A stretch of 64,000 bases of DNA from Hemiscyllium ocellatum (Eukaryota): assembly GCF_020745735.1 (NCBI RefSeq), contig NC_083435.1, positions 4,255,905 through 4,319,904 of the forward strand, given 5' to 3'. This document shows, piece by piece, positions 1 through 64,000 of this stretch. How positions within the stretch are numbered: position 1 is the first letter of the stretch; each line of letters opens with the position of its first letter. A program made the translations under genes and the position numbers. The notes beneath the pieces were generated by a model, which did not search any database, was not told the DNA's origin, and was given only the letters and a program-made list of their open reading frames with translations.

Positions 1-11060: not shown

Positions 11061-11076
11061 GGCTCTTAGAAGAGCC
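11061..11076 (-). terminator. Histone 3' stem-loop (H2B variant 1)
   Basis: Reverse complement GGCTCTTCTAAGAGCC-ACTCC, with AAATAGGGCTG downstream. Confidence 0.9.
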
Positions 11077-11141
11077 GTTTTTCTTTTCCGGGGTGGTTTT
11101 AACAAAGAGGTATAATCCCGACGGGGCAAGGGGACACAGTC

Positions 11142-11621
11142 CTACTTGGAGCTGGTGTATTTGGTGACCGCCTTGGTGCCCTCGGACACGGCGTGTTTGG
11201 CCAGCTCCCCGGGGAGCAGCAGGCGGACGGCGCTCTGGATCTCCCGGGAGGACAAGGTCTGCCGCCGGGTATAGTGGACCAGGCGGGAAGCCTCGGCGGC
11301 CAGGCGCTCGAAGATGTCGCCCACGAACGAATTGATGACACTCATAGCCTTGGAGGAGATACCGGTGTCGGGGTGCACCTGCTTCAGCACCTTGTAGATG
11401 TAGAGGCTGTAGCTCTCCCGGCGGCGGTTCCGGCGGTGCCTCCGGTCGCTCGCCGCCCCCCGGCGGGACATCTTCATCGCCGTCTTCTTTGAGCCTTTCT
11501 TGGAGACGGCGCCCTTGGCGGCACCGGTCACCCCTGTCGAAGACGAGGCGGAGACGGCGGCCGACGAAGCGGCTGAGGAGGAGGCGGCGGCGGACGCCGA
11601 AGAGGAGGCGGTGGTCGGCAT
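11142..11621 (-). CDS. Histone H2B variant with extended Ser/Ala-rich N-terminus (159 aa)
   Basis: ATG at 11621 (MPTTASSS). [26 protein letters not shown]...[26 protein letters not shown] is an unambiguous H2B fold. Confidence 0.95.
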
Positions 11622-11733
11622 GAGGGACTCTGGCGGCTGCCTCCTCTCGGGAAAGTCAAGCTCCTTCAAGCCACGGCGAGAAAGAGACAGACCAGCGCCG
11701 CTGTACCGGGTCAACCCTAATATTCTCAGCTCC

Positions 11734-11748
11734 ATGCAAATGAAGGAT
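11734..11748 (-). promoter_or_regulatory. H2B octamer element
   Basis: Minus strand ATCCTTCATTTGCAT, about 115 bp upstream of the ATG. ATTTGCAT is the H2B subtype-specific Oct-1 site. Confidence 0.85.
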
Positions 11749-11894
11749 AGGAAATCCTCAATTCCCATTGTGTGTCCCGTGTCCAAATCGCACAAATCAT
11801 AGCGAGGGACAGCGTCAGGGCTGTAACTTTGCAAGTGTAACAACTAGAGAGGTGGGGGTTGAGTGCTGAAGAAGAGTCTCTGGATGTTTTTCCC

Positions 11895-12913
11895 CTCGTG
11901 AGAAAGTCCAGGACCCAGACGGCACAGTCTCAGAAGGAAGGGCACCAATTTCAGACTGAGATGAGGAGGAATTTCTCCTTTCAGGGGGTTGCGACTCCTT
12001 GCCACAGAGATAGCTGTGGGAGCAGAGTCCGGGTGTGTGTATACTCAAGGCTTTTCTTGATCAGTCGGGAAATCCAGGGAAAAGGGCAGGCACGTGGATG
12101 TGAGGAATGTCGTATCAGCCATGATCCTGGTGAATTAGGGACAGGAGGATCTAATTATACTCGAAACGTCGACTTCTTCACCTCCTAATGTTGCCTGACC
12201 TGCTGTGTTCTTCCAGCAACTTGTTTATCTACTTACGATCCTACTGAATGACAGATCAGGCTCGAGGGGTCCTAAAGAGTGTTGCTGAACAGCGACCTTG
12301 GAGAGAAGGTTCATAGCTCCTTGAAAGTGGAGTCGCAGGTAGATAGGATAGTGAAGAAGGTGTTCGGTATGCTTTCCTTTATTGGTCAGAGTATTGAGTA
12401 CAGGAGTTGGGAGGTCATGTTGTGGCTGTACAGGACATTGGTTAGGCCACTGTTGGAATATTGCAATTCTGGTCTCCTTCCTATCAGAAGGATGTTGTGA
12501 AACTTGAAAGGGTTCAGAAAAGATTTACAAGGATGTTGCCAGGGTTGGAGGGTCTGAGCTACAGGGAGAGGCTGAACAGGCTGGGGCTGTTTTCCCTGGA
12601 GCGTCGGAGGCTGAGGGATGACCTTATAGAGGTTTACAAAATTATGAGGGGCATGGATAGGATAAATAGGCAAAGTCTTTTCCCTGGGGTGGGGGAGTCC
12701 AGAACTAGAGGGCGTAGGTTTAGAGTGAGAGGGGAAAGACATAAAAGAGACCTAAGGGGCAACTTTTTCACACAGAGGGTGGTACGTGTATGGAATGAGC
12801 TGCCAGAGGATGTGGTGGAGGCTGGTACAGTTACGACATTTAAGAGGCATTTGGATGGGTATATGGACAGGAAGGGTTTGGAGGGATATGGGCCGGGTGC
12901 TGGCAGATGGGAC
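11895..12913 (+). mobile_element. Two CR1-type LINE 3' fragments (about 11895-12270 and 12277-12913)
   Basis: ORFs 12279-12500 and 12461-13027 (LERVQKRFTRMLPGL...GNFFTQRVVRVWNELP). Confidence 0.85.
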
Positions 12914-13025
12914 GAGGAAATATTGCTATTATGGTCATCTGTCCGGTTGAAAATGATCTTTATTATTTGTAACTCAGTGCCACCCTCACATTTAATAAAT
13001 GTCACAAAATTAAACTTGCCGAGAT

Positions 13026-13065
13026 GACTCTTTTTGTGAATATGTCAGTGGCTCTGAAAAGAGCC
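13026..13065 (-). terminator. Histone 3' stem-loop and downstream element (H1-like gene 4)
   Basis: Reverse complement GGCTCTTTTCAGAGCC (13050-13065), then AAAAAGAGTC. Confidence 0.93.
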
Positions 13066-13088
13066 TTTTTCGGTTTTTCATTCTGAAC

Positions 13089-13772
13089 TTATTTCCCCCG
13101 TTCCCCAGCCCCTGGCTCAGCTTCCTCGGAGCCGCTCTCTCCTCCTCCCGACTGTGGTTGAGCTCCCTGCCCCCCGGGCGGCGGCTCAGCGCCCGGCAAC
13201 GGCTCCTTGGTCGCTTTCCGGGCCGCCCGAATGCGGCCACCGGGTCTCCGGACCCCGGTTCCTTTGGCCGCTTTCCTCCGTCCGCCGGCGGTTCTGCCCT
13301 TCTTCCGGCCGCCTCGCGGCGGTTTCTTCCTCCGGACCGGGCTCCTCTTCCTGCCGCGGGTGGGGGCGGCCTTCCGCTGCCGACCCCGAGACTTGGGGCT
13401 AGCGGCGGCCGCTGCTGCCACCGGGCGGTTCTGACCCTCCTGATGGTGCTGCCGGTTGATTTTAAAGGAACCCGATGCCCCGGCGCCTGCCGTCCGCAGC
13501 AGCGAGCCGGCGGACACCAGGCTCCGCACCGCCTGGTTCACCCGCGAATTGATTCGCGGCACGTCGTAACCGGCGGCCGACAGCGCCTTCTTGACGCCGG
13601 CCAGCGAGAGGCCGCGGCGGTCCCGGGAAGACCCCACCGCCTCCAGGATGTGCCCGGACATGGTAGGGGCTCCCCCGCCAGCGGCCGCTACCTGCCGCAC
13701 TTTGGGCGGGCTCCTCCGCCGCCGCCCCTTCCTGCCCCGGGAGGAACCTTCGATCAGGTCGCCCGAAGCCAT
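13089..13772 (-). CDS. Arg-rich histone H1-like / protamine-like protein (227 aa)
   Basis: ATG at 13772 (MASGDL). MSGHILEAVGSSRDRRGLSLAGVKKALSAAGYDVPRINSRVNQAVRSLVSAGSLLRTAGAGASGSFKIN is an H1 globular domain. SP-basic motifs and a stem-loop are present. Confidence 0.92.
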   Translation of the reverse strand: MASGDLIEGSSRGRKGRRRRSPPKVRQVAAAGGGAPTMSGHILEAVGSSRDRRGLSLAGVKKALSAAGYDVPRINSRVNQAVRSLVSAGSLLRTAGAGASGSFKINRQHHQEGQNRPVAAAAAASPKSRGRQRKAAPTRGRKRSPVRRKKPPRGGRKKGRTAGGRRKAAKGTGVRRPGGRIRAARKATKEPLPGAEPPPGGQGAQPQSGGGESGSEEAEPGAGERGK

Positions 13773-14179
13773 TCCGGTGGCTACCAACGCCGGGCGTCGC
13801 CTTCAGCACCTCCCCCGTCCCCCCACCCACCTCCTCCAGTGTCCACCTCTAACACCGCGGGGACCGAAACTGAAGGAACGAGGCGCAGCTCCAGAGCCTT
13901 TTCAATGTTCAAGGCGGACGTGAAAGGCGAGTGCTCCGGTTTAGACCCAGCACGTGCTTCCAGGACGGTCGAGGTTGTTGCATTCATCCATTCCTCTCTG
14001 TGTTTATAAAATCAAATTGAGGCACAAGCTTTTATATATATATATATATTTTAAAAATCACTCCGTTCACTTACAATATCTTTTTACTTACATCTTTAAA
14101 GCCCTCATTCCACGATGTGCGCAAATCTAATTTGGTCGAATTGCCAACCCATCTCTGCCCAGGTGCCTCTATGACAAGA

Positions 14180-14403
14180 GTAAAAAGTGAGGTCTGCAGA
14201 TGCTGGAGATCAGAGCTGAAAATGTGTTGCTGGTTAAAGCACAGCAGGTTAGGTAGCATCCAAGGAACAGAAAATTCGACGTTTCGGGCCAGAGCCCTTC
14301 ATCAGGAATTTTTCCTGATGAAGGGCTCTGGCCCGAAACGTCGAATTTCCTGTTCCTTGGATGCTGCCTAACCTGCTGTGCTTTAACCAGCAACACATTT
14401 TCA
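14180..14403. mobile_element. Near-perfect palindromic Penelope-tail element (family A) with hammerhead cores on both strands
   Basis: Arms 14217-14308 and 14312-14403 are near-exact reverse complements. TTC-CTGATGA-A-GGGC(TCTG)GCCC-GAAAC-GTC-GAA at 14312-14345. Confidence 0.8.
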
Positions 14404-14419
14404 TCTCTATGATAAGAAC

Positions 14420-15825
14420 CAATGCTTTGTAGACCTCAATCAGGTAACCCCTCTCTTAACACCTGGACTCAGAGGTGTGAACAATGAAGGCCAATGTGCT
14501 AAACGCTTTCTTAACAACCCTTCCTCCACGCGATTAAAATTTCAAATAATTTCGTACCAGAACCTGTGGATCTCTCTTCTGCAACACTACCCAGGGCTCT
14601 ACCATTAGTTGTATAAGTCCTGCACTTGTTTGTTTTCGCCAAAATGCAATACCTCGCATTTATTCAGACTAAAGTCCATCTGCAACACCACCACCCCCGG
14701 CCCCCAGCCCATTGATCCAATTGATTAAGATCTTCACTGTCAATGTATCATAATTTTGGCGTCGTCTGCAAACTTACTAACCATCTTTCCTAAATTCTCA
14801 TCTGAATTGTTTACACAAATTTCAATCAATTGTTGATCCAATTCTGAACCCTGTGGAAAACCGCTGGTCACAGGCTTCCAGTCTGAAAAACAACCCTTCA
14901 ACACCACCCTCTGTCTCTTATCATTAAGACAAATTTGTATCCATTTGGCAAGCTGTCTCTGAATCCCATACGATCTGACTTTACTAATTAGACCACCGTG
15001 TGGAACCTTCTCAAAGGCTTTACTAAAGTCTGCTGCTCTGCCCTCAACAATCTTTTTGGTTACTTCCTCAAAAAGCTCAATCAAGTTTGTGAACATAATT
15101 CCCCCTTCACAAAACTATGCTGACTATCCCTAATCAATCCTTGCATCTCCAAATGCATGCAAATCCTATATTTCAGAATTATTCCAAAAACTTCCCCACC
15201 ACGGACATCAGACTTATTGATCTGTAGTTCCGAGGATTCTCCTTACAGCCTTTCTTAAACAATGGCACAACATTAATCATCTTCCAGTCCTCCAGCACCT
15301 CACTCCTGTTTATAGATGATACAAATATCTCTATTTGCGGCCCCGCAATTTCTTACCTAACTTCCCACAATGTCCTGGGATGCACTTGATCAGGTTCCAG
15401 AAATTTATCCATCTTTATGTTTCTAAGACCGCCAGTACTTCCCCTTCTGCAATGTGAACTGTTTTCTAAACATCAGTATTTATATCCCTAAGTTCTCCAG
15501 CCGGCGCGTTTTTCCTCCACAGTAAAAGCTGACACCAAAATATTCATGTAGCATCTCTCCCCTCTCCTTCAATTCAACACATAGATAAACTTGTTGAACA
15601 TTAAGGGGCCCTATTATCTCCCTAGTTGCTCTTTTGGTCTTAATATACTTGCAGAATCTTTGTGGATAATCCATAACCTAATCTGCCGAGGACTGAGGTA
15701 GTAACAAAGAGGATTGATGAGGGCAGAGCGGTAGATGTGATCTATATGGACTTCAGTAAGGTGTTCGACAAGGTTCCCCGTGGGAGACTGTTTAGCAAGG
15801 TTAGATCTCACGGATTTCAGGGGGA
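14420..15825 (-). mobile_element. Degraded CR1-type LINE RT region (short plus-strand piece at about 15693-15825)
   Basis: ORF 14740-15096 with DFSKAFEKVPH...VTSGFPQGS...SKFADD. Confidence 0.85.
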
Positions 15826-16301
15826 AGTGTATGTTTGTGCCTATGTATGTTTGTGTGCATTTAGCGAATGAATGTTTCTGCATCTATTGGAGTGCATCCG
15901 TGACTGTGTAGGTCTGCGCAATTCTTTTCGCGGACGCCGCACCCCAGTTCCGAAAGCTGGGGCAGAGAGAAAAAAATAACTCCACAATCTCGGCAGAGAA
16001 AGAGGAATCTGGAAACTTTTGTCAGAACCAGTGACAGAATGAAGCAAATGTTTCGAAACCTGTTGGACTATAACCTGGTGTTGTGCGATTTTTAACTCTG
16101 TACACCCCAGTCCAACACCGGCATCTCCAAATTAACATTGAGGACGTTTCTCTGCGTGTCAGTGTTCGTTAGTGTCTGTGGAGGTGGTCTGTGCAAATCT
16201 CTCCCCAGGACTCAGCGCAACACTGCCCTCTGTGGAGAGAGTAGCAATTTCCTCCCTCTCCCTCCCGTTCCGTGCTGCTGTCTCCGCCCATCGGCTCGTC
16301 C

Positions 16302-16330
16302 TCAACCAGGTCCGCGGGAACCACATAAAA
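16302..16330 (+). promoter_or_regulatory. H4 subtype-specific promoter element and TATA-like box
   Basis: TCAACCAGGTCCG resembles the vertebrate H4 site-II/HINFP motif (TCAAT..GGTCCG). CATAAAA at 16324-16330. Confidence 0.7.
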
Positions 16331-16364
16331 ACCTGGGATTCGTGTCCCTGTCTCCCTGTTATAG

Positions 16365-16739
<375 letters not shown>

Positions 16740-16881
16740 GACCAGGAGGAGGAAAGCGTTTTTGCTTATTTTGTTTTATTATAAACGACCCCCTTTGAAA
16801 ACACCCCCCGAATGGAATTCCTCTGAACCTCGCCTTTATTTCATTTTACTTTAATGAAACAAAACAAAACAAAAACCCAAA

Positions 16882-16897
16882 GGCTCTTTTAAGAGCC
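16882..16897 (+). terminator. Histone 3' stem-loop (H4)
   Basis: CCAAA-GGCTCTTTTAAGAGCC-AGC, with purine-rich GGAAGAAGG downstream. Confidence 0.92.
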
Positions 16898-17973
16898 AGC
16901 TCATTCTGTCCAGGAAGAAGGCTATTACTGAGGAGCTTTTACTTTGCACGGTTTTATTGATAACGTTTAAACTCACCGAGGCATGTGGAATGGGTTCTGT
17001 GCCTAAATAAAAGCATAAAGTACACGAGGCGGGAGAAAACTAACTGAATCAGAAGGGAATGCTGGCAAATGGGACTAGTTGAGCCAAAGGACTTATTTTC
17101 GTGTCTGCCGATCATCAAATACCCATCGGCAGTATTTTCATCTTACTTCCACACCTGCTTCATAGCCTTGTACATTATGGCCTTTCAAGTGCTCATCTAA
17201 ATACCACATAATTGTCTAAGAGTTCAAACCACTCTTACAGGCAATGAGCTCCAGATACCCACCACCTTATCCACCAATCCCCTTAAACCCCCTGCTCCTT
17301 ACCTTACATCCAAGGCCCCCTGGTTATTGACCCCTCACCTAAAGGGAAATGTTTTCCCTAGCTACCCTACCTGTGGCCCTCCCAGTAAATCCATTCTGTC
17401 TCCATCGCTGAGACTCTCCAGCCCAGGGCAGCATCCTGGTAAATCTCCCAGTGTACCCACTCCAGTAATTCCCTCGAATGCGGGTTCCATATGTGGCCTA
17501 ACTAACACTGTTAGGTAACTAACTAAGTTCCATCAGAACAGCTAGATCATTCAGTTCCATAATCTCCTTGCTCTAATATTCAGTGCCTTGACAATACTAA
17601 TGAGCCAATATCACATTGAACGGAGGACCAGTCTTAAAGGGCCGAGTTGCTTACTGCTGTTGCTATCTACTATGTTTCTAAGTATCTTATGTCACTTCTT
17701 GTAGTGAAGCCAGTTGCTTCCCTTGAATCTTTGAGAGTAGAAGTGTTGTATTAGCAGAGGTTTTGGCTGCCTGAACCAGGAAGGTGAGCAGGGTCAGCTA
17801 TTCAGAGAGGAGTTTGAGACAAGCTGGAGAAATCCTCTTGTTCTCACAGACCGATCTTGGAGGTGTTTTCAATGTGGACAGAACCCGGCTGAGGTTTACA
17901 TTGAGGTAGTGAGCGATCAGGGAGAATCTGATGGCTGTGCAGTGGCTATTTCTTTTAAATATACAGAATCCTT

Positions 17974-19075
17974 ATAGTGTGGAAACAGGCCATTCAGCCC
18001 AGCAAGTCCGGGGGCATCACATACACACACACCCATCTCCATAGCTAACCAACTCGCCCACACACTGCAGACAATTTCCCATGGCCAATCCACCCTGACC
18101 TGCACATCCCTGGACACTATGGGACAATTTCCCATGGCCAATCCACCCTGACCTGCACATCCCTGGGCACTATGGGACAATTTCCCATGGCCAATTCACC
18201 CTAACCTGCACATCCCTGGGCACTATGGGACAATTTCCCATGGCCAATCCACCCTAACCTGCACATCCCTGGGCACTATGGGACAATTTCCCATGGCCAA
18301 TCCACCCTAACCTGCACATCCCTGGGCACTATGGGACAATTTCCCATGGCCAATCCACCCCAACCTGCACATCCCTGGGCACTATGGGACAATTTCCCAT
18401 GGCCAATCCACCCTGACCTGCACATCCCTGGGCACTATGGGACAATTTCCCATGGCCAATTCACCCTAACCTGCACGTCCCTGGGCACTATGGGACAATT
18501 TCCCATGGCCAATCCACCCTAACCTGCACGTCCCTGGGCACTATGGGACAATTTCCCATGGCCAATCCACCCTAACCTGCACATCCCTGGGCACTATGGG
18601 ACAATTTCCCATGGCCAATCCACCCCAACCTGTACATCCCTGGGCACTGTGGGACAATTTCCCCACGGCCAATCCACCCTAACCTGCACATCCCTGGGCA
18701 CTATGGGACAATTTCCCATGGCCAATCCACCCTAACCTACACATCCCTGGGCACTGTTGGACAGTTTCCAATGGCCAATCCACCCTAACCTGCACATCCC
18801 TGGGCACTATGGGACGATTTCCCATGGCCAATCCACCCTAACCTGCACATCCCTGGACACTATGGGACAGTTTCCAATGGCCAATCCACCCTAACCTGCA
18901 CATCCCTGGACACTACGGGACAGTTTCCAATGGCCAATCCACCCTAACCTGCACATCTTTCAACTGTGGGAGGAAACCGGAGCAAACCCACACAGACAGT
19001 CGCCCGAGACTGAAAATCGATCCCAGGTCACTGGAGCTGTGAGACAGCCGTGCTAACCACTGACCCACCGTGCTG
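17974..19075 (-). mobile_element. HE1-type SINE with internally amplified segment
   Basis: SINE tail (GTGTGGAAACAGGCC) at about 17976 and SINE head (GCTAACCACTGACCCACCGTGC) at about 19052-19073 bracket the 53-bp array. Confidence 0.8.
18071..18957. repeat. 53-bp minisatellite, about 17 copies, SINE-derived
   Basis: Unit CTATGGGACAATTTCCCATGGCCAATCCACCCTAACCTGCACATCCCTGGGCA. Confidence 0.95.
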
Positions 19076-19393
19076 TTTGGGTCCTGAAATCAAAGGCTGC
19101 ACTGAGAGTCCTCTCTGTGGAAATTCAACACGCATATATAAGGACTGTGGGAAATAACTACTCACATATAAGAATACAGAAATTAATCAATAAAATGCTG
19201 CAGAAATGAAACACTTAAATAAAAGGATTGTGAGAATTAAACATGCAGTGTCAAGCAAGATACTCCACAGATGCTGCCAGAAACTGTTATGTTTCTCCAG
19301 CCATTACTACTTTCTATCTATCTATCTATTTATCTAATGCCAGATTGTTTGTGCTGTGTGTGCTTTTATCTCCATCTTTATTCAAGGTAAAAT

Positions 19394-22300
19394 CCCAGAT
19401 CAGGATCTTGTCTGAATATCTCCCTCCCCAAACCCCAGACCGGGATCCTGTCTGAATATCTCCCTCCACAAACCCCAGACCAGGATCCTGTCTGAATATC
19501 TCCCTCCTCAAACCCCACACAAGGATCCTGTCTGAATATCTCCCTCCCCAAACCCCAGACCAGGATCCTGTCTGAAAATCTCCCTCCCCAAACCCCAGAT
19601 CAGGATCTTGTCTGAATATCTCTCTCCCCAAACCCCAGACCAGGTTCCTCTCTGAATATCTCCCTCCCCTCCCCAAACCAGGATCCTTTCTGAATATCTC
19701 CGTCCCCAAACCCCAGACGAAAATCTTGTCTGAATATCTCCCTTCCCAAACCGGGATCCTGTCTGAATATCTCCCTCCCCAAACCGCAGACCAGGATCCT
19801 TTCTGAATATCTCCCTCCCCAAACCCCAGACTAGGATCCTGTCTGAATATCTCCCTCCCCAAACCCCAGATCAGGATCCTGTCTGAATATCTCCCTCCCC
19901 AAACCCCAGATCAGGATCCTGTCTGAATGTCTCCCTCCCAAAACCCCAGACCAGGATCTTGTCTGAATGTCTCCCTCCCCAAACCCCAGACCAGGATCCT
20001 GTCTGAATATCTCCCTCCCCAAACCCCAGATCAGGATCCTGTCTGAATATCTCCCTCCCCAAACCCCAGACCAGGATCCTGTCTGAATGTCTCCCTCCCC
20101 AAACCCCAGACCAGGATCCTGTCTGAATATCTCCGTCCCCAAACCCCAGACGAAAATCTTGTCTGAATATCTCCCTTCCCAAACCGGGATCCTGTCTGAA
20201 TATCTCCCTCCCCAAACCGCAGACCAGGATCCTTTCTGAATATCTCCCTCCCCAAACCCCAGACTAGGATCCTGTCTGAATATCTCCCTCCCCAAACCCC
20301 AGATCAGGATCCTGTCTGAATATCTCCCTCCCCAAACCCCAGACCAGGATCCTGTCTGAATGTCTCCCTCCCCAAACCCCAGACCAGGATCTTGTCTGAA
20401 TGTCTCCCTCCCCAAACCCCAGACCAGGATCCTGTCTGAATATCTCCCTCCCCAAACCCCAGATCAGGATCCTGTCTGAATATCTCCCTCCCCAAACCCC
20501 AGACCAGGATCCTGTCTGAATATCTCCCTCCCCAAACCCCAGACCAGGATCCTGTCTGAATATCTCCCTCCCCAAACCCCAGACCAGGATCCTGTCTGAA
20601 TATCTCCCTCCCCAAACCCCAGACCAGGATCCTGTCTGAATATCTCCCTCCCCAAACCCCAGCCCAGGATCCTGTCTGAATGTCTCCCTCCCCAAACCCC
20701 AGACCAGGATCTTGTCTGAATATCACCCTCCCCAAACCCCAGACCAGGATCCTGTCTGAATATCTCCCTCCCCAAATCCCAGACCAGGATCCTGTCTGAA
20801 TATCACCCTCCCCAAACCCCAGATCAGGATCCTGTCTGAATATCTCCCTCCCCAAACCCCAGATCAGGATCCTGTCTGAATATCTCCCTCCCCAAACCCC
20901 AGATCAGGATCCTGTCTGAATGTCTCCCTCCCCAAACCCAGACCAGGATCTTGTCTGAATGTCTCCCTCCCCAAACCCCAGCCCAGGATCCTGTCTGAAT
21001 ATCTCCCTCCCCAAACCCCAGCCCAGGATCCTGTCTGAATGTCTCCCTCCCCAAACCCCAGACCAGGATCTTGTCTGAATATCTCCCTCCCCAAACCCCA
21101 GACCAGGATCCTGTCTGAATATCTCCCTCCCCAAACCCCAGACCAGGATCCTGTCTGAATATCACCCTCCCCAAACCCCAGATCAGGATCCTGTCTGAAT
21201 ATCTCCCTCCCCAAACCCCAGATCAGGATCCTGTCTGAATATCTCCCTCCCCAAACCCCAGACCAGGATCCTGTCTGAATGTCTCCCTCCCCAAACCCCA
21301 GACCAGGATCTTGTCTGAATATCTCCCTCCCCAAACCCCAGATCAGGATCCTGTCTGAATATCTCCCTCCCCAAACCCCAGATCAGGATCCTGTCTGAAT
21401 ATCTCCCTCCCCAAACCCCAGACCAGGATCCTGTCTGAATGTCTCCCTCCCCAAACCCCAGACCAGGATCTTGTCTGAATATCTCCCTCCCCAAACCCCA
21501 GATCAGGATCCTGTCTGAATATCTCCCTCCCCAAACCCCAGATCAGGATCCTGTCTGAATATCTCCCTCCCCAAACCCCAGATCAGGATCCTGTCTGAAT
21601 ATCTCCCTCCCCAAACCCCAGACCAGGATCCTGTCTGAATGTCTCCCTCCCCAAACCCCAGACCAGGATCTTGTCTGAATATCTCCCTCCCCAAACCCCA
21701 GACCAGGATCCTGTCTGAATATCTCCCTCCCCAAACCCCAGATCAGGATCCTGTCTGAATAGCTCCCTCCCCAAACCCCAGACCAGGATCCTGTCTGAAT
21801 ATCACCCTCCCCAAACCCCAGATCAGGATCCTGTCTGAATATCTCCCTCCCCAAACCCCAGATCAGGATCCTGTCTGAATATCTCCCTCCCCAAACCCCA
21901 GACCAGGATCCTGTCTGAATGTCTCCCTCCCCAAACCCCAGACCAGGATCTTGTCTGAATATCTCCCTCCCCAAACCCCAGACCAGGATCCTGTCTGAAT
22001 ATCTCCCTCCCCAAACCCCAGATCAGGATCCTGTCTGAATATCTCCCTCCCCAAACCCCAGACCAGGATCCTGTCTGAATGTCTCCCTCCCCAAACCCCA
22101 GACCAGGATCTTGTCTGAATATCTCCCTCCCCAAACCCCAGACCAGGATCCTGTCTGAATATCTCCCTCCCCAAACCCCAGATCAGGATTCTGTCTGAAT
22201 AGCTCCCTCCCCAAACCCCAGACCAGGATCCTGTCTGAATATCTCCCTCCCCAAACCCCAGATCAGGATCCTGTCTGAATATCTCCCTCCCCAAACCCCA

Positions 22301-24296
22301 GACCAGGATCCTGTCTGAATATCTCCCTCCCCAAACCCCAGACCAGGATCCTGTCTGAATATCTCCCTCCCCAAACCCCAGCCCAGGATCCTGTCTGAAT
22401 ATCTCCCTCCCCAAACCCCAGCCCAGGATCCTGTCTGAATGTCTCCCTCCCCAAACCCCAGACCAGGATCTTGTCTGAATATCTCCCTCCCCAAACCCCA
22501 GACCAGGATCCTGTCTGAATATCTCCCTCCCCAAATCCCAGACCAGGATCCTGTCTGAATATCACCCTCCCCAAACCCCAGATCAGGATCCTGTCTGAAT
22601 ATCTCCCTCCCCAAACCCCAGATCAGGATCCTGTCTGAATATCACCCTCCCCAAACCCCAGATCAGGATCCTGTCTGAATATCTCCCTCCCCAAACCCCA
22701 GATCAGGATCCTGTCTGAATATCACCCTCCCCAAACCCCAGATCAGGATCCTGTCTGAATATCTCCCTCCCCAAACCCCAGATCAGGATCCTGTCTGAAT
22801 ATCTCCCTCCCCAAACCCCAGATCAGGATCCTGTCTGAATGTCTCCCTCCCCAAACCCAGACCAGGATCTTGTCTGAATGTCTCCCTCCCCAAACCCCAG
22901 ACCAGGATCCTGTCTGAATATCTCCCTCCCCAAACCCCAGCCCAGGATCCTGTCTGAATGTCTCCCTCCCCAAACCCCAGACCAGGATCTTGTCTGAATA
23001 TCTCCCTCCCCAAACCCCAGACCAGGATCCTGTCTGAATATCTCCCTCCCCAAATCCCAGACCAGGATCCTGTCTGAATATCACCCTCCCCAAACCCCAG
23101 ATCAGGATCCTGTCTGAATATCTCCCTCCCCAAACCCCAGATCAGGATCCTGTCTGAATATCTCCCTCCCCAAACCCCAGATCAGGATCCTGTCTGAATG
23201 TCTCCCTCCCCAAACCCAGACCAGGATCTTGTCTGAATGTCTCCCTCCCCAAACCCCAGATCAGGATCTTGTCTGAATATCTCCCTCCCCAAACCCCAGA
23301 CCAGGATCCTGTCTGAATATCACCCTCCCTAAACCCCAGACCAGGATCCTGTCTGAATATCACCCTCCCCAAACCCCAGATCAGGATCCTGTCTGAATGT
23401 CTCCCTCCCCAAACCCCAGAACAGGATCCTCTGAATATCTCCCTCCCCAAACCCCAGATCAGGATCCTGTCTGAATATCTCCCTCCCCAAACCCCAGACC
23501 AGGATCTTGTCTGAATATCTCCCTCCCCAAACCCCAGACCAGGATCCTGTCTGAATATCTCCCTCCCCAAATCCCAGACCAGGATCCTGTCTGAATATCA
23601 CCCTCCCCAAACCCCAGATCAGGATCCTGTCTGAATATCTCCCTCCCCAAACCCCAGATCAGGATCCTGTCTGAATATCTCCCTCCCCAAACCCCAGATC
23701 AGGATCCTGTCTGAATGTCTCCCTCCCCAAACCCAGACCAGGATCTTGTCTGAATGTCTCCCTCCCCAAACCCCAGATCAGGATCTTGTCTGAATATCTC
23801 CCTCCCCAAACCCCAGACCAGGATCCTGTCTGAATATCACCCTCCCTAAACCCCAGACCAGGATCCTGTCTGAATATCACCCTCCCCAAACCCCAGATCA
23901 GGATCCTGTCTGAATGTCTCCCTCCCCAAACCCCAGAACAGGATCCTGTGAATATCTCCCTCCCCAAACCCCAGACCAGGATCTTGTCTGAATATCTCCC
24001 TCCCCAAACCCCAGACCAGGATCTTGTCTGAATATCTCCCTCCCCAAACCCCAGACCAGGATCCTGTCTGAATATCTCCCCCTTCCCCCCAAACCCCAGA
24101 CCAGGATCCTGTCTGAATATCTCCCCCTTCCCCCCAAACCCCAGACCAGGATCCTGTCTGAATATCTCCCTCTTCCCCCCAAACCCCAGACCAGGATCCT
24201 GTCTGAATATCTCCCCCTTCCCCCCAAACCCCAGACCAGGATCCTGTCTGAATATCTCCCCCTTCCCCCCAAACCCCAGACCAGGATCCTGTCTGA
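19394..24296. repeat. 40-bp tandem satellite, about 4.9 kb, roughly 120 copies
   Basis: Unit CCAGGATCCTGTCTGAATATCTCCCTCCCCAAACCCCAGA with minor variants. Confidence 0.98.
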
Positions 24297-24372
24297 GCGT
24301 CTCTCTGCCCGGACGCTGGGTGTGTCTTGAGTGTCTCCCTCACTGGGTAAACAGTCCACGCCCCAGTCTCTG

Positions 24373-24483
24373 ATTGGTCATTTCCCATCAATTTTGTGAC
24401 CTCACAAAGGACGCCGAACGGTTTGACCAATCCTAAGGTGGCGCTCTGCGATCCTTCATTTGCATAGAACCTGCAGTTAAATA
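24373..24483 (+). promoter_or_regulatory. H2B-type promoter: CCAAT boxes, octamer, TATA-like box
   Basis: ATTGG at about 24374, CCAAT 24427-24431, ATTTGCAT 24458-24465, TTAAATA 24477-24483. Confidence 0.85.
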
Positions 24484-24636
24484 GGAGAGCGGGCGGGCGG
24501 GCGCAGGTTCGGCGCTGGGGGCGGGCGGGAGAGGGAGGGAGACCGGCCGCTCTGTCCGTCGGACAGCGGCTAGCCCTCGGACGTCGGCGCGCTTCTTGAT
24601 CAATCCACTGATCGATAATCCATCGGAGCGACTGAA

Positions 24637-24963
24637 ATGGCCCCAAAGCCGGCGGGGGCCCGGTGCTACCGCAAGAGGAAGCGCCGGGAGAGCTACTGCC
24701 GGTACATCCGCCGGGTGCTGAAGCAGATCCACCCGGAGCGGAGCCTCTCGGCGGCGGCCGCCGCGGCGCTCGACTCCTTCCTGGGCGACCTCTTCGAGCG
24801 GCTGGCGAGCGAGGCGTCCCGCCTGGTCCGCTACAGCCGGCGGCAGACCCTGTCCTCCCGGGAGATCCAGAGCGCCGTCCGCCTGCTGCTCCCGGGGGAG
24901 CTGGCCCAGCACGCCGTGTCCGAGGGCAGCAAGGCGGTCACCACGTTCGCCGCCTGCCCGTGA
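24637..24963 (+). CDS. Short, highly divergent histone H2B variant (108 aa)
   Basis: [17 protein letters not shown]...[53 protein letters not shown]. Intact ORF, CpG-rich, with an octamer promoter. Confidence 0.9.
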
Positions 24964-25295
24964 GGAAGCAGAGGGCGGAGAGGCAGCGGCGGGGCCGGCC
25001 GGCCGGCGGGCAAGGTCCCCTTCGGAGCTCAGCAGCCCCCCCGACCCCCGGGAGGAGCCGGGGGCGGAGGGGAGAGGAGGGGGGGGAGAGGGAGCCCGAG
25101 GGAAATGAGAACTGGAAGCTTTGAACCGATCTCCAGAGACGTCCCCGAGCCGCGTTCTGTTGGTGTTTTGCGGTTGAGAACAAACTTGTCCAAAAAAAGG
25201 AGCTGCTCCGATTGCAGATGGAAACCCGACCCCCCCCCCCACCCCAGAATAATGTTTTACTCCCTTCACCACGCACTCCACCCCCCCACCCCCCC

Positions 25296-25306
25296 AATAA
25301 AATAAA
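25296..25306 (+). terminator. Candidate polyadenylation signal for H2B variant 2
   Basis: Overlapping AATAAAATAAA followed by GT/T-rich sequence; a second AATAAA at about 25618. No histone stem-loop seen after this gene. Confidence 0.5.
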
Positions 25307-26169
25307 ATGTGGTTGCAATGGTTTTATTTGCAATGATTTGTGCCACAATCAGTTTGCAATGATTTGTTGCTCCTCTGCCTCTTTCGCTAAATTGTCCCGG
25401 AGGAAGCTCGATGGTCTGTGGTGCTGCTCCTCGCGTTTGTCCGGACCCGGGGGGGGGGAAGGAGACTGACCCCCCCAGGAGTGAAAAGTGAAGTGCAGAA
25501 CTTCTCCATGTCGTGCCTCTCCACATCCTGGCGCTCGCTCTCTCTCTCTCTCTCTCTCCATTCCCCCCCCACCCGCCAAACCTTCCACCGAGTATAAACA
25601 TGAATAATAATAATAATAATAAAAGGCGGTTTGTACCGAAAATGCGGTCTTGTGAGTTAGTGGAGCCGAAGCAAAATGTTGAGTTTTGGTGTAGATTGTC
25701 TAATTGAGCCTGTGAAGTGGACAGGCTTGACGGGCTGAATGGCCCCTTCTCTTCCCCCCCCACCCCCCGTCCCTCAGGCTGCACAATCCAAACTCCCAAA
25801 GATGTAACGCGAGGTGAGCTTCGAGGTATAAAGGGAAACTTCGATTTTTTTTGGGAGGGGGCTCTTGTGTTGCAGTGGTAATGTCCCTGCCTCTGGGTCG
25901 GAAGTCCCAATCCAGCCTGCTTCAGACATGGGCCTCTGAACAGGATAGGTAGGAATGTCTGAATCCACCAGGGGAAGTTGTTAGTGCTACATCTAGGTAA
26001 AGATATTTATTTTCTTTTATACAAAAATAAATGACGTTTAGTTGTTTCTTGAAAGAATGAAATTACGGATTTAAAACAAGATTTTTTTTACTATGCATAG
26101 TACAGGAGTCAGACAATAAATAGGAGCTTGGGTTATATCCAAGTTGTCTGAAATCAGAATAATTTTAAA

Positions 26170-26810
26170 GTTAACTATGAATTAAGACCACACCTTGAGT
26201 ACTGTGTGTAGTTTTGGTATCCCAGTCTGAGCAAGGACACTCTTGTTATTGAGGCAGTCCGGTAAGGATTCCCTGGGATGGCAGGACTGATGTGAGGGCT
26301 TGTACTCGCTGGAATTTAGAACAATGGTGGGGAGAGAGAGAGAGGGGGGGCAAAATCTCATGGAAACATATAAAATCCAGATGGGACTGGACAGGCCAGA
26401 TGCTGGGCAAGTCCGAAACGAGGGGTCACAGCCTAAGAATAAGGGTAGGCCATTCGGGACTGAGATGAGGAAAGATGTTTCCCCTCAGGGGGTTGTGAAC
26501 CTGTGGAATTCTCTCCCACAGGAAGATTTGGGGCCACTTCATTAGATATATTCAAGAGGGAGCTGGAGGTGGGCCTGGTGGCTAAATGAAACATTGATTT
26601 TCCTGCTCCTCAGCTGCTGCCTGAACTGCTGTGCCTTTCCAACACCACTCTAACCTACAGTCTTGCAGCCAAAGGGATCAGGGGTTATGTGGAGATGGTG
26701 GGAATGGGATACTGAGTTTGCACCATCAGACATGATTGTATTGAAAGGTGGGGCAGACTCCAAAGGGCTGCACGGTCTACTCCTGCAGCTCTTTTCGACG
26801 TTTCTATGTT
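26170..26810 (+). mobile_element. CR1-type LINE 3' fragment with a nested Penelope-tail piece
   Basis: ORF 26300-26545 (GVVNLWNSLPQE); family A fragment at about 26588-26655. Confidence 0.75.
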
Positions 26811-28322
26811 AATAGGTAAACATAAATTTTACATAGAATGGTAGGTACAACTAAGAAAGACTTAGGAACTTGGTCTAAAGTCAGCTCAGCATATACCTCA
26901 TCACATTAAAGTCCTTCAAAACTTTGCCTTCCTCATAAAGAATTTACCCTCTTCTCATCCTCCGTCAAATCGCCAGATGCCAGCGAAGTGTAACAGCATG
27001 TCTCCTTCTGGAATGGCTTTTCACCATTGGCATGGTACCTGCTTGAAGGACCTCAGCTTTGTTGGTGATAGTCTGGATGGTGTCCATTCAAAGAACAACT
27101 TACCCTTCTGTGATTCACAAGTTGATATGATTTATCATAATCATGTGTACCTAAGTACAGTGAAAAGCTTTGTTTGCGAGCAGTACAGGCAGATCATAGT
27201 AAGCAAGGATGTACAGACCACTGGGGTTGCTTAGACAGAGCGAGAGTCCTGGATCATGCCTCTGCCTTCCTCTGGTTACCTGTAGTGTACCACTGGAATC
27301 ACCAACTGATCAAGGACTGCACTGTGTCCATAACTTGAACCAGATTACGTCTCCTTAGAAGGTTTGGTTTTCAAGCTCAGTTTCAGTCTTAGCTGTTTTA
27401 GAAACACGGCCATAAGTTACACAACAGCAGGTTATAGACCAACAGGTCTGTTTGGAATCACAACCTTTCAGAGGTGAACTGACTCCGCCTGACAAAGAGT
27501 CAGCACTCGGAAAGCTTATGATTCCAAATAAACCTGTTGGGCCAGAAACTGCTGCTGATTGATTGTGACTTTGTCCACCCCAGTCCAACACCAGCACCTC
27601 CACATAATTTCTATGACCTGGATGACTTCTGTCTTCTCCCTGAAGCCTGAGTCTCTTCCATTTCTCAAAGTCATACTACTCCAGTTTCCCTGTTGGTCTG
27701 TCAATGCGGATCAGGGGCTGTTGTGGCGCTGGCTGTTGTGATACCTCTGGGCCAGGAGGTTCAAGTCCTGCTTGGTCTAGAGGTGTGTCATGACAGATTT
27801 ATTAGAAAGGAGATCTATTGTTCCCTAGTTGTCAATAGGATGCACATTTGTTTTGAGCAATCTCATACCTTAGTGGTAGTGATCCTACCTCCGAGTTGAG
27901 ACTGTGGTGCTGGAAAGGCACAGCAGTTCAGGCAGCAACCGAGGAGCAGGAGAATCGACGCTTTGGGCAAAATCCCTTCATCACCTCAAGCTGACTATTA
28001 CAGTGGTGGTTGGTTTGTTTTTCAGTGGGGTGGGGGAGTTCTGTTAGAGATATGGAAATAGCAGAGCAATGGTCAGGGATGGAGGTGGGAGTCCTTCACG
28101 TCAGTTTGTTAACCGACTGATGGATTTGGTCATTTCTAATCTCACACACAACTTTCTCCACTCGATGAGAAGTAAGTGAAGACTTGCAGATGCTGGAGAT
28201 CAGAGTTGAGAGCTGGAAGAGCACAGCAGGTCAGGCAGCATCCCAGGAGCAGGAGAATCGATGTTTCAGGCATAAGTCCTTCATCAGGAACGAGGCTTGT
28301 GGGCTGGGGGCAAGGTAGCTGG

Positions 28323-29131
28323 TGTTGGGGAGAATACACCATCAGATTGCCTAGAGTGGGGCTAGGGAGGGTAGCACTATTGCTACAGCAGACATTACCA
28401 GTTCCAGTCCCCAAGCAGTTAATCACAGCCATGGGGAGAACCTAGCAACTGCAGGGCTACCTGTCTGAAGTAACATTCCTCGCTGATTAGATCATGTCAG
28501 CCAGTATCAGACTGCCCCATTGAGAACTCATGACTAATAAAGGAACCGGTAACTGTCGAATGGTGTGAATTGCGCTATCGGAGTATATGATTGTTAAAGC
28601 ATCTGTTAATGTACCTACTAGAACGGATTCCCATCGAAACCCATGATAAATAATAATGATTGTTAATTCGCTTGCGGAAAACCATTGACTCTGTTACGGA
28701 AAACACCTAGCCTGTCAGACACATAGTAATGAGATCGATACTCTGAACAATGGACTATTGATTACAGGGTTGGAACTGCCGACCCCAGGATGGCTGTACC
28801 ATTGTCCGGCACAGCGGGAGCTGGACAGGCACCTCGATGCGGCCAATAGAGGCGCAGACCCCCTCGCTCTCAGGTGTACTGACCAATGAGGGGGACGAAC
28901 GAGGGAGAACTGACCGGGAACTCCTGGCAGCGCGAAGTATAATTGAGCCAGGTCCGAAGGAGAAGACAGAACGCCTTCTCCAACGAATTGCATGCTGTAG
29001 AATTCGTTGTATAGTTTGCCAGTTTTGATTCTGTAAAATAAACGGTGCTCTGCTCCAAACTAAAGAAGCTGGTGCGGTCTCTCCTTCCAAAGAACTCGCA
29101 AAGGCTGGAACCCCGAGGTTCCGGCCTAACA
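28323..29131 (+). repeat. 5' LTR (809 bp)
   Basis: TGTTG...TAACA. CCAAT at about 28843 and 28883, TATAAT at about 28938, AATAAA 29037-29042. Confidence 0.95.
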
Positions 29132-29391
29132 TCTGGTGAGCCTGACGCGGGAAGGGAAAGAAACCACGGCACGTTGGCGGATCAGGGGGCAGACAACCTT
29201 CGGCCGAAACCTTCTAAGGTGAGGAAGCGCCTGTTAAATCTAAGGCTTCCAGTAGTTACATTTCTTCAGTTATTCTCTTGTCTGCTCTTTGACCCTCACC
29301 AACCCAAAAAACTGATCAGTTTGGCAGCAGCATCGCAGAATCCTGACTGGTAAGCTACCACTAACCTTTTAACTAGTACTGGTTTGACTTT

Positions 29392-29730
29392 CGCGTGGCT
29401 TTCGGAGCTGAGCGTGCCCCTGTTGCTTGATTTCGCGTGGGTTTCGGAGCTGAGCGCGCCCCTTGTTGTCAGTCTAATCCGCGTGGCTTTCGGAGCTGAG
29501 CGCGTCCCTAGTTGCCTGTTTAATCCGCGTGGCTTTCGGAGCTGAGCGTGTCCCTAGTTGCCTTTTATTCGCGTGGCTTTCGGAGCTGAGCGCGTCCCTA
29601 GTTGCCTTTTATTCGCGTGGCTTTCGGAGCTGAGCGCGTCCCTAGTTGCCTTTTATTCGCGTGGCTTTCGGAGCTGAGCGCGTCCCTAGTTGCCTTTTAA
29701 TCGCGTGGCTTTCGGAGCCGAGCGCGTCCC
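29392..29730 (+). repeat. Eight tandem repeats of about 44 bp in the proviral 5' leader
   Basis: Unit CGCGTGGCTTTCGGAGCTGAGCGCGTCCCTAGTTGCCTTTTATT. Confidence 0.9.
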
Positions 29731-29992
29731 TGAGATTACCTATTGCAGCGCTGACCGTACTTGACTGCTTGGATCCACGTTACAAAGCACTTAAGACCGA
29801 CGAATCTCGCTATACACACTTGCTGCTAGCATCTACCAAACCCCGGGGTGACAGAGGTTGGATCTCATCTTCTGGACAGGGTTTGTCCGCACAGCCGTAG
29901 ACCGATTGTTAAGAGCAGAGATCTGCCACGCGAAGGTCAGGCTTTGAAAGACGCTCTGTTTTTACAGCGGCACCCACCAGGGGAGATCCGGC

Positions 29993-32535
29993 ATGGGGGA
30001 CTTGAATTTTGGACCACCAAAACTAACTCACCTCAGGACAGCACGTCCCGAAGTGCCCTGGTGGCACCTCAGGGTGGGTACAGACGTAACTCTGCATGGT
30101 CAATTGCTGTTGGACAGTGTAGCCGTACAGAAAGCAAGCCTAGACCAGGTGTTTAACCAAGCGCCAGGTCAAAAGGAACTTATACCAACAAGACTGAAGG
30201 AGACCTTCACAAATACCGCATTAATGGTCACAATACTAAACGGTCTCCATGGGTCACCACAATATTCGGTCCGTCAAACAATTGCGCTAGGGAAACCCCC
30301 CATTGGCTGGGCGCCCCCGAGCACCGGCAATTCCCTAGGGTGGAAAACCAAACTGCTCGTGACCCTTACCCCGCACTGGCAAGACGGCCAGTTCGCCTCC
30401 CCCACTGGCACAGCCATCTCGGATACCTCCACCCGAGACCTGCATAATCTAACTGCAACTATCACCATCCCGCCTGACGCATCTACCACCGAGTATACCC
30501 CAGTCCCAAAGACACCAGAATCACCACCACTTACTGGGAAGGTTTTAGAGGAGATTAGGGCTCAGTTTAGGGAAAATAACACTGCCAAAGAGGCTCAGAG
30601 AAAACTCCGCAACCTGGACAGCAGTCTCAAGCTGTGGCGAAGCAAGGACTGGTTCCCTCAGGATGACCAACCCTACTTTGCAGCCGGGGATTTTGAAAAA
30701 TTCCGGACCAACATCCAGGCCTGTCTAAAAGAAAGAAAGGACGCGGCAAAGAAAGGGGTTTTCAATCTGTCCAAGCCGTCCACTAAAATAGAAGATGAAA
30801 CTGTCTACCTACGAGAGCTCTTGGTAAGGTTCCAAACCCATTTGCCAACCCCGCCTGCTGACACACCAGTTACAGGCGAACAGGATCCCCTCCCAGAATA
30901 CGAACCCGAATGGGTTCTCAGCCAGACTCCCCTCTACCCCCCTTCCCTCTATACACCCCCTATTCCGGAGCCGATCCAAAACGACAGCCACAAGGGAAGC
31001 CTGCCGCCCACCTAGGGCGGCACGGTGGCACAGTGGTTAGCACTGCTGCCTCACAGCGCCAGGGACCTGGGTTCAATTCCCGCCTCAGGTGACTGACTGT
31101 GTGGAGTTTGCACGTTCTCCCCGTGTCTGCGTGGGTTTCCTCCGGGTGCTCCGGTTTCCTCCCACAGTCCAAAGATGTGCGGGTCAGGTGAATTGGCCAT
31201 GCTAAATTGCCCGTAGTGTTAGGTAAGGGGTATATGTAGGGGTATGGGTGGGTTGCGCTTCGGCGGGTCGGTGTGGACTTGTTGGGCCGAAGGGCCTGTT
31301 TCCACACTGTAAGTAATCTAATCTAATCTAATCTAACCAGTCCACAGTCAGGGACACCTGGTCCCGAAGTACCCCCCATGACCCTGCCTGCAGTGAGCGC
31401 CGCACCAACAGCACCATTTTCGCCATGTTACGGGGGGCCGACTCTACAAGCCCCTGTCGTTAAGGTATTAGAGGGGAATTTCACATATGAGGACCCGGCC
31501 GCCGACCCCATGACGGAACGACTAGAGAGCGTACTCAACAGCCATGGACAGAAATTAAACGCCCTCACCAGAATGGTTGCGGCCAGACCAGGGATAGCAC
31601 AACCAGGTGCCGACCTGTGTGACCTTGGCCAGGCAGATACCTTGCCACAAAAGTGGGAAGTCCGGCCAGTGAAAGTCCAGGGGGACGGGTACACTCCTGC
31701 CCCAGGTCATGGCGGCCCCCCGGTGTCCAAATTTCCTTCTTTAGGAAGACATGACGAACTGACCATCATGAAAAATCTCTCCATCAGGCCCGAACTGCTG
31801 CCCCATAGAGTTCACAAACCCCGACTTGGGGGCCCCCCCTCACTGCAGAGGACGACACTTTAATTGTCACAGGAGCCCACCTCGTGAAGGGGGGAAGTAA
31901 GCTCCCCTCCCCACCTGACACTACCTCCTCGGAGGACGAGGGTGAGATCCTGGGGGATTTCGATGAAGGGTCCTACACCTCACTCCCACGCGCACACTGT
32001 AGCCCATTGCCAACAACCGCTGACACTGCCCCACTCCTCCAGGCGCCCCTCCTCGCCACTAGCGTGGGGGTAGAGAAGTATGTCCCTTGGTCACGAACAG
32101 ACCTAGACGCCTTGGTCAGGAGGCTTCCCCCGATTACTAACGGAGCGTCTGCTTGGATAGCCACTTTCGAAAGGGAAACCTGTCATGAGAAACTGGCTCT
32201 AGCCGATTTCAGAACCATCATGGTGCGCATCCGAGCCGAGGAGGCGCTGATAAGGGCAGAGAGATTAGCCAGGTGCTCTAGGTCAGACGAAACTGCCTCT
32301 TTCGACCTTTTCCGAAACATAATATGGCGGTCCCTGCGGGACAGCTTCCCCACTACTTTCTCCCTCGATGCGCTCGGGACCCTCAGGCTAAAGGACGATG
32401 AGGACGTGCATGAATACCTAACAAGGGCCTGGGACCTGTGGGAGACTGGGACGGGTGAAAGGCCAGATAGCTCTCCGTTGGCCACAGTGCACTTTCGGAA
32501 GGGTGTCACCGAGGGACTCCCTGCCCCAGTGCTGA
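29993..32535 (+). pseudogene. gag: ERV gag, disrupted by a SINE and a frameshift, and truncated
   Basis: ORFs 29993-31015, 31378-31863 and 31884 onward. Pro-rich region, then YVPWSRTDLDALVRRLPPITNGASAWIATFERET, which resembles the fish ERV capsid N-terminus. Confidence 0.8.
31015..31336 (+). mobile_element. HE1-type SINE inserted in gag
   Basis: GGGCGGCACGGTGGCACAGTGGTTAGCAC...GGGTTCAATTCCC...(TAATC)n. Nearly identical to the copy at 6619-6947. Confidence 0.93.
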
Positions 32536-33930
32536 GGTGCCTGGGTTTCTGCATGGTGGTAAGACTGTCTGTGCAGGGCCCAAGGGATCCATGTGGGGCA
32601 ACTGTGGTCATTGACACAGACCCCATGCGGGATATGACCTTCCAATTCGATCTTTGCGATGTAATAAACTGTGGGGGGACTGACTCAGAAGCGGGATGGG
32701 CTGCTTACGGTGTCTACATGTGCCCCTGCTCATGCTCTCCCCGCATCTTGCACAAATGCTACGGATACCCTAAAGATATCCATACACGCCGCATGTGTGC
32801 CTCCTGGGATGATGTTTGGTGGGGCCAGTCTCACACCACCGCCCCCAAACGTCCAGAATACCTGGACTTCAGTAAAAAACTCTCCCTGCGGAGGGGGCGA
32901 GTCTCTGTCTCACAAGCCCGTAAGAACCCTTTACTCCTCCGAATCAAGCCTGGCCTCTATAATCCTATGATCATGGCAGGTTGGTCAGCCGACACCTGTT
33001 GGGCACAGGGGCACCTTCCCGACCGACTGCCTGCCGGCCATACTACGGTCCTCTATCTGGCACTCGGGGTTGCGGTTACCGGCACAGATCCGGAGGGGGT
33101 GCTCAGGATAAATTTCGTTACACCTGACACCTCACAGAACCGCACTCTACCGTCCTTCCATCGGGACGCCCATCCCCCACAGCCTGTACCAGGCACCGTT
33201 GTGGGGTTTGATTCACGTACCCTCAATAAGCTGATTGATCCCCGGCAGCAAATTGCTCTCGCCATGGGATACATAGAGACAAACACCTGGCTAGACCGGA
33301 TCATCCAGTTTTCGCGGCAGGCAGGCCACGACCACTGCTGGGTATGCGCGAGGGGGGAGGCCCGGATTGATAATGAGTAGGACCCCATTTGAGGACGGCC
33401 ACATCGCTGCGCACTCGACCTCATGTCCAACACAATACCTGCGTCAGAGTGCAGGTCGTGGGAACAGTACTTCCCAATGGCACCAGCGAATGTTACCCCT
33501 CCTAACTTTGTTCTACATCCCCTACTGAACTACACTTGCTTCATCAACCCCCGACCGCTCGCCCAGGCATACCCAGTCGGCACAGTTGACCGTGCCGCCT
33601 GTAGCAGAACCTGGGTACTCACAGGGAACCAAGCGGCAGCATTGACGGTGAGCCGCGCAGAATTGTGGTGGTACTGCGGAGGGAAGATTCTGTACAATTG
33701 GTTGCCCCTAAATTGGGAAGGCTGTTGTGTTCTGATAACCCTTAATATTCCACTCTTCATCTCCCCACGGGCCCCGGGGGACTATACCTTCCTTGACCCT
33801 CCGCCACAGCCTGCCTCTCCGGTTCGGCACAAACGCGCGACTGACCCACTGTTGGATCTGACAAATTCTGATGGGGTCTGGATTGATGCCATTGGTCAGG
33901 CAAGAAACATCCCCGATGAATTCCGCGTTG
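32536..33930 (+). pseudogene. env: ERV env remnant (SU, furin site, start of TM)
   Basis: FDLCDVINCG, CASWDDVWW, CWVC (CXXC), LWWYCGG...LP.NWEGCC, RHKR and WIDAIGQARNIPDEF. Stops at 33378 and 33390; rest of TM not recognisable. Confidence 0.85.
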
Positions 33931-35045
33931 CCCTGCAGCCATACCCCACTGACCCTTCCTACGTCCACCGTTTACGCCGCTGTTGGGGGGGCGGGGGGAA
34001 GTTACTTCACGTACTCACGATTGCATCTGTGTGCACTCCTCGGCTCGGCTTAACCTTGGCGTTTTCAACACTTTTTTGCATCCTGCTAACCTCTGCCGGT
34101 TGGTTGCTCTCTCTAACGCCAAGGGGGGACTGTTGTTGTACTACCTCGGGAGCAATGCTCTTGCCATGACTACAGTACACACAGTGCGACTATCTTTCAT
34201 GCTCCTCTGTTCCGATCAGATAGCAGGGTTCCATCTGTATGTGTCTACTCCTACTCCTCCTACCCCGTACTAACCCTGGGGTAGGTCGGTCTGCTATCCA
34301 GGTACCCCTTCCATCATTGGCAACGTGCACACTAGCACTGTCCACTACATGCTAGCATCAGGGAACACTGTGTGCCCCGGCGACTCGCCTAACCATCAGA
34401 GCGCACGGCCTCTATCAACGGATTCGCCTAACGACCACGAGGAACAGCCACTAGCCACCACCCTTCGCTGTAAGGGTTAATGACTGGTTAGCCAAGGACG
34501 GGTGGGCCTCCTCGGATGAGAGGCTACCTAAAGCAGGCACAGTCAAACTGTGGGGCCGTACGTTCGAGTCATACTCAACGCTCGCACCAATGTCTGCGAC
34601 ACATGATTGTTCTATGAGACATTCTTCTCTGCACCAGACCCGGGCCACAGTACACCTGTTTGCTGCGTTTTGATTACTGCCGAGAACAAGACTGCTGCTA
34701 GTGTCCCATTTCGTATCCCTCACAAATTTACACTTGGGTGTTCCATGGACTGCAGACCTAAGCCCCCAGCCGATTTATTGCTCTTCTTTCTCCCCTCTAG
34801 AACTCTTCCGCCCGTTACTATACTATTCTGTGATACCTTCATACCTTCACCACTTCCCCGACCTCTGTCTGTCATTTTACCATAATTGATTAATTTGTCC
34901 TTTTGTTACCTTTGCAGAAGAACCCTCCCGGAGCGACACCTTAGTTTAGATTTGCATGTTTTTGTTTAAATTCTCCGTATGTACCTTGTTACGCGGGCGT
35001 CGCGATGAGGGGTGTGTGGCCTCTAAAAGAGGCCATGGGAGGGAA

Positions 35046-35855
35046 TGTTGGGGAGAATACACCATCAGATTGCCTAGAGTGGGGCTAGGGAGGGTAGCAC
35101 TATTGCTACAGCAGACATTACCAGTTCCAGTCCCCAAACAGTTAATCACAGCCATGGGGGAGAACCTAGCAACTGCAGGGCTACCTGTCTGAAGTAACAT
35201 TCCTCGCTGATTAGATCATGTCAGCCAGTATCAGACTGCCCCATTGAGAACTCATGACTAATAAAGGAACCGGTAACTGTCGAACGGTGTGAATTGCGCT
35301 ATCGGAGTATATGATTGTCAAAGCATCTGTTAATGTACCTACTAGAACGGATTCCCATCGAAACCCATGATAAATAATAATGATTGTTAATTCGCTTGCG
35401 GAAAACCATTGACTCTGTTACGGAAAACACCTAGCCTGTCAGACACATAGTAATGAGATCGATACTCTGAACAATGGACTATTGATTACAGGGTTGGAAC
35501 TGCCGACCCCAGGATGGCTGTACCATTGTCCGGCACAGCGGGAGCTGGACAGGCACCTCGATGCGGCCAATAGAGGCGCAGACCCCCTCGCTCTCAGGTG
35601 TACTGACCAATGAGGGGGACGAACGAGGGAGAACTGACCGGGAACTCCTGGCAGCGTGAAGTATAATTGAGCCAGGTCCGAAGGAGAAGACGGAACGCCT
35701 TCTCCAACGAATTGCATGCTGTAGAATTCGTTGTATAGTTTGCCAGTTTTGATTCTGTAAAATAAACGGTGCTCTGCTCCAAACTAAAGAAGCTGGTGCG
35801 GTCTCTCCTTCCAAAGAACTCGCAAAGACTGGAACCCCGAGGTTCCGGCCTAACA
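35046..35855 (+). repeat. 3' LTR (810 bp)
   Basis: Matches the 5' LTR with six substitutions and one 1-bp indel by visual comparison. Confidence 0.95.
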
Positions 35856-37310
35856 CTGGTCGATGAAGGTGGGGGATGAAGGTGATAGGTCAGAGAGGAG
35901 GGTGGAGCAGATAGATGGGAAAGACAATGGGCTGGTCAAGAGGGCGGTGCCAAGTTGGAGGCTTGGGACTAGGATAATGTGGGGGGAGGGAAAATGTGGA
36001 AACTGGTAAAATCCCCATTGATTCATTGCGTTTGCAGGGTCTCAAGGCAGTATATGAGGAGTTCTTCCTCCAGGCATCAGGTGGTAAGGGCTTGGTGATG
36101 GAGGAGGCTCAGGACCTGCATGTTCTTGGCGGATGGGGAGGGGGAGGGGGAGTTGAAGTGTTCAGCTACGGGGTGGTAGGGTTGCTGGGTGTGGGTATCC
36201 CAGAGATGTTCTCTGAAATTGCACACATTGCATGCAACTGATACAGTAGATGACATTGGTGGAGGTGCAGGTAAATTTCTGTTGGATGTGGAAGGATCCT
36301 TTGGGACCTTGAATAGAGGAGAGGGGTGAGTTGTGTCCACAGGTTTCCTGTGGCAGGGGAAGGTGCCGGGAGTGGGGTGTGGGTTGATGGGAGGAGGTAC
36401 ATGAATCTGACAAGGGAGTTGCGGAGGGAATGATCTTACTGGAACACTGATAGGGGTCAGGAGGGAAATGTTTCTCTGGTGGTGGGGTCTGTTTGTAGGT
36501 GGCGGAAGTGGTGGAGAATGATGCCATATACGGAGTTTGGTGGGTGGTAAGTGAGGACTGGGTTGGGGGGATGGGTCCTGTCCTTGCTGCGTTGGGAGGG
36601 GTAGGGTTTAAGGGTGGAGGTCCAGGAAGTGAAGGAGATGCGTGGGAGGGGAAATTGTGATCTTTGAAGGAAGAGACCATCTGGGATTTTCTAAGGTGGA
36701 ATTGGTCATCCTGGGAACAGATATGGTGGAGATGGAGGAAGTGGGAATCAGGGATGGTGTTTTTACAGGGGGTTGGGTGGGAGGAGGTGTAGTCTAGGTA
36801 GCTGTGGGAGGCGGTGGGCTTGTAGTAGATGTCTGTGGTTAGTCAGTAACCTGAGATGGCAATGAAGTGGTCCAGGAAGGGGAGGGAGGTGTCAGAGATG
36901 GTCCAGGTGAATTTGAGGTCAGGGTGAAAGGTGTTAGTGAAGTTGATGAACTGTTCAACCTCCTCACGGGAGCATGAGGTGGGGCCGATGCAGTCATCAA
37001 TGTAGCCGAGGAGCAGGTGGGAGGTGGTGCCGGTGCAGCTGTAGAAGATGGGCTGTTCCACATACCCACAAAGAGACTGGTATAGTTGGGCTCCATGAGG
37101 GTGCCCATGACTGCCCTTTTGGTTTGGAGGAAGTGGGAGGATTGAAAAGAGAAGTTGTTGAGAGTGAGGACCAGTTCAGCCAGATGGATGAGGGTGTCAG
37201 TGGAACGGTACTGGTTGGGACGGCATGTGAGGAAGAAACGGAAGGCTTGGAGGCCTTTGTCATGGCGGATCAATGTGTACAGGGACTGGATGATCATGGT
37301 GAAGTTTAAA

Positions 37311-37362
37311 TTCCCTGACTGGGAATTGAACCCAGGCCGTGGCATCGAGAGTGGTAAATCAT
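37311..37362 (-). pseudogene. Degenerate tRNA-Glu(CTC)-like 3' fragment
   Basis: Minus strand GATTTACCACTCTCGATGCCACGGCCTGGGTTCAATTCCCAGTCAGGGAA resembles the tRNA-Glu anticodon arm, T arm and acceptor 3' strand. The 5' part is missing. Confidence 0.65.
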
Positions 37363-37365
37363 AAG

Positions 37366-38455
37366 CCACCAATTCCACCTTGGGAAATCCCAGATGGCCT
37401 CCTTCTTCAAAGACTGCAATTTCCCCTCCCACATGGTCGATGAAGCCCTCCAGTGTAGCTCCTCCACTTCCCACACCTCCGCCCTCGAACCCCACCCTCC
37501 CATCTGCAACTAGGACAGAACTGCCCCCCCCCACCCCCAACCACCACCAGGTCATCACCTTCCACCCCACCAACCTCCAGATGCAGCGCATTACCCTCTG
37601 CCACTTCTTCCATCTACAAACAGACCCCAGCACCAGGGATATATTTCCCTCCCAGCCCTATCTGCTTTCCATAAAGACTGTTCCCTCTGCGACTCCCTCG
37701 ACAGGCACACCTCCCCCACCAGCCGACACCCCACTCCTGGCACCTTCCCCTGCCACCTCAGGAAGTGCAAAGCCTGCACCCACACCTTCCCCGTCACCTC
37801 CATTCAAGGCCCCAAAGGATCCTTCCATATCTGACAGAAATTTACCTGTATCTCCACCAACATCATCTACTGCATCCATTGCACCGATGTGGTCTCCTCT
37901 ACAGGATGCCTCCTTGCAGATCATTTCAGAGACCATCTCTGGAACACCTGCACCTATTAACCCCACCACCCCCTGGCTGAACACTTCAACTAGCCCCCCC
38001 CCCACTCTGTCAATGACATGCAGGTTCCTGGGCCTCCACCACCGCCAAACCATGACTATTCGACTCCTGGAGGAAGAACGTCTCATACTCCACCTTGGGA
38101 TCCTCCAACCACACGGAATCAATGTGGATTTTGCCAGTTTCCTCATTTCTCCTCCCCCCACCCTCCCCACCCCACCACATTATCCCAGTCCCTGGCCTCC
38201 AACTCAGCACTGCTCTCCTGACCTGTCTATCACCTTTCCCATCTATCCGCCCTATGCCTACCTCCCAACACTTTCTCCCTCATCTTCATCTACCTATGAC
38301 ATTCCCCCACAGCCCTAACCATCTCCCGTATATCTCTCAGTCTCCCGACCCACAAGCATCTTTCCTGATGAAGGCCTTTTGCCAGAAATGTCGATTCTCC
38401 AGCTCCCTGGAGGCTTGCCTGGCCTGCTGTGCTTTTCCAACACCACACTCTCAAC
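37366..38455 (+). mobile_element. Second Penelope-like fragment (GIY-YIG end plus tail), inverted relative to the first
   Basis: Peptides VITFHPTNL and LEEERLILHLGILQPHGINVDF. Ends in a family A tail with CTGATGAAGG at about 38365. Confidence 0.8.
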
Positions 38456-39539
38456 ACATCTCGATACAATGGTGATTTTGAGTCTGATTCAAGAACTGGA
38501 TGTGGAATTTCCCCGAATGAGCGCTGTTGCTTCGCTCCTCCCCCCCAACTTCCCCATCCCCCACACCTCCCCAAAAGGGGAACGAGAAGTAACAAGACTT
38601 GGAGAATCACTTCTGCTTTGGGCAGAGGAGCGGAACATTGTAAGCAATTCAATTGATCTCATCCTAGCTATGACAAATCCTCTGAGATAGATTGCCAATG
38701 GGAGGGTGTGTCCAAATACTCATGAGATGTGAATCAAAATGACGAAATTTGCAAGGGTGAGGAGTGGGGGGGGGGGGAGGTGGAGGGGGGGGGTGGGGGG
38801 GGGAGGTGTGATTGATCATTTCCCAGGAGCCCGTAAATCCCAAATCTGTGCTTTCCACCACCCAGTGAAATATCCAGGGGAGCATAGACCGGGGAAGGCG
38901 AGTGTCAGCTGCTATCGAGGAACCCTGAAGGACATCACAGATTCACACAACTGTTACCACGGAGAGGGAGACCCTTCAGCCCATCGTGCCCGCACCCATT
39001 CTGTTCCAAAGTCTTCTTCACATTTTATAGCCAGGCTACCAGATGGGTGGAATCCTTTGTGAACTTTTAATGAGATTTGAAGACACACAGCATCGGGGAA
39101 GTTGGAGGTGATTGCTGTGGGATTTGCTCTGTCCTGTGGGGTACCTGACCATCGTATGGCTGTTACCCCAACTTGGGCTCTGTGTAAATACCTGTAATAT
39201 TGGAATACAATTCAGATTGATCTTTGCACAGTCTAACCCCTCCTTCTTTTTGTCAATAAACTTGGCCCATGTCTGTTCTGTGTGAGATTGATTTGGAATA
39301 AATCGGTCATGCTGGTTGATGACAGAAATCTGCCCAAATTGTTTTAACTGTGAAACCGGATGCAGCCTAACATCTACAGTACGTAACCGACCGGAGGGAT
39401 GACTCGGACTGAATTTGAAATTGATTACGAGCAGTGGGATTCGGAGAGAGTTGTGCCACCTCTCCAATCTCAGTCAGGCACGAAGCTTCATTGAGAGGGT
39501 GTGAGAGGACAAGAGCAACAGGTGACATTGAACCTGAAA

Positions 39540-40010
39540 AGATTTCCCGAGATGTTACTGCAGTTGGGAGGATTTGAGTTATAAGCAGAAGCTGAATAGG
39601 CTGGAACTTTTTTCCCCCTGGAGTGTTGGAAGCTGAGTTGGTGACCTTATAGAGGTTTATAAAAAAATCATGAGGGGCATAGATAAAGTGAATCAAAATG
39701 ACATTTTCCCTAGGGTTGGAAGTCCAAAACTAGAGGGTATGGTTTAAACTGAGAGGAAGCATATTTAAAAGGGATCTCAGGGGCAACTTTTCCATGCAGA
39801 AGGTGGTGCGCGTTTGGAATGAACTGCCAGATGAAGTGATGGTTGCTGGTATAGTTACAATATTTAAAAGACATTTGGACAGGTACATGACTAGGAAAGG
39901 TTCATGGGCCAAATGCAGGCAAATGGGACTAGTTCTGTTTGGGAAAATTGGGTCGGCATGGATGAGTTGGACCGAAGGGTCTGTTTCAATGCTGTATGAT
40001 TCTATGAATC
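39540..40010 (+). mobile_element. CR1-type LINE 3' end
   Basis: QKVVRVWNELPDEV...IFKRHLDRYM and a (CTATGA)-type tail. Confidence 0.85.
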
Positions 40011-41539
40011 GAATAAAACACAGGTCTGGCATCAGCTGCAATATAGTACCACACTCTAGGAAGGATTTGGGGGGTGGGGTGGGATGGGGGGTGGGTTTGA
40101 GCTGGGTTGGGTTGCAGAGACAGGAGATTGCAAGGTGGGAATATTGGCAAAGCAGAAATCCAAAGGCTAAGGCTAATCTTCTGAGGGGAGGGTGGGAGAG
40201 GGTGTTGGTCCAAATTTCATCCTTGCTGAGTGCGGCCTACACTAACTCCAGACCCAGAGCAGTAGGGTAGACACTTCACTACCACCTCACACGCTCCTGA
40301 AATGCATAAGCAAGACATGGAGTTCGAGGGCAATAAATGCTGGTCTGGTCAGTGACACATCCAGTGAAAACAATGGACTGTCTAAGAGAGTGGGGGGAGG
40401 GAGGTTCACTCGAGGGGTTAGGGTCTGGGGTGTACTGTCTGAGAGTATGGGGGAGGGTCACTCAAAGGGTTAGGGTCTGGAGCGTAATGTCTGAGAGTGT
40501 GGGGGGGAGGGGAGGGTCACTCAAGGGGTTAGGTTCTGGGGTGTACTGTCTGAGAGTGTGTGTGTGTGAGGGGGTGGGGGGTGGGGGGGGGGGGAGAGGT
40601 ATGTGAGACTGGGTGAGTGGAGGTACCTCCTGTTGAAAACCTTACCCAAGTGTTCTTTTTCAGCTGTTGCATGGAAAAGGACGCATTAGCATTCTAACCA
40701 TCAGGAACATTGTGGCATTTCGTGTGCAATTTCTGCCCCTCCATCTGTTTCCTTTCTCTGGTAAAATAACTGTGTGAAGATGACGAATGTGTTCCTCAAA
40801 CTGCAAGCTTGAGGGGGTTAGCTGAGAATCCTTCAAACTACAGCTGAAACCGGAGCTTGGAGAGAATGACTGGGAAACTCAACATCCATTTCACAGCCAT
40901 TCTGTCACTTTACGTTTTCGGTAAGTATTTCCCTTTGTTGAAAGAACGCTGCTGATGTTATTTGAAATGTTTCACTGCATGTCTGAGTGAGGGTTATCAC
41001 TTTTCGGAATCTCCAGGGTAGACCTTGGTACTGTTGTCCCAAGCTAACCCCCTGACATCGTGCCCCATTCACTCTTCAGGGTACCCCGAAACCATGATGC
41101 TGCCAAGTGAGGAATGATAACTCACCCCCCCTTGTTTATTCACTCTGCCTCTCAGTCATTTTCAACAGGATTAGTTTAGAAAGGATTTATTCTCTTGTGA
41201 TTAACTTCCTGACTCCAAAGGCACTGGCGTTTTTAAAAGGATCTAAATTATCCAGGCAGGAATTGTTGAGTTTAAAAAGAATGAGTTTGTTAACTGCTAA
41301 TCACGAAAAAAAAAATGATTTTACAAAACGTGTCCTGCATACAGATGGATTAGAAACTGGTACTGAGTTAGAAAAGACAAACGGATTATTACTTGGAAGA
41401 GTAGATGGCAGAACATACAATACTATTAACCCTGATGTCGGTCTTAAAGGTGTTCATAGGTTTTTAAGTTAGTTCTGTTCCTGTTTCCAAGTTGTTTTTA
41501 ACCACCTGGTCTAACCTGCAGCACTTAAAACGAGAGACT

Positions 41540-42256
41540 GACAGGTGGAGGTTAATTTAGATAAATGTGAGGCGTTACATTTTGGAAAAGCAAATCAGGG
41601 CAGGATTTAATGGCAAGGTCCCGGGGTCGGTTGCTGAACAAAGAGACATTTGAGTGCAGGTTCATAGTTCCTTGGAAGTGGAGCCGCAGGTAGATAGGAT
41701 AATGAAGAAGGTGTTTGGTACACTTGGTCAGTGTGTTGAGTATAGAATTTGGGAAGTCACATTGTAGCCATACCGGACATTGTGTGGGTCACTTTAGAAT
41801 GCTTTATTCAATTCTGGTCTCCTTGCTGTTGGAGACATGTTGTTGAAATTGAAAAGGGTTAGAGAGTTTGCTATGGTTGGAGAGTTTGAGCTATAAGGAG
41901 AGGCTGAATCGGCTGGGGCTATTTTCCTTGGAAACTAGGGGTAACCTTGTAGAGGTTTATAAAATCAGAAGGGGCATGGATAAAATAAATAGACAAGATC
42001 GTTTCCCGAGGATAGGGGAACCCAAAATTAGGGACTTAAGAGGCAAGCCAGGGGCAATTTTATCATGGAGAGTGTGATGCGTGTACGCAAGAGTATTGTA
42101 ATTATTATTATAACACAATTATAATATTTAAAAGGCATCTGAATGGGTATATGAATAGCCAAATGCTGGTAAATTGAACTAGATGTATTTAAGATATCTG
42201 GTTGCATGGACGAGTTGGACCAAAGGGTCTGTTTCTGTGTTGTCCAGCTCTATGAC
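41540..42256 (+). mobile_element. CR1-type LINE 3' end, degraded
   Basis: ORF 41868-42077 LSYKERLNRLGLFSLE. Confidence 0.8.
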
Positions 42257-43569
42257 CCTTTATTTACAGTGGAGGCGTGTCCCCTGGCTGTACTCAAGTT
42301 GTGATTGTCACAGGGCACTAGCCTATACTGTCTGATCAGCCCTCTAATATTCCCAAACCACAAGATACCGTTGGATTTTAACCCTTTTCGTTGCATATTG
42401 CTGGAAATTTTATGATTATAGATGGGGACATAAGCCACAGAAGATGGCTACAGAGAGAATGAGGGGCTGATCATGTTTCTGAAGAGGAACTCGCTGGAGA
42501 TCATACCTAATTTGTTTTGAATTACATTTCTCCTCTTGAAGGTGCCTTGGCTCCTTCTGGTGTGATATTCTATGGTTCTTCCCAAGGCTTTGCTCGAAGG
42601 TCACTGCAGTTACATCAACGGTTATACTGTGGTCTCTACTAAAAAAAACCCATGTTGCAATTAAAAGTTCAATTCACCCACCAGTAATCCGGGGATATGA
42701 TCCATTGTTATGACAATAGGGAGTGTGACTGAGGAAATTCCTCACTGTTGTTCCATGGTTGTCTTCTGTTTTGGACAACTGAACGTGGCTGGAGTTAGGC
42801 TGTGGAGATTGTCAATGGGAGTTCTGAAGTGAACAGTCCACTACTCTGTGAGATTTAAGTCTGAAATTCACTCTCAAAACCCTCTACCTTTAAAGGGGCG
42901 TGCTCCTGGTCCACGGAGTTTGAAGATCCATCTTCAGGATTATCATTTCCCGGATTAATGGCCAACAACGCGGATTCAGAGCTGAGCGCTGACTTTTCTG
43001 AGTTGGGATCGGGCTTTGACGACGAGAATATAGAAGATAACCCTCATCCCAGTCAATGGTCTCCCAACAAGATGCCAGCATTTATTGTCTATTCTGCGGT
43101 CTCACTTCTCTGTGGGAAGATCTTGGCTTTCCTGGGAATCATGATGGTGTATCGAAGGGCATGTCTGATCGATAGAGGACTTAACCACTCACTGAATTCA
43201 CTTTCACGTGGCCATAAATCGTGGAGTATTGGAACGATACCACGGTGATTGTAGACTGTTTGACCCGTTGTACCTCTGCTAGCCCATTGGAAAGGTCACC
43301 GCTGAATTCCAGCTCCTCGGGCTCCCTCCTCAACACCCCTACATCTGTTTACGTTTTGCTTCCTTTTGACTACCATTTCTGAACAACACATTGACTTGAG
43401 GTGGTTAAACGGATCCCAAGCAACATGCCAAATAAGCACAAGCGTGTGGAGAAGACTCTATTTCTTATAGAATGCAGCATTACATCTGCTTCCCTCCCGT
43501 CTACAACACCATGTCCCTCTGTATGCTGTGATTTGCTTATAACCCATATTGCCTATGGGGCTGTGCTAA

Positions 43570-43830
43570 CTTAATGGTATTATTGCTAGGCTATTAATGC
43601 AGAGACTCAGGTAATGTTCTGTGAACCTGTGTTCAAATCCTGCTGTGGACTTTGGAATCAACAGTAATCTGAAAATAAGTGTCTGATGATAACCATGGAC
43701 TCATTTCCGATTGTCAGATGAAAACCCCATCTGCTTCACTGATGCCCTTTTGGGAATGAAACTGCCATCCTTACCTGGTCTGGCCGACATGGGGTTGACT
43801 CCTAACTGCCCTCTGGTCAATCAGGGTTGG
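43570..43830 (+). mobile_element. Old tRNA-derived SINE-like element
   Basis: A/B-box-like TGGTATTATTGCTAGG...GTTCAAATCC head. Related fragments at about 5670-5700 and 5970-6150. Confidence 0.4.
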
Positions 43831-45359
43831 ACCACCTCCCATCTGGTCATTGACCCAGTAACAAGAAAGGCCTGATCGGAGCAATGCTTACATGAGAAAG
43901 AAATGGAAGGGGTGGATAGGGATTCAATCAAAATAAAATCAGCGGTCTCTCTTTATATGTGCTCTAAATACTTAATCTTCTTTTTCTCAACTGGGGAAAT
44001 TCTAATCTTCTGGTTATTCATTTTTTTCTAATTCCCCTATTTATACATTATGTGTTATACCCCTACACTACTGCCATACAGCATCCATGTTGTGTGTGTG
44101 TCTGTGTATAGATGTAGGTGTAAGACACAACATGAACACCAGATATAAATAACTTTATTAATACTCCATCCCCAGGAGAAACATGCAAGGAACCCGTGAC
44201 AAGCTGAGCCCCATGGGGGGGGGGAGTGCCCATGTGAAACAGAAAAGGGAAGGGGGAGAGTAGGAATTAAATCAAAACCGAATCCGCAGTCTCCCTTAAT
44301 AAGTGTTCTGAGTACTTAATTAACAAAGCCCTTCCCTGGGGATCAAAGTCACATGATGACCTCCCCCCACCCCGGTTCATTGGAAAGAGCGATGCTTGAC
44401 ATAGTCAGAATCTGCACTCTAACAACAACTCTGCATTTATATAGCACATTCAGTGCAGCAGGATATTTCAAAGTGTTTTTGTCCCCTGCGCAGCTATCGA
44501 GCAAAGTCTGATACTTTACCCTGGTCAGGAAGGGTAACTGAAAGCTGAGTGGAGGGAACGTGTTTCCAGGAGGAAGGGGGTTTGGGGGAGATAGGGCCCG
44601 AGGTGTAGGGAGGAGAGTTTGGAGCTGAGGGTCGAGAGGGCTGACTGCACGGCTACCTTGGGCGCAGCAGTTTAAGCTGGCAGGGATGGGGTGGGCCGCT
44701 GACAAGGTCAGAATCAGGGGGTTACAGAGGGCTTGGAGACTGGAGGAGACGCCTGAGTTTGGGAGGGGTGAGGCCATGGAGGGATTCGGGAGCGAGAGTG
44801 GAAAACATTGCGGTGGAGGCGTAGCTGGACAAAGTGCGGCAGCAATGTCTGTCAACAAGAACAGGGGAGAGGGGCTGATGGGTCTGTCTGAGACAGGGAT
44901 GTAGGCAGTAGGTGGCACGACCAGTTCCATCTCTCAGTAACAAAGACACGGATGAAGACTTGAGCAGCTGAGAATTAGGCAACGTTACAATGCAGATGTG
45001 AATTAAAAAAAAGACATTTATTCAGACAGGTGTCATCACATAATAGCTCTTGATGTCTTAAAGCTGTGACAAGCAATGAAGTATCCTGGGAGTATGGATG
45101 TAAGTGGGAGTAGGGAGTCTGCATGACTGTGGGTCACAGTGGATCCTACAAACACACATCAATCTCATTTTGTATCACTGGTCCTGTCACATATAACTCT
45201 GAAACCGTTTGTAACTTCCACCAGCATTTTCTTGACCTGCAGAGGGAAGGGGGGGGGGGTCCTCAGCCAGGTTATAATCTGGGACCTGGGAATGACCATT
45301 GCTTGTTGGCAGGAGGGACATGCCTTCTGAGGGCAGTTTGTGTCTCAAAGGATGCCTTT

Positions 45360-45374
45360 AGAGAGAGAGAGACC

Positions 45375-45420
<46 letters not shown>
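45360..45420. repeat. (GA)n microsatellite
   Basis: Direct reading. Confidence 0.95.
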
Positions 45421-46961
45421 AGTGGACATCGTAGGGGATACAGTGCTTTTTCTCCCCTCTCCAACTCCATTTCGATTTAGCCCACCTCCTCCTCACATTC
45501 GCTTTTCCCCCAACATGGGCTTCGCTTGGAAATACTTGATTGGCTGCCTGGGTGGTCACTGGCAGCAGTTAATGGCGGGGAAAAAAAAATCCTAAAAGGG
45601 AAGGTCTGGGTGATTCTGGTGGTGGACAGGTCACTCAGTTGCGTGTGGTAACGCTACTGGGTAGAGACAACATAGACATGTCCCCACAGGGTGGGGGTGG
45701 TGGGGGTGTGGGGTGTTGGGGGGTGCTGTGTGGGGGAGGTCAAACTCAGCACAGCTCCTTCATCAGCCCCACGAGGAGTTGACGGGCAGGAAACCACGTG
45801 CAGCTGATGTGGTCCAGCTCCTCCAAACCACAAACCCCATCGGAAAGTTCGGTCATGCATCAACTTGAAAGACGTCTGAGTTGTTAAAATCAATCTCCAG
45901 GTGGTTTGTTCAGACACCAAGTAACCGAATAGACATAAAGAAACCCAGGAGGAGGCCATTCAGCCCCTTGAGCCTGTTCTGCCATCCATGGTCAATCTGT
46001 GGCCTAACTCCATCTACCTGCGTTTGCCTATATCCCCCTAAAATCTTTGCTTAACAGAGATTTAACGGTCTCAGATTTGAGATTAACAACTGATCCAGCA
46101 CCCACTGCCCATTGTGGGAGAGGGTAATAAATCTCTATCCCACTTTGTGAGTGGGAGTGCTTCCTGACCTCTCTCCTGAATGGTCTGACCCTAAAACACA
46201 TGAGCCATGGCGAGAGAGAAGCCCCTCCTTCTACTGAGGACACGACAATCACTTCTGCATGTTTAGGCCCGAAGTGCCCGGCCTTTCCTCTCTGCTCCTG
46301 GCCTACTTCATCCTCACAGAAGCTGTTCCTCCATCTAAAACCTCCTTACTTCCCTCCACCTTCCCCTCCCTTAAGTTCTTGGGACTGGTGGACTATGTCC
46401 ACGCCACCCACTTGTTGCCTGATCAGTCACTGACGGAGGAATAATCCCAAGTTAACACATCATCCCCCACCCATGCCTCCACCCCCACCACCCACAACAA
46501 GATACTTTCTGACCTATCTTGGTGTCACCTGTGAATTTCACTAGCACACCTTTGCTCTCCCTCACCTAAGGTACTGATGTAAGTTGCAAAACATTGTCAT
46601 CTGGAAACATAAAGCACAGACCCCACATGTCACACCTGTCCAATCAGACAAAGACCCATTTAGACGTACTCTCCATTTCCTACGGCCGACCAGTCTTCTA
46701 TTCGTGCTACACCTTGAGCTTCCATTTCCCACGACTTTCCATGCGACACCTTCTCAAATGCCTGCTAGAAATCCAAATACAGTACATCTATGGGTCGCCC
46801 TTCATCCAGGCACATGGTACAGCTTCAAAGGACGCCAGCAAATTGGTTAAACATGATTTCCCTTTGACACACTGCACTCTCTCTCCCCAGGTTGAGTCAG
46901 AGTTATAAGTTAACCTTCGTACAATAGGCAGATTTCCAGCCCAACCCGGACCAGCAGAAGG

Positions 46962-47175
46962 CAGAAGTGGGTACTGCAGATACTGGAGATTAGAGTCAAG
47001 ATTAGAGTGGTGCTGGAAAAGCACAGCAGGTCAGCCAGCATCCGAGGAGCAGGAAAAATCGACGTTTCGCGATCATTCCTGATGAAGAGCTATTGCCCGA
47101 AACATTGATTTTTCCTGCTCCTCAGATGCTGCCTGACCTGCTGTGCTTTTCCAGCACCACTCTAATCTTGACTCT
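46962..47175. mobile_element. Fold-back Penelope-tail element (family A)
   Basis: Inverted arms around about 47072; CCTGATGAAGAGC...CCCGAAAC. Confidence 0.75.
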
Positions 47176-48479
47176 GATATGCAGAATGCCTGGCCAATGT
47201 TGTTCAAAACCACAAGGATGTTCAACAGGAGGAGGCCATTCAGCCCCTCCAACTAGTTCTGTCATTGGGGTAGACCACAGTTGATATGTATTGCTTTCTG
47301 TCCACCTTATTGATGGAGTGATTGATGCCAGGATTTTGAGGGGACAGAGATTTAGATTTTGAACAACTCTGAGATCATTGCTGAGAGCTGAGCGTCATTT
47401 CAAAGTTAGTCCACTCTGAGGTGGACTCCCCTCCCCACATTCCCCATTTCCCTTGTCCTTTCTCTTTAGTGCTGAAGGATTCCCTGAGGAATTGCTAATC
47501 TGGCTTCATTATCATGGTGCTTTTACCCCATCATGGTTTATTTATAAATCTGTTCTACGGAATTGTTAAAACATATTTAACCACCAATAAACATTTTGAC
47601 CCAGTTTGCCTGCAAAAACAGTGTTCGCTTTTTTCTGTGGGATCCTAAAACATTTGTGTCGAAGACAGCGGATTTGGAAAAATGTAATAGCTCTCCCAAA
47701 GAGACCAGACTTTCATGATGAACAAAGTGTTGTAGAATTTAAGGGAACATATTACAAATTATTATTCACAGGAATTCAAATTGAGGTGGGGTTATCCTAT
47801 ATTTCACACATTTCCATAAGTTACATTTTGAAAAAAAAGGCCTCATTTGTAAAGTTGATGTAGCTTGATTTATTTATTGTCACATATATCCTGTTACAAA
47901 ATACAATGAAAAAGTGTGGTATAGTCTCACCATTCTCTGGTGCCATCTTAAAACATGGAAAAATAAACCAAAACAAAGAATATAAAAGCAGAAAAATGAG
48001 GTGTCTAACTTTACAATCCTTCCTGTTAAGTCCTAAGTGTTCAACAGGAACAGGCCACTCAGCCCCCTGAGCTAGTACTGCCCCTGAGGTAGACCACGGT
48101 TGATGTGTATCCAACGCATTCTTTCACTTTCTGACCACAGATAACCCTTACCCAACAAAACCTTATCATGTGAAATGTACATTTGTATTTTTCAAATGTA
48201 CTTTATAATTAATTCACCTCCAGACCTTTGGGCTCAGGTCATGTAGAACATAGCCAGCTACTTTGGACGGGTTACAATCATGGATAGCAAGAAGCCTGAA
48301 TCCGTAGAGTGCAGGCTTGGGGGTGGTGGAGGAGGTTAGAGAGGGCTGAGGGACATGAAGGGATTTAAAAACGAGTATGAGAACTTTCTAATGAAGACAT
48401 GCCCTTACTGGAAGGCAGTCTAGGTTATCGGTGACAGCGGGACGGGACTTGTTGGGACACAGACTTTTCGATGAGCCCT

Positions 48480-48713
48480 AGATTAGATTCCCTGCATTAT
48501 AGAAACAGGCTCTTCAGCCCAACAAGTCCACACTGATCCATCCAGACCCATTCCACTACCCTATATTTACCGCTGATGAATGCATCTATCACTATGGGCA
48601 ATTTAGCAAGGCCAATTCACCTGATCTGCACATCTGTGGACTATGGGAGGAAACCGAAGCACCCGAGGTGGGAATCGAACCCGACTCCCTGGTGGTGGGC
48701 CACTGTGCCGCCC
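48480..48713 (-). mobile_element. Degraded HE1-type SINE
   Basis: GATTAGATT tail, GGCCAATTCACCT, GGGAGGAAACCG, GGAATCGAACCC. Confidence 0.7.
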
Positions 48714-49046
48714 AAGAGAGTGAAAAATAGGGGCACTGATCCCACACATGCAAAACGAGCACTCCATTAGTTGAGCTAATCCCTCAGAGCCCTAGTTAAG
48801 GGAGGGTCAAATCTGGGAGGCCATGCAGATTTGGAATAGCAACCTCACTGCCAAACGGCCCGAATGGCCGCAGGGCGCTTCAGGTAACGTTGCAAGGATG
48901 TCAAACAAATAAACCCTCCCTTGTCACTGTAAGGGTCACCAATGGGTTGACTTGGCAGTCCATGTAATGCTACACTGCAGCCAGCAGAGGGGGGCATTGT
49001 CCTTCCTAGAGAAGTGAATTAGGAACATGAACATCAGTGTCAATGG

Positions 49047-49215
49047 TTTGGAGGAGCTGGTGTTGGACTGGGGTGGACAAAGTTAAAAATCACACAACAC
49101 CAGGTTATGGTCCAACAGCTTTATTTGGAAGCACTAGCTTTCAGAGTGCCGCTCCTTCATCAACCATCTGATGAAGGAGCAGCATTCTGAAAGGTAGTGC
49201 TTCCAAATAAACCTG
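49047..49215. mobile_element. Fold-back element (family B)
   Basis: CTCCTTCATCA...CTGATGAAGGAG centre with inverted flanks. Confidence 0.7.
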
Positions 49216-51868
49216 TATCACTGCCAATGACAATCACTGCTATTGTAGCTAAATGGTGGCTTCACTTCTGCAACTGAGTGCCAAGTAAAAACAAACATTC
49301 TCCCACAGTCAGTAGCTCGGGTCTGCAATGCATGTGCAATGGAAGCAGGTTAAATTGAGACAATCCAGAATGTAATGTGTGGTTATTTGGATAGCGATGG
49401 GGCACAGGAATAGGGCGATGAGAGAGATTGGCAGGGGGTGATGGCAGTTGTTTCAAAGGGCCAGTGCAAGCACAATGGGCCGAAAGGTCTCCTTCTGGGG
49501 CATAATTTGCTGTGATTCTTTGATCATTGCCAGCTGAAGCCATTTTGGACAAAGGTGGCAATGAAAGAGGAAACAATATTCTGCAGAGGCTCCCAAAGAC
49601 AATGGAATCACTTTCCCAAAACCATTCCCTCTATTCTGCATTCCCTTGAAGGACAATTCCGCACTTTTGGATAGAGTTACATGTTTATTCAGTACTTTTA
49701 TCATCCCCCCCCACTTTATATGGAAAACAATGCAAAATATGAGAATGTTACAGTTGAAATCACCACTCCCCTCTACCAGCTGTTTTGTTTCTCAGTTTAA
49801 GACTAGTCATTAAATTTGCTGATGTACCTTCACCCTGTCATTTTCTCGTGAACTTCCTCCCGCTCTCCAGGATATTGATGCTGGGTCAGAATAATTGCCC
49901 TGGAAACAGTTCAGGGAAAGTTCACTTGACTCATTCCTGGGATGAAAGACTAATGAGGAAAGGTTGAACAGGTTGGACCCGCATCTGTTAGAGCTTAGCA
50001 GAATGAGAGCTGATCTTATCGAGTGGTATAACCTGCTGAGGGTGTTACGATGCCTCCTGCTGTGGAGGAGATTGAAGCAAGGGGACACAGTTTAAGAATT
50101 AGAATTTCTTTTTTAAAAGATGGAGATGGGGAGTTTTGTTTGACCTCAGAGGGTCTTTGGAGTGTGGAATTCTCTTCCCCAGTGGATTAGTGGAGATTAT
50201 CTCTTCCTTTAAATTTGAATAAGTGTTTTACAAGGAGGGAGCCGAGGGTTATGGGGGTCAGTGTGGCTAAGGATACAACCAGAGCAGCCAGGATCTTGAA
50301 TGGTGTCCCGAAGTCCTGTGTTCCTCCGATTCTCAGCTCCTCTGGCTTACTCTCTTGAGCATTCTGTCTTTTATTCAGCCCAATCTTGGCAGCTACTACC
50401 AAGACCTTATACTGTGGAGTGCAATCTCCAAATCTCTGTGCATTTCTCTCTCTCCCTTTTCTCCTTTAAACCGAATCTCTTCTTTTGTGTTATGTCTCTT
50501 TGCAGATGTGCAATATACCTTAGAGGACATAATCATGGCCGCGTCTTGAAATGTGATCAAATAGCATAAGGCTCTTGGTCATCATCTTACTGAGCTCTGG
50601 CCCCTGCAGCATGAGACTCTGGGAGGAGTGCGCGACAGTCCATCGGAATTGCTCAGTCTCAGCCCACACAAGTGCCTGTGATTGCCATGCACACATGTAA
50701 TTTGCCTGGTGTTGTAATAAAGGCTGGTTGCCTGACCCACATCTTGCCCTTATGTTATGGGGGCCTAACAGAAGTGTCACGAGTAGATGGTGGCCACAGT
50801 CGATCACAGTGACATATCATGGCTTCAGGGATGGGCTCAAACGCGGTCATGTGTTTCAATGTGACCTTGTGTGCTTTGGCTTCAAATCACATTCAATTCT
50901 GTCAAGTGATCTGGCACGTTCTGTGCACATTGCTGCTGATGTCTGAACACCAGAAACATTTGGACCGTTCAGCACAGCAAAAGAAAAGGTCAAGAAAGAA
51001 CACCGGACACAAAATAGATCAGAATTTTTTTTTAAAAAGGCAGAGATGTGCTGGGGAAATGCTCAGCAGGTTAGGCAGCATCTTGGTGGGGGGAAACAGA
51101 GTGAACCTTCCAGGCTGTGACGTTTTAATGGAAATGTTTTCACCACTTCAATCATTCCATTTTTCCCCTCTAGCATTTGTTTTTCTGGATTATTCATCTA
51201 GGGGTTATGGGGGACGTTAGACAACACAGGATTTATCGCCCATCTCCTATTGCTCCTGGAGAAGGTGGCAATGAGCTGCTTTTTGCAATTGCTGCTGTCC
51301 ATGAACTCTCTCTAAGCTGTGCATCTCTGAGCGAGTGGCGTGGCTCAGTTAGCTACACTGTCGTTGAGCCATGAGTGTTTACATTCTAACTGGAATACCG
51401 GAGGAATGCTGGACTGCAGGAGGGCCCACCTTAACGGTGAGATGTTAACCTGAGGGCCTGGGTGATGAAAAACTTCCTTTGGCCACTCTTTTGGGGAATT
51501 CCCCTTCACGTCCTGACCAATATTACCCCAATTCAACTTCACAAAGGACCAGGTAATCACATTAACACAGGGCTGTTTGTGGGATCAAAGTTAGCTGTCC
51601 CCACAGCGGATACTGCTGCTGCCTCAAAGGAAAGTAATACACTGGGTTTGGGGTGTTTGGAAATTGTTCCGTGATGTGAAGAGTGAAATGTAAATACAAA
51701 CTATGTTTTTCTGTCAGTGGTTTTGGGTCTGCCCATTTGGAATGTCCTTCTGTCCCTTCCTAATGATTGCTTGCTATTTTCAGCTCTGTGTTCATTGATG
51801 CATCTCTCTGTCCCGATAATCTGATGGAATCATCCTCATTCGCAGCACTTTCAGCACCTGTTTGTTGG

Positions 51869-53260
51869 NNNNNNNNNNNNNNNNNNNNNNNNNNNNNNNN
51901 NNNNNNNNNNNNNNNNNNNNNNNNNNNNNNNNNNNNNNNNNNNNNNNNNNNNNNNNNNNNNNNNNNNNNNNNNNNNNNNNNNNNNNNNNNNNNNNNNNNN
52001 NNNNNNNNNNNNNNNNNNNNNNNNNNNNNNNNNNNNNNNNNNNNNNNNNNNNNNNNNNNNNNNNNNNNNNNNNNNNNNNNNNNNNNNNNNNNNNNNNNNN
52101 NNNNNNNNNNNNNNNNNNNNNNNNNNNNNNNNNNNNNNNNNNNNNNNNNNNNNNNNNNNNNNNNNNNNNNNNNNNNNNNNNNNNNNNNNNNNNNNNNNNN
52201 NNNNNNNNNNNNNNNNNNNNNNNNNNNNNNNNNNNNNNNNNNNNNNNNNNNNNNNNNNACACACCCACACACAAAAACACACACAGACACACACACACAC
52301 AAACATACAGAGACACACACACACAGGCACACAAAAACATAAACAGACACATACACACCCACACACAAAAACATACACACCCACACACACACATACAAAA
52401 ACATACACAGACACACACAAAAGCATACACAGACACGCACACAAACACAGACATAAACAGACACACACACACACCCNNNNNNNNNNNNNNNNNNNNNNNN
52501 NNNNNNNNNNNNNNNNNNNNNNNNNNNNNNNNNNNNNNNNNNNNNNNNNNNNNNNNNNNNNNNNNNNNNNNNNNNNNNNNNNNNNNNNNNNNNNNNNNNN
52601 NNNNNNNNNNNNNNNNNNNNNNNNNNNNNNNNNNNNNNNNNNNNNNNNNNNNNNNNNNNNNNNNNNNNNNNNNNNNNNCAGACACATACATCCACACACA
52701 CAAAAGCATACACAAACATGCACACACAGACACACACACAAACATAAACAGACAAACACACCCACACACAAAAACACACACAGACAGACACNNNNNNNNN
52801 NNNNNNNNNNNNNNNNNNNNNNNNNNNNNNNNNNNNNNNNNNNNNNNNNNNNNNNNNNNNNNNNNNNNNNNNNNNNNNNNNNNNNNNNNNNNNNNNNNNN
52901 NNNNNNNNNNNNNNNNNNNNNNNNNNNGACTCACAGACAAACACAAAAACATACACAGATACACACACAGACAGATAAACACAAAAACGCACAAACAGAC
53001 AGACAAAAACACACATTCAGACTCAGGCAAACACAAAAACGAAATGCACAGCCACACAGACGCAAAGACGTACAGGCACACAGATGCACAGACACACAGA
53101 CACACAGACAAATACACAAAAACACACAGAGACACACACAGTCTCAAACACACACAGAAAAACACATAGACATACAAAAACACAGACTGTCATTCAAAAC
53201 CTGTGCAAACATCAACAAAACCTACACACGCAGACAATGATAAACACATATGTACAGACA
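51869..53260. other. Assembly gaps (51869-52258, 52477-52678, 52792-52927) within CA-rich low-complexity repeat
   Basis: Runs of N interleaved with degenerate (CA)n. Confidence 0.98.
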
Positions 53261-54859
53261 TGATTTGGAGATGTCGGTGTTGGACTGGGGTGTACAAAGT
53301 TAAACGTCATACGACACCAGGTTATAGTCCGACAGGTTTAACTGGAAGCACTAGATTTCGGAGCGGCTGAGTGAACCATCTCTGGTCTGCCTCCATTACC
53401 AGTCTATCTTTCCTGAGATACAGGGCCCCGAAACTGTTGACAGTTGCAAACTGCCCATTATGAGATTCATAGACAAGGACTCCCAAATCGTTTGGCTTTC
53501 TGCAGTCTTTCTCCATTTAAATAATATTCAGCACCTCTATTCTTCCTGCCAAACCTCACATTTCTCAACATTATTTTTGATCAGCCAAGTCTTGGCTCAC
53601 TTGTTTAACCTGCCCTTCCCTCTACAGACTCTGGGTCACCTCTTGCCTTTCTGTTTATTCCTGGGTCATTTACGAACCTGGCGATAGTCTGTTTGGATTC
53701 CTCGTCTAAATGCCTCTGTTTGGAGCAGGGAGGGTGGAGGGGAGGTTTGGTCGAGCTGGGCAGGGTAGTGACAGGTTTAGTTGAGGGTAGGCAGAGGGAG
53801 CTGATCTCACTGGCTGGTGGGTGTGGGTGAGGGGTACACAGCTTTCAGGTTTGGGGGACATGAGGCATGATGTAAGGGTGGGGAGGATGGTGTAATGGGG
53901 ATGGGGAGGGAGGGGGTGGAAGGAACTTGATGATCCAGTGAGTGGGTAATGCACTGTCTGCGGGAAAGGAGGGTGGAAGGAGCGACAGTAAACAATTTCA
54001 ATCAGAGATTGGAATGGGAATAACCTGGAGGAGGTACCCAGTGGGGAAAGTAATGGGACTGACCGGGTACTGCTCCAAGGGGCTAGTACGGCTCAGTAAG
54101 CTGAACAGTCTCCTTCTGCACTGAGATGGCTCTATCTAACCTTGTCCAGAGGAGGTATGGCCCGAGGATTCCTGAGCTGTGGAATGTTCCCGCTCGGAGT
54201 TCCGATAGCTGCAAGGCTTTCCTTACCTTCGGAATCACTGCAGTTGGTGAAGTCCTGAGTCTGGATAATACATTCCACAATGTCATCAGCGTTGACCCTG
54301 GTGTCACTGACCCATGACGGGTAGTTCTCAGGTACTCGATTCCTCCTCCTGTAACCACACAGTCACAGGATTTTTACAGCACAGCAGGCCATTCAGCCCA
54401 TCATCCCTGCATCGGTTCTATCCCCCAGGGCCCAATCTACTGCCTTTTCCCCAACTATCCCTGACCCCTCCCCCCCCCATTTCCATCCTCTGTCCCTCAG
54501 GAATGCCTCCGTCGTACCTGCCCCCTCCCCTCCATTCCCAGGCAGTACATCCCACACCCTCACTAAAGTAAAATAAGGAAGCAGGGTCACTTGACCCAAA
54601 ACGTTAACTCTGTTGCTCTTTCCATGGATGCTGCCAGACCTGCTGAGTTTCTCCAGCAATTTCTGTTTTTGTTCCAGTCCCTATCCCTCTGTCATCCATG
54701 CCATTTTGTGGACTTCGTCTTAATTTTATTTTCATACTTAGGCTTTCTGTTATTGATCGAGGAGCTGTGGTATGGTGACTTAAACATTTTTCAATGTTTT
54801 ATTTAAAAAATGTAAGTCACAATAAATGACTACTCTATTTTAGTCACTTGGGAGGCCGA

Positions 54860-55221
54860 GGAGTGACCTTATAGAGGTTTATAAAACCATGAGGGACGTG
54901 GATAAGGTAAATAGACAAAACCTTTTCCCTGGGGTGGGGGAGTCCAGAACTAGAGGGTGAGAGGGGAGGATATAAAAGAGACCTAAGGGGCAACTTTTTC
55001 ACACAGAGGGTGGTACGTGTATGGAATGAGCTGCCAGAGGATGTGGTGGAGGCTGCTACAATTACAACATTTAAGAGGCATTTGGATGGGTATATGAATA
55101 GGAAGGGTTTGGAGGGATATGGGCCGGGTGCTGGCAGGTGGGACTAGGTTAATGTAGGATATCTGGTCGGCATGGACGGGTTGGACCATCAGTGTCTGTG
55201 CTGTACATCTCTATGACTCAT
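54860..55221 (+). mobile_element. CR1-type LINE 3' end
   Basis: Near-identical to 12618-12913; ends CTGTACATCTCTATGACTC. Confidence 0.85.
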
Positions 55222-55667
55222 AAGTGTACACAAACGCAGACGCATACAAAACCACACACACATTGTTTTTATATTTCTGAGCTTTTAAAACTGTGCAGTG
55301 AAATGAGAAAGAAGTGTTTTGAAACCCCGGGATTTTACAAAGACGCCTGCATGTGTTGAAAGTAAATAATAATTTGCTCCTCACACATACACACACATGC
55401 ACAGGCAGAGGAACACACCCAGGACCGAAGTTAAAACGCGCACACAGACACACACACACTCTCTCTCTCAGAGAAACATCCCCCACCCCCAGCCCCCACC
55501 CGCTGGCTCTGTCCAAAGCTCAGCTCTCCGCCCAGGGCTGGTCCTGCAGCTCTCAGAGCCGGGGAGCAGGGTGAGCTGAGTGAGGGACTGCAGTGCTGTC
55601 TACATGGAGAGCCCCAGGGGGTGAGGCAGAGTCTCCCTGCCTGGTCCCCGGGAGGGCAGCTGCAGCA

Positions 55668-56700
55668 ATGAGCCGGTCCGAGGAGCTGCACCACCGGGAG
55701 AACCGGCCGAGACTGCACCGGGACCCGCTGTCCCGGGAGCTCCAGCCCCACTCCCGCCCCAGGGACCCCCATCCCAGAGACCCCTATCCCATAGACTCCC
55801 AACCCAGGGACCCCTATCCCAGGGACCCCCATCCCAGGGACCCCCAACCCATAGACTCCCACCCCAGGGATCCCCATCCCATAGACCCCCATCCCAGGGA
55901 TCCCCATCCCAGGGATCCCCATCCCAGAGACCCCCATCCCAGGGACCCCCATCCCAGGGATCCCCATCCCAGGGATCCCCATCCCAGAGACCCCTATCCC
56001 AGGGATCCCCACCCCAGGGATCCCCATCCCAGAGACCCCTATCCCAGGGATCCCCATCCCATAGACCCCCATCCCAGAGACCCCTATCCCAGGGATCCCC
56101 ATCCCATAGACCCCCATCCCAGGGACCCCGACCCCAGGGACCCCTATCCCATAGACTCCCATCCCAGAGACCCCTATCCCAGGGACCCCGACCCCAGGGA
56201 CCCCCATCCCATAGACTCCCATCCCAGGGACCCCTATCCCAGGGATCCCCATCCCAGGGACCCCGACCCCAGGGACCCCTATCCCATAGACTCCCATCCC
56301 AGGGACCCCCACCCCAGGGACCCCCTTCCCCAGGACCTCAGCCCCCGGGACCCGGAGCCCCGCTCGTTCCTGCACAGCCTGCGGACCCTGTTCGACATCC
56401 TGGACCAGGAGGGTCGGGGCTGGGTCGAGCTGCGGGAGATAGAGAGCCGCTGGCCGGGGGAGGGCCGGAGGGAGCCGGCGCTGCCTGCCGGACTGATGGG
56501 CTGCCTCCGGAGAGCAGCAGCGCCGAGCGGGAGGCTCACCTTCCCCCGGCTCCTGGCCGGGATCAGGGCGGCCCTGCAGCAGGAAGCCGGCAGCCCGGAG
56601 CCGGACAGTGCCCCGGGCTGCTCCCGGTACCAACAACCCGGGAAGAGCCGGAGAGATACCCCCGCGGGAGGTCACAGGAGCTGGGCAGCAGCAGCAGCAG
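55668..56700 (+). CDS. SAPCD2: First coding exon of a suppressor-APC-domain (SAPCD2-like) gene
   Basis: PRSFLHSLRTLFDILDQEGRGWVELREIESRW...CLRRAAAPSGRLTFPRLLAGIRAAL matches the SAPCD2 N-terminal domain. ATG 55668 in GCAATG context; donor CAG|GTCAGT at 56700/56701 (phase 1). Orthology versus a SAPCD1-lineage paralogue is not established. Confidence 0.8.
55761..56360 (+). repeat. In-frame 15-bp coding minisatellite (about 40 x RDPHP)
   Basis: Unit AGGGACCCCCATCCC with RDPYP/IDSHP/RDPDP variants and no frameshift. Confidence 0.95.
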
Positions 56701-56989
56701 GTCAGTGCCTCTTCACTAAAACTCAGCAACTCCAGTCCCTTCAACCACTAGATAGCACAGACCACAACATCAGGCTGGAATCGCCTTCATTCATAAAGCT
56801 GGGACAGGGAGAAGGCACTCGGTGCAGTGTTGATGTGTCAGTTTATCTATATATTCAATACATCAATCTGAGCCAAGGAGAAATCTTGTTTACAGCCTGT
56901 ATATGTCTTAACATGTTTTAATTTACAGATCTGAGTCAATAAGATGTTTGGTGTACTGTCTGTCTGTGCACTAATTCATCTATATATAC

Positions 56990-57900
56990 ATAGAATAGTA
57001 CAGCACAGCACAGTACAGGCCCTTCAGCCCTCACTGTTGTGCTGACCTTTTATCCTACTCTAAGATCAGACCAACCCACACACCTCTCATCGCAATATCA
57101 TCCAAGTAAAAAGTGAGGTCTGCAGATGCTGGAGGTCAGAGCTGAAAATGTGTTGCTGGTTAAAGCGCAGCAGGTCAGGCAGCATCCAAGGAACAGGAAA
57201 TTCGACGTTTCGGACACAAGCCCTTCGTCAGGAATGATATCATCCAAGTGCCTATTTAAGAGTCGCTGAAATGTTCCTAATGTATCCCACTCTACTACCA
57301 CTGCTGGTAGAGCATTCTACACACCCACCACTCTCTGCGTAAAGAACCTTCCTCTGCCATCTCCCCGAAACCTTCCCCCAGTTACCTTAAAATTACTCCC
57401 CCTTGTGATGGACATTTCTGCCCTGGGTGAAGAAGTCTCTGGCCATCCACTCTATCTATGCCTCTCACCATCTTGTACACCTTGATCAAGTCACCTCTTA
57501 GCCGCCTTCACTCTAAGGAGAAAAGCCCTAGCTCCCTCAAGCTTTCTTCATAAGACATGCCCTCCAGTCCAGGCAGCATCCTGGTCAACCTCCTCTGCAC
57601 CCTCTCTAAAACTTCCACGTTTTCCCTATAATGAGGTCGATCAGAATGGGGGAACACAATATTCCAAGTATGGTCTAACCAGGGCTGTATAGAGCTGCAG
57701 CATAACCTCGCAGCTCTTAAACTCAATCCCCCTGTGAATGAAAGCCACCACACCATACGCCTTCTTAACAACCTGATCAACTTGGGCGGCAACTTTGAGG
57801 GATCTATGGACATGGACACCAAAATCCCTCTGTTCCTCCACACTGCCAAGAATCCTGCCTTTAACCTTGTATTCTGCATTCAAATCCAACTTCCAAAGTG
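56990..57900 (-). mobile_element. CR1-type LINE 3' fragment with nested Penelope tail (57108-57235)
   Basis: ORFs 57508-57879 and 57641-57889 (LYTALVRPYLEYCV). Confidence 0.85.
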
Positions 57901-58084
57901 AATGAACTTTTTAGTTCATAAACCCGAGAAGGGTGAAGGAGTTTTGCTGGCAGTGTACACGTATCAGTTCATCAATATATTTAGTAGTTTTTAATTCGGA
58001 CAGTTGAGACAAGGAGAAGGAAAGGACTGAATATACAGTGGACAGCACAGTCTGCAACACCACATTGTAATCTCCTTAATTCAT

Positions 58085-58360
58085 AGAGTTTAGGGTGACA
58101 GGGGAAAGATATAAAAGAGACCTTAGGAGCAACATTTTCACACAGAGGGTGGTACGTGTATGGAATGAGCTGCCAGAGGAAGTGGTGGAGGCTGGTACAA
58201 TTACAACATCTGGGTGGATATATGAATAGGAAGGGTTTGGAGGGATATGGGCCGGGTGCTGTCAAGTGGGAATAGATTGGGTTGGGATATCTGGTTGGCA
58301 TGGATGAGATGGACTGAAGGGTCTGTTTCCATGCTGTTCATCTTAATGAATCTATGAGTC
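58085..58360 (+). mobile_element. CR1-type LINE 3' end
   Basis: CACAGAGGGTGGTACGTGTATGGAATGAGCTGCCAGAGG, as in the other copies. Confidence 0.8.
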
Positions 58361-58862
58361 TATCTGAGGCAAGGAAAAGGAATTTGGTGCAGTGTGTTCA
58401 AGTCAGTCTATCAATATATTTATAAACCTGAGATAGAGAAAAGGAACTTGGTGTACCTTGTATGTATGTCAGTCTATCAATATTCTTAACACTTTTTAAT
58501 TTATTGAGCTGAGTCAAGGAGAAAGTATTCAGGTGTGTGTGTGTGTGTGTGTGTGTATCAATATATTTAACACTTTTTCATTCATACATCTGAGGCAGTG
58601 AGAAGGAACTTGATATACAGCGTGTATATGTCAGACTCAAAAAGTGTGGCACTGGAAAAGCACAGCAGGTCAGGCAGCATTTGAGGAGCAGGAGAGTCAA
58701 TGTTTCAGGCATAAGCAATGACCCACATCAATTCAACACCTTGCCCAGCATCCTCTTCAGGGCACTAAATTATTGATGGGCACTAAATGCCACCTTCTCA
58801 GTGGTGCCCCCAACCTGATTCAGAGCTCACCACCCGGCCTTTAGCAGTAACCCCTGGGTTTC

Positions 58863-59090
58863 ATGATTTGGAGATGCCGGTGTTGGACTGGGGTGTATCA
58901 AGTTAAAAATCCCACAACACCAGGTTATAGTCCAACAGGGTTATTTGGAAGCACCAGCTTTCGGAGCGTCGCTCCAAACCACCTCATCAAACACTTGAAG
59001 AAGGAGCATCGCTCCGAAAGCTAGTGTGCTTCCAAGTAAACCTGTTGGACTATAACCTGGTGTTGTGTGATTTTTTTAACTTTATGCACC
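58863..59090. mobile_element. Fold-back element (family B)
   Basis: Same family as 343-534; hammerhead core mutated (TTGAAGAAGGAG). Confidence 0.75.
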
Positions 59091-60040
59091 CCGGGTTTGT
59101 CTGCCTTGTTAGAAATCTGCTTTCTCTTGATGTCACTGCACTTTATCAACGTGTGCTGGAGATCGAAAACAAATCTTTGAGTTAAACTGACAGCAGGAAA
59201 GAAAGACAGAGACCACACTCAGTAATAACCTGCAGACAACATTGGCAGCTGGGATAGATTTTTTCAGCATGATCTCAATCGTCCTAGCCAGAGTTGAGGA
59301 TTTTATCTTGTTTTACTTTATTCTTGATCCAAATCTCGTTCGTTGCCATGTGTGTATGTGATACTCCCTTCCCCACAGCACGGTTCCTGCACCAAACACT
59401 ATGCAAACGTTCAAAGCATCTGCTCACTACCCCCCCATCTTCTCCTGGGGCCATACAAACATATCAGTGATAGGAGTAGGACTGGGGCCATTCTGCCCTT
59501 TGAGCCTGAGCTGTCTGTGTTCCGAGTTGCATGTTCCTGCTTGCCCCCCCCCCCCACCGAGTACCCCCGCCCCCTCCCTCACACAGACCAACCCATCTCC
59601 ATCTGAAAGATATTCAATGTCCCGACACACACCCCCACCCTCTGAGACAGAGAGCTCCACACACACAACCATCACACAACCATCTGAGAGAACGCCATTC
59701 TCCTTGTCCCTGTCCTGGGGGGTGGGGGGAGGGGGGGAAAGGGGGGCTGACCCCTACTTTTGTACCAGTGGCGCCCCCTCCAGCCCCCAGTTCTGGACTG
59801 ACCCCCAAGAGGAAATCATCCCTTTTTCCAAATCCCCACCCAGCCCAGGATCTTATACACTTCAATCCAATCACCCCTCACTCTCTACACTCCAGGGGAC
59901 AAGAGCCCAGTCTGTCCTACTCGATCCAATCTGAGAAACCTCCTGTGGACCACCTCCTTATACAAGGAGACCAAAACAGCACAGAGGGTTCGAGACGTGG
60001 TCTTACCCGTGGAACTGTAACACAACATCTTGACTTTTAG

Positions 60041-60350
60041 AGATTAGATTCTGTGCAGTATGGAAACAGGCCTTTCGGCCCAACACGTCCACATCGACCC
60101 TCTTAAGAGTAACTCACCCAGACCTATTCCCCTACCCTATATTTACCCCTGACTAATGCACCTAACACTATGGGCTATTTAGCATGGCCATCTTTGGACT
60201 GTGGGAGGAAACTGGAGCACCTGGAGGAAACCCACGCAGACACGGGAAGAATGTGCAATCTCCACACGGATAGTCACCCAAGGTGGGAATCGAACCCAGA
60301 TCCCTGGTGCTGTGAGGCAGCAGTGCTAACCACTGAGCCACCATGCCACC
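60041..60350 (-). mobile_element. HE1-type SINE
   Basis: Tail AGATTAGATT, V-domain, head GCTAACCACTGAGCCACCATGCC. Confidence 0.85.
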
Positions 60351-60904
60351 CCATCCTAGAATTCCACAGCACAGAAAAGGGCACTTCGGCCCATCGAGTC
60401 TGTCCTGGTCGAAACCAAGCATCTACCCACTGAATTCCTCTTGTAATTAAGCTCAGTATCCCATGAGCCTCCTTCATTCCTGGCTGTGCCAGCACACTTG
60501 AGACTCAATCACTAAAACAGCCAGCTCCCAGTTCAGCTCAGATTCCCACATTTCCTTGAAAGGGAATAACCCAACATTCCAGTTAAGGATACGACAGGAG
60601 CAGGTGGAATGCTGGGTTTTTGGACTGAGATTTAAGGAGCGTGTAGCTTAATGCTGTTTGCTCGGCTGCTGTGTTAGAGAATCGATCTGGGCATTCCCAG
60701 GGTCTCCGCACCCCCCCCCAGTCTCACATCAGTCTCACCCGTGTACCTGACCCCCACAGTGTGAAATGGCAATCTTAGACAGCTGCCCTGGGTCACCCTC
60801 AGAAGGTGCACTACCACAGCAGCTGACCTTTCTCCAGCCCAATGGTGAAAATCTAAGCTGCAGAATCATTACAGCACGGACAGTGGCCACTCAGCCCATC
60901 ACTT

Positions 60905-61560
60905 TTGGAATATTGCGTTCAATTCTGGTGTCCCTGCTGAAGGAAGGATGTTGCTAAACTGGAAAGGGCTCAGGAAGGAGTTGCCAGGGTTGGAGGGTCT
61001 GAGATACAGAGAGAGGCTGAATAGGCTGGGGCTGTTTTTCTTGGAGCGTCTGAGGCTGGGGAGTGACCTTATGGAAGTTTATAAAATCATGAGATGCATG
61101 GATAGGATAAATAGACAAGGTTTAAAATCTGATCTTTTCCCCAGGGTCGGGGAGTCCAGAACTGGAGGGCATAGGTTCAAGTTGAGAGGGGAAAGATATA
61201 AAAACGACCTGAGGTCCTTTCTCATGGTGAGGATGGTGCGTATTTGGAATGAGCTGCCAGAGGAAGTGGTGGAGGCTGGTACAATTACAACATTAGTCAT
61301 AGAGTCATCGAGATGTACAGCACGGAAACAAACCGTTCGGTCCAACTCATCCATACCGACCAGATATCCCAACCCAATCTAGTCCCGCCTGCCACACCTG
61401 GCCCATGTCCCTCCAAACCCTTTAAAAGGCATTTGGATGGATATATGAATAGGAAGGGTTTAGAGCGATATGAGCCAAATGCAGGCAAATGGGACTAGAT
61501 TAGGTTTGGAGATCTGGTCGATATCAATGAATTGGACCAAAGGCCTCCATGCTGTATGAC
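60905..61560 (+). mobile_element. CR1-type LINE 3' fragment containing an inverted 3'-tail copy (about 61295-61420)
   Basis: ORF 60948-61382. The nested segment is the reverse complement of the LINE tail. Confidence 0.8.
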
Positions 61561-62899
61561 TCCCAGCCCATGTTAGCCTCTCCCCAGAACAGTCCAATCC
61601 ATCACCTTCCTCTTTCCCTTCCCCATAGCCCTACAGATTTATTTGGCTCAAGTGCCCATTCAATTTCCTTTATAAATCCCTCTTCCTTCCAGGTTAGAAA
61701 CTGGATTTGATGCAAAACCAGATTACACCTGTTCTTATCCGTGTGTCCCCCTGGATGAGTTGAATCATTAGCTGTCCTTTGAGGTTTTGCTATTTCCCTC
61801 CTGTCATCCCATTCTGAGTTTCAACTAACATATACACACTGTACACCAAGTTCCTTCTGTCTCTCTGACCCTGGGTTTTATGACTCCCCATTGCTCACAG
61901 AGGCCTGGAACAACCTCAGGCCATTCTTGGATTGATCAACTGCACCGTAACTCCCTGCTCTCTGCTGGAAGAAAAAACAGGAGACAGCTGCTGTTTGGAA
62001 TTGGACCAGGGCCAAGGTGGAGCTGTGCGCCTGTGCACGGGTGAACAATGTATGTCAAAGCTTCTGGGCTACTGGTGAATGACTCTGACACTCGGCTCCT
62101 CCACAGCAGGGACAGCTCTCTCTCCACCTCCCCCAGGGACTGAAGTCATTCGGTGTGAACCATTCGCATCTGTCTGTGTGCTAGTCAGAGAGATTAGGCA
62201 GAAAGGAACAGAGAGCAAGACAGGAAGGAAGGGAGGGAGAGAACAGGAGCAATGTGTGTGTGGGGGGAGAGAGAGAGAGAGAGAGAGAGAAACAAAGAGA
62301 GAGTTTGGGAGATAGAGTGGGAGAAAGAAAGACAAAAAAACACTACAGATAAAGAGAAAGAAAGAGGCCAATAAAGTGAACAGGAAAAGCTAATCTGAGA
62401 GCTAATGGAGAAAGGAAGTGAGAATGAGTGAGTGAGTCACAGGTGGATAGGGCATTATGGAAAAAAAAGTGAACAAAATGCCAACCCCCTGTTCTCTGGC
62501 TGTTTTAATCCAGCATGAAACATTCATTTTGCGTTCTCACTCTGTCAGACCAGGGGACCTTTATTATTCATAAAGTGGTTTTCACTCACACTGTGTCAAA
62601 TTCCTCTTGTCTGCCTTAGGTCTATTAATTTAAAAGTCTTTATTAAAATCCTGGCTGTATCTTTACCAAACTGTTTCAGCGCTGAATGCATTCGCCCTCT
62701 TATTTTCATTCACTCTCCAGCACGTTCCTTCCGTCAGACTTAGCTCAATAAATTAAAGAGTTTTTAAATTATTAAAATCTGACATTTAGACAGTTCGTGC
62801 CCAGTGACTGCAGTCTGTCATAGGGCTGTTTTGCTGTTAAATATATGAAATAATCTGATGTTCAGACTGCTATGTGTTAATGTACTGCTTCAGTATTAA

Positions 62900-64000
62900 G
62901 TCATGGAATTTGACAATACAAAAGGTGCATTTGACCCATTGTGTCTGCACTCGCTCCTGAAAGAGCAAGCCAGCTTGTCCCATTCTCCAGCCCTATCTCC
63001 GTAGCCCTCTAAATTCATTACTTTCGAATATATCTCCAGCTCTTTTTTAAAACCTCCTATGGAGACTCCTTCCCACCATCTCCCAGGCAGCAAAGACATT
63101 TCCCCTTGTCTCACTCGCAATGAAAGCGAGCATGCCATCTGCCGTCTTTACCACCCTACCCAAGATTGGAGAACTATGGGCTTGAACCCCAAGATCCTTC
63201 AGTACATCAGTGCTGTCCTGGGTCCTGCCTTTAACTGTATACTTGTTTTTAACTTTTGATCTTTCAAAGTGCAGCACCTCACACTTACCCAGATTAAACG
63301 CCATTTGCCATTTCTCTGCCCATAATTGCATTTGATCTATATCCCACTCGATCCTTTGACAACCTTCTACACTATCCGCAACTCCACCATCTTTGTATCA
63401 TCTGCAATCTTACTAACCCACTCATCTACATTTTCATCCAAGTCACTTATAAATGACGGAAGCAGCAGAGGTTCGAATATGGATCCGTGTGGAACACCAC
63501 TAGTCACAGATTTCCAACCTTAAAAACACCCTTTCACCATTACCCTCTGCCATCTATGGCCAAGCCAAATCTGAATCCACGTGACCAAGTCAGTATGGAT
63601 CCCATGCATCTTCTAGCTGAGCCTACTATAAGGGACCTTGTTGAAAGCCTTACTAAAATCCTTGAACAATTAAACAACACCCATCGCTCTATCCTTAGTC
63701 AGCTCCTCAAAACATTCAGTCAAGTTAGTATGACATGATGTGTCCTGCACAAAGCTATGCTGACTGTTTCTAATGGGGCCATGCTTCTCCAAGTGTGTAT
63801 AAACCCTACCCTGAAGAACTCTCTCCAATAGCTTCCCAATCACTGATGTGAGACTCGTCGGTTTGTGGTTTCCTGGATTATCCCTATTTCCTTCTTGGAC
63901 AGAGCAACAACATTAGCTATTTGCCAGTCCTCCCGGACCTCTCCGCTGGTTAGCAAGGATACAGAGAGCTTGGTCAAAGATAGGCCACTGAAGAAGGCTT
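62900..64000 (-). mobile_element. Degraded CR1-type LINE RT region, running off the window
   Basis: ORF 63047-63331 WAEKWQMAFNLGKCEVLHF; the plus strand shows the reverse complement of the GVPHGS/ADDTK region. Confidence 0.85.

Follow-up and report, generated by a model that had tools for sequence, protein, structure and literature searches.

A divergent histone H2B variant of galeomorph sharks, encoded at the edge of a variant histone cluster in Hemiscyllium ocellatum

A histone H2B-like reading frame of the shark Hemiscyllium ocellatum that is devoid of both the K120 ubiquitylation site and a 3' stem-loop raises the question of whether it is a functional gene for an H2B variant and, if so, whether the missing lysine is what defines that variant. 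It lies on the forward strand at 24637-24963 of the 64-kb stretch of DNA that we analysed (the window), as a single unbroken, intronless frame of 108 codons that begins in a strong Kozak context (A at -3, G at +4) and ends in a TGA stop at 24961-24963. The encoded protein matches the Pfam Histone domain (PF00125) with 74 bits (E=1.5e-20; cut-off 26.4), and phmmer aligns residues 11-106 with solved H2B chains at ~1e-35. Numbering the residues by alignment to these chains, whereby residue i of the query corresponds to human i+17, we identified T103 as K120T, Q91 as K108Q, P108 as K125P, F104 as Y121F and C107 as S124C, with the acidic-patch glutamates E105/E113 retained as E88 and E96. All 25 columns that are invariant over a 30-sequence alignment are kept. 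Among the 51 positions invariant in the 23 H2Bs that lie outside the shark clade described below (group B), the protein keeps 38, and its 13 departures are mostly conservative (K>R, V>I, D>E, N>D, V>L, T>S, Y>F); as the whale shark counterpart keeps about as many (37 of 51), the H. ocellatum copy does not stand out in this respect. An AlphaFold model built on the 30-sequence alignment places helices at residues 6-31, 39-63, 74-84 and 87-106, the order expected of H2B (alpha1-alpha2-alpha3-alphaC); with a mean pLDDT of 68, a modest confidence, it adds little beyond this order. Positions 24637-24963 thus hold a real, intact and divergent H2B variant gene, whose exact protein product is found in the databases solely on the genome contig itself (assembly GCA_020745735.1).

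Like canonical H2B, the variant displays the histone fold, the alphaC helix, the two acidic-patch glutamates and a basic HBR-like stretch, and it shares with it the intronless structure, an octamer/CCAAT/TATA promoter and a core that is 59% identical. It differs in the absence of the 3' stem-loop, in a tail that is ~16 residues shorter (108 aa in total against 123-125 aa for canonical shark H2Bs), in a complement of 5 lysines and 16 arginines where canonical H2B has ~20 and 8, in the presence of three cysteines (C10, C21 and C107) where canonical H2B has none, and in the K120T, K108Q and K125P replacements. A run of six alanines (A39-A44, AAAAAA) further occupies the L1/alpha2 junction, at the start of helix 2. 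The first-pass annotation of this locus had already recognized K120T and K108Q at the C-terminus, the three cysteines and the poly-Ala stretch, all of which are borne out by translation and by alignment to H2B chains; the truncation of the N-tail that it described also stands, at about 16 residues instead of the 18 or so given there. With these replacements, the H. ocellatum protein cannot carry ubiquitin at position 120; its C-terminal cysteine is exposed and almost no modifiable lysines are left. When set against replication-coupled H2Bs, it thus lacks both the stem-loop and the K120 site (AVTTFAACP versus AVTKYTSSK).

The variant lies at one end of a histone cluster, with six further histone genes at 0.8-17 kb of the window (four H1-like, one H4 and one H2B with a Ser/Ala leader), amounting to seven histone genes within 25 kb, none of which codes for H2A or H3. 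The H4 gene (16428..16739, + strand; stem-loop at 16877-16923) served as a syntenic anchor and rate control, and the Ser/Ala-leader H2B of 159 aa (11142..11621, - strand; stem-loop at 11034-11081), a member of the sister clade designated group A below, as a second rate control. The fourth H1-like frame (4872-5486, - strand) is recognized by the Pfam Linker_histone model with E=9e-10 and is followed by a stem-loop at 4782-4826 that scores just under the Rfam gathering score. The H1 genes close to the variant are Arg-rich. Apart from the histone genes, we observed several other features in the window: a tandem array of 53-bp units (8.6 copies, 18500-18957) between the H4 gene and a large minisatellite; three consecutive long frames of 340, 498 and 248 aa at 29993-34169 (+ strand) that have no Pfam match and may derive from a mobile element; a frame at 55593-56921 (+ strand) whose N-terminal domain resembles the SAPC2 EF-hand (E=4e-22), located after a long repeat of PRDPH-type peptides and probably an exon of the flanking host gene; and three stretches of N, adding up to 728 bases, within a TG/CA-rich simple repeat at 51869-52927.

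Upstream of the variant we located an H2B-type promoter at 24356..24484 (+ strand), comprising an inverted CCAAT box (24373-24377), a CCAAT box (24427-24431), the H2B-type octamer ATTTGCAT (24458-24465, + strand) and a TATA-like box TTAAATAG (24477-24484, + strand). Every block of it is conserved in the whale shark, in agreement with the intact octamer/CCAAT/TATA promoter reported at first pass, and it could still drive transcription in S phase. Further downstream, a block of the 5'UTR at 24544..24580 (+ strand) is identical to its whale shark counterpart at 36 of 37 positions and forms an imperfect palindrome with the arms GCCGCTCTGTCC...GGACAGCGGC. A stable hairpin was rejected for this palindrome, its fold being no better than that of shuffled sequence (z = 0.61); the block could serve protein binding or the control of translation. 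The promoter is abutted by the aforementioned minisatellite, which consists of ~123 copies of a 40-bp unit (19390..24296; C-rich on the + strand, with 94% matches), stops ~75 nt short of the distal CCAAT box and is represented in the whale shark by just ~0.4 kb of the same repeat (scaffold piece L001 9147-9535).

The 3' side of the gene is markedly different from that of its neighbors. Searches with the Rfam histone stem-loop model (RF00032) recover it downstream of each of the other six histone genes in the cluster with 30-38 bits, leaving the variant as the sole one of the seven without it: none was found on either strand of 24000-27000 even at E<=10, as the first-pass annotation had claimed. 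The model likewise detects no stem-loop 3' of the whale shark orthologue, which implies that the loss occurred no later than the split of the two species. Starting fifty nucleotides past the stop codon, the segment GGTCCCCTTCGGAGCT (25014-25029, followed by CAG up to 25032, + strand) is placed by MAFFT on the canonical GGCTCTTTTCAGAGCC stem-loops of the six neighboring genes. Its block TTCGGAGCTCAG is identical in the whale shark, where five bases of the 5' arm are gone, and a hairpin fold is formed by the segment in neither species; with 10 of 16 bases matching, for which we estimated a chance probability of ~0.16 within 100 nt, not significant alone, it is a possible relic of a decayed stem-loop. 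As candidate poly(A) signals we noted two overlapping AATAAA hexamers at 25296 and 25301 (25296..25306, + strand), ~335 nt downstream of the stop and followed by a GT/T-rich stretch, and a distal AATAAA at 25618..25623 (+ strand), also followed by GT-rich sequence. The whale shark has an AATAAA at the position matching the distal one, and the counterpart of the proximal pair falls within an assembly gap. Given that the 64-kb window contains 93 copies of AATAAA on both strands, with a chance expectation of ~0.5 per 660 nt on a single strand, polyadenylation is not demonstrated by the presence of hexamers alone. The earlier proposal that poly(A) signals have replaced the stem-loop is hence upheld for the missing stem-loop and for the hexamers at 25296 and 25618, although such hexamers can be expected to arise there by chance. 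Since the element coupling histone mRNA to S phase has been lost, we infer that the transcript is polyadenylated at ~25296 or 25618.

The best database matches of the variant are shark proteins: orthologues of 113 aa from the whale shark (70% identity), 122 aa from the cloudy catshark (70%), 116 aa from the great white shark (65%), 116 aa from the basking shark, 128 aa from the smooth-hound and 118 aa from the horn shark; the protein database holds none from a closer relative of H. ocellatum. In a maximum-likelihood tree that included canonical shark H2Bs, two other shark variant groups (A and C), H2B.K and invertebrate outgroups, the H. ocellatum protein and those of the six other galeomorph sharks, which span four orders, form one clade with 96/91 support, for which we coin the name group B. 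Its members are additionally united by RVLKQ(I/V)HP and LD/N-SF motifs and by three to four cysteines. Groups A, B and C come together at 94/87, which is under the tool's threshold for strong support, and the H. ocellatum variant has the longest end branch of the tree (0.45). The order H1(-)/H4(+)/H2B(+) recurs in the whale shark, great white and horn shark, with a whale shark scaffold being collinear by BLASTN with 13.4-28 kb of the window and carrying the orthologue at 9956-10297 of the same L001 piece; in the catshark and smooth-hound, a group A H2B and/or an H1 gene is instead found upstream of the group B gene. The shared gene order, together with the single clade, identifies the variant not as a young duplicate but as a single-copy orthologue dating to the common ancestor of the four orders, group B having presumably arisen in the ancestor of galeomorph sharks. 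As a shark-specific H2B, the variant would be of the order of 200 million years old.

Automatic annotation labels the orthologues as "late histone H2B.L4-like" or "H2B 7-like". Groups A and C resemble group B in RRQTL/ISSREIQS-type changes in alpha2-alpha3, group C (126 aa, ending in KYTSCK) also in the cysteine at position 124 and group A in its residence in the same cluster. In contrast to the H. ocellatum variant, however, both retain K120 and 82-88% core identity to canonical H2B, and the group A gene of the window retains its stem-loop. All three groups alter the C-terminal end of alpha2 that faces H4 (A81V, H82R, N84S, S87Q), and the H4 of the cluster has four residues in alpha2-alpha3 that depart from the canonical protein; a co-adaptation of the clustered H2B with H4 is possible.

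We then compared the variant with the H2B variants described from other vertebrates. H2B.K ("H2B type 2-K1") is similarly short (116-119 aa) with a divergent N-tail and has a poly(A) signal. Orthology to it was nonetheless rejected: H2B.K forms a separate clade (96/98) and carries an intron (PMC8857922), whereas the shark variant is a single frame; H2B.K is, moreover, slow-evolving and retains the canonical C-terminal end. Its origin has been placed before bony vertebrates, with an earlier origin that could not be established (PMC8857922). Closer parallels are offered by the mammalian variants H2B.W, H2B.L (subH2B) and H2B.1 (Raman et al. 2022, PMC8857922), which like the shark variant are lineage-specific, fast-evolving and intronless. 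They have poly(A) signals near the stop, comparable to the candidate AATAAA hexamers described above, and H2B.1 is located in a histone cluster (PMC8857922). H2B.L and H2B.W further combine overall constraint with rapidly changing sites, and the mammalian lineage-specific variants are in general germline-expressed, fast-evolving and mostly equipped with poly(A) signals (PMC8857922). By their reported origin, these mammalian variants, which our tree does not sample, arose separately from that of sharks; their germline expression has been demonstrated, that of the shark variant is a proposal, and the survey makes no mention of enrichment in cysteine or arginine among them (PMC8857922).

To gauge the constraint acting on the gene, we relied on codon comparisons of one species pair, H. 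ocellatum and the whale shark, in which selection on the H. ocellatum branch itself is not separable. The variant shows a dS of 0.20 and a dN of 0.16 at 70% protein identity; for the entire gene, the resulting dN/dS of 0.80 does not lie significantly under 1 (Fisher p=0.49). The neighboring H4 has a dS of 0.25, a dN of 0.004 and a dN/dS of 0.0175 with a single amino acid difference, and the group A H2B is 95% identical between the two species, so that the variant evolves far faster than the neighboring H2B. This rate is unevenly distributed: 6 of 46 residues have changed in the segment 56-101 (alpha2C-L2-alpha3-alphaC) as opposed to 24 of 62 elsewhere (p=0.004), with a dN/dS of 0.36 in this segment, which is marginal (p=0.067), 0.64 in the N-tail and 1.15 in alpha1-L1-alpha2N. 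Each of the six changes within the final seven codons is nonsynonymous (dN 0.49), in a segment too short for a test of selection (p=0.28). The dN/dS comparison against an orthologue that the first-pass annotation had put forward thus returns 0.80 overall and 0.36 for residues 56-101. At the nucleotide level, the coding region is 84.7% identical to that of the whale shark with a single, in-frame indel of 15 nt, as against flanks that are 56-75% identical and have accumulated 34 gap events in 1.9 kb, 26 of which are not multiples of three. At the rate of the flanks ~4.4 frameshifting indels would be expected in the coding region and none is observed, an outcome with a probability of 0.012; under simulated neutral substitution the frame remains open in just 30-45% of lineages. 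Taken together, the two put the neutral chance of neither stop nor frameshift in this single pair of species at ~1e-3 to 2e-3. Based on the preserved frame, the paucity of changes in residues 56-101, the conservative nature of the replacements and the conserved blocks of the promoter and 5'UTR, we conclude that selection acts to maintain an open frame and a working fold, with the tail, the alpha1-L1-alpha2N segment and the C-terminal end being under relaxed constraint or diversifying selection.

The C-termini of the seven group B proteins place the missing lysine in perspective. H. ocellatum ends in AVTTFAACP and the catshark in AVTTYAGWK; K120 is kept in the five others, namely the whale shark (AVSKYTDCQ), smooth-hound (AVTKYISCR), great white and basking shark (both AVTKYNSCK) and horn shark (AVTKYTSCK). 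Its presence in five of seven orthologues indicates that the loss is specific to lineages and not a property of the family, and the losses in H. ocellatum and the catshark are apparently independent. Position 108 is likewise K in five members, R in the whale shark and Q in H. ocellatum; the alanine run reads AAAAAA in H. ocellatum and PAAAV in the whale shark, the two species compared that belong to the carpet-shark order, and is absent in the rest. The losses of K120, K108 and K125 and the poly-Ala run are accordingly recent changes in the H. ocellatum lineage. As traits of the family itself we would instead count the three to four cysteines found in all seven members, in six of them including one at position 124, and, in four of the seven, a shift from lysine to arginine that culminates in H. 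ocellatum. The R/(K+R) ratio is 0.63-0.76 in H. ocellatum, the whale shark, catshark and smooth-hound and 0.40-0.48 in the great white, basking and horn sharks, as compared to 0.28-0.36 in canonical H2B. The changes peculiar to H. ocellatum coincide with a pronounced compositional bias: GC3 of the coding region is 0.98 while the flanks have 57% GC, and among the sites that differ between the two species, 23 have G/C in H. ocellatum and A/T in the whale shark, as against 7 with the opposite pattern. Codons for alanine, arginine and proline are GC-rich, and the T103 codon is ACG where the whale shark has AAG. On these grounds, GC-biased substitution is most likely the cause of the K120, K108 and K125 losses and of the poly-Ala run; such a bias in weakly constrained segments would be a sufficient non-adaptive account of poly-Ala, the excess of arginine and K120T/K125P.

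Several observations could be taken to mean that the H. ocellatum copy has no function, or is an incipient pseudogene whose frame is intact by luck while it drifts under GC-biased gene conversion: the high overall dN/dS, the longest end branch, the loss of the family-typical Cys75, K120 and K125, and a database lacking a close-relative orthologue, which makes a recent loss of function in this shark family conceivable. Against this stand the retention of the frame, promoter motifs, Kozak context and synteny over four shark orders, the low neutral probability of an undamaged frame, the avoidance of changes in the alpha2C-alphaC half and the mostly conservative replacements at invariant sites, where the whale shark protein departs as often. 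A young pseudogene, raised as the refuting alternative at first pass, is contradicted by orthologues in six other galeomorph sharks, at least three of which share the gene arrangement. We consequently regard such a decaying copy as very improbable, hold a protein-coding function of the variant to be highly likely and deem it probable that the locus is a functional, single-copy, intronless gene for an H2B variant of the galeomorph lineage at the edge of a variant histone cluster. A more specific reading holds the K120-less C-terminus to be adaptive, with nucleosomes devoid of H2Bub1 blocking the crosstalk to H3K4/K79 methylation and marking transcription-refractory chromatin. The co-occurrence of K120T, K108Q and K125P, the threonine that the catshark has independently acquired at position 120, potentially by convergence, and the absence of any synonymous change in the rapidly diverging last seven codons speak for it. 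However, the lysine is retained in most orthologues including the closest one, the changes in these last codons relative to the whale shark are mostly from A/T to G/C, in line with the general bias, and seven codons are insufficient to establish selection. We consider this reading improbable, and the transcription-refractory function suggested at first pass would at best be specific to this species; a putative disulfide capacity fits better as a trait of group B as a whole. The loss of K120 would then be a species-level detail and not the essence of the variant.

With regard to the biological context of the probable functional variant, we lean slightly towards a germline-specific use, by analogy with the mammalian H2B variants and with a view to the neighboring Arg-rich H1 genes and to dogfish sperm chromatin, for which one report describes that a reducing agent is needed for dispersal (PMC2110730). 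Under this proposal the mRNA would be polyadenylated and hence uncoupled from S-phase decay, and the protein would replace canonical H2B in germ cells, most likely in late spermatogenic cells. The arginines of the variant nucleosomes would bind DNA in a manner that acetylation could not neutralize, the nucleosomes would in H. ocellatum be without H2Bub1, and they might form disulfide links with one another or with Cys-rich protamines. Alternatively, the variant might be a maternal, oocyte or cleavage-stage H2B stored as a stable polyadenylated mRNA, comparable to H2B.K and the cleavage-stage histones of sea urchins. The lost stem-loop and the candidate poly(A) signals would suit this, and both H2B.K and H2B.N are polyadenylated and oocyte-expressed (PMC8857922). 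Yet the variant falls outside the H2B.K clade, has no intron and evolves fast where H2B.K evolves slowly, and its arginines, cysteines and Arg-rich H1 neighbors seem closer to sperm nuclear basic proteins than to the variants of oocytes; we therefore view an oocyte role as rather unlikely. Extending the germline-specific proposal, we tentatively entertain, as a doubtful though specific possibility, that group B independently converged on protamine-like chemistry through Lys-to-Arg replacement, gains of cysteine and losses of modifiable lysines, including K120 in two lineages, so as to form a nucleosomal intermediate of the histone-to-protamine transition that is disulfide-locked into sperm chromatin. 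Its setting would be a single cluster with Arg-rich H1 genes and a putatively co-varying H4.

H2B variants are the least explored of the histone variants and their published catalogue is centered on mammals: the main survey used the elephant shark solely as a search target for H2B.K (PMC8857922), and a full-text literature search returned no published description of shark H2B variants. Group B is thus an undescribed variant class of a well-known kind of protein. Its orthologues with and without K120 constitute natural material for probing what H2B ubiquitylation contributes; at the same time, they caution that even a striking loss of a modification site can arise in a single lineage as a by-product of GC-biased evolution. 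If the proposed role holds true, innovation of H2B in the style of germline variants would have arisen independently outside mammals.
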